Below, piece by piece: positions 1 through 64,000 of a DNA stretch of 64,000 nt. The stretch lies in assembly GCF_006345805.1 (NCBI RefSeq), contig NC_043022.1, forward strand, positions 20,398,001-20,462,000, given 5' to 3'. Source of the DNA: Octopus sinensis (Eukaryota). The notes below the pieces were generated by a model that did not search any database, was not told the DNA's origin, and was given only the letters and a program-made list of their open reading frames with translations. Position 1 is the stretch's first letter. Each line of letters opens with the position of its first letter. A program made the translations under genes and the position numbers.

Positions 1-944
1 TAATTTCACAAGCAAGATGTTCGATTGATCAGATCAACTGGAACACCTGTCATCGTAATTGACAGTAACAGCATGCACATAAAATGTGAAATCGTAAAGT
101 GCAAGAATGCAGGTGTGTATGTCTGTGCATTTGTACAAATATTCACAATAGGACTGTACTAGACTGGGCTTAACTCTGTCATGGCCCCATGACTCATAAG
201 GCAAGTGCTTAACTAGGTTTCCTTGGCGTGTACGTGATTGATTTGACTTAATTCTCAATCCCTTTGAAGGGGACACCGGTCCATCATAGAGTGAACTTCC
301 CAGATATTACTGGAACTCATTAACAGTTGAGTGGAGTGGAGCAACGTGATATGAAGCTTTTTTTCTCAAAAACACAACTCACCACTCAGTCTGGGGATTG
401 AAACCGTGATATTACGATCATGAATGCAACACCCATAGCCACTAGGCCACGCCTTCATACAGTACAGAAATAGGCACAATATATACATAAATGAACCACT
501 GAGATCAACTTTGCCTTTCATCCTTTTGGAGTCTTAACCTAGAGCACTGGTGGTGATGGTGGGGGGGGCAGTAGAGCGGTGGTGGTGGGGGCAGTAGAGC
601 GGTGGTGGGGGGGGCAGTATAGCACTGGTGGTGGGGGGGGCAGTAGAACACTGGTGGTGGTGGTGGGGTAATGTAATCAATTTACCCACTCCCTGAAAAG
701 GTTGGCTTTCTGTCAGATTTTGTAACCAATATGTACATAAATGTTGTTTTGCATTTTCATGAACACTTGGGATGCAAACATACTTCTAGATATAAATAGG
801 TCGACACATACAGTTAGGCTGACACACAAGTGTCTGTGCATATCTTCAATTTCTTATGTATTTATATGTGCATATCTGTGCATTAATGGCCAACATTGAT
901 ACATAATACACTGTGTAACACAGTTATTGTCCTTTGGTACGAAT

Positions 945-1171
945 TACTCTTTACTCTTTTACTTGTTTCAGTCATTTGACTGTGGCCATGCTGGAGCACC
1001 GCCTTTTAGTCGAGCAAATCGACCCCGGGACTTATTCTTTGTAAGCCCAGTACTTATTCTATCGGTCTCTTTTGCCGAACCGCTAAGTAACGGGGACATA
1101 AACATACCAGCATCGGTTGTCAAGCGATGTTGGGGGGGACAAACACAGATACACAAACACACGCACCACAC

Positions 1172-1222
<51 letters not shown>

Positions 1223-1383
1223 ACAGGCTTCTTTCAGTTTCCATCTACCAAATCCACTCACAAGGCTTTGGTCGGCCCGAGGCTATAGTAGAAGACACTT
1301 GCCCAAGGTGCCACGCAGTGGGTCTGAACCTGGAACCGTGTGGTTGGTAAGCAAGCTACTTACCACACAGCCACTCCTATGCC
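945..1383 (-). mobile_element. SINE-A (tRNA-derived head, CORE-like block caccttgggcaagtgtc); representative of about 20 copies
   Basis: Head ggcg(c/t)aggagtggctgtgtggtaag...gggttcagtccc; tail ...gaaacaagtaaaaga. Other copies near 6604-7530, 9855-10132, 13002-13385, 17963-18325, 19264-19685, 32427-32770, 35603-35987, 37826-38610, 44933-45215, 45660-46047, 47455-47845, 51697-52040, 59560-59760, 61045-61440, 61980-62405. Confidence 0.85.
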
Positions 1384-2569
1384 TATTTGTTATTTTCTAT
1401 TTGAAAAATAGCTAATATTTCCTTCAAACTTTGCTTTTGTTACATTTATTCAAACCCCAAGGAATCCCTTTCAACACATGGCTATTATGCTCCCCACCTA
1501 CTCTTGCTCATGATCAGAGATGCACATATTGACAGTCACTAAGGGACATGCTCAAAGATCAAGCAACTGACAAGCAAATCTGTAGTATTGTGCAGAATAT
1601 TTGCTATAATGATATTTCTGCTTCAGTAACTCAGCACTGAATCTTTCTGAAATGTAACAGAAAATTAGTCAGTTTCAAAACATTGACGTCCAGGTCACAG
1701 AAGCAAAGTTTGAAGGGAGTAATAGTTATTTCCTTTGATTTCTAGACAAGAGTAAATAGGAAATAGCACTTAGTAGAAAAAGACAAAAAAAATTTTTTAA
1801 TTGAAAGTTTGTTACACAGTGTTATATGACATATCGGGTACAATATATATGCATACATACATATATACACACCTACATACATACACAGTAGAAGTTAACC
1901 CATGAGTAAGACCATTTCCTTAAAACTAGAAAGTCTGTGCAGATGTTCTGAGAATCCAAGAAATTCCTTGGTGTGAGTTTCTTTTGAGTGAATAAAGTGT
2001 TGCACAGTACAGAATCCACTTTCCAGAGCTATCAGCTACAAAATCATTGGCACAACCGAGGTTAAAATGACCAGGAACAAACTGCACCATTTTTCTTTAA
2101 AAACAAGTTTGTTTTCTTCTAGAAGGGAAGTTCTAACCAGCACCAGTGGTCCTTCACTTTCAGTGGTTCACATGCTAGTTAAGCCATAGCTGGGATCCTA
2201 ACAGGCACTATCGCTTGGGGTTAAATTGGTTTTGCTTTGCATGTGTTTATATATATAAACGGCAAAATGTCTGTCTGCCTGTGTACTTTATACAAATCCA
2301 CAATTTTTCAGTTAGAGGGCTCGCACTTTCTACAGTCATTCAAAACCGTCCAAGGGTGGTTGTGCACATCTTTACATTTCCCCTGTCACCCCGCAAAGCC
2401 ATTAAAAAATCAATAGAAGTGACTTTTTTGTGAATTTTCTATCCAAAACCCAATCAAAATGCCTGAAACTTGATACGCCAATTGAGTACCAGCTAGCTGT
2501 ATGTGATTGGTCGGAGATTTGGACAGTACTTGCATGTATGTGTGCACGCATGCAGCTGTATATGTATGT

Positions 2570-3310
2570 ATACAGGTGGCACATAAAAAGCACCATTTGG
2601 GCGTGGCTGTTGCCAGTACCACCAAACTGTCCCTCATGCCAGTGGCATGTAAAAGCACCCACTACACTCTCGGAGTGGTTGGCATTAGGAAGGGCATCCA
2701 GCTGTAGAAACTCTGCCAGATCAGATCGGAGTCTGGTTCGCGAGACCTCAGTCAAATCGCCCAACCCATGCTAGCATGGAAAGCAGGCGTAAAATGATGA
2801 TGATGATGATGATGTATGTATGTATACACATACACACACACAAGACAGGCTTCTTTCAGTTTCTGTCAAGCAAACTTCACTCAGCAAGGATTTGATAGGC
2901 TCGGAGCTATAACAGAAGACACTTGCTGAAGGTACCATGCAGTGGGACTGAAGCAAGGACTACATTGTGGGGAAACAAGCTTCTTAACAATACTACCACA
3001 CCTTATTTCATCATCATCATCATCATCGTTTAGCGTCCGTTTTCCATGCTAGCATGGGTTGGACGGTTCAACTGGGGTCTGGGAAGCCAGAAGGCTTCAT
3101 CAGGCCCAGTCAAATCTGGCAGTGTTTCTACGGCTGGATGCCCTTCCTAACGCCAACCACTCCGTGAGTGTAGTGGGTGCTTTTTACGTGCCACCCGCAC
3201 AGGTGCCAGACAGAGCTGGCAAACGGTCACGAACGGATGGTGCTTTTTATGTGCCAGGCGAGGCTGGCAACGGACACGAACGGATGGTGCTTTTTACGTG
3301 CCACCGGCAC
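2570..3310. mobile_element. SINE-D copies (RTE-type 3' end ggttggcgttaggaagggcatccagc, (ATG)n tail)
   Basis: Copies at 2570-2815(+), 3010-3310(-), 45285-45590, 46165-46415, 47965-48215, 51400-51610, 52375-52620(+), 58455-58705(+), 63910-64000. Confidence 0.8.
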
Positions 3311-3437
3311 GATTTTATTTATATTTTTTTACCTATATCTACTAAATCAGAACTGGCTTGAAGCTTAACAACATCAACAACATAAATAAACAATAACAGT
3401 CACAACAAACAAACATTGAATTCTATATTGTAATAAT

Positions 3438-3660
3438 TACGAGGGGTCGCTGAAAAGTTCCTGGCCTTAATGATGTCATGAAAGGGTTGGTGGGAAGCCC
3501 AACATTCCGAGTTCTTTCACAGGACTTAAGAAAACTGAAGGACCACTGCAATAAGTGTGTGAATCTGAGAAGGGAATATGTTGAATAAAATCATAATTAA
3601 TTGATCCTCCTGTATTTTCTTTTACCCAAAGGCAGCAACTTTTCAGCACCCTCTTGCATA
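3438..3660 (+). mobile_element. mariner-derived MITE
   Basis: Ends tacgaggggtcgctgaaaagt / acttttcagcaccctcttgcata; internal CNKCVNLRREYVE* is a mariner C-terminus. Confidence 0.65.
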
Positions 3661-4552
3661 TGACAATAGAAGTAAAGAGAATAGGCCACCCACATAAGTT
3701 GGATTGTCTCCATTCTGGCGAGTTTTTCAATTTTTTTTCACTACAGTCCAAGAAATGATAGTGGGTGGGGGATAGTTTTTTGACACTGCCATGACACTGC
3801 ATCCTTTAAGGCCCTCATGCTTTCCGAAATCCGTCGAAACTGCACCTGATTATATATGCACTTTAGATGAGTTGTAGTGCACCTGAGTACTGTACACAAT
3901 GTTTATTATTATTATTATTAAAATTATTTTGAAAATTTATCATTCCCCCGTCCTGTCACCTCCAGACTGATTTTGGCTAATTTTTTTGGCACTCCACACT
4001 TGAAAATCGTGGGAGAAGCCTATTCAGTAAAACAAATAAATAAATTGAAAACATAATCAAACGAAAAGGTGATTTAAGGGAGATTTAGCTGTTGTTTCTA
4101 ACACATCGCATGACCACGATATCATTTTCGTTTCTTTTTCATTCTGATGAGTATTAATGTTTTATATTTTGGTTCCCATGGTTTTTAAGTGCATAATGCA
4201 ACAAAATAAGCCAAGGTCGGTTTGGAAGGGTGATGAAGTGGGGGGTGTAAAAAAACACAGACAATATTTCGTGTTTGTTCTTCTGTGTGTGTCTGTTCTG
4301 TTTTTATGTGTTGTGGAATGCAAATATAACGAAATTATGCCAACATAGTCGCATTTTAAACTTGAAGGAAAAAAGCTCGCACAGCCCATTAATTTTCTCT
4401 TTGCCATTTCGATACGTTAACTGATAGCTGACAAGGCAACAGGTACTCAAAGAAACTACCGAGTTCTATGTTATGATTTTTCGAGTCAAAGCGAAAGATT
4501 GCCAAAAACCATATATTTACAAAAAAATTATTCTTTCTATACAAAACTGCCC

Positions 4553-4843
4553 GGATCCTTTCACTTTGACCAGCAGATTTTAAAAATGCAAGAAATTTAA
4601 CAATAAATAGCTTACAAACTACAGAATTTTCTCAAGAAAGCCAAGAGAAAAAGATGTTTTATGTAACACATTATACCAGTATACCAGTGGGATCTTTTCA
4701 TTTGTGAGGCCACGAGTGGACTCAAATTGTTTGGTTAAGTAGGAAAAATCTGAAAAAACAGGCCTTGGAAATTAAAAGATCCTACCAGTATTTATTTACA
4801 AAGAAATTATTTTAAAAATCTGCCGGTCAAAGTGAAAAGATCC
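4553..4843. mobile_element. MITE, GG-terminal TIRs, 8-bp TSD (Merlin-like)
   Basis: TIRs ggatcctttcactttgacc.gcaga / tctgccggtcaaagtgaaaagatcc; TSD aactgccc at 4545-4552 and 4844-4851. Related internal sequence near 9340-9560 and 19080-19260. Confidence 0.75.
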
Positions 4844-5219
4844 AACTGCCCCACCCTGTCACTTCCATAGACTTGGTGGAAGAACAAATGGGGAAAATCT
4901 CCATGAAAACCAAGAAAATCCATCTTATGTGATCGTCCTGATCCGAAACTCCGCCGAGAAGAGAATGAAAAGTAATCTGTGTACTCACGTATAAATGATC
5001 CCTAAAACTACGAGGGATATGAGGAGATATATCGAGGGTTCAGTGAACGACAGAAGGTCTATCATGACGAACTGGAAGTCTAGGTTTTCGCTTCGAGACA
5101 GAAAGAGTTACGTTAAATACAGCAACAGCCGAACAGATTTGTCAACGTCTGTGACAAATGAGATTGTTGCTTGGCCGGTTTGTCTTCGGAAAGATATACA
5201 AATACAGAGCAAATGAAGC

Positions 5220-6005
5220 GTAAGAGGAGGGGGAGGAGGAACCGAAATTGAAGAGGGTGGAGGGAGAAGATGAGGAGAAGAAGCGGAGGAGGAGGAGTGA
5301 AGTGAAAAAGTAGGGAGAGAAGGGAGAGGAAAAGAGAGTAAAGAGAAGAAGCAGTAGAAGAAGGCGAGGACGTGGGAGAGAAGGAGTAAAGTGAGGAAGA
5401 AGAGGGAGAGGGACAGTTAAATGAAGAAGAAGTGGAGGAGAGTAAAATAAAGAAGAGAAGGGAGAAAAGGATAGTTAACTGAAGGATAGAGGGAGTAAAG
5501 TGAGGAAGAAGGGGAGAGGGGCAGTTAAATGAAGAAGAAGCGGAGGAGGGAAGTGAAGTAAAGAAGAGAAGGGAGAAAGGGACAGTTAAATGAAGGAGAG
5601 AGGGAGTAAAGTGAAAAACGAAGTGGCAGAGAGGAGGAGAGAGGGAGTAAAGTAAAGCAGACGACGAAGGGGAGGAGAAAAAACGGAATAAGCGAAGAAG
5701 AGTAAAGTAAAAAAAGAGAAGGGAGAAAGGGACAGTTAAATGAAGGAGAGAGGGAGTAAAGTGAAAAACGAAGTGGCAGAGAGGAGGAGAGAGGGAGTAA
5801 AGTAAAGCAGACGACGAAGGGGAGGAGAAAAACGGAATAAGCGAAGAAGAGTAAAGTAAAAAAGAGAAGGGAGAAAGGGACAGTTAAATGAAGGAGAGAG
5901 AGAGTAAAGTGAAAAAGGAGGTGGCAGAGAGGAGGATAGAGGGAGTAAAGTAAAGCAGACGACGAAGGGGAGGAGAAAAAACGGAATAAGCGAAGAAGGG
6001 GAGGC
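5220..6005. repeat. Polypurine tract with ~150-bp tandem units (x3)
   Basis: gtaaagtaaaaaaagagaagggagaaagggacagttaaatg... repeated at ~5563, 5703, 5852. Confidence 0.85.
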
Positions 6006-6039
6006 GGAACAATATATGGTGCAATGGTTATTATCATTA

Positions 6040-6480
6040 TTTTGTGGGTGTCGCTCTTGTTGTTGTTGTTGGTGGAGGTGGTGGATTTACGACGAAATGT
6101 CACGCAGACACGCATATTTGGTGATGGTGGTGGTGGTGGTGGTGACTATCAAGGTGGTGTCTATGATGGTGGTGGTAATGAGGGTTATGGTAGCGGTGGT
6201 AGTAGCGATATTGATAACGGGAGTTGGGGGGGTCATGGTGGTAGAAAGAATAGCGGCGAGGGTAAAGGTAATAGTGATATTGATAGAAGTGTTGATGATG
6301 GTGGTAGTGGTAGTGGCGGCGGCGTGGTTGTGATAGTGTTAGGATAGGATAGTGTTGTGATAGGAGGTGGTTGTGATAGTGTTATTGATAACAGCGGTGA
6401 TGTGGTTGTTGTTGTTGATGGTGGTGGTGATGGTGATGGTAGCAATGTTGATAGTGTAACACCTATCACAAGAGGTGATA
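6040..6480. repeat. (GGT/GAT/GTT)n low complexity
   Basis: Degenerate trinucleotide runs. Confidence 0.85.
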
Positions 6481-6700
6481 GGTGTTACATCGCTTTAATA
6501 TTATGAATTAGGAAATGGAAAATTATCGTAAGCAATCAGAACTGAAAATTTGAACAAAGTAAAGGAAAGCTTAAAAAGAATAAAAGTAGAATGTAAAAAC
6601 TTTAGCCGTGTGGTAAGCAGCTTACTTCCCAACCACATGGTTCCGGGTTTAGTCCCAATGCGTAGCACCTTGGGCAGGTGTCTTCTACTATAGACTCGGG

Positions 6701-7125
6701 GGCGATCTTTCGTCTCTAGTAGACCTTTCCGTCGATTTCCGTAAAAAAAGTTTTTTTTTTTTTTACATATGGGCTTGCGGGAACTTTTGAAGTAATATAC
6801 ATACATATACACATACACCGAGTAAAAAATTTCAGTTATCTCTCTCTTTCACACATTACTCTGTCTCTTCACACATACTAACAGAAGCACTTCACTTACA
6901 CAACATACTGTCTGTCTTCCACACCCCATCAAACACACACACACACACATGTACATCAATGCTTCCCATGCACGGTAACTTCAAAAGAACTTCCCTCGTC
7001 ATACAATCGCTTTCTCTTAGTCTCTTTCGCTCTCATTACTTCAAAAGTTCCCGCAAGCCCATATGTAAAAAAAAAAAATTTTTACGGAAATCGACGGAAA
7101 GGTCTACTAGAGACGAAAGATTGCC
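6701..7125. mobile_element. MITE A, ~100-bp TIRs, 8-bp TSD (Merlin-like)
   Basis: Ends ggcgatc.../...gattgcc; TSD gactcggg at 6693-6700 and 7126-7133. Confidence 0.85.
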
Positions 7126-7131
7126 GACTCG

Positions 7132-7341
7132 GGTACTACTTGAGAACAGTGGTCCGGCTGCGCGCACTTGCGTACTCGCGCATCCGCGCTAGCTAGTCAG
7201 GACAAGTCGATTCTTACTTCGTGTTTTTGTTTTATTTACTTTGCTAGGTAGTCGTTGTAGGATCGACTAGCCACGACTAGCTAGTGCGGATGCGCGAACA
7301 CGCGAGTGCGCGCACCGGGACCACACTTCTCAGGTAGTACC
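7132..7341. mobile_element. MITE B, GGTACTAC termini, 8-bp TSD (Merlin-like)
   Basis: ~70-bp GC-rich TIRs; TSD tagactcg at 6691-6698 and 7342-7349; inserted in a SINE-A copy. Confidence 0.85.
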
Positions 7342-7720
7342 TAGACTCGGGCCGACCAAAGCCTTGAGAGCGGATTTATTTGACGGAAACTGAAAGAAAC
7401 CTGTCGTATGCATGCATGCATGGATGGATCTGTTTTTGTCCCCCACCATTGCTTCATAACCGGTGCTGGTGTGTTTAAATCCCGTAACTTAGCGGTTCGA
7501 CAAAACAGACCGGTGGAATAAGTACCAGGCATTATGAGTGCGTGTATATACGGACATGCGTGTGTGTCCAGTTGTAAGGGTGTTAATGTTGACGGTGTTG
7601 TAGTGGTGGTGGTGGTGGTGGTAAACGGGGATGCTCACCATGACTAAACAAATTTTAATTCTTTCCAAGTCATGATTCCATTTGTCACAAGACTATTTAT
7701 CATCATCATCAGCAGCAGTA

Positions 7721-8110
7721 GTGGAGGCGCAATGGCCCAATGATTAGGGCAGCGGACTCGCGGTCGGAGGATCGCGGTTTCGATTCCCAGACCGGGCGTT
7801 GTGTGTGTTTATTGAGTGAAAACACCTAAAGCTCCACGAGGCTCCGGCAGGGGGGGGGGCGACCCCTGTTGTACTCTTTCGCTACAACTTTCTCTCACTC
7901 TTCTTCCTGTTTCTTGTCCCCGACTTCCTATGCAACCACCGCTGAGCCTGGATGCGCATTCATCCATCCGTCGATGCTCTCGGTGTCGGGCGTTGACCTG
8001 CTTTCTCTTCTGCGGGTCTTACGAATAGCAAAGGACCACGTTTCGGACTTCTCCCAAGAAGACGAAGACCGCTTCGCTCAACAGCAACAACAGCAGCAGC
8101 AGTAGCAACA
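7721..8110 (+). mobile_element. SINE-C (tRNA-like head gtggaggcgcaatggcc...gtttcgattccc) with (CAA/CAG)n tail
   Basis: A/B boxes present. Copies at 10318-10700 and 11704-12100; same head with other tails at 43430-43810(-), 48749-49065 and 59141-59440. Confidence 0.8.
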
Positions 8111-8543
8111 AGAACAACAACACTGACAACAACAGCAATATCAACACTGCAATAGCAGCAGCAGCAAGTTAAAGAATTAGTTTGTTTAGGTAATGCTTAG
8201 AAGAATAAAGTTTGCGAGTATTAAATACACACATATGTTGATCATCATTATTGTCGTCGTGGTCACTTTCCTGCTTCCATGCTTGTAGGGTTAGATGGAA
8301 TCGGCTGAGGCAGAATTTTTTACAGCTTAATGAATGAATCTTGTCTGTTTGACTGTCACTTTTCAATTTCTTCAATCTTTGTTCCAATTGATTTCATATT
8401 GGTGTAACGGTGTAGTTTTGTATGCTGATCGTTGACACGAAATTCATTTCCGTTAAACCAAGAAATAAAGAGTGAATAGCTTTTAAAGTTTGCAAATTGT
8501 GAGTAATTTTAGCCAATTCTAAGCCACAGACACATTGATGTCT

Positions 8544-8557
8544 GTTTCCATAGCAAC
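8544..8557. promoter_or_regulatory. RFX X-box consensus match (also 11132-11145 and 12536-12549)
   Basis: GTTTCCATAGCAAC matches GTTNCCATRGNAAC; identical in all three triplication units. Function unproven. Confidence 0.35.
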
Positions 8558-8899
8558 AAACCAAACATAAGAACTCTTTTGTCTGCGAGAAAGCATTGTG
8601 TTGAGAAATATATTCCATTTGCGTTGATGCTGTATTGTTACTTGTATCCTGGTCGTGAGACGTGTCAAAATTAACAGCGAAATAAGCCTCAAATCACGCA
8701 CTACCCTCCGCCCCTCCTCCCACACTGTTTTGCCTAATCGTATGACTTCCCCTGTGTAGAGTACAAATTCGCAAAACTTATCTGAAAATTCCAAAACAGG
8801 AAAAACTTATGAGGGATTATATGTCGTACGTTAAGCAGAATTTGATCTGTTTTCACTCATTCACTAATTAACGTAGGCTAACGACACTTAGTTCAGTGA

Positions 8900-9275
8900 C
8901 ACCGGCTCCGGCTGCAATTCAGTTCATTCACTGTTCAATAATATAACATTGTTAAATGTTTCTCGGCTGAAAGCGTGGTTTCAAAGAGGTCAAATTGTTG
9001 GTGTTCGTATGGCAGGCACAAGCGTGACGAAAACAGCTGAAATGTCTGATGTATCAAGAAGTAATGTCTCGAAAGTAATGACAGCCTTTGAAAAAGAGGG
9101 AAAAACCTCCTCGTCGAAACAAAACTCCAGAACCGTCGGACTCTTACGCAAATTATTAGAAAGGGTCACAAGAGTACAGCTCCCAAAATTACTGCAGAGC
9201 TTAATGACCACCCCGAGAACCCAGTTTCTACAAAAACTGTTTGCCAGGAGTTGCAGAAAACCTCTTGAAAGTTTA
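8900..9275 (+). mobile_element. Tc1-like transposase 5' fragment (partial copy at ~11480-11692)
   Basis: FQRGQIVGVRMAGTSVTKTAEMSDVSRSNVSKVMTAFEKEGKTSS paired-like HTH; frameshifted and truncated. Confidence 0.75.
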
Positions 9276-9818
9276 TAAATTCATTACTTCAACAACATAA
9301 TTCTCGTTGGTAAGAATAACATTTTTAAAATGGTTAAATTCGAAGGATTACTTTTGGATTTTTTCACTTTGACCGACAGATTTTTTAAAATAATTTCTCT
9401 GTAACTAAACACTTTTAAATTTCGTATACTGGTAGAATGTGTTACATAAAACATCTTTTTCTCTTGGCTTTCTTGAGAAAATTCTGTAGTTTGTAAGCTA
9501 TTTCTTGTTAAATTTCTTGCATTTCGGCAATTTCAACTAATCAATGACGTCTATTGACATGAATACAATTTCTGCTGTTCTTTGTCAACAACAATTTCTG
9601 TTAAACTTGGAAACTGTACAAATATATATATATATATATAGGAAAAAAGCATCAAGAATGGATTAAAATATTTTAATCCATTCTTGTTGCTTTTTTCCTA
9701 TTTGTAATCACCCCACTTGTCGTATGGTTAACACCATATAGATTTCCGGTGCATCCTAGTTAAGGACCATATTCATGTGAATTCATTAGAATCCACTTGA
9801 ATCTCAATTATTTAAACC

Positions 9819-9857
<39 letters not shown>

Positions 9858-12800
9858 CGCAGGAGTGGCTGTGTGGTAAGTAGCTTGTCTACCAACCACA
9901 TGGTTCCGGGTTCAGTCCCACTGCGTGGCACCTTGGGTAAGTGTCTTCTACTATAACCTCGGGCCTACCAAAGCCTTGAGACCGGATTTATTTGACGAAA
10001 CTGAAAGAAACCTGTCGTATGCATGGATGGATCTGTTTTTGCCCCCCCCCCCATTGCTTCATAATCGGTGCTGGTGTGTTTAAATCCCGTAACATAGCGG
10101 TTCGACAAAATAGACCGGTGGGATAAGTACCAGGCATTACGAGTGCGTGTAATACGGACATGCGTGTGTGTCCTGTTGTAAGGGTGTTAATGTTGACGGT
10201 GATGTAGTGGTGATGGTGGTGGTGAACGGGGATGTTCACCATGACTAAACAAATTTTAATTCTTTCCAAGTCATGATTCCATTTGTCACAAGACTATTTA
10301 TCATCATCATCAGCAGTAGTGGAGGCCCAATGGTTAGGACAGCGGACTCGCGGTCGGAGGATCGCGGTTTCGATTCCCAGACCGGGCGTTGTGTGTGTTT
10401 ATTGAGCGAAAACACCTAAAGCTCCACGAGGCTCCGGCAGGGGGGTGGGGTGGCGACCCCTGTTGTACTCTTTCGCTACAACTTTCTCTCGCTCTTTCTT
10501 CCTGTTTCTTGTCCCCGACTTCCTATGCAACCACCGCTGATCCTGGATGCGCATTCATCCATCCGTCGATGCTCTCGGTGTCGGGAGTTGACCTGCTTTC
10601 TCTTCTGCGGGTCTTACGAATAGCAAAGGACCACGTTTCGGACTTCTCACAAGAAGACGAAGACCGCTTCGCTCAACAGCAACAGCAGCAGCAGTAGCAA
10701 CAAGAACAAGAACAACAACACTGACAACAACAGCAACATCAACAGCTGCAAGTTAAAGAATTAGTTTTTTTAGGTAATGCTTAGAAGAATAAAGTTTGCG
10801 AGTATTAAATACACACATATGTTGATCATCATTATTGTCGTCATGGTCACTTTCCTGCTTCCATGCTTGTATGGGTTAGATGGAATCGGCTGAGGCAGAT
10901 TTTTTTACAGCTTAATGAATGAAACTTGTCTGTTTGACTGTCACTTTTCAATTTCTTCAATCTTTGTTCCAATTGATTTCATATTTGGTGTAACGGTGTA
11001 GTTTTGTATGCTGATCGTTGACACGAAATTCATTTCCGCTATAAACCAAGAAATAAAGAGTGAATAGCTTTTAAAGTTTGCAAATTGTGAGTAATTTTAG
11101 CCAATTCTAAGCCACAGACACATTGATGTCTGTTTCCATAGCAACAAACCAAACATAAGAACTCTTTTGTCTGCGAGGAAGCATTGTGTTGAGAAATATA
11201 TTCCATTTGCGTTGATGCTGTATTGTTACTTGTATCCTGGTCGTGAGATGTGTCAAAATTAACAGCGAAATAAGCCTCAAATCACGCACTACCCTCCGCC
11301 CACACTGTTTTCCCTAATCGTATGACTTCCCCTGTGTAGAGTACAAATTCGCAAAAATTATCTGAAAATTCCAAAACAGGAAAAACTTATGAGGGATTAT
11401 ATGTCGTACGTTAAGCAGAATTGGATCTGTTTTCACTCATTCACTAATTAACGTAGGCTAACGACACTTAGTTCAGTGACACCGGCTCCGGCTGCAATTC
11501 AGTTCATTCACTGTTCAATACAATAACATTGTTAAATGTTTCTCGGCTGAAAGCGTGGTTTCAAAGAGGTCAAATTGTTGGTGTTCGTATGGCAGGCACA
11601 AGCGTAACGAAAACTGCTGAAATGTCTGATGTATCAAGAAGTAATGTCTCGAAAGTAATGACAGCCTTTGAAAAAGAGGGAAAAACCTCCTCGCAGCAGC
11701 AGTAGTGGAGGCGCAATGGCCCAATGATTAGGGCAGCGGACACGCGGTCGGAGGATCGCGGTTTCGATTCCCAGACCGGGCGTTGTGTGTGTTTATTGAG
11801 CGAAAACACCTAAAGCTCCACGAGGCTCCGGCAGGGGGTGGTGGCGACCCCTGTTGTACTCTTTCGCCCCCAACTTTCTCTCACTCTTTCTTCCTGTTTC
11901 TTGTCCCCGACTTCCTATGCAACCACCGCTGATCCTGGGTGCGCATTCATCCATCCGTCGATGCTCTCGGTGTCGGGAGTTGACCTGCTTTCTCTTCTGC
12001 GGGTCTTACGAATAGCAAAGGACCACGTTTCGGACTTCTCCCAAGAAGACGAAGACCGCTTCGCTCAACAGCAACAACAGCAGCAGCAGTAGCAACAAGA
12101 ACAACAACACTGACAACAACAGCAATATCAACAACTGCAATAGCAGCAGCAGCAAGTTAAAGAATTAGTTTGTTTAGGTAATGCTTAGAAGAATAAAGTT
12201 TGCGAGTATTAAATACACACATATGTTGATCATCATTATTGTCGTCGTGGTCACTTTCCTGCTTCCATGCTTGTATGGGTTAGATGGAATCGGCTGAGGC
12301 AGAATTTTTTACAGCTTAATGCATGAATCTTGTCTGTTTGACTGTCACTTTTCAATTTCTTCAATCTTTGTTCCAATTGATTTCATATTTGGTGTAACGG
12401 TGTAGTTTTGTATGCTGATCGTTGACACGAAATTCATTTCCGCTATAAACCAAGAAATAAAGAGTGAATAGCTTTTAAAGTTTGCAAATTGTGAGTAATT
12501 TTAGCCAATTCTAAGCCACAGACACATTGATGTCTGTTTCCATAGCAACAAACCAAACATAAGAACTCTTTTGTCTGCGAGGAAGCATTGTGTTGAGAAA
12601 TATATTCCATTTGCGTTGATGCTGTATTGTTACTTGTATCCTGGTCGTGAGATGTGTCAAAATTAACAGCGAAATGAGCCTTAAATCACGCACTAAAACC
12701 CCCCAGTTTTGCCTAATCGTATGACTTCCCCTGTGTAGAGTACAAATTCGCAAAAATTATCTGAAAATTCCAAAACATGAAAAACTTATGAGGGATTATA

Positions 12801-14292
12801 TGTCGTACGTTAAGCAGAATTTGATCTGTTTTCACTCATTCACTAATTAACGTAGGCTAACGACACAGTTCAGTGACACCGTATAGTTAACACCATATAG
12901 ATTTCCGGTGCATCCTAGTTAAGGACCATATTCATGTGAATTCATTAGAATCCACTTGAATCTCAATTACTTAAACCGTATATATATATATATATATATA
13001 TAGGCGCAGGAGTGGCTGTGTAGTAAGTAGCTTGTTCCGGGTTCAGTCCCACTCCGTGGCACCTTGGGTAAGTGTCTTCTACTATAACCTCGGGCCTACC
13101 AAAGCCTTGTGAGTGGATTTGGTAGACGGAAACTGAAAGAAGCCCGTTGTATATATGTATATATATATATATGCGTGTGTGTGTTTGTGTGTCTGTGTTT
13201 GCCCCCTAGCATTGCTTGACAACCGATGCTGGTGTGTTTATGTCCCCCATCACTTAGCGGTTCGGCAAAAGAGACCGATAGAATAAGTACTGGGCTTACA
13301 AAAGAATAAGTCCCGGGGTCGAGTTGCTCGATCAAAGGCGGTGCTCCAGCATGGCCGCAGTCAAATGCCTGAAACAAGTAAAGAGTATATATATATATAG
13401 AGTCAGTACAGATAAAGGGTGAAATATAATTAATTTAATAAAATCAACAAATTTCACCAAGTGTAGTCTTTCGGTATGGAAAAGGACCATATTCGGTAAA
13501 ATTATATCTAATTATAGCAATGAGTGTCTTTGCAACAAGTTGCTAGACCACATACCGAAATTATTAGAAATAGCAGCCAGAGGACTGTTATTTCTTTTAC
13601 TACAAAAATATGTCCCCATCGACAACAGTATTTATAAGTCATTATATGGCAAAAAAAACGAAGAAAAATAGCGAAATCAAACAGTCAATATATAGTCAAC
13701 GGGGCGTAACTCTGTTTTACTTCTAAAAGCCACAAGACGAAATTCAATTAAACTGAGTAATCCTGTCCCTTTGCTTGTATCCAGAGAACTGCATGCGGTG
13801 GATGAAGTGTTGCCTGTGTCTTTGTCTTTCCAGTTCCATAGGGTCGCACATGCAAGACACATGACACACAACGCACGACCCGGTCCGGGAATTGAAACCA
13901 CAATCTTGTGATCGTCAGTGCAACACTCTAACCAATAGGCTATGCGTCAAATGGCCCAATTTAATCGAACGTGTATATTTTTGAGCAGTGTATATAACGA
14001 TGTTACTAATAAATAAATAAATAAATAAATAAAGTAAGAAAGAATGAATGAAAGAAAATTCTAAGGCGGTATTTTGTTTCCACCCTTTCCGTAATTTTCT
14101 TGTAACTTCACTTATTCGAAAAATTTTTCTAATATGTTTTAAAAAGTCACGCATATTTGCATATTTTGAAGAAAAATATTCTGAGATTTGAAATTTAAAT
14201 CTGAACATTTTCAAAAAAATTAAAAACTGTAATTTCATTTTGGGATTTGGTTTGCAAGATTCTTTATATGAATTCGTGTGTTGAAGCATATT

Positions 14293-14548
14293 CTGTTGTG
14301 TCTGGAGAGAGTCATTTTCTTTTTGTGCCTTATAATGTAACACACCCACCGGTAAAATTTCCCCTTATTTCTTATTTTTATTTCCCTAAAATTTTCGTTG
14401 CGTCTTGCAACTTTTTCAGTAGTCTTGACTATCGCAAAGGTTGTAAGACGCAACGAAAATTTTAGGAAAATAAAAATAAGAAATAAGTGGAAATTTTACC
14501 GGTTTTATAAGGCACAAAAAGAAAATGGCTCTTCCCAGACACAACATA
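14293..14548. repeat. Long imperfect inverted repeat (fold-back)
   Basis: Core accggtaaaattt...aaattttaccggt (14349-14503) plus outer arms ctttttgtgccttataa / ttataaggcacaaaaag. Confidence 0.85.
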
Positions 14549-14772
14549 AAAACTGTAAAGTTACTAAAAAAAAAAAAGCAAGAAAAAAAATCACATACCC
14601 TTTTTAATATTCTGCAGAATCATAATCTTATATGCTTAAAACAAACCCGTCCATAAAGATAAACTTTTGGAGACTTAGATAATTTCCAATTCTATTGTAT
14701 AAGGAATGCTTCGTTGTGCCTCCAAGTAACACCGAGTTAATCCCTTCCACCTCTGTTCTTTGTGTTAATCAA

Positions 14773-15166
14773 TCTCTCTCTATATAAAGCTGAAGTTGTC
14801 TGTGTATGGCAGGTTTGGTAGCCTTCAACTAACACTATCTCCTCCGAGACCCTGCGGCGCAAGTTGACCAAAATTGAGAGTATGATAGAAGAAGGCTTGC
14901 TCTTCCTTCTGTAGAAGAAAAAATTCAAATCGGACCATGTTAACACCAAAAATTATTTACATCAAAAAGGTGCTTTTTTCTATGAAAATCCCTATTTTTT
15001 AAAGATTTTTTTTTACTGCTGTGTCGCCATTTTTCGGTGTATTTCAACCATAAAAACGTTCACTTAAAGAGAATAACAAGCTACATGATGCAAAATTTTT
15101 ACTTTTCAAAAATTCCAATTCTAAAGGGTCGAAACAAACCCTAGCAACGCTGGGCGATACTGCTAG
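14773..15166 (+). mobile_element. Non-autonomous Helitron
   Basis: 5' TC after A, tctatataaa...gtctgt start; 3' hairpin ccctagcaacgctggg then CTAG followed by T. Confidence 0.7.
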
Positions 15167-15179
15167 TTATTAAATAAAG

Positions 15180-15390
15180 GGCTTGACCGGCCACTCTCAC
15201 TTTGTGTCGATCGCCGTCGGCGTCAGGTGTTCTAGGACCCCGTACCACCGATTTCTTCCATTAAGTAGGGAAAAACACGCCCCATCGGAGAAATGAGCTC
15301 CGCGTGGTGGAGTGACTGCCACAGGCAACGTAGCTGGCCATTCTCAGCAGCAAAGCCATGGTGGTTATTATGACGCGGCTGAACCCACCA
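15180..15390 (+). mobile_element. Degenerate 3' end of a CRE-like (restriction-like endonuclease) non-LTR retrotransposon
   Basis: Frameshifted HFVSIAV / SGVLGPRTTDFFH / LAILSSKAMVVI resembles the F.PIAVETSG.LGP...SLAI.RGNA C-terminal signature. Confidence 0.5.
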
Positions 15391-15854
15391 TTTGACTTTG
15401 CCTTTCATCCTTTCGGGGTCGATAAATAAAGTACCAGTTTCCCCACTGGGGTCGATGTAATCGACTTAATCCCTTTGTCTGTTCTTGTTTGTCCCCTCCA
15501 TGTTTAGCCCCTTGTGGGCAGTAAAGAAATACATTTGCTCTGGGGTATGTGGTCTCTCACTCCACCCCTGCTTTACTACCCCCCCCTACTTATCCTTTTC
15601 TTTCTTTTCCTCTATTATCTATCTTCTTTCCCGTTCCATTGAATTCGAATGTTTTAATTAAATAAAATAAAATTTTTCTGATTTAAACAAATAAAAAACA
15701 ATTTATACATTAGCCGCAGAGGCAGTATCAATAGCGACATGTAATATTTATCCCCACTTAAACGTGGACGTTCTCTCAGAGCAAACTACAAACTACACAG
15801 CAGTATTTACCATGAGAGAAACTCTCACATAGGCTTTTGGTGCAAAATTCACTC

Positions 15855-15858
15855 TTCT

Positions 15859-15893
<35 letters not shown>

Positions 15894-16150
15894 TGTATGT
15901 ATGTATGTATGTATGTATGTATGTATGTATGTATGTATGTATGTATGTATGTATGTATGTATGTATGTATGTATGTATGTATGTATGTATGTATGTATGT
16001 GTGTATGTGTGTATGTGTGTGTGCGTGCGTGCGTGCGTATGCATGTATGTGTGTGTGTATGTATGTATGTATGTATATGTATGCATGCATGCATATACGT
16101 ATGTACATACCTACATATGTATGTACGTATGTATGTACGTACGTACGTAC
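15855..16150. repeat. (TTTA)n/(TATG)n microsatellite
   Basis: Direct inspection. Confidence 0.95.
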
Positions 16151-16850
16151 GTTAGCGACTAAGGCAGTATTTTAGCGAGAGGTAATATTTATCCTTGTTG
16201 AAACTATACTGCACTAGATACCACGAGAGACACTCTCACATTGGCTTTTGGTGTAAAATGCACGCGTGTTTATATCGGTAGCGAGGAGATGGATCCCCGC
16301 CACTGCCAGCTGCACTAGGTCACATGATTTCGCCCTTTACTTCACTTGAGATAATCTTGTTCAACATTGCGGTAGAGTTTCGGACCATGACACCCACGTC
16401 GATTGGATTATCAGCATAACTACAGATGTGTGTCCCACCCCACCGAGTTTGTTGCTTCATAGCTTCTAGAAAATTGAATACTTTTTAGTGAAATTTTCAA
16501 TAAATATCGCTTAGATGCTGTAGATTGATATTATGTAAAGATTTGTTAGAAAAGATTTTTCTGAGGGATTGGTGAGAGGCCTTTCAGAAAATTCACACGA
16601 CCCGATATTTTTACCTTCATAACTTGTATGTATGTATGTATGTATGTGTGTATGTGTGTGTGTAATGGGAAAATGGGTATCTTTTAATGAAATTTTATGC
16701 ACATACCTTTGAAACGGCATAGATTACGATTACAAAGAAATTTGTTGGCAAAATGTTTCGCTAGGACGCGGGGGTGGAGGTATTTGGGATCAGACGGTCC
16801 ACATAAGTTGGAATTTCCCCGTTTTTTCCATTTTTTTTTTTACACCACAG

Positions 16851-16895
16851 CCTTCGGAGTGATGGGAGGCAGCTTTTTATGAAAAACATTTTTCT
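16851..16895 (+). other. Candidate 45-nt non-coding exon (possible GT62 5'UTR exon)
   Basis: Acceptor ttttttttttacaccacag| at 16850 and donor |gtgagt at 16896; possible upstream donor gag|gtattt at 16780. Splice signals only, no transcript evidence. Confidence 0.3.
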
Positions 16896-18428
16896 GTGAG
16901 TTATGAAGCAACAAAGTCCATGGGGTGAGGGGCGTGTACACATCTGTAATTATGCCGGATTTTCTTCGTTTGGCGGGGATTTTTTTCTATTTTATGGAAT
17001 AACAAGGATTATGGAATGTTTAGCTCAAGAGCGATTCATTCTGAGATTTAAGCAACAACGAAAAAAGAAATTGTAATTTAAATTCCACCACTATGGAGCC
17101 CGTGTGTTTGTGTGCGTAAGGAAATATATATATTTACTAACAAAAAAGTATGCTTTTAAAATAAATGTTCTTTTACATTCGCAAGCTCTTCAGCATTTTA
17201 AAATTATATACAGAGACAATGAAGGCAGTGTGTTTATTGGGAGAAAAATATTCTTTTCTACTCTAGGCACAAGGCCCGAAATTTTGGGGAAAGCGGGGTC
17301 ATTCGATTAGATCGATCCCAGTACGTAATGTTACTTAATTTATCGACCTTGGCGGAATTTCAACTCAGAACGTAAACACAGATGAAATTGGGAGAAGAAT
17401 ATTGAAAAACATCAACACATGTCAGAGAGACAAAGAAACGAGGAAGATCCCAGGTGATTGTGGGATGTGCTAGAAATAACAGCCAAATCTCCCTTACATC
17501 ACACACCTTTCCGCCTGAAAATATAATTTTTTTTTTACTGACAAACCATGGTTTTAAGTGTGTAGTACCAAAAAAAAATGAGTCAAAATCGATCAGGAGG
17601 GTAGGAGTGGTGGGTGAGGTAAAAGAAAAAAACCCATTAATTTTCCAAATTTTTATTTTCATAAAAAGATGCCCCCAACATTTCCAAGGCTATGATAAAA
17701 AAAGAAATTGAAAAATTCTCCATCAAAATGGAGAAAATCCTGGAACATCCTTACCAAGTACTTGGCTATTCCAACACCTTAGCCTCGCCATCGCTCATGG
17801 TAATGTTGTGAGCAGGTTTTATTGAACTTTGTGGTGTGCATCCAATTGAGGCACTGAATTTATGTTTTTCCCTTTTTTCTTTCTTTGCTCATGTTTGTGT
17901 TTTCTTCAGTTTTGGATTTGTATTTTAATGTGGTTTTGTATTATATATGTATGGTATATACATAGGTGCAGGAGTGGCTGTGTGGCAAGAAACTTGCTTC
18001 CCAACCACATGGTTCCGGGTTCAGTCCCACTGTATAGCACCTGGGGCAAGTACCTTGTACTATAGCCTCAGGCTGACCAAAGCTTTGTGAGTAGATTTAA
18101 TAGATGAAAACTGAAAGAAGCCCATCATATGTATAAATATATATATATTTGTGAGTTTGTGTCTGTGTTTATGTCACCGTAACTTAGTGGTTCGGCAAAA
18201 GAGACTAACAGAATAAGTACTAGGCTCACAAAGAATAAGTCTTGGTGTTGATTTGTTTGATTAAAATCCCTTAAGGTGGTGCTCCAACACGGCCACAGTC
18301 AAATGACTGAAACAAATAAAAGGATATGTGTTATATTTTTTTAATCTTTTGCCTTTATCTTGTTTCAGTTATTAGACTGTGGCCATGTTTTAGGGATTCA
18401 CACAGACACACATTCTCATCTATATATA

Positions 18429-18508
18429 TGTAAGAGTTACCACTTCCTTCTCTAAGCTTAGATTCGATTTCGAATCTAAGCTTAGAGAAGGAAGTGCTAA
18501 CTCTTACA
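18429..18508. repeat. 80-nt near-perfect hairpin
   Basis: 39-bp arms, 1 mismatch, 2-nt loop. Confidence 0.9.
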
Positions 18509-19435
18509 CTTCTTCATTGCCACAAACTGCAATATTTCCTACTTCAATTCATCACAGTTCTTCACTTTTTCTTCTTTCCCTTCTATCCTGTTGTCACCAG
18601 GACATACTATGTCAGACATACTATCAAGCAGCTTTTTTTTTACCTCTTCACTACAACAATGTCAGGTTTTTGATGTTTAATCTGATACTAACACTGAATC
18701 ATTGCATCTCAGAGAACTTTTTGTATAGATACATATTATTATTATTAGTTTTATTATTATTTGATTGAAAGAAGGTTCATTCATAAGATGTGACAGCAAA
18801 GAATAGCACACATTCACTCTCTGCATGCGATTAGACTTGGAAAGTTTGTGAGGAACCCATTGACCCAATTTTCTGACTTTTCCAATGGCACGCAGGTGTC
18901 AGTGAATGGTTGAATGACCAAATCCAAGCTTTTTTGCTAGTTCCTCAATGGTTTGACTGGAATTGGCAAGGTTGGAGAGCTGCACCAGTCTGATTGGATT
19001 AGTTTCCACAGTTGGATGCCCTTCCTTAATAAACCCAATCTGTTTCTTAAAGGAGGGACATATTCATTATGCACAGAATGTTATTTACCTAAATGGACGC
19101 CAGTGATTGGTTAAAATTGCCAAAATGCTCGAAATTAAAGATGAAATATGTTACAACATATAGAATTTTCTCAATAAAGCCAAGAAAAAATGATGTTTTA
19201 TAAACACATTCTACCAGTATACGAAGTTTAAAACTTTTTAGTTACCTAGAAATTATGTTACAAAGGCGTAGGAGTGGCTGTGTGGTAAGTAGCTTGCTAA
19301 CCAACCACATGGTTCCGGGTTCAGTCCCACTGCGTGGCATCTTGGGCAAGTGTCTTCTGCTATATCCCCGGGCCAACCAATGCCTTGTGAGTGGATTTGG
19401 TAGATGGAAACTGAAAGAAGCCTGTCGTATGTATG

Positions 19436-19468
<33 letters not shown>

Positions 19469-20450
19469 GGGTGGGTTTGTGTGTCTGTGTTTGTCCCCCT
19501 AGCATTGCTTGACAACCAATGCTGGTGTGTTTACGTCCCCGTCACCTAGCGGTTCGGCAAAAGAGACCGATAGAATAAGTACTGGGCTTACAAAGAATAA
19601 GTTCCATGGTCGATTTGATCGACTAAAGGCGGTGCTCCAGCATGGCCGCAGTCAAATGACTGAAAAGAGTAAAAGAGAGTAAAGTGCCGTTCAAAAGGAA
19701 AGGATCCAAAACAAATTTTGATTAATAAAAATCAACATGAAACGCTTTAATTTAGACAACTTTAAAACAGGAAGCTTGAACCAGAGAATTAGGAGCTGTC
19801 TCTGATCAACCCGTTAGTATAAATAGGATCATCCTTTTTATGAAAGGATTAATCCTTTTTGTAAACCTTTTGATAGACAGGCATTTGTGATAATCTGGCA
19901 GCATATGAAAAGAAGAGAGGCTCCGGCTGCGGCAAAAACTTGACACATCAAGGTGTACCACCCTACTGACTGACATATTCGAGTACATTTTTTCCTGACT
20001 TATGGACTCTAAGACTGGTCAGCTTGCCCAATGGCAAGTGGGACCATGCATCATTATAATCCATATATATGGGGCCCATGTTAGTATCTAAGGGACCCGT
20101 ACCCTCAAGTTTGAGAATATTTGTTCACTCCTGGAAAAATGCATTAATTATTTCAGCCTGGCTGTATTTGTAGACAGAGGAAAAGAATAGTTTTAACAAA
20201 AAAAAAAAAATAATAATTATAGCATTGTAGTTGCGGTGGGACCCCTTAGTCTCCTGGCAACCAATAATTTTAGACCCAGTCAATGGTCGTGACTTCTGGT
20301 ACTTGACTGATGAAAGAAAGCCAAGAATGACCCGTCTTTTTTGGCCTGTCCTTCTAATTGTTGTTTCTCTTGTCCGCCTTTGTATCATCTATCTGTCCGA
20401 AGGTTTAAAGCCCTTTATTCTGTTTTTGTTCCAAATTATATATATATGTA

Positions 20451-20582
20451 ATAACAATAAGGGTTTAGCAACAAGTTGGTTGACTACATACTGAAAATTT
20501 TAGAAATAGCAGTCTTTTGGCTGCTATTTCTAAAATTTTCGGTATGTGGTCAAGCAACTTGTTGCTAAACCCTTATTGTTAT
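20451..20582. repeat. Fold-back MITE, ~62-bp arms (larger relative at 35122-35375, fragments at 13537-13590 and 44747-44886)
   Basis: aagggtttagcaacaag...gaaatagcag loop ctgctatttc...cttgttgctaaaccctt. Confidence 0.85.
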
Positions 20583-21780
20583 CTTGATATATATAAAACT
20601 GAGAATGTGTGTCTATCTGTCTGTCTGTCTGTGTGTTTCCCTAAAACTTAAGAACTACACAACCAATTTCATTCAAATTTTACACATGCCTTACTTAGGG
20701 TCCATGTAGTTTCATGGGCAAAAAAAATGTTCAACTTCTTGCCTAGAGCGAGCCCATAGCAATATCATATCTTCTCCACTATTTCAGTATTGTGTTAAAA
20801 GTGAAACAAAAACGTTTCTCTATTTTATGTCAGATACTTTCACTTTAACAATAAAAATAATAATAACAATTGAATTATATGTAGTAAGTAATAATTAAAA
20901 TCAAACTAAAGTATAATATAATCGTAACATAACGAAAGTAAAAATAGCAATTGGTATAAAATTGCATCAATGATTTGAACTTGAATAAGTGGTTTCACAT
21001 GAATGGGAATAAATTAAAAATAAAATTAGCATGCAGAAATGGAATAGTCCAGATGGATAATAAAAAATTAAATTAAAGTATACAATGTAGAGAAAAAAGA
21101 AGATTTGAACACATGGAGGAAAGCACCTTCGAAAAGTGTCTTGGTGCGGCTATGAAAGGTATCTAATCAGAGGCGGTAAATTCGCCACAATAGAAGCAAG
21201 GTTCGAGTCAACGGAGTGTGCAAGGGAGTACTCGACTCGAACTTGCAAAGTTGAAATATTTTATTTTTACCTTTATATCTGGGATGTAGGATGTCCCGGA
21301 AAAAAATTTAAAATGCATCCCCCCCCCCCGAAGTAGAGGTAGGCTGGATTGTAGCCACACTTCTATACAAGAGGGACGAGATACAATTGATCGAAATTAC
21401 AAGAGATGGGTTAACAATTCCAGTCTGTTATATATTTTGAGTATTGTTATCACTAGCGATATCAAGATATAACTTTGTATTTTGTATTTTATGTGTAGAT
21501 GTATATATATAGATGTACATGTAATATGTACACATATATATACACATATATACATGCACTAGCACTATAACACGGCATCATTTTTTTCCATTTTAATGCA
21601 TATTTTTTTAATATAAGGGAAGTAACTCTCTAAAAATGTCTACGATGAGTCAACGATTTAAAAAAAAAATACCATCATATTTTTTCCATTTTTAATGCAT
21701 TTTTTTGGCTATAACTCTCTAAAAATGCTTTATAGTTATTTCCCTTACAAAACCCGAGCAACGCCGGGCGATACTGCTAG
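20582..21780 (+). mobile_element. Non-autonomous Helitron with internal captured sequence
   Basis: A|TC start with (CTGT)n; 3' hairpin cccgagcaacgccggg and CTAG|T at 21777-21780. Confidence 0.7.
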
Positions 21781-22045
21781 TTATATATATAAAAAAACTT
21801 TTTGTATAAGTTTTTACCGAATATGGTTCATTTCCATACCGACTAGGTGAAATTTGTTAATTTTATTAAATTAATAATTTTTCACCCTATATCTGTATAT
21901 ATATATATATATATATTAATCGAAGTGTATAGTATTATATGCCACTATGTATGATCGGCCGTAATGGATATATAGTATAGTACACACCTCCTCAACTGAC
22001 AAATACACGATTGCATTTTTTCCTGACTTATGGATAGTGACACGC

Positions 22046-22094
<49 letters not shown>

Positions 22095-22223
22095 ATATAT
22101 ATATACATACATACATATATTAAATCTCCGGTAGTTCATATATCCGAAAAAGAAGCACATTCTAAAACATTAGAACGAATATCTTTTTAAACTTTATATA
22201 TATATATATATAAGGCTCCCTTT

Positions 22224-22305
22224 CTTTCCTGATGAGAAGATTGCATAATGCACCCTTTATTCCTTTGGAATGAAAACATGTTGTCTTCGAAACATATGTC
22301 GGGAG
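22224..22305 (+). ncRNA. Minimal type I hammerhead ribozyme motif, copy 1
   Basis: ctttc-CTGATGA(22229-22235)-gaagat...gtcttc-GAAA(22289-22292)-C ATAT G-TC(22299-22300)-gggag. Stem I 5 bp (2 G.U), stem II 6 bp, stem III 2 bp within the palindrome ACATATGT. Confidence 0.7.
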
Positions 22306-22835
22306 TAAAGGAATTTTGTTAACATCTTCGTTCGACCCCATTCTTTCATTTATTTATATATATATATAGGTTAAAAGTAAAGGTGGAAATAGCGCGGAAG
22401 TCAGTTTAAAGAGGTTTTTTTAATATTTTTTTTTAATCGGACAAAACAAGTGTTTCTATATTTGTTATATTAATTTCCAAGTATTTTTCTGAATTCCTAA
22501 ATTTTTGTTTCCTAATCTCTGATTTGGAACTTTTAATATTTGAGCAGATAGATACACGGACATACATATCGAAACCGGTAATATTTTATAAAAGGTCACT
22601 GAGTATAACACACACACTATATATATAGGTAAAAAAAACCCACTTATCCTGTTCCATTAAAGAGAATATAGTTTAAAATTCTTTAACATACTTCAGTGGT
22701 GTTTAAATCACTCACATTTCAACTATATATATATATACATATATGTATAAACATGAAAGTTTTAGAAAGTAGGTGTGTGCTAATCTCCATAAGGATAAGA
22801 CGGTGGTTGAGTTATACCTCAAACACCCGTTTTAT

Positions 22836-22914
<79 letters not shown>

Positions 22915-23028
22915 TATATATATACATATAATGTTTGTATGTAGTATGTATGTATATATAGTAAAACGGGTACTTGAAGTGCAACCCAAACACCATCATA
23001 TCCACGTAGAGATTAACCTACCTTTACT

Positions 23029-23128
23029 NNNNNNNNNNNNNNNNNNNNNNNNNNNNNNNNNNNNNNNNNNNNNNNNNNNNNNNNNNNNNNNNNNNNNNNN
23101 NNNNNNNNNNNNNNNNNNNNNNNNNNNN
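23029..23128. other. Assembly gap (100 N)
   Basis: Run of exactly 100 N. Confidence 1.
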
Positions 23129-23630
23129 GACTTTGCCTTTCATCCTTTCAGGGTCGATTAAATAAGTACCAGTTACCCACTGGGGTCGATGTAATCGATT
23201 TAATCCGTTTGTCTGTACTTGTTAGTCCTCTCTGTGTTTGGCCACTTGTGGGTAGTAAAGAAATAGGTATTTCGTCTGCCGTTACGTTCTGAGTTCAAAT
23301 TCCACCGAGGTCGATTTTGCCTTTCATCCTTTCGGGGTCGATTAAATAAGTACCAGTTACGCACTAGGGTCGATGTAATCGACTTAATCCGTTTGTCTGT
23401 CCTTGTTTGTCCTCTCTGTGTTTAGCCCCTTGTGGGTAGTAAAGAAATAGGTATTTGATCTGCCGTTACGTTCTGGGTTCAAATTCCGCCGAGGTCGACT
23501 TTGCCTTTCATCCTTTCGGGGTCGATAATTTAAGTACCAGTTACGTACTGGGGTCGATCTAATCGACTGGCCCCCTCCCAAAAAGTTTCAGGCCTTGTGT
23601 CTAGAGTAGAAAAGAACATAGTACGCCATT
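23129..23630 (+). mobile_element. SINE-B multimer (tRNA head plus Meta/Nin-like core gcctttcatcctttcggggtcgat)
   Basis: ~180-bp head-to-tail units with B-box gagttcaaattcc. Other copies: 15390-15530, 17255-17390(-), 31794-32029, 41345-41750(-), 50800-51400(-), 60865-61045. Confidence 0.8.
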
Positions 23631-23729
23631 ATAAATCTACGCCATTGTACATCATTAGCTTGCAGCTATAGTGCACTTACCATCGACATACAGTAGAGCA
23701 TACCACCCGCCGCTTAAAGTACACTAGAC

Positions 23730-24200
23730 CATCATCACCGCCGCCGCCATTGCTGCTGCCACAACCACCCTGCACCAGAGTAGACTACCAGCCATCTTAA
23801 CACCATCCGCTATATGTTCGTAGATGACCACCACTACCGACTCCACCGCCACCAGCGCCGCCACCACCACCACCACCACCACCAGCGCTGCTGCCGACAC
23901 TATCACCGCCGCCACCACCGTCGTCGCCACCAACACCACTACCACCGCCACCGCTGCCATCACCACTGCTACCACCATTACTTCCACCACCACCACCACC
24001 ACCACCACCACCACCACTACCACCACCGCCGCCGCCATCACCACTACCACCAGTACCACAAGCACCGCTATCACCTCTACCACCATTACCACCGCCGCCG
24101 CCACCACCACCCACCACCATCTCTACCACGTCCATCACCACCACCAATACCACTACCGCCGCCACCACTACCACCACCACCACCGCCCAACTCTACTATA
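23730..24200. repeat. (CCA/CCG)n low complexity
   Basis: Degenerate trinucleotide runs producing poly-T/H/G/V pseudo-ORFs. Confidence 0.85.
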
Positions 24201-24546
24201 CCATTTCCATTATCACGACTATCGTACAAATTGCCTGGAATAAATGAAAACAATGTCAGATAAATTAGTTTATTTAAAAAAGACCCTTGTGGAATACGAT
24301 GTGAGGGGTAGGATGAGTGGGGGTTGGAAGGAGAGAGAGAGAGAGAGAGGCGGAGAGAAAGTGAATTGGAGAGAGAAAGAGAGAGGGGGAGAGGTAGAGG
24401 AAGATTGGGAGACAGAGAAGGATTGTAAGAGAAATATGATGGGGGGGGGGGCGATCGCATGAAACCTGGTAAAGAAAGAGAAAAAAAATGGATGGAAATG
24501 TGAGAGAGAGGGGTGAGGAAGAATGGCAGTGAGTGAAACTAGGAAT

Positions 24547-24591
<45 letters not shown>

Positions 24592-25135
24592 GTATATAGT
24601 TGTAAAATAGAAGACTACGTTGGAACATCAGCGTGTGTGTGTGTATGACTGTGAGAGAGAGAATGTTTAAGTGAAAGAAATAAGCGTGAGGGCATGTGTA
24701 TGTGTACGTGTGTATATGTGCGTGTGTATATGTGCGTGTGTATATGTGCGTGTGTATATGTGCGTGTGTATATGTGCGTGCGTGTGTGTGTGTGTGTGTG
24801 TATGTGTGTAATCGACAGAGTAGAAATGGGTGAGTGCCAGTGTGATGAGAGTCAAATTAATATTTACAGTATATTTGTTGGGTTTTTTTTTTCTTTTTTA
24901 TTGTTTAGTTATATTTTGTAAACAGAATTATGAGCCTTCACCGTATATTGACAATAAAAAAAAATAGTTTAATATTAGTTCGTATAAGCCTCTGTCCAAA
25001 TATTAAACAATTTTTCGTAGTCAATAAACGGTGAACTCTCATAATTCTCTCTACAAAATTTCATTTGCTGCCGTTAACTAATTCACGCACAATTCGCACA
25101 TCATTAACATTTTTTTTTGTCTTCTTTCGTTACAG

Positions 25136-25261
25136 ACGTCATCCTGGCCAACACATCTGGCAGACGAACAGAGCAGCATCGAAGACGGTTCTAATCCAGA
25201 CATTCTAATACTCATTTCCTGTCACCACCAGCATTCAAGCTCTTTGAATGTCAGCTAGCAA
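25136..25261 (+). other. 5'UTR part of the GT62 coding exon, following a 3' splice site
   Basis: ttttttttgtcttctttcgttacag|acgtc at 25111-25140 is a strong polypyrimidine tract plus AG; implies upstream non-coding exon(s). Confidence 0.65.
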
Positions 25262-26569
25262 ATGTATATCGTCAGGAGATTCTCCAACCGACGGAGTTTC
25301 TGTGGGAGCTTAGCAATAATCATTCTGCTCTGCTGTTTGGTCTACGCTTTGCTTGGTTCACATCTGAGGATAATAGCTGTTTCAAACTTCCAGCTCATCA
25401 GGAAGTCTTTGCCAGAAGATTTACTGCGCCATGCAACTACTCGACAGACAAGTTCCCAACATGGCAACGCTGCGTGGCACACTAACCGCAATGTCGTCAC
25501 AGCTTCTACATTGGCAAAAAATATTTCTAAATTACATTCCAAACAGATGACGACGCACCAAAATGTAATCCAAAAAAAAGTTATTAAAAAATTAATTTCT
25601 GATATCAAGCAATCTAATCCAAAAAGTTTTCACGAAACAAAACATGTAAAAGAAGAGGCCTTGAAAAAAGACAATTTTCCAAAACGTTTTCATATACCTG
25701 ATGTGCCCCCTGTGTCTGTTGATGACACAGTTCCTTATATACCAAAACCTGTGATAAATCATTTCTTAACGTTACCAAAACGAGAATACACAGAAGAAGT
25801 TCTTATTTTGACTCCAATTCATAATGTCGCTGATCATTTGAATCACTATACTAATCTACTGAAGAATTTGACCTATCCTCGCCACCTGGTATCAGTGGCA
25901 CTCGGTGAGGACTGTAGCACTGACGAGACGTTGATTGTGGCAAAGGGTGTTGTTGAAGAACTGTCTCGCATATTCAAAACAGCCAGGCTGTTTCACTTTA
26001 ACTTAACTGGTCAAATAACTGGGCGATGGAGTGTCGTGCATGATCACGCAATGCAGTTGTCACGGCGCAGCCATCTGGCGAAATCACGTAATCTCCTCCT
26101 ACGGAACAGTCTGAAAGACGAAACATGGGTCATGTGGATTGACAGCGACGTGTCACGCATACCCGGTGACTTGGTTCAGCAGCTAATCTCAGCTGACAAG
26201 GATGTTGTAGTTCCATCTTGCCTTTTTCATGATGGAGTCAACACAAGAGTTTATGATAAGAACACTTGGCGGGAGACAAATTTATCATGGGAAAAGCAAA
26301 AACACCTACCGCCAAACCAATTGGTTCTAGAGGGATACGGTCCCTCAAATCGGCTGTATTTACCTCACCTGCGTGCAGAGGGTCGTCTGGTACCCATAGA
26401 CGGCGTTGGTGGCTGCAGTCTTCTCGTTCGAGGAGACTGTCACAGAAAAGGATTGGTATTTCCAGAAGAAATATACCAAAATCATATAGAAACGGAAGGT
26501 TTATCAAAGATGGCAAGAACTATGAAATTTTCTGTGTATGGAATGCCTTTTGTCGAAGTTTACCATTAA
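25262..26569 (+). CDS. Anp1/Mnn9/Van1-family (GT62, Pfam Anp1-like) glycosyltransferase, type II Golgi membrane topology, 435 aa, intronless CDS
   Basis: Uninterrupted 435-codon ORF in non-repetitive sequence. N-terminal TM anchor (SLAIIILLCCLVYALLG) and ~115-aa stem. Motifs EEVLILTP, LTYPRHLV, RRSHLAKSRNLLL, WVMWIDSDV (DxD at 26141-26149), YDKNTW, LVLEGY, IDGVGGCSLLV, HRKGLVFP and HIETEGLSKMAR...VYGMPFVEVYH* are collinear with recalled yeast Mnn9 motifs (VLILTP, LNYPRELI, WVLWLDADI, YDFNNW, LDGVGGG, LIETEGFAKMAK...FGLPNYLVYH). Acceptor (poly-T...ttacag) at 25111-25135 upstream; AATAAA at 26732-26737. Confidence 0.9.
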   Translation: MYIVRRFSNRRSFCGSLAIIILLCCLVYALLGSHLRIIAVSNFQLIRKSLPEDLLRHATTRQTSSQHGNAAWHTNRNVVTASTLAKNISKLHSKQMTTHQNVIQKKVIKKLISDIKQSNPKSFHETKHVKEEALKKDNFPKRFHIPDVPPVSVDDTVPYIPKPVINHFLTLPKREYTEEVLILTPIHNVADHLNHYTNLLKNLTYPRHLVSVALGEDCSTDETLIVAKGVVEELSRIFKTARLFHFNLTGQITGRWSVVHDHAMQLSRRSHLAKSRNLLLRNSLKDETWVMWIDSDVSRIPGDLVQQLISADKDVVVPSCLFHDGVNTRVYDKNTWRETNLSWEKQKHLPPNQLVLEGYGPSNRLYLPHLRAEGRLVPIDGVGGCSLLVRGDCHRKGLVFPEEIYQNHIETEGLSKMARTMKFSVYGMPFVEVYH

Positions 26570-26925
26570 AAAGAATATAAAGTTTAGCAGATTAAAATTT
26601 TATCTGATAAGAAAAATTATTGAAATTTTATCTGGAAGAAAGAAAAAAAAAAAAAGAATTCAGAATGGAAATGCTATTTTCAATGTAAATTAATTCGGAT
26701 TTGAAACGTTCTATAAATCATTTCATGCTGGAATAAATATGTTTTGATAATGCCTTATGTTTAATATATAAATCACACGAAAAAGAAAAACATACTACCA
26801 TTTTATAATAATATAAAATCATACTTCAATGTTCTTTGTCTATTTATTATTGTTTTTTGTTGTTGTTATTCTACTTCTGCTCCTTTTTATGATTCTTATC
26901 ATTATTGTTTTATTTCTTGTTATCA

Positions 26926-26958
<33 letters not shown>

Positions 26959-27149
26959 GTTATTATTATTACTATTATTATTATTATTATTATTATTGTT
27001 GTTGTTATTGCAATTGTTGTGATGCTGGCAGTGGAGGTGGGGGAGTGTTGTTTGTTCCACTCCTCCTGTTATTCTTGAAAACCAAAATTTCTTACATGAC
27101 CAGAAGGCTATGGAAATCAGATTACAGAGCAGAGATTAGTTCCACAAAT

Positions 27150-27154
27150 TGAAA

Positions 27155-27214
<60 letters not shown>

Positions 27215-27635
27215 CACGTATGTAAAGATACATACATTTTTGTATGTGTATATATATATGTGTGTGTGCGTTTGTGTGTGTGTGTATGTGTGTGTATATT
27301 GATAGAAATGGTAAGACAACAAAAGAATGAAAGAGACCTCGATATTATGTAAATAGAGGAATCTATCTGTAGCTATAATATGCGGCAATTATTCGGTCGG
27401 TAGCCATGATAAAACTCCGAGTTTCGGATGTCGGGGCGGAACCCACGCCGCAGGTCATTTTCATAGCATTTTTTCGATGGCCGGATAACTGAAGGATAGC
27501 GGATGGGTTTCCGCCCCGACATCCGAAACTCGGAGTTTTATCATGGCTACCGAATAACTTCACATGTTATGATTACAGATGTATATGTATATATATATAT
27601 ATATAATATATATATATAATATATATTATATATAT

Positions 27636-27687
<52 letters not shown>

Positions 27688-28010
27688 CATATATATATAT
27701 ACATATATATATATACATAATATATATATATATATATATCTAATATATTATATATATATATATATTACTATATATATATATATATATATCTAAAGATATA
27801 TACATATGTAAAGATATACATACATATATTTATATATATATACGCACATATGTGCGTGTTAGTGTATGCATATATGTATGAATATTTGTGACTATGTGTG
27901 TGCGTACGTACGTACCTATGTATGTACGTACCTATGCATGTATGTATGTATGTATGTATGTATGTATGTATGTATGTATGTATGTATGTATGTATGTATG
28001 TATGTATGTA
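27150..28010. repeat. (TA)n/(TACA)n/(TATG)n microsatellites with a fold-back MITE at ~27305-27580 (relative at ~49235-49635)
   Basis: Direct inspection; shared gagacctcgatattatgtaaatagagg leader and internal inverted repeat. Confidence 0.85.
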
Positions 28011-28529
28011 TGTAGAGGTATATTGATGCAAAAAGGAAAAAAATAGAAAACATGAGTACGTGTAGTTTTTTTTTTTTAATATTTAGCAGAAGCAACAGAG
28101 TGACTCAAGGGTCGGTGCTCGGGCTAATACGAATGAGCCTCGTAGGTACAAAGGATTAACTGGCGTCTCTTGTCAAGAGTAGAGGCGACTGTCAGATCAC
28201 TAATGTTCGTTGTGCACTCCGCTATCATTATTTGATTGCTGTTATTCTGTGCGTCTCTTTGCAAAGATCAGTTGTATTTTGCAGGGTTGCTTTATCTTAA
28301 CCCTTAACTTAGAACTGGAGAAAGACATAGTGCTAGATATAACAAGTAAGGTATTTGCGACTAGAAATAAAGCTGCAAAACACGAAATTCTTCGAGCAAG
28401 CATGTGTCTTATGCGAAATCTGTTATGAGCCCGAGTGACGCTGATGACCTGGAGTCGCATATATATAGTGTACTGTTCTGTGATGATAATATCAACAAAA
28501 AAGTACTCCATCTGGAGAGAGATAAATAT

Positions 28530-29560
28530 TACCGTAAATCCTCGAGTATAGTCCACCCCTGGGTATAATACGCAGGAGATTTCTACGGGGCTGTACCTCT
28601 GACAAACCTAAAGCTTGTGTATAATACGCACCCCTTCTCCAACTTCAGTCAAAGAGGTCTATATAATGTCCTTGGTTTGTAAAAATGTATACGGTAATGT
28701 CCTTTATTTTTATTGTATATATAACATAATGCAAACGTGTAGCTTTTTTGTGCATTTTGTTTGCAGAAAATAAAGAAATAACAGTAATAACGTTTAATAA
28801 ATGTTGCTTACTGCAAGTTATGGGTGATTCTTTTATAACTTCATTGCTTTCAGGCTTAGCTTAAGGTATTTTCGCGCCCGACATCACAAAATGCGTCTGA
28901 ATAAACATTGCCGGACAGCAAATACAGACTAAAATTATTGCAGTGGTCTTCCCATCCCTGTAATGTACCACTTCCCAACTACGCACTGCTACCATAAGTG
29001 TTTCAATGAACGTAATATAAAGGTCAGCAATTCCTAACACAACAACAGCATTTCCAACCCGACCGGAAACATACACATTTTCATACTCTAACACAGCAAC
29101 ACACCAGCAACTAACAATAATCAAGCTACTTGCTTCCTAAGGAGATTCTGTCTTTTAAAAGTCTATTCTGAAGCTTACACCATCGGATGATATCCAAAGA
29201 ATCGAAGGTTACCATTAATCACTTGAAGGAACGGAGCGATCAGCATCTGAATTTCTTTAAGTCAAAGAACAGGATAAATTCTACTTCTCTGACCCGTTTT
29301 ATCTAGAAACTTCGAGAGCAAGGAAAACAAAAATTACAAAACTAACTTGAGACATTACCGATATCGAATTGCAAAACAGGAAAATCTTGCTGTACAAGAA
29401 ACTTCATATTCTGAACTAACCCGTGGTATCTATCAGCAAGAGATTCAAAGTGATTTCCAATCGCTGTCACAGACAAGCAGTTCTCTTGGGTACATTTTCC
29501 ACTAACAGATCCGGAAAATAAAGCAAGAGAAATAAGCCGATCTCTTTAATATTGCCCTAT
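28530..29560 (-). mobile_element. Degenerate pogo-like DDE transposon remnant
   Basis: Terminal ccgtaaatcctcgagtatagtcc motif; minus-strand fragments RELLVCDS and LQFDIG resemble pogo DDE_1 motifs; many stops. Confidence 0.45.
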
Positions 29561-30103
29561 GCAAATTTTTTAATATTTAGCAGAAGCAAATATTACTAAT
29601 ACGAATGAGCCTCGTAGGTACAAGGGATTGTACAAGGGATTGTACCTCTTGTCAAGAGTAGAGGCGACAGTCAGATCAGTAATGTTCGTTGTGCACTCCG
29701 CTATCATTATTTGATTGCTGTTATTCTGTGCGTCTCTTTACTCTCTCTCTCTTTTACTTGTTTCAGTCATGAAAAAAATGTGTCAATTAAGAAGTTTGTC
29801 AGACGTCTAGTAGCAAGGCCGAGGAATATCTTCCCCTCAACGTTGAACATTGAAACGATTCTGAAATGATTCCGAACTGATCAACGTTCTTCGATTCTTC
29901 CTTCCTTAGAAAATTAACCCTTTGTGCACACATCCATTAATGAGGTACATTGCCGTCTTTCATAATATCACTTTTATCATATTTCAGTATGTCATGACGT
30001 GCCCAAGGTTACTACTCCACAGACTGTGGAATAACGATTGCAGTTTTGTACACCTTGTAATGTATTTCATCCCATCCTTGGTCTGTCAGAGGTTCTCAGC
30101 TAG

Positions 30104-31047
30104 CGTCCATATGACACTTGGCGGTCCATATGACTCCTGGCGGACCATATGACTCTTGGCGGTCCAGATGGCTCTTGACGATCCATATGACTCTTGACGG
30201 TCCATATGACTCTTAACGGTCCATATGACTCTTGACGGTCCATATGACTCTTGACGGTCCATATGACTCTTGGCGGTCCATATGACTCTTGACTCCATAT
30301 AACTCTTGACAGTCTATATGACTCCTGGTGGATCATATGACTCTTGACGGTCCATATGACTCTTAACGGTCCATATGACTCTTGACGGTCCATATGACCC
30401 TTGACGGTCCATATGACTCTTGACGGTTCATATGACTCCTGGCGGACCATATGACTCTTGGCGGTCCATATGACTCTTGACGATCCATATGACTCTTGAC
30501 GGTCCATATGACTCTTAACGGTCTATATGACTCTTAACGGTCCATATGACTCTTGACGGTCCATATGACTCTTAACGGTCCATATGACTCTTGGCGGTCC
30601 ATATGACGCTTGACGGTTCATATGACTCTTGACAGTCCATATGACTCTTGACGGTCCATGACTCTTGACGGTCCATATGACTCTTGACGGTCCATATGAC
30701 TCTTGGCGGTCCATATGACTCTTGACAGTCCATATAACTCTTGACAGTCTATAATATGACTCCTGGCGGATCATATGACTCTTGACGGTCCATATGACTC
30801 TAAACGGTCCATATGACTCTTGACGGTCCATATGACTCTTGACGGTCCATATGACTCTTGACGGTTCATATGACTCCTGGCGGACCATATGACTCTTGGC
30901 GGTCCATATGACTCTTGACGGTCCATATGACTCTTAACGGTCCATATGACTCTTGGCGGTCCATATGACGCTTGACGGTTTAAATGACTCTTGACAGTCC
31001 ATATGACTCTTGACGGTCCATATGACTCTTGACGGTCCATATAACAC
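30104..31047. repeat. 19-bp minisatellite (tgacggtccatatgactct), ~49 units, higher-order structure
   Basis: Periodic unit; variant blocks recur (e.g. actcctggcggaccatatg at ~30135, 30435, 30875). Confidence 0.95.
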
Positions 31048-31489
31048 TTAGTTCAATGTTGTTTGCAATAAATCGGTTACATTTCTGCAATACACAAAAT
31101 ATCTTAACAATTTTTTTAAAATACAATTCCTAATGATACTAAATTATAAGGATATTTTTAAATATCTAATGGCTCCTGTCGACCGGAGTAAAATAAGAAT
31201 TAAAAGGGTCCCATAGATAAATAATCGTTGAAAACCACTGGACTAAGCTTTCTTTTGTATTCTTGACCACCACCTAGACCTCCTTCCCGTCGAAGTCCAG
31301 AGCAAATCGAGATTTTCTAAAAGCTCAGATCTTACTACTCGTATTCATCCCCGAGGGTCTCTCAGGGGTAAATGAGATAGAATAAGTACTAGGCTTACAA
31401 AGAATAAGTCCTGGGGTCGATTTGCTCGATCGACTAAAGGCGGTGCTCCAGTATGGCCGCAGTCAAATAACTGAAATAAGTAAAACAGT

Positions 31490-32062
31490 AGAAGAGCAAA
31501 GGAGAATACCTGCGATACGACCCATTGCCTCGTCGCCGCAAGCTTGCCGAAGTATGCTCAATGTCTCCGTAGCAGACTTCCCAAGTTTAGCGCAAAATTT
31601 CACGATGGCTCTTTGTTCCTGTCCAAGACAAAATCGCAGACTACAGCATACACGTGATCACAAAAACACAAATTTCACAACTTGTGAAATAAAAACAGCG
31701 ATGTCACTGGACACACTAGTTCGCGAAAGTCACTGCTAGCTCTCACTGCGCATACAACCGCGTGCTGCCATCTGTTGGCGCGGTACTGAACTACAAAAGG
31801 CGGCGAGCCGGCAGAAACGTTAGCACGCCGGGCGAAATGCGTAGCCGTATTTCGTCTGTCGTTACGTTCTGAGTTCAAATTCCGCCGAGGTCGACTTGGC
31901 CTTTCATCCTCTGGGGGTCGATAAATTAAGTACCAGTTACATACTGGGGTCGATGTAATCGTCTTAATACCTATGTCTGTCCTTGTTTGTCCCCTCTGTG
32001 TTTAGCCCCTTGTGGGTAATAAAGAAATAGGTACTGAACTAGTCCGGGAATTTTTCGATAGC

Positions 32063-32067
<5 letters not shown>
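31490..32067. mobile_element. mariner-like MITE interrupted by a SINE-B monomer (31794-32029)
   Basis: 12-bp TSD ggtactgaacta at 31782-31793 and 32030-32041 flanking a tRNA-derived SINE; mariner-type terminus at 32040-32067. Confidence 0.6.
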
Positions 32068-32102
<35 letters not shown>

Positions 32103-32844
32103 GTACTTTTGAGTTGCGATAAAAACAATTTAACATTAAACTGAAAAACTACTCAAAACATTTTTGTAGAGTATCTACTTATTAGACTTTTACATGAAAG
32201 GTGACAGTGACTTCGAAGTCACTAACACAACTCTTATGGTAAAAGTATTATGTGTGTGTGCATTATATGTATATGCGTGCATGCGCGCGCGCGTATGTGT
32301 GTGTGTAACCAAGGTACAAAAAAGATGTACTCCGAAGGAATTCAAAGGGTAGCGTAATCCAAGGGTGAGATAATCCAGTGTACGGAAATCCAAGAATTAG
32401 GTATTCCAAATTTTGTCAATTGATATAGGCGTAGGAGTGGCTGTGTGGTAAGTAGCTGGCTTACCACAACATGGTTTCGGGTTCAGTCCCACTGCGTGGC
32501 ACCTTGGGCAAGTGTCTTGTGAGTGGATTTGGTAGACGGAAACTGAAAGAAGACCGTCGTATGTATGTGTGTGTGTGTCTGCCCCCCCCCCCACATTTCT
32601 TGACAACCGATGAGGGTGTGTTTACTTAGCGGTTCGGCAAAAGAGACCGAAATAATAAGTACTAGGCTTACAAAGAATAATTCCTGGGGTCGATTTGCTC
32701 GACTAAAAGGCAGTGCTCCAGCATGGCCACAGTCAAATGATTGAAACAAGTAAAAGAGAGTAAAGAGTAATTGATTGTCCAAAGAGTTGACGGGGGGGGG
32801 GGATATCTGGCTATTACTGGCTATTTCCAAAGCTGGCAGACAGT

Positions 32845-32887
<43 letters not shown>

Positions 32888-32897
32888 GCAGATAGAC

Positions 32898-32963
<66 letters not shown>

Positions 32964-33025
32964 GTAGGTGGTAGGTAGGTAGGTAGATATATAGACATAG
33001 ATAGATAGATAGATAGATAGATAGA
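32845..33025. repeat. (GATA)n microsatellite (larger (GATA/GACA)n tract at 54035-54370)
   Basis: Direct inspection. Confidence 0.95.
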
Positions 33026-33540
33026 TCCCGGTTAGAGATAGATATGGGTTCAAATCCCGCAGATAACCCTCAACTGCTTTTTTTATCCAAATATTTTTAG
33101 CTTGATATTTTACAGGCTATTTATTTGCTTCGAGATTCACCGTTCCGAAAAAGAATAATTTCTCTAATTGAAATTCGAGATAAACAATCAAAGGGAGGTA
33201 ATTCTTCTATACACGTTTTCAACTACATTATTAATTCAGGCGATTATTTAAATAAATTATATCATAATTAGTCAACCAATAATCACTGATTACTATCTTT
33301 TTTTTTATTAATATTATTTCAAGACTCAAGCTTCTCGACAGACAACAAAACATTGTTTAGTATGGTTAAATATTTACACGACAACAAGTACATCTCCGTA
33401 ATATTTACAGGGAACATCTGAAAGAGTTTCTTCCCCTTGACCATATGTCGTTATATTTGTCTTGAGAAGGCTGTTTGTTATAAAGAAATAACTGAAAGAA
33501 CTACGCTTCGACTTCAGTCGATTTATCCAACTTTCGGATG

Positions 33541-34330
33541 ATTTTAAAGCATAAATTTTTGAATAAAATTAGAAAATTTAATTGAAAATCAAATAAAATA
33601 CAGATGAAAATATGTAAATATAATTTTTTTTTAAAGAGAAAGAGAAAGAAATTTATTAAAACAGAAAGAAGCTAATAAACTTTTGAAAATGTTTGACGTA
33701 AGTCGCATATATTGAAACCCAACTACCGACGTAAATTGAAGTATGTATCAGACATATTTTAAAGCATAAATTTTTGAATAAAATTAGAAAATTGAATTGA
33801 AAATCAAATAAAATACAGATGAAAATATGTAAATATAAATTTTTTTTAAAGAGAGAGAGAAAGAAAAATTTATTAAAACAGAAAGAAGCTAATAAACTTT
33901 TTTAAATGTTTTCTCGTTTACCGACGTAAGTTGAGGTATGCATCAAACATATTTTAAAGCATAAATTTTTGAATAAAATTATAAAATTGAATTGAAAATC
34001 AAATAAAATACAGATGAAAATATGTAAATATAAATTTTTTTTAAAGAGAGAGAGAAAGAAAAATTTATTATAACAGAAAGAAGCTCATAAACTTTTGAAA
34101 ATGTTTTCTTGTTTACCGACGTAAGTTGAGGTATGCATCGACCATATTTTAAAGCATAAATTTTTGAATAAAATTATAAAATTGAATTGAAAATGAAATA
34201 AAATACAGATGAAAATATGTAAAAAAAACAATTTTTTTAAGAGAGAGAGAAAGAAAAATGTATTAAAACAGCTAATAAAATTTAGAAAAATTTTCTCGTG
34301 TTACATCATTTATTGACGTAAGTCGCATAT
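33541..34330. repeat. AT-rich ~200-bp tandem repeat, ~4 units
   Basis: ttttaaagcataaatttttgaataaaatt... recurs at ~33541, 33756, 33952, 34145. Confidence 0.9.
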
Positions 34331-34663
34331 ATATTGACAGCCAACTACCGACGTAAGTTGAGGTAGGCATGTAACTTGGCAAAAAAATTGCTGCGTGTAA
34401 GAGTCCACGTCTCTTTGTAATATTCTCTTCTTTGTTTCAGGTATCGGACAGCAGCCATGCTGGAGCAGCGCCTTGAAGTAGCTGATCAAACAAATCAACC
34501 CCAGGCGAGGCTATATGGTGAGAAGCTTGCTTCCCACCTATATGGTGCTGGGTTCAGTCTCATTGCGTGACACCTTGAGCAAGTGTCTTCCGCTATAGCC
34601 TTGGGCCGACCAAATCTTTGTGAGTGGATCTGGTAGACAGAAACAAAAGGAGCCTGTTATATA

Positions 34664-35060
34664 TCTTTATATATAAAAGTCAAGTTGTGTGTCTGTCTCC
34701 TACGATTTAGATTCCTAACTACTCCCACATTTTGCGGTGCAGTTTAACCAAAACCGGGTATCTTATAGTCGTGATTCATATCGAGCCCTTCTGGGTATTA
34801 GCGCGCGTCTACGATGAGTCTACGATTTTAAAAATAATTTACCATCATTTCTTTTCATTTTAATGCATTTTTTCGCTATTAAATAAGGGAAGTAACTCTC
34901 TAAAAATGTCTACGATGAGTCAACGATTTAAAAAAAAATTTACCATAATTTTTTTTCCATTTTTAATGCATTTTTTGCTATTTTTTGGCTATAACTCTCT
35001 AAAAATGCTTATATAGTTATTTCCTTTACAAACCCGAGCAACGCCGGGCGATACTGCTAG
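34664..35060 (+). mobile_element. Non-autonomous Helitron
   Basis: A|TC at 34664; cccgagcaacgccgggcgatactgCTAG|T end; 3' 200 bp shared with 21600-21780. Confidence 0.8.
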
Positions 35061-35074
35061 TATATATATATATA

Positions 35075-35123
<49 letters not shown>

Positions 35124-35513
35124 GGGCAGGCAACAGTTTGCTTAGCCACACACCGAAAAATTAGAAACAGCAGTCAAAGACTTTATTTCTATTTTCTACA
35201 AACGAGACACTCCACATACGACATATCCCTGTAATTCACATATGCAAAACACAAGGAAGAATTACAGAGATATGTCATATGTGGAGTCTCATTTGTAGAA
35301 AATAGAAATAAACAGTCTTTGACTGCTGTTTCTAATTTTTCGGTGTGTGGCTAAGCAACCTGTTGCCTGACCCTTTTTATTTATATACAAAATATATTGA
35401 ACTTTTTTTATAACAGTTCCTACCGTTAATGGTTATATTTACATGCCGAAATCTACCCGTAAATAATTGTTGGGTTTTTTTTTTAAACTATTACAACTAT
35501 TATTTACTCTTAT

Positions 35514-35544
<31 letters not shown>

Positions 35545-35546
35545 TA

Positions 35547-35602
<56 letters not shown>

Positions 35603-35987
35603 CTCTTTACTCTTTTACTTGTCTTTTACGTGGCCATGCTGGAGCTGCCTTTAGTCGAGCAACTCGACCCCGGGACTTATTCTTTGCAAGCCCAGTACTT
35701 ATTCTATCGGTCTCTTTGCCGAACCGCTAAGTTACGGGGACGTAAACACCACGCATCAGTTGTCAAGCAATGCTAGGGGGACAAACACAGACACACAAAC
35801 AAACACACATACATATATATATATCACATATACGCAGGCTTCTTTCAGTTTCCGTCTACCAAATCCACTCACAAGGCATAGGTCGGCCCGGGGCTATAGC
35901 AAAAGACACTTGCCCAAGATGCCACGCAGTGGGACTGAACCCGGAACCATGTGATTGGTAAGCAAGTTACTTACCACACAGCCACTC

Positions 35988-36028
<41 letters not shown>

Positions 36029-36309
36029 TAATAATAATAATATCGCATATCTTGTCCTTACCTTCGTATCGCGGAGTAGACGACACAGGGACATCTGAAG
36101 AAGGGGAATATTCCTAGAGTTGTAGGCCTTGTACTCTGTTCTTTCGTTGTTTGAAAAATAGTCCCGTTTCCATGTTTTTGTTTTTAAGTTTCTGTTTCAC
36201 ATTGTGTTCAACGTTCTTTTTGATGTCCTGTACCCATCTATGCATGTATATATACACATAGATGTATGTATATATACATATAGATGTAGGTATGTACATA
36301 TATGTATGT

Positions 36310-36530
36310 TAAGTTAATTTTTTGGTTCAAAAAGCAAAAGCAAGGCCATGTAGAGGGACATGGAGTTATGTACAGGGAGGGTGTTCATGCAAAAGAGATC
36401 AGGCCATTTCTGGTCAAGAGAGACTATGAACCGAGCGGTCGTCGGCATCTTATTCCACGGATCCGCAACCCGGACGGAGAAGGCCCCTCTCCTTCGATCG
36501 AGATGAAATCATATTATTATGTGATCGAAT
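36310..36530 (-). mobile_element. CR1/L2-type LINE 3' fragment
   Basis: Minus frame FHLDRRRGAFSVRVADPWNKMPTTARFIVSLDQKWPDLF matches the CR1-type RT C-terminus (R..FFS.RV...WN.LP...FK..LD). Confidence 0.65.
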
Positions 36531-37095
36531 GCCATGCATCCTTTTCCAAGTAAGTTTTTATCATAATAATTATGATACGCGCCCTTTTATCTCTCTCTCT
36601 CTCTCCCTCCGTCTCTTGTTCTTCATCCTTTCTGTTTTTCTCTCCCGCACTTCCCTGTTCTTCTCCTTTCCCCTTTACTGTTCCCTCTCTCTTACTCCTC
36701 CTCCTCCTCCTCCTCCTCGACCCTCGTCACTGACACGTGACCGGAGGGAACCCATCTTTCCGACTATCTTCACAAAGGTAATAAGCTGTCTCCTCAAGCG
36801 TTCAAAATAATTTTTCTATCGTCTTGGCTTAAACTAAAGCGTTTGACCCTGTCATAAAAACAAAACAAAAAGTAGTGTAATAGGTGTAAAACAACTTGCT
36901 CTAAACGAATATGACAAAAAAAAAAATGCGCGCTCGCGAAAGGATGGGGTGGGGAAGAGGACTCGGAAAATTCACATCGTGGATGTTCCGGGTTTGACCC
37001 TGGCACAAAAACAAAAAAAAAAGTACCACAGTGGGAATGAACCCGGAACCATGTGGTTGGTAAGCAAGCTACTTACCACATATATATATATAATA

Positions 37096-37136
<41 letters not shown>

Positions 37137-37576
37137 ACATATATATATAATACATATATATATATATATAATACATATATATAATACAATATAATATAAT
37201 ACATATATATAATATATATAATATATTTTTATACTGTATACATAAATGATTTTATATATATATATAGCAAAGGGAAAAAACGATTATGTTATGAACTTCA
37301 TAGGCATACAGCTGTTTCTCCTACAAGACGCAGTGGGTTCATAGTTGAGTGCTTGAATAACAGCAGAAACATCTGTAAGCCAATGAAGTTCATAATCTAA
37401 TCTTTTTTTTCTTTGTGATCTCGTTTTCTTATTACCCCCTCTGTATTTCTCTAGCATTGTGATCTGAAGTATACACATATTGATTTCTACACCAGGTTAT
37501 TAGTCTCACAATGCTTAAGTGGAATGTGTGTGTGAAGGTGCTAGTGGTTAGGTTGTTACACTCACAATCACTAGAT

Positions 37577-38363
37577 CAGCATTTCTCAACCGGGGTTCCC
37601 CAGAACCCGAGGGTTTTGCAAAAGGTACCTAGGGGTTCCACGAGAAAGAGTGAGATAAGCTAATGCCAATTTCATGACCATGATATTACTATACATGCAC
37701 AACCTATTATTGGTTATTGTAATACAGACATTATCCTATCTAACCTATTATATTATCAAAAAAATATAACAGCCATTGGGGTTATATTTAGTGATGTCTG
37801 TAATTTACGGACACCCTATATATATAGGCGTAGGAGTGGCTGTGTGGTAAGTAGCTTGCTTACAAACCTCATGGTTCCAGGTTCAGTCCCACTGGGTGGC
37901 AACTTGGGTAAGTGTCTTCTACTATAGCTTTGGGCCGACCAAAGCCTTGTGAACGGATTTGGTAGATGGAAACTGAAAGAAGCCCGTCATGTATATATAT
38001 ATATACTCTCTTCACTCTTTTACTTGTTTCAGTCATGCAGGAGCACCGCCTTTAGTCAAGCAAATTCTTTGTAAGCCTAGAACTTATTCTATCAGTCTCT
38101 TTTGCCAAACAGCTAAGTTACGGGGACGCAAACACACCAGCATCGGACACACATATATATGACATGCTTCTTTCAGTTCCCGTCTACCAAATCCACTCAC
38201 AAGACTTTGGTCAGCCTGAGGCTATAGCAGAAAACACTTGCCCATAGTACCAGGCAGTGCGACTGAACCCGGATCCATGTGATTGGTAAGCAAGCTATTT
38301 ACCACACAGCCACTCCTGCACCTATACATATAGGGTGTCCATAAATTGCAGACATAATTAAAT

Positions 38364-38405
<42 letters not shown>

Positions 38406-38764
38406 TGTATGTATGTTTGTGTGTCTGCGTTTGTCCCCCCAACATCGCTTGACAACTGATACTAGTGTGTTTACATATCCGTTACTTAGCGTTTCAGCAA
38501 GAGGAACCGATAGAATAAGTACTGAGCTTACAAAGAATAAGTCCTGGGGTCGATTTGTTTGACTAAAGGTGGTGCTCCAGCATGGCTGCAGTCTAATGAC
38601 TGAAACAAAAAAAAACAATAAAATGTGTGCGTGTCTATTTACCATGTGAACTATGAAAAATATATGAAAAAGATATGGTATATAAATTTTTTGTGCAAGG
38701 GTTCCCTTGAGACATGTAATTTATTTTAAGGGTTACGCAAGGGTAAAAAGGTTGAGAAACACTG
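37577..38764. mobile_element. hAT (Charlie-like) non-autonomous element containing nested SINEs, itself inserted in a SINE
   Basis: TIRs cagcatttctcaacc / ggttgagaaacactg; 8-bp TSD cactagat at 37569-37576 and 38765-38772. Confidence 0.85.
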
Positions 38765-39027
38765 CACTAGATCGAGGGTTTGATTCCCTGACTGAGTACT
38801 GCATTGTGTTCTTAAGCAAAATATTTCATTCCACATTACTCCAGTCCCCTTTTGAGCAGGGGCTATTGTTGGCCTGCTTGCCTAGCCAGCGGGGTGGTGT
38901 CATTTGAAGGCTAAAACAATGCAAAAGCGCATTGTGACCAGCAATGTGTAACAACATCTGATGGCCTGGTCAGTCATAATCACATGATGTATACATGTAT
39001 GTGTGTGTGTGTGTGTGTGTATTTATA

Positions 39028-39473
39028 CAGGGTTGGCCAAAAGTCACCCGACAATAAATCAAAACCATTTAATTCCAAGATTTCTGTTTAACCCCTTTCG
39101 TTACCGACCCAGCTGAAACCGGCTCTGGCTTTGAATACAAATGTCTTGTTATCATAAGTTTTGAATTAAAATCTTCCACCAAACCTTAATCACAATTTAT
39201 GTTCCTAACACTAGCTGAATGATAACAAAATTATTTTACTACATTCTTAGTTATATTTAAAGTAATTGAAAGAAACACAGAGCTTCTCAAAATAAATACA
39301 GTAACGAAAGGGTTAACAACTGAATGAATTTTAATAAAAGTATCCAGATAAGAAATATCATGAAAATTGTTCAAACTTAAGTCCTTCTTGAGCGACACAT
39401 TTTTCCATTCGAGTCAATACAGAATTACAGATAGAATTTTGATTTACTGTTGGATGACTTTTGGCCAACCCTG
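39028..39473. mobile_element. Tc1-like MITE
   Basis: TA|cagggttggccaaaagtca ... tgacttttggccaaccctg|TA. Confidence 0.8.
39092..39312. mobile_element. piggyBac-type MITE nested in the Tc1 MITE
   Basis: TTAA TSDs (39088-39091, 39313-39316); TIRs ccc(c)tttcgttac / gtaacgaaaggg. Confidence 0.8.
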
Positions 39474-39500
39474 TATGTATTTGTGTATGTGTATATAAGT

Positions 39501-40196
39501 GTATACAAGCCTCAAATTGTGTAGGTCTTTACCTCAATGAGGCCAAGACTGAATATATAAACAAGTGCCTGTCCAGCAGTGATTGCATCATCCATACTCT
39601 CAACAATGCGCCCTTAAATATGGTTTCTGATTACAAATATCTTGGGTCATACATATCAACTGGAAAAGATTTTCTAACTAGAAAGGGTATGGCCTGGTCA
39701 GCCTGTAATGACATGCATAAGATCTGGTCATCAAATCTAAGTAGAGACTTCAAACTTGAAATCTTCAAAGCCACAGTCAAACCAATTCTACTATATGGCT
39801 CAGAAACCTGGACGTTATCAAAGAAGCTTGAGAGGCGGTTGGATGGAACCTACACTCGCCTCCTTATGAGAGCTCAAAAACTCTCGTGGAAGCGTCATCC
39901 AACCAAAATGCAAATATATGGGAAACTATCACCTGTGTCATCTCTTGTGAAAGGTAGGAGAGTCCAGTTTGCTGGACATTGTTGTAGAGCTGAAAACGAG
40001 GCAATTTCTCCTCTTCTCCTCTGGAAGCCATCTACTCGCAATACCAGAGGGCGCACACTCTCCTACCCTGATGTAATCTCCAGGGATACAGGCATCCAGC
40101 AACAGGACCTCCGTAATGCCATGATGGACCGTGAAGTCTGGCGTAGCATGGTAAATTCCATTGTCTCGACCACGGTCGAACAATGATGATGAATGA
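39501..40196 (+). mobile_element. 5'-truncated RTE-clade LINE (RT C-terminus and 3' end)
   Basis: Open frame with GLYLNEAKT, YKYLGS, LLYGSETWTL, RRVQFAGHC; (ATG)n tail; 11-bp TSD tgtatataagt at 39490-39500 and 40197-40207. Confidence 0.9.
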
Positions 40197-40317
40197 TGTA
40201 TATAAGTTCAGTAACAATTTAGATTCAGTTGAATATGGTACTTAAGTTAAAGGCACCAGAATTTGGTATGGTATTATCCATATAATTCAAAATGGGGTGA
40301 TTATAATCAAAATAAGC

Positions 40318-41321
40318 AACAAGGATATCCAAAGGTAATGCATTTTACTACCATGTTTCTGTTGATAAGACTGGTCCCTCTGTCTATCTACTTACCCTCT
40401 TTGTGATGTTGGTAAATGGAATAAGTATAAAAATGAATCTTTTCAATTTAACTAAAAAATTCCATATGCAGCTGAAGATTGCACTACATTTTAAAACTGA
40501 TGTAATACTTGCATTATGTAATTAAATGAAGTCGCATGAAACAATTGTTTTTAGACTGATAAGGAAAATTCAAAAAGCAGTGATTGAATTTCTTGTTGCT
40601 GAGAGGGAAAACCCTTGTGAACATTCACTAATGATTACAAAATGTCTATCAAGACAATACTTTAGATTATAGCAATGTATACAGGTGGGTCCATCGTCTG
40701 AAAGATGAAAAGGTGGGAACTGTGAGTGTAGCCGATAAACCCTGTTCTGGCCATCTGTCCGCTTCTGTGAATCCTGCCAATAAAGCAAAAGCAGATGCCC
40801 TGATCAGAGAAGACAGGCGCACAACTCTTGATGAGTTGGCAGAAAACCTTGAAGTGAGCCAAGGAAGTGCTTACAACATTGTCAAATCACTTGGCTTTTC
40901 AAAAGTGTGTTCCTGTTGGGTACCGAGAGAGCTGTCTACTGAATGCAAGACTGACAGGGTCAATGCCTGCACTGAACTTCTCAAACAAAGTCACCAGATT
41001 TAGTACCTTCAGATTATCATCTCTTTGACCCCATGAAAGAGGGTCTGTGAGGCAAACATTATTCCAGTGACGAGGAAGTGAAAACAGTATTGAAGAAGTG
41101 GCTCAAAAAACAGTCAACAGAATTTTACGGGCCAGAGATACATGCTCTCATTCGAAGGCAGAACAGTGCTACTGAGAGAAACAGTGATTATGTTGAGAAG
41201 TAGGGATGTGATCCACAGAGGACCAGCTCCATTTTGATGCATGATACATGATACATGTTCCTGTGTTGGTAATTATACCTGTCCTAAACAAAATGGCATT
41301 ACTTTTTGACTCAGCCTTGTA
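40318..41321 (+). mobile_element. Internally deleted mariner transposon
   Basis: HTH region, WVPREL, then direct jump to SPDLVPSDYHLF at ~40988, ending DYVEK*; imperfect TIRs (aaaggtaatgcatttt / aaaatggcattactttt). Confidence 0.85.
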
Positions 41322-42185
41322 GTAGCAGAAATAATAATAATAATAATAGTTTCAAATTTTGGCACAAGGCCAGCAAATTCAGAGGCGGGGTTAAATCGAT
41401 TATATCAACTTCAGTGTTTAACTGGTACTTATTTTATTGACCCCAAAAGGATGAAGGGGAAAGTCAACCTCGGTGGAATCTGAACTCAGAAATGTAACAA
41501 CGGGTGAAATACCTATTTCTTTATTGCCCACAAGGGGCTAAACACAGAGAGGACAAACAAGGACAGACAAATGGATTAAGTCGATTATATCAACCCCAGT
41601 GCCTTAACTGGTATTTATTTAATTGACCCCGAAGGGATGAAAGGCAAAGTCGACCTCGGCGGAATTTGAACTCAGAACGCAGTGGCGGACATAATACCAC
41701 AAAGCATTTCGCCCGGTGTGCTAACGGTTCTGCCAGCTCACCGCCTTAATAATAACAACAACAACAACAACGGTAAATAATGATAAATAGAGGATTATAA
41801 AATTAACAATAGTAATAATGATAGAGAATTGGTGATTAGTTAATACCAGATCATATATTAATTAATAAATATTAAAATTAATAAAACAAAATACTTTTTT
41901 TAAAAGTCACCCCTTTTAAAGGGTCAGTATAGTATTTTCATAATTATATATATATATATATACATAAATACATATATATACATACATACATGTGTATATA
42001 CATATTCTATATATGTAACGTTTCTAAAAGATGTTTTGGTCTTGTTTTTGTTTTTTCTGCTTTTACCATATATGGATCCAATGTGGACTCCTCTCATCCT
42101 TTGAAGAATTTGTAACTTTTGCATTGTTTTCTTTCAAGGTCAATCATTTTTTTTTTAGAAATATATTGGGATTTAATTTTTTAAT

Positions 42186-42189
<4 letters not shown>

Positions 42190-42247
<58 letters not shown>

Positions 42248-42787
42248 TATATATATATACACACACATATATATATATACATACACACATATATATATAT
42301 ATACATACACACATATATATATATACACATATATAATTATACATAGCTATACAACATACATGTACCTTATATATCATACATATTCATTATACACATATTA
42401 TACATATGCATCATATAAATAGATATGTACATACACACACACATATATATACACATACAAACATATACATGCACATACAGACACACATACATATTATACA
42501 TACAGACAATCACACATATATACACACATATATACATACATATTTACATACATATATTTACATATACACGCATATATATTATATACATACATATATATAC
42601 ACATACATTTACATATACACGCATATATATTATATACATACATATATATACACATACATTTACATATACACGCATATATATTATATACATACATATATAT
42701 ACACATACATACATACAGACAGATTGTACATATACATTTTATATTATATATATATATTTCACACACACAGATGTGTATGTATGTATG

Positions 42788-42825
<38 letters not shown>

Positions 42826-42830
42826 TATAA
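42190..42830. repeat. Compound (TA)/(CA)/(TACA) microsatellite downstream of the VPS37 stop
   Basis: Direct inspection. Confidence 0.95.
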
Positions 42831-43074
42831 CTCGTTTTATTATATTTTTACATTATTTTGTATTACTTTCTCATATGTTACATCTTTGGAGAGTAGAATT
42901 ATTTTGGGGGTTTTTTTTTTACAATATTTTTGTTTGTATTGCCCACTATACAAGTTAAACGACTTATTTACCCTTTGTAAATATAATTTAAATCCTTTCA
43001 TTGTTTTTTTTTTTATACATCTTGCATTTGTTTTTTTTTTAATATTGTTTCGTTTTCGTTTTTTTTTTCTTTTT

Positions 43075-43386
43075 TTAGAAATAACTAGACGGGTCTGGCA
43101 TGTTCATGTAGGGCCTTGACGGTGTAGATCCCACGTTGTACTGAGTGCTGGCGCTAGTGGGTATGATGTTGGCTTCATTTCGGTCGTAATAAGAATGGTT
43201 ACAGAGGGAAGGCGTGGAAGCATGGTGAGCAGACTGCATTCGCCTGGAGAGGCTGCGACTCTGCAGTAAATCCGTCATCTTCTCAACTTTCACTTTCTTC
43301 AAGTGGGCCTCTTTGCGCTGCATGATGTAATCTTCCACGAAAGTTTCAGCTTCAAGTTTCTTATCGAGGAAATCCTGAGCAAGTTT
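43075..43386 (-). CDS. VPS37B: VPS37B/C-like, last coding exon
   Basis: ctttttcag|AAA; KLAQDFLDKKLEAETFVEDYIMQRKEAHLKKVKVEKM matches VPS37B AEKFLDGELPLDSFIDVYQSKRKLAHMRRVKIEKL; Pro/Ser/Tyr-rich tail; TAA at 43075. Joined CDS is 813 nt / 270 aa in frame. Confidence 0.92.
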   Translation of the reverse strand, partial: KLAQDFLDKKLEAETFVEDYIMQRKEAHLKKVKVEKMTDLLQSRSLSRRMQSAHHASTPSLCNHSYYDRNEANIIPTSASTQYNVGSTPSRPYMNMPDPSSYF

Positions 43387-43814
43387 CTGAAAAAAGAGAA
43401 ACAAACAAAAAAATATTATCTCTATATGGAAGCACTCCGTCGGTTACGACGACGAGGGTTCCGGTTGATCCAAATCAACGGAACAGCCTGCTCGTGAAAT
43501 TAACGTGTAAGTGGCTGAACACTCCACAGACACGTGTACCCTTAACGTAGTTCTCGGGGATATTCAGCGTGACACAGAGAGTGACAAGGCCGGCCCTTTG
43601 AAATACAGGTACAACAGAAACAGGAAGTAAGAGTGAGAGAAAGTTGTGGTGAAAGAGTACAGCAGGGATCACCACCATCCCCTGCCGGAGCCTCGTGGAG
43701 CTTTAGGTGTTTTCGCTCAATAAACACTCACAACGCCCGGTCGGGAATCGAAACCACGATCCTATGACCGCGAGTCCGCTGCCCTAACCACTGGGCCATT
43801 GCGCCTCCACAATA

Positions 43815-44168
43815 TCTCTATATATATAAACAGCAAAATGTCTGTCTGTGTGTGTGTATCCTTTATACAAATCCACAATTTTTTTAGTTGGAGGGCTCGC
43901 ACTTCCTATGGTCATTCAAAACCATCCAAGGGTGGTCGTGCACATCTTTATATTTCCCCAGTCACCCTGCAAAGCCATTAAAAAATCAATAGAAGTGACT
44001 CTTTTTGAATTTTCTATCCAAATTCCAATCAAAATGCCCGAAACTTGATACACCAATTGAATGCCAGCTAGCTGTATGTGATTGGTCGGGGATTTGGACA
44101 GTACTCGCATGTATGTGCGCACGCATGCACTAGCACTATGACCCAGCGTTGCCAGGTCATAGTGCTAG
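43815..44168 (+). mobile_element. Non-autonomous Helitron, second family (truncated relative at ~2245-2560)
   Basis: A|TC start; 3' hairpin and CTAG|T; high similarity to 2245-2560. Confidence 0.7.
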
Positions 44169-44562
44169 TTAATTATTATAGTGGTTTGGTGGTAAGAAGC
44201 TTGCTTCCCAATTACATAGCTCTGGATTCAGTCCCACTGCATGGCACCTTGGGCAAGTGTCTACTACTATGGTCTCAGGCCTGGGTCTCCACTTGTTAAA
44301 CAACATCAACAGTGGGGAAAAAGTAGAGGAACAGAGAAGGGCAGGATGAGAAGGGGAGAAAAAGAGAAGGGGAGAAAAAGAGGAGGGGAGAAAAAGAGGA
44401 GGGGAGAAAAAGAGGAGAGGAGAAAAGGGAAAGGAAGAGAGAAAAGAGAGACGAGGGGAGAAAAGGGGGTGAGGAGGTGAAGGAACAGGGTGGAGGCATT
44501 AACAAAATAAATTAATGGAATAGAAAGGAAAAAGAACAAGGAAAGTAAAAAATGTTCCTTAC

Positions 44563-44645
44563 TTCCGAATTCTCATCGGATGTTGCTGCATCGGCCTGTA
44601 AGAGTGCCAAGATGGTTTCCAAAGACTGCTTATTGGCTACGACAT
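44563..44645 (-). CDS. VPS37B: VPS37B/C-like, coding exon 3 (83 nt)
   Basis: tttttgcag|AT...GAA|gtaagg; (D)VVANKQSLETILALLQADAATSDENSE matches VPS37B SLETLLALLQAEGAKIEEDTE; phases 1/0 fit the neighbouring exons. Confidence 0.92.
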
Positions 44646-45140
44646 CTGCAAAAATAGGAATAAAATAGAGAAAAAGGAGGATAGTGATGATGATGATGAT
44701 GAAGGTGATGATGATTATAGTGGTGATGAAGACGATGCTGGAAATAGCAGTCAAAACTCAACTCTAAAACCACATTAAATGTTCATACAGCACCAGGAGA
44801 GAAGACAAAGAGACAAAATAAACTAGCAAAAAATTATGAACATCTAATGTGGTTTTAGAGTCAAGTTTTGACTGTTATTTCCAGCGTGGTGGTATCTCTT
44901 AGATACCCTAAATTATAATTTTATATATATATTTACTCTTTTACTTGTTTCAGCCATTTGACTGCGGCCATGCTGGAGCACCGCCTTTAGTCGAGCAAAT
45001 CGACCCCGAGACTTATTCTTTGTAAGCCCAGTACTTATTCTATCGGTCTCTTTTGCCGAAACGCTAAGTGACGGGGATGTAAACACACCAGCATCGGTTG
45101 TCAAGTAATGCTAGGGAGACAAACACAGACACACACACAT

Positions 45141-45171
<31 letters not shown>

Positions 45172-46481
45172 CATATACGACAGGCTTCTTTCAGTTTCCG
45201 TCTACCAAATCCACGTATATATATATATATATACAAATCATACTGCATTTATATAATTAAGTGTTGCTGGGAATTGTATTAATCATCATCATTGTTTAAT
45301 GTTCACCTTCCATTGATGGGACAGTTTCACAAGAACCAGCCAGGTAGAAGCCTGCACCAGATTTCTGCGACTGTTTTGGCAGGATTTTTAGAGCTGGATG
45401 CCCTTCTTAATACCAACCACTCAGCAGAGTGGACTTAGTGCTTTTTACGTGGCACAAGCACAGGCAAGGTCAGTTTTGGCAAGGGTTTTACAGCTGGATG
45501 CCCTTCCGAACACCAACCACTTTATAGTATGGACTGGGTGCTTGTAAGTGGTACCTGCACTGTCAGGGTCACCAAGTACTTACAAGATGAAAAAAAAACT
45601 TTCAAGAGGGGAGAGGGGGGGCATTAAAAAGTTAAGATATTTTGTATAATATAGATGTTACGTGTTTCAGTCATTTGACTGTGCCATGCAGGAGCACCAC
45701 CTTTAGTCGAAGAAACTGACCCCAGACTTATTCTTTGTAAGCTTAGTACTTATTCTACCGGTCTCTTTTGCCAAACTGCTAAGTGACGAGGACATAAACA
45801 CACCAGCATCGATTGTCAAGCGATGTTGGGGGACAACACAGATACACAAACATATACACATGCATACACATATACATACATATATACGACGGGCTTCTTT
45901 CAGTTTCCGTCTACCAAATCCACTCACAAGGCTTTGGTCGGCCCAAAGCTATAGCAGAAGACACCTGCTCAAGGTGCCATGCAGTGGGACTGGACCCGGA
46001 ACCATGTGGTTGATAAGCAAACTACTTACCACACAGCCACTCCTGCACATAAAATTCCTGTACATGAATTTTAACAACAAAATCTTGTATGGGCTCTTCC
46101 CCCAAGGATCATATGAATCCTAGTTGAGAACCAATGCCAAGTTAAGTCTTTTTTCTGTCTCCTTTTAACATTCATCATCATCATCGTTTAACGTCCGCTT
46201 TCCATGCTAGCATGGGTTGGACGGTTCAACTGGGGTCCGTGAAGCCTGAAGGCTGCACCAGGCCAGTCAGATCTGGCAGTGTTTCTACAGTTGGATGCCC
46301 TTCCTAATGCCAACCACTCCGTGAGTGTAGTGGGTGCTTTTTACGTGCCACCAACACAGGTGCCAGACGAGGCTGGTGAACGGCCACGCTCGGATGGTGC
46401 TTTTTATGTGCCACCATCAGAACTCAACATAAGATGAGGACGATGATGATGATGGTTATATATATCTGAGTACATACGTAC

Positions 46482-46652
46482 CTAGACTGCCTATTTCTTC
46501 TGCGAGGGTTGTTTTCAACTCAGAAACCTCAGCATATTTGGCTGCAATCTGCTGCTTTAGGTCTTCAAACTTTGGTCTTATCCCCAATTGTATTCAGCCA
46601 AGCTTTTGTTGCTGGCTAACATCACATCTCGCTCTTGCTGAATGTTCTTCAC
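46482..46652 (-). pseudogene. VPS37B: Duplicate of VPS37 coding exon 2 with a 1-bp deletion (171 nt, frameshifted)
   Basis: Matches 48280-48451 except tccccaattgta vs tccccaagttgta; splice sites intact; translation stops (TAC AAT TGG GGA TAA). Confidence 0.85.
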
Positions 46653-46927
46653 CTTGAAAAAAAACAAAAAACAAATGAATAAATAAATAATAATAATATA
46701 TCCTCAACAGGATAAGCTACCCCTATTTTGCAGAAAAAGTGTTGGCGGTCGGCTACGAGACACTTTTTTCTGCAAAATAGGGGTAGCTTATCTTGTTGAG
46801 GATATATTAGCATTATCCTGCGTTTGAGAATTTAAAATCACTTCTTTAACTTTCTAAGACATCTCAATGCTTCTAAAGCAAACTTCATTTGTTTGTTCAT
46901 GTTCATTGTAATTTAAATTTTATATAT

Positions 46928-46969
<42 letters not shown>

Positions 46970-48279
46970 CGACAGGCTTCTTTCAGTTTCCGTCTACCAA
47001 ATCCACGTATATATATATATATATATACAAATCATACTGCATTTATATAATTAAGTGTTGCTGGGAATTGTATTAATCATCATCATTGTTTAATGTTCAC
47101 CTTCCATTGATGGGACAGTTTCACAAGAACCAGCCAGGTAGAAGCCTGCACCAGATTTCTGCGACTGTTTTGGCAGGATTTTTAGAGCTGGATGCCCTTC
47201 TTAATACCAACCACTCAGCAGAGTGGACTTAGTGCTTTTTACGTGGCACAAGCACAGGCAAGGTCAGTTTTGGCAAGGGTTTTACAGCTGGATGCCCTTC
47301 CGAACACCAACCACTTTATAGTATGGACTGGGTGCTTGTAAGTGGTACCTGCACTGTCAGGGTCACCAAGTACTTACAAGATGAAAAAAAAACTTTCAAG
47401 AGGGGAGAGGGGGGGCATTAAAAAGTTAAGATATTTTGTATAATATAGATGTTACGTGTTTCAGTCATTTGACTGTGGCCATGCAGGAGCACCTCCTTTA
47501 GTCGAAGAAACTGACCCCAGGACTTATTCTTTGTAAGCTTAGTACTTATTCTACCGGTCTCTTTTGCCAAACTGCTAAGTGACGAGGACATAAACACACC
47601 AGCATCGATTGTCAAGCGATGTTGGGGGACAAACACAGATACACAAACATATACACATGCATACACATATACATACATATATACGACGGGCTTCTTTCAG
47701 TTTCCGTCTACCAAATCCACTCACAAGGCTTTGGTCGGCCCAAAGCTATAGCAGAAGACACCTGCTCAAGGTGCCATGCAGTGGGACTGGACCCGGAACC
47801 ATGTGGTTGATAAGCAAACTACTTACCACACAGCCACTCCTGCACATAAAATTCCTGTACATGAATTTTAACAACAAAATCTTTTATGGGCTCTTCCCCC
47901 AAGGATCATATGAATCCTAGTTGAGAACCAATGTCAAGTTAAGTCTTTTTTCTGTCTCCTTTTAACATTCATCATCATCATCGTTTAACGTCCGCTTTCC
48001 ATGCTAGCATGGGTTGGACGGTTCAACTGGGGTCCGTGAAGCCTGAAGGCTGCACCAGGCCAGTCAGATCTGGCAGTGTTTCTACAGTTGGATGCCCTTC
48101 CTAATGCCAACCACTCCGTGAGTGTAGTGGGTGCTTTTTACGTGCCACCGACACAGGTGCCAGACGAGGCTGGTGAACGGCCACGCTCGGATGGTGCTTT
48201 TTATGTGCCACCCATCAGAACTCAACATAAGATGAGGACGATGATGATGATGGTTATATATATCTGAGTACATACGTAC

Positions 48280-48451
48280 CTAGACTGCCTATTTCTTCTG
48301 CGAGGGTTGTTTTCAACTCAGAAACCTCAGCATATTTGGCTGCAATCTGCTGCTTTAGGTCTTCAAACTTTGGTCTTATCCCCAAGTTGTATTCAGCCAA
48401 GCTTTTGTTGCTGGCTAACATCACATCTCGCTCTTGCTGAATGTTCTTCAC
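48280..48451 (-). CDS. VPS37B: VPS37B/C-like, coding exon 2 (172 nt, intact copy)
   Basis: ttttcaag|GTG...CTA G|gtacgt; encodes VKNIQQERDVMLASNKSLAEYNLGIRPKFEDLKQ, matching the Mod(r) domain motif LASNRSLAEGNL of VPS37B. Confidence 0.92.
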
Positions 48452-48492
48452 CTTGAAAAAAAACAAAAAACAAATGAATAAATAAATAATAA

Positions 48493-48608
48493 TAATATAT
48501 CCTCAACAGGATAAGCTACCCCTATTTTGCAGAAAAAGTGTTGGCGGTCGGCTACGAGACACTTTTTTCTGCAAAATAGGGGTAGCTTATCTTGTTGAGG
48601 ATATATTA
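48493..48608. repeat. Fold-back hairpin ~40 nt upstream of the VPS37 exon 2 acceptor (duplicate at ~46694-46809)
   Basis: ~48-bp arms taatatatcctcaacaggataagctacccctattttgcagaaaaagtg and reverse complement. Confidence 0.9.
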
Positions 48609-48714
48609 GCATTATCCTGCGTTTGAGAATTTAAAATCACTTCTTTAACTTTCTAAGACATCTCAATGCTTCTAAAGCAAACTTCATTTGTTTGTTCATG
48701 TTCATTGTAATTTA

Positions 48715-48751
<37 letters not shown>

Positions 48752-49959
48752 GAGGCGCAATGGCCCAGTAGTTAGGGCAGCGAACTCGCAGTCGTAGGAT
48801 CGTGGTTTCGATTCCCAGGCCGGGCGTTGTGAGTGTTTATTGAGCGAAAACACCTAAATAAAAAGCTCCACGAGGCTCCGGTAGGGGGTGGTGATCCCTG
48901 CTGTATTCTTTCACCACTCTTTCTCCCACTCTTTCTTCTGTTGGCCTGCTCGCTTGGCCTGCTCGCTTGGCCAGCGGGGTGGCGTCATTTGAAGGCTAAA
49001 ACAATGCGAACGCATTGTGACCAGCGATGTGTAACAACATCTGATGGTCTGGTCGGTCACGTGATATATATATAAATAGATGAGTGTATTTTTACCTTGT
49101 TAACAATTAACACAGAAAAAATAAATAAATAGTTACCAGGGTAGCAAAAATCTCACAAGTAAAGATGTTGTAACTCCTTGTTTATAAAGGTAGAAACTTC
49201 GTGTTTACGTGGAATGTTTATTCATATATATATATATTGTAAAAATGGTAAGATAACAAAAGAAAGAAAGAGACCTCGATATTATGTAAATAGAGGAATT
49301 TATTTGTAAATGTAATATGTGACAATTATTTGGTTGCCAAGATAAAACTCTGAATTTCAGATGCCGAGGTGGAAATCCACGCTACCATCTCTTCAGTTAT
49401 CCGGCCATTGGAAAAACACCATGAAAAATGACCGTTATACAAAGGGAAATTACTGTGTTATTGACCGTTATTTAGACAAAAGAGCTATTCGAATTACCGC
49501 TAATTAAGGTAAGTGGGAGTAACAGTCATTTTTCATATTGTTTTTCCGATGGCTGGATAACTGAAAAGATGGTGGCGTCGTTTTCCACCTCGGCATCCGA
49601 AACTCAGAGTTTTATCTTGACTACCGAATAATTGTCACATATTACATTTACAGATATATATATATATATATACATAGGTAAAATGAGACATATCTATCTG
49701 CATGGCCGAAACAGCTGTAAGATATAGTGTATATTTATATTTATATCTATTTATATTTATTTATTTATATCCTCTTATAATGATTGTACCTATTGTATTG
49801 TATTACTCATTCATGTACGTTGTTTTGTTATATATTTTTATGTTTAACCTTAATGTTCTTATGTAGTGGTTCAATAAAGTATGTGATTGGGTATTATCTG
49901 GTAGTTGATTAATGATTTAGATGTATTTCACCATTTTCTGATTTTGTATACATATATAT

Positions 49960-50466
49960 ATATATATACACACACAAAGATATAAAAGTTCCAGATATTT
50001 TACTAAAAGAGTAAAACAGAGTGTATATTATATATATACACACACAAAGATATAAAAGTTCCAGATATTTTACTAAAAGAGTAAAACAGAGTGTATATTA
50101 TATATATACACACACAAAGATAAAAGTTCCAGATATTTTACTAAAAGAGTAAAACAGAGTGTATATTATATATATACACACACAAAGATATAAAAGTTCC
50201 AGATATTTTACTAAAAGAGTAAAACAGAGTGTATATTATATATATACACACACAAAGATATAAAAGTTCCAGATATTTTACTAAAAGAGTAAAACAGAGT
50301 GTATATTATATATATACACACACAAAGATATAAAAGTTCCAGATATTTTACTAAAAGAGTAAAACAGAGTGTATATTATATATATACACACACAAAGATA
50401 TAAAAGTTCCAGATATTTTACTAAAAGAGTAAAACAGAGTGTATATTATATATATACACACACACA
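49960..50466. repeat. 70-bp tandem repeat, 7 near-identical units, abutting the VPS37 exon 1 donor
   Basis: Unit tataaaagttccagatattttactaaaagagtaaaacagagtgtatattatatatatacacacacaaaga at 49981, 50051, ~50121, 50189, 50259, 50329, 50399. Confidence 0.95.
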
Positions 50467-50470
50467 ATAC

Positions 50471-50716
50471 CTGTGAAAGACTCTCGATAAGCTCATCCAC
50501 TTTGGCACTGTCTCTCAGCATAACATTCAGGTCATCGTTTTCCATCGAGTGGATAACAGCAAACGCCTCGCTTTCATCGGGCACTAGACGCAGTGCATGG
50601 TTTGATGTGATGGTCGAAGAATTGTAGGCCTCTATTGAACCAGTCCGCGATCCTATGTGTGGCTGCACATCAGCCAATGTCCCGTAACCGGGCTGGCTAT
50701 AATTTGTATAATTCAT
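50471..50716 (-). CDS. VPS37B: VPS37B/C-like ESCRT-I subunit, coding exon 1 (MNYT...ESLSQ, 82 codons)
   Basis: ATG at 50716; acceptor ttgttctgtttcag| gives exon start 50745; donor CAG|gtattg. End of exon aligns with the N-terminal helix of vertebrate VPS37B (LNELLEDEGQLTEMV-like). Confidence 0.85.
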
Positions 50717-52742
50717 TTAGACGTAGGAATAAATATTAACAGAAGCTGAAACAGAACAAAAAAAGATAAAACAAGAAATTAGATTTTTTAACTCTCTCCT
50801 GTTTTTTACTACCCACAAGGGGCTAAACACAGAGGGGACAAACAAGGACAGACAAACGGATTAAGTCGATTACATCGACCCCTGTGCATAACTGATACTT
50901 ATTTTATTGACCCCAAAAGGATGAAAGGGAAAGTCAACCCCAGTGGAATCTGAACTCAGAAACCTAACAACGGGCGAAATACCTATTTCTTTACTACCCA
51001 CAAGGGGCTAAACACAGAGGGGACAAACAAGGACGGACAAACGGATTAAGTCGATTACATCGACCCCAGTGCATAACTGATACTTATTTTATTGACCCCA
51101 AAAGGATGAAAGGGAAAGTCAACCCCAGTGGAATCTGAACTCAGAAACCTAACAACGGGCGAAATACCTATTTCTTTACTACCCACAAGGGGCTAAACAC
51201 AGAGGGGACAAACAAGGACAGACAAACGGATTAAGTCGATTACATCGACCCCAGTGCGTAACTGGTACTTATTTAATCGACCCCGAAAGGATGAATGGCA
51301 AAGTCGACCTCAGCGGAATTTGAACTCAGAACTTAACGGCAGACAAAATACGGCTACGCATTTCGCCCGGCATGCTAACGTTTCTGCCAGCTCGCTGCCA
51401 AGTCATCATCATCATTTAACATCTGTTTTTCCCTGCTGGCAGGGGTTGGTTGGTTGGTTTGATTGGAGCTGCTATGCTGGAGAGTTACACCATTTTGACC
51501 TGTTCTCTATGGCTGGATGCCCTTCGTAATGACAACCACTCTATAGTGTGTACTAAGTATCTTTTACATGTCACCAGCATGGATGCCTTTTATGTGTCAC
51601 CAGCACTAGAGGCCTTTGTTATGGGTTTTAATTTTTTCTCACCAGCTGTATTCTTTCCCAGAAGCACCAGGTGATTATTTTTCCAGTAAACACAATAGGT
51701 GCAGGAGTGGCTGTGTGGTAAGTAGCTTGCTTACCAGCTACATGGTTCCGGGTTCAGTCCCACTGCATGGCACCTTGGGCAAGTGTTTTCTACTATAGCC
51801 TCGGGCCGACCAAAACCTTGTGAGTGGATTTGGTAGACGGAAACTGAAAGAAGCCTGTCGTGTATATGTATATATATATGTGTCTGTGTTTGTCTCCCCA
51901 ACATTGCTTGACAACCGATGCTGGTGTGTTTACGTCCCCGTAACTTAGCGGTTCGGCAAAAGAGACCGATAGAATAAGTATTAGGCTTACAAAGAATAAG
52001 TCCCGGAGTCGATTTGTTCAACTAAAGGCGGTGCTCCAGCATAACACAAAAAAAAAATACACAAACATAAGCAATTCATTTGAAAAAAATTAGACATAAA
52101 AAAAAATTTACGGAAATTACTGAACAAATACTTTCAGTTTTGATATAATTTCTGCGAAATTGCCTTGATTTCTTAATTAGACACAAAGTGTCAAAAATGT
52201 TAAGAATGGCCACAGCAAATCTATGACTAAAAAGTGTTTTACCAGGATCATCCTACCTAGCTGGTGTAATTTCGGGCATAGTTATGATCGCCATATATAT
52301 ATATATAGGCATTCTTACGTTATATATATATAACTATCATCATCATCGTACTCATCTTATATTGAGTTCTGATGGGTGGCACGTAAAAAGCACCATCCGA
52401 GCGTGGCCGTTCACCAGCCTCGTCTGGCACCTGTGTCGGTGGCACGTAAAAAGCACCCACTACACTCACGGAGTGGTTGGCGTTAGGAAGGGCATCCAGC
52501 TGTAGAAACACTGCCAGATCAGACTGGAGCCTGGTGCAGCCTTCGGGCTTCCCAGACCCCAGTTGAACCGTCCAACCCATGCTAGCATGGAAAACGGACG
52601 TTAAACGATGATGATGATGATATATGGGTACGGAACGTCTCAAAACGTAAACAATATGAACTATGAAGGCAAACTTGGGTATGCTAACAACGAGAGAAAC
52701 AAATGGAAAACAAGACAACTAGCAAATCGATATATATATATT

Positions 52743-52786
<44 letters not shown>

Positions 52787-53099
52787 TATATAAATATATA
52801 CACAGATATACACACACACGTGTATATAGGGTGGGTAGGCCAAAAGTTACGCATCAAAACATTCGACATTTTATTTACGTTACATTACTATTATTCATTA
52901 TGTACAAATATACGTGTATTTCATTACTTTATATATATATATACATACACACATATATATGTAGGAGGATTTGTTTATGGGTTTTAAAATGCACCCCGAA
53001 TCTAAAAAAAAAAAAACAACAAAAAAACGTGTAGTCGTTTTTAAATAGATTTATTCACATTCCAAACTGGTTTCGACAATTTTTGCTAATCAATGGTAC

Positions 53100-53152
<53 letters not shown>

Positions 53153-54219
53153 GCACATACATACAGAGAGAGAAAGAGACAGAGAGATAAGGATTTAGGA
53201 GAGTTTAAAGTTACAAGGTAAAGATTGGACAAACACGTTTAAACCATTAAATGTTCAAAAGAAATTCAATGAGTTTCACAGGGGTGGATAGTAGTGATAT
53301 ATTTGTACCACTGATAAGCAAAATATAGTCGAAACTAGTTTGGTATGTGAATAAATCTGTTTAAAAACGACTACACCTTTTTAAAGATTCAGGTACATTT
53401 TCAAACAACCAAAACAAATTCTGCTGTATTCATTTCTTGCGTGGGAATACACTTCTTTCTATATACATATGTGTGTGTGTGTGTATACATTTGAATTCCA
53501 TTAGAAGCCAATTGTACCAAGAGGAAGGCCGTAGAACACAAACAGAGCTGGGTGATGTCTTCAAAAGGAATGAGAAGAATGTGTAACGAAGAATGTACGA
53601 TCGTTGGCGATGCTATCATTCTTAGAAAATGGTTCCACCATAGGAAGAAGACAAGCGTATATAAATACGGGGCTGAGATAATCGATAATATCGATAATAA
53701 TCGATATAATCGATAATATCGATCCAATCAGTAAGCTTTCACTTGTGCTCTTTTACTGGCTTAAGTGTTTGGACAGTGGCCATGCTGTAGCTCCACTTTC
53801 AAAGTTGGAGTCGATAAAATCGATTCAGTATTTATTTTGGTACTTAGTCTATCGACCTCTATTACGTGAACTGCTAAATAAAATATAAAGGGAGATTAAG
53901 ATATAGTGCACCGGTTTTATAGACTGTAGACACACACACATACGTGTGTGAATTATTTGTCTGTAAATGTCAATATATAATGACATGTAAAAATAGATTG
54001 TGTCCATTTTATAGTTTCTTTCTTTATTTATTTAGAGATAGATAGATAGATAAATAGATAGATAGATAGACAAACAGATAGATAGATAGACAAACAGATA
54101 GATAGATAGACAAACAGATAGATAGATAGACAAACAGATAGATAGATAGACAGATAGATAGATAGACAAACAGATAGATAGATAGATAGATAGATAGACA
54201 AACGGATAGATAGACAAAC

Positions 54220-54274
<55 letters not shown>

Positions 54275-54291
54275 CAGATAGATAGATAAAC

Positions 54292-54338
<47 letters not shown>

Positions 54339-54756
54339 CAAACATATAGATAGACAAACAGATAGATAGATATTCAGTTAGCATACTTATAGAAAGATGA
54401 GTAGGGGTACACTTGTATAAGTATGTCTATATATGTATATATAGTGTTTGAAGAGGTTATATATATATGCGTGTGTGTGTGTTTGTGAGAGAGTGGTGTA
54501 AATATAGTATGTATGTAATACCAATATAATAGGGAGATACGATGCTAATGGCTATATATATATACATACATACATATATACACATACATACATATATGTG
54601 TGTGTGAATCCATACATGTATACATATAAAGAGATAGATCCGTTTCCTGTTTAGTGTATAAACATATGTTCGTTTAATGTAAATGTAAATATATATATAT
54701 ATATACAGACCTACATATGTATATATATCTATATACAAATAATAATTATGACATAC

Positions 54757-54870
54757 CTTTCGATAAAGCGGACAAAGTGAGAAATCCTAAACAAACTCCC
54801 AGACAGAAATAACCGAAAACAATCTCGTTGATTCACGTCGAATCACGCGAGATTTGTAGACGTCATCAGC
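54757..54870 (-). promoter_or_regulatory. Candidate VPS37 5'UTR exon and core promoter
   Basis: Donor aaag|gtatgt at 54756; CpG-containing non-repeat island with dyad aatctcgttgattc-acgtc-gaatcacgcgagatt (54821-54854) and CRE-like gacgtca (54859-54865). Confidence 0.5.
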
Positions 54871-55559
54871 TGCGAAAAGTCAATATAGATATTTCTCTCA
54901 ACTAATGTCATACAATTTTTGGTTTACTACTGGAATTTTTTCGTATTTTTGGTCTTACGCAATCAAAGTGATATTTTAGTGGGAAAGGGGTTAAGTTATG
55001 ACATTAAATTATAACATGTGACGTTTCGAACTTTATACATGAGACAAACAAAAATTTGTTCTGTTCAGTAATAGCAGACATAATTTACAGGGGTGTACCC
55101 CCACCCGCCCAATATCCGTGGGACTGGAGGGTACACCATAATTGTCTCTAAAAGGCATGTTTTGTAATGAAATTTTCCAGAGATATATTTTAGGAGTTGA
55201 AAATTACGATCATGTCGAAAAAAAATTATACATTTTATTTTTCATTTTTTATTAAAACAATTGCAGCGTAGAAGGTGTTTATAAGCCATTTAAGACACAC
55301 AAAAACCGTTAGATTCACTTCAACATTTCTTAAATGGCTTATAAACACCTTCCACGCTCGAATTGTTTTCGTTCCAGCACACGATCTCAGATCAGGTCAC
55401 TTGCTATGCAAGTACATCTCCGTAATTTTTTATGAAATTTTCAACAAGTACCCTCTACAATTAGAGCTTGGTACTTCTTTATGCAGCAGTCCTCATAAAT
55501 ATAGTTGTTTAACAATGCAGTAGATCAGAAAATAGATCAGATAGGTAGTGGATAGCAAT

Positions 55560-55900
55560 TTTCTTCACTACTTCAGGGAGTGACGACCCTGCCTGACAGG
55601 AGTCCTGGGCTCAGCTGGCTCCGGCTGACAGTACCCGGTATGGGCCCCTATCCAGAGTTGCAGAAAGGAGACAATCTTCAAAGGCATCCAGAATGGAGCC
55701 CCATAGGCGGTTTAGTGTTCGACTCGACATTCTTCCGGCAGGTCCTGCAACCAAGCTGGTGCCAAACGTAATGCTCTGCACTCCTTTGGACTACGTCAGC
55801 AAGGTCGAGAGAGGAATCCTGACGATTGGGCTACCCAAGATTTTCTTACATCTAGCCCAGGTCTGTGCAAAACTGGAGAGAAAACTGAGGACATGAAATG
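55560..55900 (+). mobile_element. Probable LINE (RTE-type) 5' region fragment
   Basis: GC-rich block unlike its flanks, resembling repeats recalled from octopus DNA; no intact ORF. Confidence 0.3.
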
Positions 55901-55949
55901 TAAAAACCAGACTGGATTAGTTTATGCACAACTCTATTGTCTCCCGAGA

Positions 55950-56760
55950 CAAAAGGATGCCAACAAGATCAGAAAAAATATGCACTCACATATTTGTCAA
56001 TAGAGGAGATATATTAATTAAAGTATGTTGTATTATCACCTGATCTTACTGATAAGTTTCACACCAGATATTAGATAACAGAGCAGTAAAGTAACACCAT
56101 ATGCTCTTCAGAGAAACAAAATTCCAATACAGAATTAGTAGCGGAAGTATTAAAATTCAAACCCAATTAATATACCAATACTGAAATAATATCCCAAAGT
56201 TTAGACAAAAGAACTGACCTAGAATCCGATAACAATCTTACTCACTTTGTGTATAGAGTGAACTAAAAATATTTTTATTTACTTTTAAGTGCACTACAAA
56301 TAATAAAAAATGGTTTAAGAACAATTGGTTCAAATACTGGCATGTTAAATAATTAAAATGTCTTATTTGTATTTTTAACAGTTTTTGATTATTCTTTTTA
56401 CCTGTTGTCATACTAAAGTTGTAAACAGGGAAAAAAGAATATATATTCACTGAATTGCCATGGGAATATCAGCTAAGAGCATAATGGGTACGAAACCAGT
56501 GGAAACTTCCTGACTGGCCATAACCAACAACTTTACTTCAATAGAGAAATCTACTTCCAAGCCTTTGAACATTTTTTCGACCAATATATCCCTCTTTATT
56601 TGTTCTTTACTTATTATTTCTTTACCCCTTCTCTTCTTAGGGTCTACCTTTGACGTTGGATCAACTAACGGCTTTTTAAAATACTTAATAGTGTTCTGTT
56701 TATCATTTATGCAGTCATCAAAATTGTTATTATGTCTTGTTGTTGAGATAGGTTCTCTCT
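55950..56760 (+). mobile_element. Highly degenerate Penelope-like element RT remnant upstream of hammerhead copy 2
   Basis: Broken frames containing IAMGISAKSIMG (56455-56490), resembling PLE RT GIAMGT..AP..ANL.MG; adjacent hammerhead is typical of PLE termini. Confidence 0.35.
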
Positions 56761-56846
56761 CTTTCCTGATGAGAAGATTACATTATTTTACACCGTTTAT
56801 TCCTTTGGAATAAAACCAATGTTGTCTTCGAAACATGTGTCGAAAG
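56761..56846 (+). ncRNA. Minimal type I hammerhead ribozyme motif, copy 2
   Basis: ctttc-CTGATGA(56766-56772)-gaagat...gtcttc-GAAA(56830-56833)-C ATGT G-TC(56840-56841)-gaaag. Stem I perfect 5 bp; stem III ACATGTGT is self-complementary with G.U pairs. Confidence 0.75.
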
Positions 56847-56893
56847 TAAAAGAATTTGAATAACATCTGCGTTCAACTCCATTTATTTATTTA

Positions 56894-56929
<36 letters not shown>

Positions 56930-57382
56930 AATAAAAATTATATATAAAGAAACAAGAACGTGAAATACACAAAGGGACGAACACAGAAAACAGACAGGTC
57001 ATTCGAAGCCTTTAATCTTCAGTCAGAAACCGGATCATCATAGCAAATTTTGGCTGATTAATTCTGATATTTGCTCCAACGCGGCCAGCCCCAAGGAAAA
57101 ACTAAGTTGTGAGCATTAGATTTCTTGGAAAAAGGAATGAATATAAATACAAAAAAACGAAAACAAAAATAATAAAAACAAGAATGGTTAATAACAGGAT
57201 AACGGCAGGTGTCTTACGACTTTAGACAAAATGAGACAAATATAACTTATCTAGCAGGCATGTTTTGAAAAAATTGCCTTTTCGGCAGAGGGGGAATGAT
57301 GTAGAGCGAGCTGCGGTCACCAACGAAATGGCTTGTTAAGCAGCAGGTCACAAGATATATATATATATATGTATGTATATAT

Positions 57383-57720
57383 ATAAAGTAGTTGTGTGCT
57401 GTCAACTTAATGTGGCAGTCCCATGAAGGGAATAATACTACTGCTATTTAGCCCTAGGAAGCAGCAACGTTTCCTGTCAGCCTTAGCACATTTCCTGTGT
57501 CCTTACGTTTACAAGGGGGAGATAAGCACATTCACCTAGCTAAGCCAGCAATCAGAGACTAGTTTCTGAGTCTTTGCTTGTCTTCAGTCTGGAGTAGCAC
57601 AAGGACAGGAAATGTGTCAAGGCTGACAGAAAGCATTGGTGCTTCCTAGGGCTAAATAGCAGTAGAATTATTCCCTTCATGGGACCGTCACAATAAGTTG
57701 ACAGCATACAATTACTTTAT
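57383..57720. repeat. Inverted repeat with ~120-bp arms (second small hairpin at 57813-57916)
   Basis: ataaagtagttgtgtgctgtcaactt... / ...aagttgacagcatacaattactttat. Confidence 0.85.
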
Positions 57721-57762
57721 CATATCACTACTGCATAAATCTCTCTGAGAGATTTAGAAATG

Positions 57763-57822
<60 letters not shown>

Positions 57823-57926
57823 AAATGTCAAGGTAGAAAATGCTAAAATGACTGAAGCCAATACTGAAATGCAAATATTTTAGCATTTTCTACCTTGACT
57901 TTTTTCTCCATATATATATATATATA

Positions 57927-57964
<38 letters not shown>

Positions 57965-60280
57965 ATTTATATATATGAGAGGTATTGGTATCTAGAAGAC
58001 CCAAAGAGTGGCAGGTAACACTAAGTAAGTGCTATGAACAAAGCCTAGTTAAACTCTTGGTTCGCTAATGATATGAGTGAGGAGTCTAATGTGGGCCTTG
58101 TATTAGCATGCATATATATATATCTCTCGATATCCTACGTTCTACTTGCCTAGAACCTGTCCTCTGAACCACCCCTCCCACTGGTGCCCACCCCTCCCAC
58201 TGGTGCTCCCCTATATTTCTGCACCCCCACCACCATTATAGGTGTCTACTCTTTGAACCCCCCTCTTCAATACGCTGCTCCCCTATTTTCTGCACCACCC
58301 AACCATTATAGGTGTCTACTCTTGAACCCCCCTCTTCAATACGCTATTTCACCATGCATTACCCCTCTCTCGATATCCTACGTTCTACTTGACTAGTACC
58401 TGTCCTCTGAACCACCCCTCCCACTGGTGCTCCCCTATATTTCTGCACCCCCCCCATAAAAAGCACCATCCGAACGTGCCGATGCCAGACCCCTCTGGCA
58501 CCTGTGCAGGTGGCACGTAAAAAACACCCACTACACTCGCGGAGTGGTTGGCGTAGGAAGGGCATCCAGCTGTAGAAACACTGCCAGACTAGACTGGAGC
58601 CTGGGGCAGTCCCGAGCTCCCCAGACCCCCGTCGAAACCGTCCAACCCGTGCTAGCGCGGAAAACGGACGTTAAACGATGATGATGATGATGATGATGAT
58701 GATATAGTGTGTGTGTGTGTGTGTGTGTGTGTTAGACAGAATGAGATAACAAAGCGAAGGCTGTGAGGAGTTTTCAGGACATTCATAAGGAAATAGTCTT
58801 ACAGCTGTTTCTGGGACATTATGGATATCCCTTAATCAGAGATGGGGTGACAAGGTTAAATAGAGGAAATATTTGAATTTGTATTATTATGGAAAAGGAG
58901 GAGATAGGGAATATAGAGGGAAATAAGAGAATGAAAGTAGAAATAAAATATATATAGATATTGTAGTTGCAGTTGACTGGCTGATTCGCACATTACAAGT
59001 CCAGTCTGTGAGTGGAACAATAAAAATATGCAAAACTTTTGTCAAGTTCCCAATGTGCCAAGGAAACCGGGAAACCGGCCCTAATGAGTCAGGCATGGCT
59101 CGAGAAGGAACAAACAATATATATATTATATATGTATGTGTGTGGAGGCACATGGCCTAGAGGTTAGAGCAGCGGACTCACGGTCGAGGGATCGCAGGTT
59201 TGAATCTCAGACTGGGCGATGTGTGTTTGTGAGCGAAACACCTAGGCTCCCCACGGCTCCGGCAGCAGGTAATGGCGAACTTCTGCTGACTCTTTCGCCA
59301 CAACTTTCTCTCACTCTTTCCTCCAGCATCTTGCAGCTCACCTGCAATGGACTGGCGTCCTGTCCCGGTGGGGAACCTATACGCCAAGGAAACCGGCCCT
59401 TATGAGCCAGGCATGGCTCGTGAAGGAACAAACAATCCATGAACAGGATCTTCAAATTCCTGCAGCCACAAGACCAGAGCTTACACAGACTAGTACCTTG
59501 TAGAGTACAAAAAATCTTGTATCATTTATACTAATGTATAGGTACCTGTTTTACATTTTGTCTTTTTTCTACCTTTTGATTCAGTCATTGGATTGTGGCA
59601 AGGCTGGGGCACCACTTAGAAGAATTTTAGTCGAACAAATCAACCTCAGTATTTTTTCTTTGTTATCTTTTTAAGCCTGGTACTTATTCTATCAGTCCTT
59701 TTTTGCTGAAGAGCTAGGTTACGGGGACGTAAACACACCAACACCAGTTGTCAAGTGAGATAGACAAAGACAAAGAGAAACAATGAAAGAGAGAGAGAAT
59801 GAGGAGAAAAGAGAAAGAAAGAGAGAGAGTATCAGCGACCCAGAGAAAGAGAAAAAGAAAGAGAGAGAGAGAAAGGAGAAAAGAGAGAGAGTCAAGCAGA
59901 CAGAAAGAAAGATCTCATCAGAGTTTTTAGGGGACGAAGCTGTTGGAGAAAGAGTAAGACGGTTACAAAAGGTCAAGAGCCTCGAAGTGAAAATTAACCG
60001 GTGTAATAAGAAAATATTGTTCCGGGTTGACTCACACTGTTTTTGTTTATATTTAACAGACACGGTTTTTAAATGTGGAGTAATTTACCAGCAGCTTCGT
60101 CTTTCATTTTGCAAACATAAATGCATAAGAATGTTTGTCTTTTTCACTTAATTCTAACAAACACCCACTCTTATATAATATAATATAAAATATATACTTA
60201 TATATACAAACACACACGCACCTTTTCGGTTTACCAGATTGAGTACTCCGACGTTCTAACGTTTTAGCCTATAAATTAGA

Positions 60281-60320
<40 letters not shown>

Positions 60321-60433
60321 AATATAAATATAAACGAGCCTATGTTTCTCTAGATACATATATACATATTTATTCTATCTTGGTCTAAACCACCCACACA
60401 ATCTCAGTTCTTTAAATTAACTCGTCCACGGAG

Positions 60434-60478
60434 ATGGCGGGAGAAATTGAAAAATCAGTTGAGTTTGTTGAAGCTTTG
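60434..60478 (+). CDS. SKA2: SKA2 (spindle and kinetochore-associated complex subunit 2), exon 1
   Basis: gagATGGCGG start (YY1-like context); MAGEIEKSVEFVEAL|gtaagt, perfect donor, phase 0. Confidence 0.8.
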
Positions 60479-61459
60479 GTAAGTAAATATATTTCTTGTT
60501 ATTTTATTTTAAAGTATTGGCATTCCTTCGATATAGCTCGACAAAATCAAAACGTTTCATTTCTCGTATTTCCGTGGAAGCAAATGACAGTTCGATTCTG
60601 TTTTCTGCTTGGAAATTTGCGGATTTTGCATACACACATGGAACAGGTAAGAACAAACATGCAAGGCTTTTTTTTCTTCAAGTTTAAAATGAGACATTGC
60701 TTGCATAATTTCGACAAGTTATATCGAAAGAATGCCAAAATATTCCTTATCTGTCCGTTAATGTAGTTTTCTTGATTTTTTTTATATTACGTAAGTTTTA
60801 AATTTTAGCTATGAATGCTTCTGAAAAAGACAACGGAATTGTTTCTATTCGGTGTATTTATATTAGATTCTGTCGTTGCGTTCTGAGTTCAAATTCCGCC
60901 GAGGTCGACTTTGCCTTTCATCCTTTCGGGGTCGATTAAATAAGTACCAGTTACGCACTGGGGTCGATGTAATCGACTTAATCCGTTTGTCTGTCCTTGT
61001 TTGTCCCCTCTATGTTTAGCCCCTTGTGGGCAGTAAAGAAACAGATTCAGGCGTGGCTGTGTTGTTGGAAGTTTGCTTTCAAACCACATGGTTCCTGGTT
61101 CAGTTCCGGAGCTTGGCACTTTGGGCAAGTGTTGTCTGATCAAAGCTTTGTGAATGTATTTGGTAAACGAAAACTAAAAAGCCCTCGTGTGTGTGTGTGT
61201 GTGTGTACATATACATACATGCCCACACACGACGGTTCATGTGTGTCTGTCTCCCCACTACCGTTTGACAACCGGTATTGGTTTGTGTACGTCCTCGTAA
61301 CGTAGCGGTTCGGCGAAAGTGACCTATATAATAAGCACCTAGCTTAAAAGCTTGCCTTAGCCATTGAACTGCGGTCATGCTGGAGCGCTGATTTGAAGGG
61401 CTTTTAATCGAATGAATCGATCCCGGCACTTATTTTGACAATGTTTTCGGTATTAGTAC

Positions 61460-61598
61460 GGTACTACTTAAATACAGAGGTCCCGACGCATCTACGTCAC
61501 CCTAACCCTAAGCCCTAACACCTAGCATTAAAACTAACCATAACGAGTAAAAACATCGTTACATAAATGCATCGGGGCCTCTGTATTTAAGTAATACC
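61460..61598. mobile_element. MITE with GGTACTACTT terminus and (CCCTAA)-like core, in SKA2 intron 1
   Basis: TIRs ggtactacttaaatacagagg / cctctgtatttaagtaatacc; TSD attagtac / attagtat (7 of 8); central ccctaaccctaagccctaac. Confidence 0.75.
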
Positions 61599-62199
61599 AT
61601 TAGTATATGACATCAGTGATGGGTGTCTATGTGAGAGTGTGTGTGTGTCTGACTTTTCAATTCTATCCAGCAGATGAAACAATGACACAGGCTCATTCAT
61701 AATGTCATAGACTTTTACCGAAAGATTGGCTTTATTTTTTTTAAGTCTTGTACTTATTGTATCAGTTCTCCAACGCCAAACCGCTATGTGCAAGGGCATG
61801 GACAAACCATCACCAATTGTTAAATGATGGTTTGGGGAACAAACAAAGATACACATATACACGACAGCTTTCTTCACAGCTTCCGTCTACCAAATCTACT
61901 CTCAGTGTATTGGTCTGAACTATAGTAGAAGACACCTGACCAAGGTGTCATAATTACTTAATTAAAAATAGCAAAACTTATTCTCTTTCTCTTTTACTTG
62001 TTTCAGTCATTTGACTGTGGCCATGCTGGAGCACCGCCTTTAATCGAGCAACTCGACCCCGGGACTTATTCTTTTGTAAGCCCAGTACTAATTTTATCGG
62101 ACTATTTTGCCGAACCGCTAAGTAACGGGGACATAAACACACCAGCATCGGTTGTCAAGCAATGCTAGGGGGACAAACACAGATACACAAACACACACA

Positions 62200-62244
<45 letters not shown>

Positions 62245-62452
62245 GACGGGCTTCTTTCAGTTTCCGTCTACCAAATCCACTCACAAGGCTTTGGTCGGCC
62301 CGAGGCAATAGTAGAAGACACTTACCTAAGGTACCATGCAGTAGGACTGAACCCGGAACCATGTGGTTGGTAAACAAGCTACTTACCACACAGCCACTCC
62401 TGCGCTTTTCTTCTTTTTATTTTTGTTGCTTTCATTTTATTGGTTTTTCTAG

Positions 62453-62524
62453 TTCCAGAAAAGTGAATCTGATTTGAATCATATCGAGAGAAAACTGGAA
62501 TTTCAGTTCCAAGATGGATTTTCT
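62453..62524 (+). CDS. SKA2: SKA2 exon 2 (gene continues beyond the window)
   Basis: ggtttttctag|TTC CAG AAA AGT GAA TCT GAT TTG...; FQKSESDLNHIERKLEFQF resembles human SKA2 FQKAESDLDYIQYRLEYEI. Donor is TCT|gtaggt (or G|gtatac 4 nt later). Confidence 0.82.
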
Positions 62525-62749
62525 GTAGGTATACAGTTTTCCTTATTGGTTTATTCTATTTTTGTTTCATTTCCTAAATGCAAGAAGAGACCTTACCTCT
62601 TCTCTCATATATATATATATATATTGCAAAGATAATCTGGTACTTGACTGAGGAAAGAAAACTTTGAATGACCTGTCCTTGGTCTTTGTATCGTCTATCT
62701 GGATGTTTTGTATCACCTAACTGTCCAGATGTTTTGCGTTCTTGTCCCA

Positions 62750-63094
62750 TTTTGTATTTTATATATCTGAGAGACCCCCTTCGGTCATGACACTGACCAT
62801 GGGATTGCACCTCCCAGGCATAAGTCTGGGCAAGGTTGTTTATGGAAGACCAGCAGTCGCCCACGCATACCAGCCTCCCCTCTCTACACCACCAGTGTTA
62901 TCCAAGGGAAAGACAAAGGGGCCGATACAGCTTGGCACCTGTGACGTCGCAACTCATTTCTACAGTTGAGTGAACTGGAGCAACGTGAAATAAAGTGTCT
63001 TGCTCAAGAACACAACACGCAGCCCGGTCTGGGATTCGAGCTCACAACCTCAAGATCGTAAGCTCGACGCTCTAACCACTGAGCCATGCGCCTT

Positions 63095-63098
<4 letters not shown>
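62750..63098 (-). mobile_element. SINE-E (tRNA-like head gtgaaggcgcatggctcagtggttag)
   Basis: A and B boxes. Related copies at 240-475(-), 13720-13950(-) and 37535-38990 (+, interrupted by the hAT element). Confidence 0.75.
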
Positions 63099-63099
<1 letters not shown>

Positions 63100-63134
<35 letters not shown>

Positions 63135-63194
63135 TATATGTTGTGGTGTGTGTGTGTGGTGTGTATGTGTGGTGTGGTGTTGTGTGTGTGTATG

Positions 63195-63231
<37 letters not shown>

Positions 63232-63364
63232 ATATATGTGTGTGTGTGTGTATATATGTGTGTGTGTGTGTATATATGTGTGTGTGTGTATATATGTGTG
63301 TGTGTGTATATATGTGTGTGTGTGTGTATATATGTGTGTATATGTGTGTGTGTATATATATATG

Positions 63365-63399
<35 letters not shown>

Positions 63400-63426
63400 A
63401 TATATATATGTGTGTGTGTATATATA

Positions 63427-63457
<31 letters not shown>

Positions 63458-63504
63458 ATATGTGTGTGTGTATATATGTGTGTGTGTGTGTGTGTATATA
63501 TGTG

Positions 63505-63539
<35 letters not shown>

Positions 63540-63610
63540 ATATATGTGTGTGTGTATATATATGTGTGTGTGTGTATATATATATATATATAATATATAT
63601 ATATATATAG
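63100..63610. repeat. Compound (TA)/(TG) microsatellite in SKA2 intron 2
   Basis: Direct inspection. Confidence 0.95.
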
Positions 63611-64000
63611 CGGCGTACGTACACTTTGGTTTCTTATATATATATATATATAGTTCAAATGTACAAAAAATCAGAATATAGACACAGAGGAGGAAACAAC
63701 ACGCAAGATGTATTAGTTTGACACTCAGGAAAAAATGAAAGTCTTTAATGTTTTGAGCCTATGCTCTTCAACAGAAAGGAATGCAGAAAGAAAGCAGAGA
63801 GAAGAGAGAGAGAAAGAAAATGTGTACACATATGTGTGTATCATCATCATCATTTACTGTGTTCCTTGCTGGTGTAGGTTGGACAGTTTGACTACTCTTG
63901 GCATATACACCATCATCATCATTTAACGTCTGCTTTCCATGCTGACAAACAGACACTGCTTGTATGACAGTGATGCTCATCTACAGCTATCACACATTGT

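What the first reader, a model, noticed from the sequence alone, without database searches (positions are those of the whole stretch)
25136..26740. Fungal/bacterial-type Anp1/Mnn9 (GT62) mannosyltransferase embedded in an animal genome
Seen: an intact, intronless 435-aa ORF with TM anchor, long stem, DxD motif and the full ordered GT62 motif set, ending in VYH as Mnn9 nearly does. It has a spliceosomal acceptor in the 5'UTR, a poly(A) signal and host microsatellites on both sides, so contamination is unlikely. Established: characterised GT62 members are the fungal Golgi mannan polymerase subunits Mnn9/Van1/Anp1, which build alpha-1,6-mannan backbones; vertebrates lack this pathway and uncharacterised bacterial homologues exist. 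Inference: a domesticated gene, possibly horizontally acquired (intronless CDS, added anchor/stem), that could give this animal an undescribed mannan-like or other glycan-elongation pathway (mucus, skin, egg coat or host-microbe interface). Automated MNN9-like annotations may already exist in other invertebrates, so the novelty may be functional rather than taxonomic.
Basis: partly seen in the sequence, partly recalled or inferred. Interest (0 to 1): 0.8.

Follow-up and report, generated by a model that had tools for sequence, protein, structure and literature searches.

The report
Octopus Mnn9-like GT62 glycosyltransferase gene
This is a genuine, selectively maintained octopus gene for a yeast-Mnn9-type (GT62) Golgi glycosyltransferase; it is not a recent import or a contaminant but one of two ancient copies shared by molluscs, annelids and ribbon worms, and nobody knows what sugar chain it builds.

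Summary
Window 25262-26569 (+) is an intact, intronless 435-aa ORF. It matches Pfam Anp1/GT62 (174.7 bits against a 28.8 cutoff), and yeast Mnn9 (3zf8) is the best match by sequence and by predicted fold. Every residue shown or proposed to be needed in ScMnn9 is conserved; the Mn2+-ligand His is the last residue. The window is Octopus sinensis chromosome DNA. An independent O. vulgaris assembly is collinear across the ORF and both flanks, and a 5'-UTR splice acceptor is conserved in Argonauta, so this is not contamination.

The interpretation needs revising. The gene is not special to octopus. Intronless orthologues occur in cephalopods, gastropods, bivalves, chitons, annelids and a nemertean, forming one clade (72-84% bootstrap) separate from bacteria (89-94%) and carrying eukaryote-type signatures. 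O. sinensis has a second, 40%-identical intronless paralogue on another chromosome, in a lineage shared with Argonauta and a chiton. Amphioxus has an unrelated-looking, intron-containing GT62. The catalytic domain is under strong purifying selection (omega about 0.03-0.10). Databases already label these genes "mnn9-like", but I found no paper on them.

Any horizontal transfer is ancient (lophotrochozoan stem) and unproven. Activity, product and A/B partnership are inferred.

The parts
25113..25135 (+). Polypyrimidine tract plus CAG: the predicted 3' splice site of a 5'-UTR intron.
   Evidence: Read from the sequence. Acceptor-like tract at -126 from the ATG. Positionally conserved in Argonauta hians at -120, with similar sequence just downstream of the AG. 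Actual splicing was not shown, because no RNA data were available.
25136..25261 (+). Predicted 5'-UTR part of the coding exon.
   Evidence: In-frame stops lie upstream of the ATG. Partial sequence conservation with Argonauta.
25262..26569 (+). Intronless CDS, 435 aa plus stop: GT62 (Anp1/Mnn9/Van1 family) glycosyltransferase, lophotrochozoan lineage 'A'.
25298..25360 (+). N-terminal signal-anchor / transmembrane segment (about aa 13-33), preceded by a short basic cytosolic tail (MYIVRRFSNRRSF).
   Evidence: Kyte-Doolittle maximum 2.73 at aa 13-31. AlphaFold helix at aa 14-49. Conserved as a feature in most homologues.
25409..25780 (+). Stem region (about aa 50-173): low complexity, fast evolving.
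   Evidence: pLDDT below 50 for aa 55-80, 90-97 and 121-130. Omega 0.26-0.56, against 0.03-0.10 for the catalytic domain.
25781..26566 (+). GT-A catalytic domain (aa 174-435).
   Evidence: Pfam Anp1 at aa 174-402. 3zf8 alignment over aa 177-435. pLDDT 91-99. Foldseek top hit 3zf8, E=3.8e-23, TM 0.77, rmsd 2.7 A.
26063..26068 (+). R268-R269, equivalent to ScMnn9 R209/R210 (sugar-binding and specificity pocket).
   Evidence: R209A is inactive in yeast (PMC3787745). The two positions are Arg in 109 and 110 of 111 aligned sequences.
26141..26149 (+). DxD motif D294-S295-D296, equivalent to ScMnn9 D236/D238.
   Evidence: Invariant in alignments A1 and A4.
26255..26257 (+). D332, equivalent to ScMnn9 D280, at the end of the family-specific beta-hairpin (aa 320-335).
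   Evidence: D280N is inactive in yeast. The hairpin is 16 residues in animals and 22 in ScMnn9. Strands at aa 315-323 and 328-330 in the model.
26564..26566 (+). H435, the last codon, equivalent to ScMnn9 H389 (Mn2+ ligand).
   Evidence: Nearly all homologues end 0-3 residues after this His.
26570..26737 (+). Predicted 3' UTR with two candidate poly(A) signals: ATTAAA at 26591-26596 and AATAAA at 26732-26737.
   Evidence: Usage was not tested.

Best explanation
The feature is a bona fide nuclear gene of Octopus sinensis. It encodes a type II membrane, Golgi-type GT-A glycosyltransferase of CAZy family GT62 (Pfam Anp1; the Mnn9/Van1/Anp1 family).

Shown:
- Family membership by profile, by sequence match to a solved structure and by predicted fold.
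- Conservation of every residue shown or proposed to be needed for ScMnn9 catalysis: the DxD Asp pair, the Mn2+ His, and the Arg-Arg/Asp/Glu/Glu-Thr pocket proposed to hold mannose and set the alpha-1,6 linkage.
- Integration in the host chromosome, with the same flanks in a second species.
- Strong purifying selection on the catalytic domain.
- Membership of an old animal clade with intronless coding sequences, shared by molluscs, annelids and nemerteans.
- A second, deeply diverged paralogue (lineage B) in the same genome.

Inferred:
- The protein sits in the Golgi with its catalytic domain in the lumen, binds GDP-mannose and Mn2+, and transfers mannose with retention, most likely in alpha-1,6 linkage, onto a glycoprotein or glycolipid acceptor.
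- By analogy with the yeast Mnn9-Van1 heterodimer, the A and B paralogues may work as a pair.

Origin: the gene entered or was already present in the lineage no later than the common ancestor of molluscs, annelids and nemerteans. Whether that was an ancient eukaryote-to-animal transfer, a retrogene, or vertical descent with many losses is unresolved.
For: - Family: Pfam Anp1 174.7 bits, cutoff 28.8; 3zf8 E=7e-29; Foldseek top hit 3zf8 E=3.8e-23, TM 0.77, rmsd 2.7 A, with the next GT-A enzymes at about 1e-14; model pLDDT 91-99 in the domain.
- Catalytic residues: R268, R269, D294, D296, D332, E357, E410, T411 and H435 correspond to ScMnn9 R209, R210, D236, D238, D280, E305, E364, T365 and H389. 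R209A, D236N, D280N and H389A are inactive in yeast.
- Host gene: the exact protein lies on the 25.5-Mb record CM016884.1 of GCA_006345805.1. O. vulgaris has a continuous 4.5-kb block at 95.65% identity across the ORF and both flanks, plus collinear blocks downstream. The 5'-UTR acceptor is conserved in Argonauta. CDS GC is 0.42 against 0.36 in the flanks. Bacterial promoter and terminator signals are not above chance.
- Selection: catalytic domain omega 0.098 against O. vulgaris (6 synonymous, 2 non-synonymous differences); dN 0.099 with saturated dS against Argonauta.
- Distribution: named homologues in more than 25 molluscs, 3 annelids and 1 nemertean.
- Intronless CDS in Octopus A and B, Argonauta, Haliotis, Owenia and Lineus.
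- Tree: lophotrochozoan clade 72-84%, bacteria 89-94%, mollusc A clade 91%, cephalopod A 100%.
- Eukaryote-type signatures: Glu at the E305 position (Gln in 12 of 12 bacteria); hairpin of 16 residues, within the fungal range of 16-22, against 13-14 in bacteria and algae.
- Paralogue B: P0313, 376 aa, on CM016883.1, 40% identical, Anp1 176 bits, with a TM anchor and its own upstream acceptor-like site. The B lineage also includes Argonauta and the chiton Liolophura.
Against: - No expression data could be examined. The Logan contigs carrying cephalopod homologues end in simple repeats and cannot be assigned to RNA or DNA.
- No biochemical data exist for any animal GT62.
- The guanine-covering residue Q124 of ScMnn9 is His in the octopus protein. 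This position is variable across the family: Lys in 11 of 12 fungal sequences.
- No mannan-type product is described in mollusc glycan reviews.
- The trees are neighbour-joining only. Deep eukaryotic nodes have under 25% support, so the sister group and therefore the origin are unresolved.
- The A/B heterodimer idea rests only on analogy.
Confidence: 0.82

Rival explanations
1. Ancient horizontal transfer. One GT62 gene, from an intron-poor eukaryote such as an early fungus or a protist, or arriving as a processed copy, entered the lophotrochozoan stem lineage. It later duplicated into lineages A and B and picked up a 5'-UTR intron. This concerns origin and is compatible with the best explanation of function.
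For: All named animal hits in this clade are Mollusca, Annelida or Nemertea. No other annotated animal phylum appears among the top-scoring hits, although RefSeq proteins are in the database. The coding sequence is intronless in every lophotrochozoan gene checked, across three phyla and both paralogues. Vertical descent would need many independent losses. GT62 has been reported as horizontally acquired in green algae (PMC11811186).
Against: The clade does not nest in any sampled donor group. It is about equally distant from early fungi, cyanobacteria and picoalgae, at 175-180 bits each. Absence from other animals and from unicellular holozoans was not tested exhaustively: only the top 120 hits are listed per search, and many sequences are unnamed. 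Amphioxus has a GT62 too, so the family is not strictly lophotrochozoan among animals.
Confidence: 0.45
2. Vertical inheritance. GT62 was present in the opisthokont ancestor, retained in fungi and in a few animal lineages (Lophotrochozoa, perhaps amphioxus), and lost everywhere else.
For: The animal clade lies with the eukaryotic part of the tree and is separated from bacteria (89-94%). It shares eukaryote-type states at the E305 position and in hairpin length with fungi. GT62 is present in deep fungal lineages including aphelids and chytrids. A deuterostome, Branchiostoma, also has a GT62 gene with introns.
Against: The amphioxus gene is not sister to the lophotrochozoan clade (11-15% bootstrap). 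It differs at the signature positions: Ala at the E305 position and a 14-residue hairpin. This scenario needs roughly ten or more independent losses. The intronless CDS across the whole clade is unusual for an old animal gene.
Confidence: 0.3
3. Recent acquisition or assembly contamination: a fungal or bacterial gene present only in this octopus assembly.
For: Intronless ORF of a family best known from fungi.
Against: The same gene with the same flanks is present in an independent O. vulgaris assembly. Orthologues in Argonauta and two other cephalopod-like sequences follow the species tree. Host microsatellites and interspersed repeats lie on both sides. The upstream splice acceptor is conserved. 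The closest non-animal sequences are only 35-42% identical.
Confidence: 0.01
4. Same fold, different chemistry. The animal GT62 enzymes have changed donor or acceptor, for example to another GDP-sugar, a different linkage, or a non-N-glycan acceptor such as mucin O-glycans, glycolipids or a secreted polysaccharide. In that case they do not make an alpha-1,6-mannan.
For: No mannan-like product is known from molluscs. The hairpin thought to position the acceptor is 6 residues shorter than in ScMnn9. The guanine-covering residue differs. Bacterial relatives sit in multi-glycosyltransferase fusions that probably make diverse polysaccharides.
Against: All residues proposed to bind the mannose and define the alpha-1,6 pocket are conserved in both paralogues and in 28 of 28 named animal sequences, apart from T-to-S in two.
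Confidence: 0.3

Closest known systems
[quoted passage not shown]
   Same: Best sequence match among solved structures (E=7e-29) and best fold match (TM 0.77, rmsd 2.7 A). Type II membrane topology. DxD motif, Mn2+ His, Arg-Arg, loop Asp and Glu/Glu-Thr pocket all conserved. Beta-hairpin extension present.
   Different: About 26-30% identity. The hairpin is 16 residues rather than 22. Q124 is His. The protein ends exactly at the metal-binding His. There is a long disordered stem. The animal clade is a separate branch, so it is not an orthologue of Mnn9, Van1 or Anp1 specifically. The organism has no cell wall and no known mannan.
Yeast Mnn9-Van1 heterodimer (M-Pol I)
   Same: Octopus, Argonauta and a chiton each carry two deeply diverged GT62 paralogues, A and B, about 40% identical. 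Both have intact catalytic residues and TM anchors. This matches the two-subunit logic of M-Pol I, in which Mnn9 primes and allosterically activates Van1 (PMC3787745).
   Different: The A/B pair arose by duplication inside the animal clade, independently of the fungal Mnn9/Van1 split. Physical interaction is untested. Annelid and nemertean B-lineage members were not identified.
GT62 genes of early-diverging fungi (Mucoromycota, Kickxellomycotina, chytrids, aphelids)
   Same: 35-39% identity over the whole domain. Same signature states: Glu at the E305 position and a hairpin of at least 16 residues. Single-domain type II proteins.
   Different: They cluster apart from the animal clade and are presumed to act in cell-wall mannoprotein synthesis.
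Bacterial GT62-like domains (cyanobacteria, Chloroflexota, Streptomyces, Acidobacteriota, Proteobacteria)
   Same: Same Pfam family with DxD, Arg-Arg, loop Asp and terminal His. 366 loci confirmed in the species-level genome collection.
   Different: They form a separate cluster (89-94% bootstrap). Gln replaces Glu at the E305 position. The hairpin is shorter (13-14). The domain is often the C-terminal module of 700-1800-aa multi-glycosyltransferase fusions.
Branchiostoma floridae 'mannan polymerase complex subunit mnn9-like' (XP_035670100.1)
   Same: The only other animal GT62 identified here. Catalytic residues are intact and the protein ends at the His.
   Different: Four coding exons. Ala at the E305 position. 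A 14-residue hairpin. It is not sister to the lophotrochozoan clade (11-15% bootstrap) and scores slightly better against bacterial and fungal sequences than against molluscs.

Membership tests
CAZy GT62 / Pfam Anp1 (PF03452) | Significant match to the family profile above the curated threshold | tested here: met
   174.7 bits against a 28.8 cutoff, E=3.3e-51, profile positions 17-261 of 263. Paralogue B scores 176.1 bits.
CAZy GT62 / Pfam Anp1 (PF03452) | GT-A fold closest to the only solved GT62 structure (ScMnn9) | tested here: met
   The AlphaFold2 model has pLDDT 91-99 in the domain. Foldseek against the PDB puts 3zf8 first: E=3.8e-23, TM 0.77, rmsd 2.7 A over 280 columns. This is a predicted structure, not an experimental one.
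CAZy GT62 / Pfam Anp1 (PF03452) | DxD motif and C-terminal His that bind Mn2+ (ScMnn9 D236/D238, H389) | tested here: met
   D294, D296 and H435. Invariant across alignments A1 and A4.
CAZy GT62 / Pfam Anp1 (PF03452) | Sugar and linkage pocket residues R209, R210, D280, E305, E364/T365 of ScMnn9 | tested here: met
   R268, R269, D332, E357, E410 and T411. Residue roles are taken from PMC3787745.
CAZy GT62 / Pfam Anp1 (PF03452) | Family-specific beta-hairpin extension next to the active site (ScMnn9 I262-N283) | tested here: met
   Present as aa 320-335, but 16 residues rather than 22. Strands at aa 315-323 and 328-330 in the model.
CAZy GT62 / Pfam Anp1 (PF03452) | Type II membrane protein: short cytosolic tail, signal anchor, stem, luminal catalytic domain | tested here: met
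   Hydropathy peak at aa 13-31, AlphaFold helix at aa 14-49, disordered stem. Golgi localisation itself was not tested.
CAZy GT62 / Pfam Anp1 (PF03452) | Mn2+-dependent GDP-Man:alpha-1,6-mannosyltransferase activity | not testable with these tools
   Requires an enzyme assay. Only residue conservation supports it.
Mannan polymerase complex (M-Pol I type: two different GT62 subunits) | A second, distinct GT62 subunit encoded in the same genome | tested here: met
   P0313 on CM016883.1, 40% identical, catalytically intact.
Mannan polymerase complex (M-Pol I type: two different GT62 subunits) | Physical heterodimer and cooperative chain elongation | not testable with these tools
Orthologue of fungal Mnn9 specifically (as database names imply) | Groups with fungal Mnn9 to the exclusion of other GT62 subfamilies | tested here: not met
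   Animal sequences form their own clade, which does not group with ScMnn9. Van1 and Anp1 sequences from Dikarya were not in the data set, so subfamily sampling was thin. Names such as 'mnn9-like' or 'anp1-like' are best-hit labels.
Horizontally transferred gene in an animal | Physically integrated in the host chromosome, with host-type gene signals | tested here: met
Horizontally transferred gene in an animal | Nests phylogenetically inside a donor group | tested here: not met
   No donor group was identified. The deep nodes are unresolved and bacteria are excluded.
Horizontally transferred gene in an animal | Absent from the sister lineages of the recipient | tested here: inconclusive
   Named hits in the clade are only Mollusca, Annelida and Nemertea. 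Hit lists are truncated, many sequences are unnamed, and amphioxus carries a divergent GT62.

The most novel reading that the evidence does not exclude
Lophotrochozoans (molluscs, annelids, nemerteans) possess a conserved two-subunit GT62 machine, made of paralogues A and B, that works like the yeast Mnn9-Van1 polymerase. It would build a so far undescribed alpha-1,6-mannose-based extension or polymer on secreted or surface glycoconjugates such as mucus, egg coats or shell/cuticle matrix. The ancestral gene would have entered the lophotrochozoan stem by transfer from a eukaryotic microbe more than 500 million years ago.
Probability: 0.2. Interest if true: 0.75.

Novelty: new member of a known kind. 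Interest (0 to 1): 0.45.

Why it matters
GT62 enzymes are textbook fungal cell-wall enzymes and antifungal-target candidates, and animals are generally assumed to lack them. This analysis shows that a whole superphylum of animals keeps at least one, and molluscs two, catalytically intact GT62 genes under strong purifying selection. No known glycan product accounts for them. That gives glycobiologists a concrete, testable lead: express A and B, assay with GDP-Man, and look for alpha-1,6-mannosidase-sensitive structures in mollusc glycomes. It also gives evolutionary biologists a clean case for testing ancient eukaryote-to-animal transfer against massive gene loss. Practically, it warns that 'mnn9-like' labels in invertebrate genomes are real genes rather than fungal contamination. 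It also shows that presence of GT62 cannot be used as a fungus-specific marker in marine metagenomes or in mollusc-associated samples.

Tried and rejected
- **Contamination or recent HGT.** Rejected on collinearity with O. vulgaris, the cephalopod orthologues and the conserved acceptor.
- **Bacterial origin.** Rejected for the sampled bacteria: separate cluster at 89-94% and a different residue at the E305 position. Bacterial promoter and terminator scans were at chance level.
- **NCBIfam.** Gave only sub-threshold noise.
- **Transcript evidence.** Contigs L010-L015 carry a cephalopod homologue in six sequencing runs, but they break in simple repeats, so RNA or DNA origin cannot be decided. 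A cluster member seen on 110 contigs is suggestive only.
- **Profile scan of bacterial genomes.** The first attempt with the broad alignment failed because no stretch was conserved enough. It worked with a narrower alignment.
- **Literature.** Searches for GT62/Mnn9/Anp1 in animals found nothing relevant. 'mnn9' in a mollusc immunity review refers to yeast mutants used as feed. The supplements of the metazoan HGT compendium are not held.
- **Amphioxus as orthologue.** I considered that its GT62 might prove vertical descent. It does not group with the lophotrochozoan clade and differs in gene structure and signature residues.
- **C-terminal His.** Ending at the His first looked special, but it is family-wide.
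- **Unnamed sequences.** Many ENA, Logan and JGI sequences in the animal clade could not be assigned to a phylum.
Full report
**1. What is there**

Window positions 25262-26569 (+) hold an uninterrupted ATG-to-TAA reading frame of 435 codons. It is the only long non-repetitive ORF in the 64-kb window. The one other candidate is a 241-aa retroelement-like fragment at 39461-40186. The ORF is flanked on both sides by microsatellites and minisatellites. The exact protein is encoded on a 25.5-Mb chromosome record, CM016884.1 of assembly GCA_006345805.1, and part of that locus is identical to the window. A second protein from the same assembly is named 'Octopus sinensis' by RefSeq, so the window is O. 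sinensis nuclear DNA.

**2. Family assignment**

- The protein matches Pfam Anp1 (PF03452) at 174.7 bits against a gathering score of 28.8, E=3.3e-51, over aa 174-402.
- It matches the only solved GT62 structure, S. cerevisiae Mnn9 (3zf8), at E=7e-29 over aa 177-435.
- An AlphaFold2 model built on a 56-sequence alignment is confident in the catalytic domain, with pLDDT 91-99. It shows an N-terminal helix at aa 14-49 that contains the hydrophobic anchor, and a disordered stem at aa 55-130.
- Foldseek against the PDB returns 3zf8 first (E=3.8e-23, TM 0.77 on the target, rmsd 2.7 A). The next GT-A enzymes are about nine orders of magnitude behind.

**3. Catalytic competence**

The ScMnn9 paper (PMC3787745) shows that R209A, D236N, D280N and H389A abolish activity. 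It proposes that R209, R210, D280, E305 and T365 shape the alpha-1,6 pocket, and that E364/T365 help hold the mannose. In the octopus protein these positions are R268, R269, D294 (with D296), D332, E357, E410, T411 and H435. All are conserved.

H435 is the final residue. This looked unusual at first, but almost every family member ends 0-3 residues after this His. The family-specific beta-hairpin is present but has 16 residues rather than 22. ScMnn9 Q124, which covers the guanine, is His here. That position is variable, being Lys in 11 of 12 fungal sequences. On sequence grounds the enzyme should therefore be active, and the conserved pocket points to GDP-mannose and an alpha-1,6 linkage. This is inference, not demonstration.

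**4. It is a host gene**

- An independent O. vulgaris assembly carries the orthologue, 99% identical in protein. One continuous 4.5-kb alignment at 95.65% spans the ORF and both flanks (window 23129-27635), and collinear blocks continue to window position 36149.
- A polypyrimidine tract plus CAG ends at 25135, 126 nt before the ATG. Argonauta hians has the same arrangement at -120, with recognisably similar sequence after the AG. Synonymous sites between the two species are saturated, so this conservation is meaningful. It supports a real 5'-UTR intron.
- Candidate poly(A) signals lie at 26591-26596 and 26732-26737.
- CDS GC (0.42) is close to flank GC (0.36).
- Bacterial promoter and terminator patterns are at chance level.
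- Contamination and recent transfer are excluded.

**5. Selection**

Nei-Gojobori estimates:

| Comparison | Region | Result |
|---|---|---|
| O. sinensis vs O. vulgaris | whole CDS | 8 synonymous, 6 non-synonymous differences; omega 0.22 |
| O. sinensis vs O. vulgaris | catalytic domain | omega 0.10 |
| O. sinensis vs Argonauta | catalytic domain | dN 0.099, dS saturated (above 3); omega about 0.03 or lower |
| both comparisons | anchor and stem | omega 0.26-0.56 |

The faster-evolving stem is usual for Golgi glycosyltransferases. The gene is maintained by purifying selection.

**6. Distribution**

- A word-indexed search of 5.8 billion proteins found 108 homologues. The named ones come from cephalopods, gastropods, bivalves, a chiton and annelids.
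- Profile searches added the annelid Capitella, the nemertean Lineus, and large expansions in venerid clams, with at least eight Mercenaria paralogues.
- Several are already labelled 'mannan polymerase complex subunit mnn9-like' or 'anp1 subunit-like' by RefSeq or UniRef.
- An exhaustive HMMER scan of 1.84 billion cluster representatives found 1,038 clusters at E<=1e-3.
- At 35-42% identity to the octopus domain there are early-diverging fungi (Mucoromycota, Kickxellomycotina, a chytrid, an aphelid, Geosiphon). There are also picoeukaryote-like compact genomes with conserved DEAD-helicase/Anp1/NOG1 synteny, and bacteria.
- A scan of species-level bacterial genomes confirmed 366 loci in cyanobacteria, Chloroflexota, Streptomyces, Acidobacteriota and Proteobacteria.
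- Many bacterial-type proteins are 700-1800-aa fusions of GT32-like, GT2 and GT4 modules with a C-terminal GT62 domain.

**7. Gene structure across animals**

CDS length equals gene span, meaning no intron in the coding sequence, in all of the following:

- O. sinensis A and B, O. vulgaris and Argonauta
- Haliotis asinina
- the annelid Owenia
- the nemertean Lineus

The intronless state is therefore a feature of the whole clade, not evidence of a recent event in octopus.

**8. Phylogeny**

I built a neighbour-joining tree of 111 catalytic domains (281 columns, 200 bootstraps) and six robustness variants that changed trimming, distance correction and removal of long branches.

| Grouping | Bootstrap support |
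|---|---|
| Lophotrochozoan clade | 72-84% |
| Bacterial cluster | 89-94% |
| Picoalgae | 92-97% |
| Mollusc 'A' clade, internal order roughly following the species tree | 91% |
| Window gene + Argonauta | 99% |
| Those two plus two unnamed cephalopod-like sequences | 100% |
| Deep relationships among animals, fungi and other eukaryotes | below 25% |

Two discrete characters agree with a eukaryotic affinity. The E305 position is Glu in all animals, fungi and algae but Gln in 12 of 12 bacteria. The hairpin is 16 residues in animals and 16-22 in fungi, but 13-14 in bacteria and algae.

**9. A partner paralogue**

The last profile search revealed P0313, 'mannan polymerase complex subunit mnn9 [Octopus sinensis]', 376 aa. 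It lies on a different chromosome (CM016883.1), is intronless, and is 40% identical to the window protein. It scores 176 bits on Anp1 and has all catalytic residues (T365 becomes Ser), a TM anchor and its own upstream polypyrimidine-TAG site.

It belongs to a separate 'B' lineage (79-93% bootstrap) together with Argonauta (P0156) and the chiton Liolophura. The A/B duplication is therefore at least as old as the molluscan crown group. Yeast Mnn9 acts as a heterodimer with its paralogue Van1 (PMC3787745), so an A/B heterodimer is an attractive but untested idea.

**10. Amphioxus**

One unplaced representative turned out to be Branchiostoma floridae XP_035670100.1, 'mnn9-like', on a 34-Mb chromosome. 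It has four coding exons, Ala at the E305 position and a 14-residue hairpin. It scores no better against molluscs than against fungi or bacteria, and it is sister to the lophotrochozoan clade in only 11-15% of bootstrap replicates. Animals thus hold at least two GT62 lineages of unclear relationship.

**11. Origin**

The data exclude a recent transfer and a transfer from the sampled bacteria. They date the gene to no later than the mollusc-annelid-nemertean ancestor. Parsimony and the clade-wide intronless CDS favour one ancient acquisition, or a retrogene founder. The eukaryote-type characters and the lack of any donor clade keep vertical descent with many losses alive. I rate ancient transfer at about 0.45 and vertical descent at about 0.30, with the remainder unresolved. 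Testing this needs named sampling of unicellular holozoans and non-bilaterians, which these tools could not give.

**12. Function and novelty**

I found no paper on an animal GT62 in the searchable library. Reviews of mollusc and eukaryote N-glycans mention neither such an enzyme nor a mannan-type product.

The most likely mechanism is a Golgi-resident, Mn2+-dependent, retaining GDP-Man mannosyltransferase that extends a mannose-containing acceptor, perhaps together with paralogue B. I put about 0.5 on alpha-1,6-mannosyl transfer specifically.

The kind of enzyme is known and the genes are already auto-annotated, so this is a new, uncharacterised member of a known family, not a new kind of system. 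Its interest lies in the conserved, selected and unexplained presence of a 'fungal' pathway component across a major animal clade.

Noticed in passing
L096:10001-11131 (O. sinensis CM016883.1): A second intronless GT62 gene (P0313, 376 aa) in the same genome on another chromosome. It is 40% identical to the window protein and catalytically intact, with a TM anchor and an upstream acceptor-like site. It belongs to a 'B' lineage shared with Argonauta and the chiton Liolophura.
   Followed up: yes
L097:8001-10766 (Branchiostoma floridae CM022888.1): Amphioxus carries a GT62 gene with four coding exons. It does not group with the lophotrochozoan clade and differs at signature positions (Ala at the E305 position, 14-residue hairpin). 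It may be an independent acquisition or a relic.
   Followed up: partly
window ~954-1376, 13034-13392, 19272-19681, 35601-35987, 45658-46046, 47452-47843, 51694-52042, 61986-62399: An interspersed repeat family of about 350-410 bp, in both orientations. It is also present in the O. vulgaris flanks and, as a core of about 90 bp, in Argonauta. It looks SINE-like, but no tRNA or Rfam match was found in the window.
   Followed up: partly
window 23129-23568; related copies at 41388-41744 and 50798-51395: A 184-bp unit in 2.4 tandem copies just upstream of the gene, with dispersed related copies. The O. sinensis / O. vulgaris collinear block starts exactly here.
   Followed up: no
window 23827-24184: A long imperfect ACC/GGT trinucleotide array of about 119 copies, which produces spurious homopolymer-like ORFs in all frames.
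   Followed up: no
window 30105-31050: A minisatellite with a 19-bp register. On the minus strand it gives repetitive ORFs (SRVIWTVKSHMDRQESYGP-like peptide repeats) with no credible family match.
   Followed up: partly
window 39461-40186 (+): A 241-aa ORF resembling the C-terminal part of a retroelement polyprotein. The only hit is a sub-threshold DUF6451 match. It is probably a decayed LINE-type fragment.
   Followed up: partly
P0188, P0200, P0219, P0230, P0254 (representative proteins): Multi-glycosyltransferase fusion proteins of up to 1,837 aa, combining GT32-like (Gly_transf_sug), GT2 and GT1/GT4 modules with a C-terminal GT62 domain. In the tree they sit with bacteria. The GT32+GT62 pairing echoes the fungal order of action, Och1 then Mnn9.
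   Followed up: partly
P0319, P0140, P0321, P0323, P0331, P0145, P0333, P0160 (Mercenaria mercenaria): A large GT62 expansion in the hard clam, with at least eight paralogues. Six lie on one 88-Mb chromosome. The set includes a fast-evolving subgroup.
   Followed up: no
L004, L005, L006, L007: The GT62 homologues of compact picoeukaryote-like genomes share conserved synteny: a DEAD-box helicase upstream and NOG1 GTPase downstream. Glycoside hydrolase genes (GH8, GH16, GH43) lie nearby.
   Followed up: no
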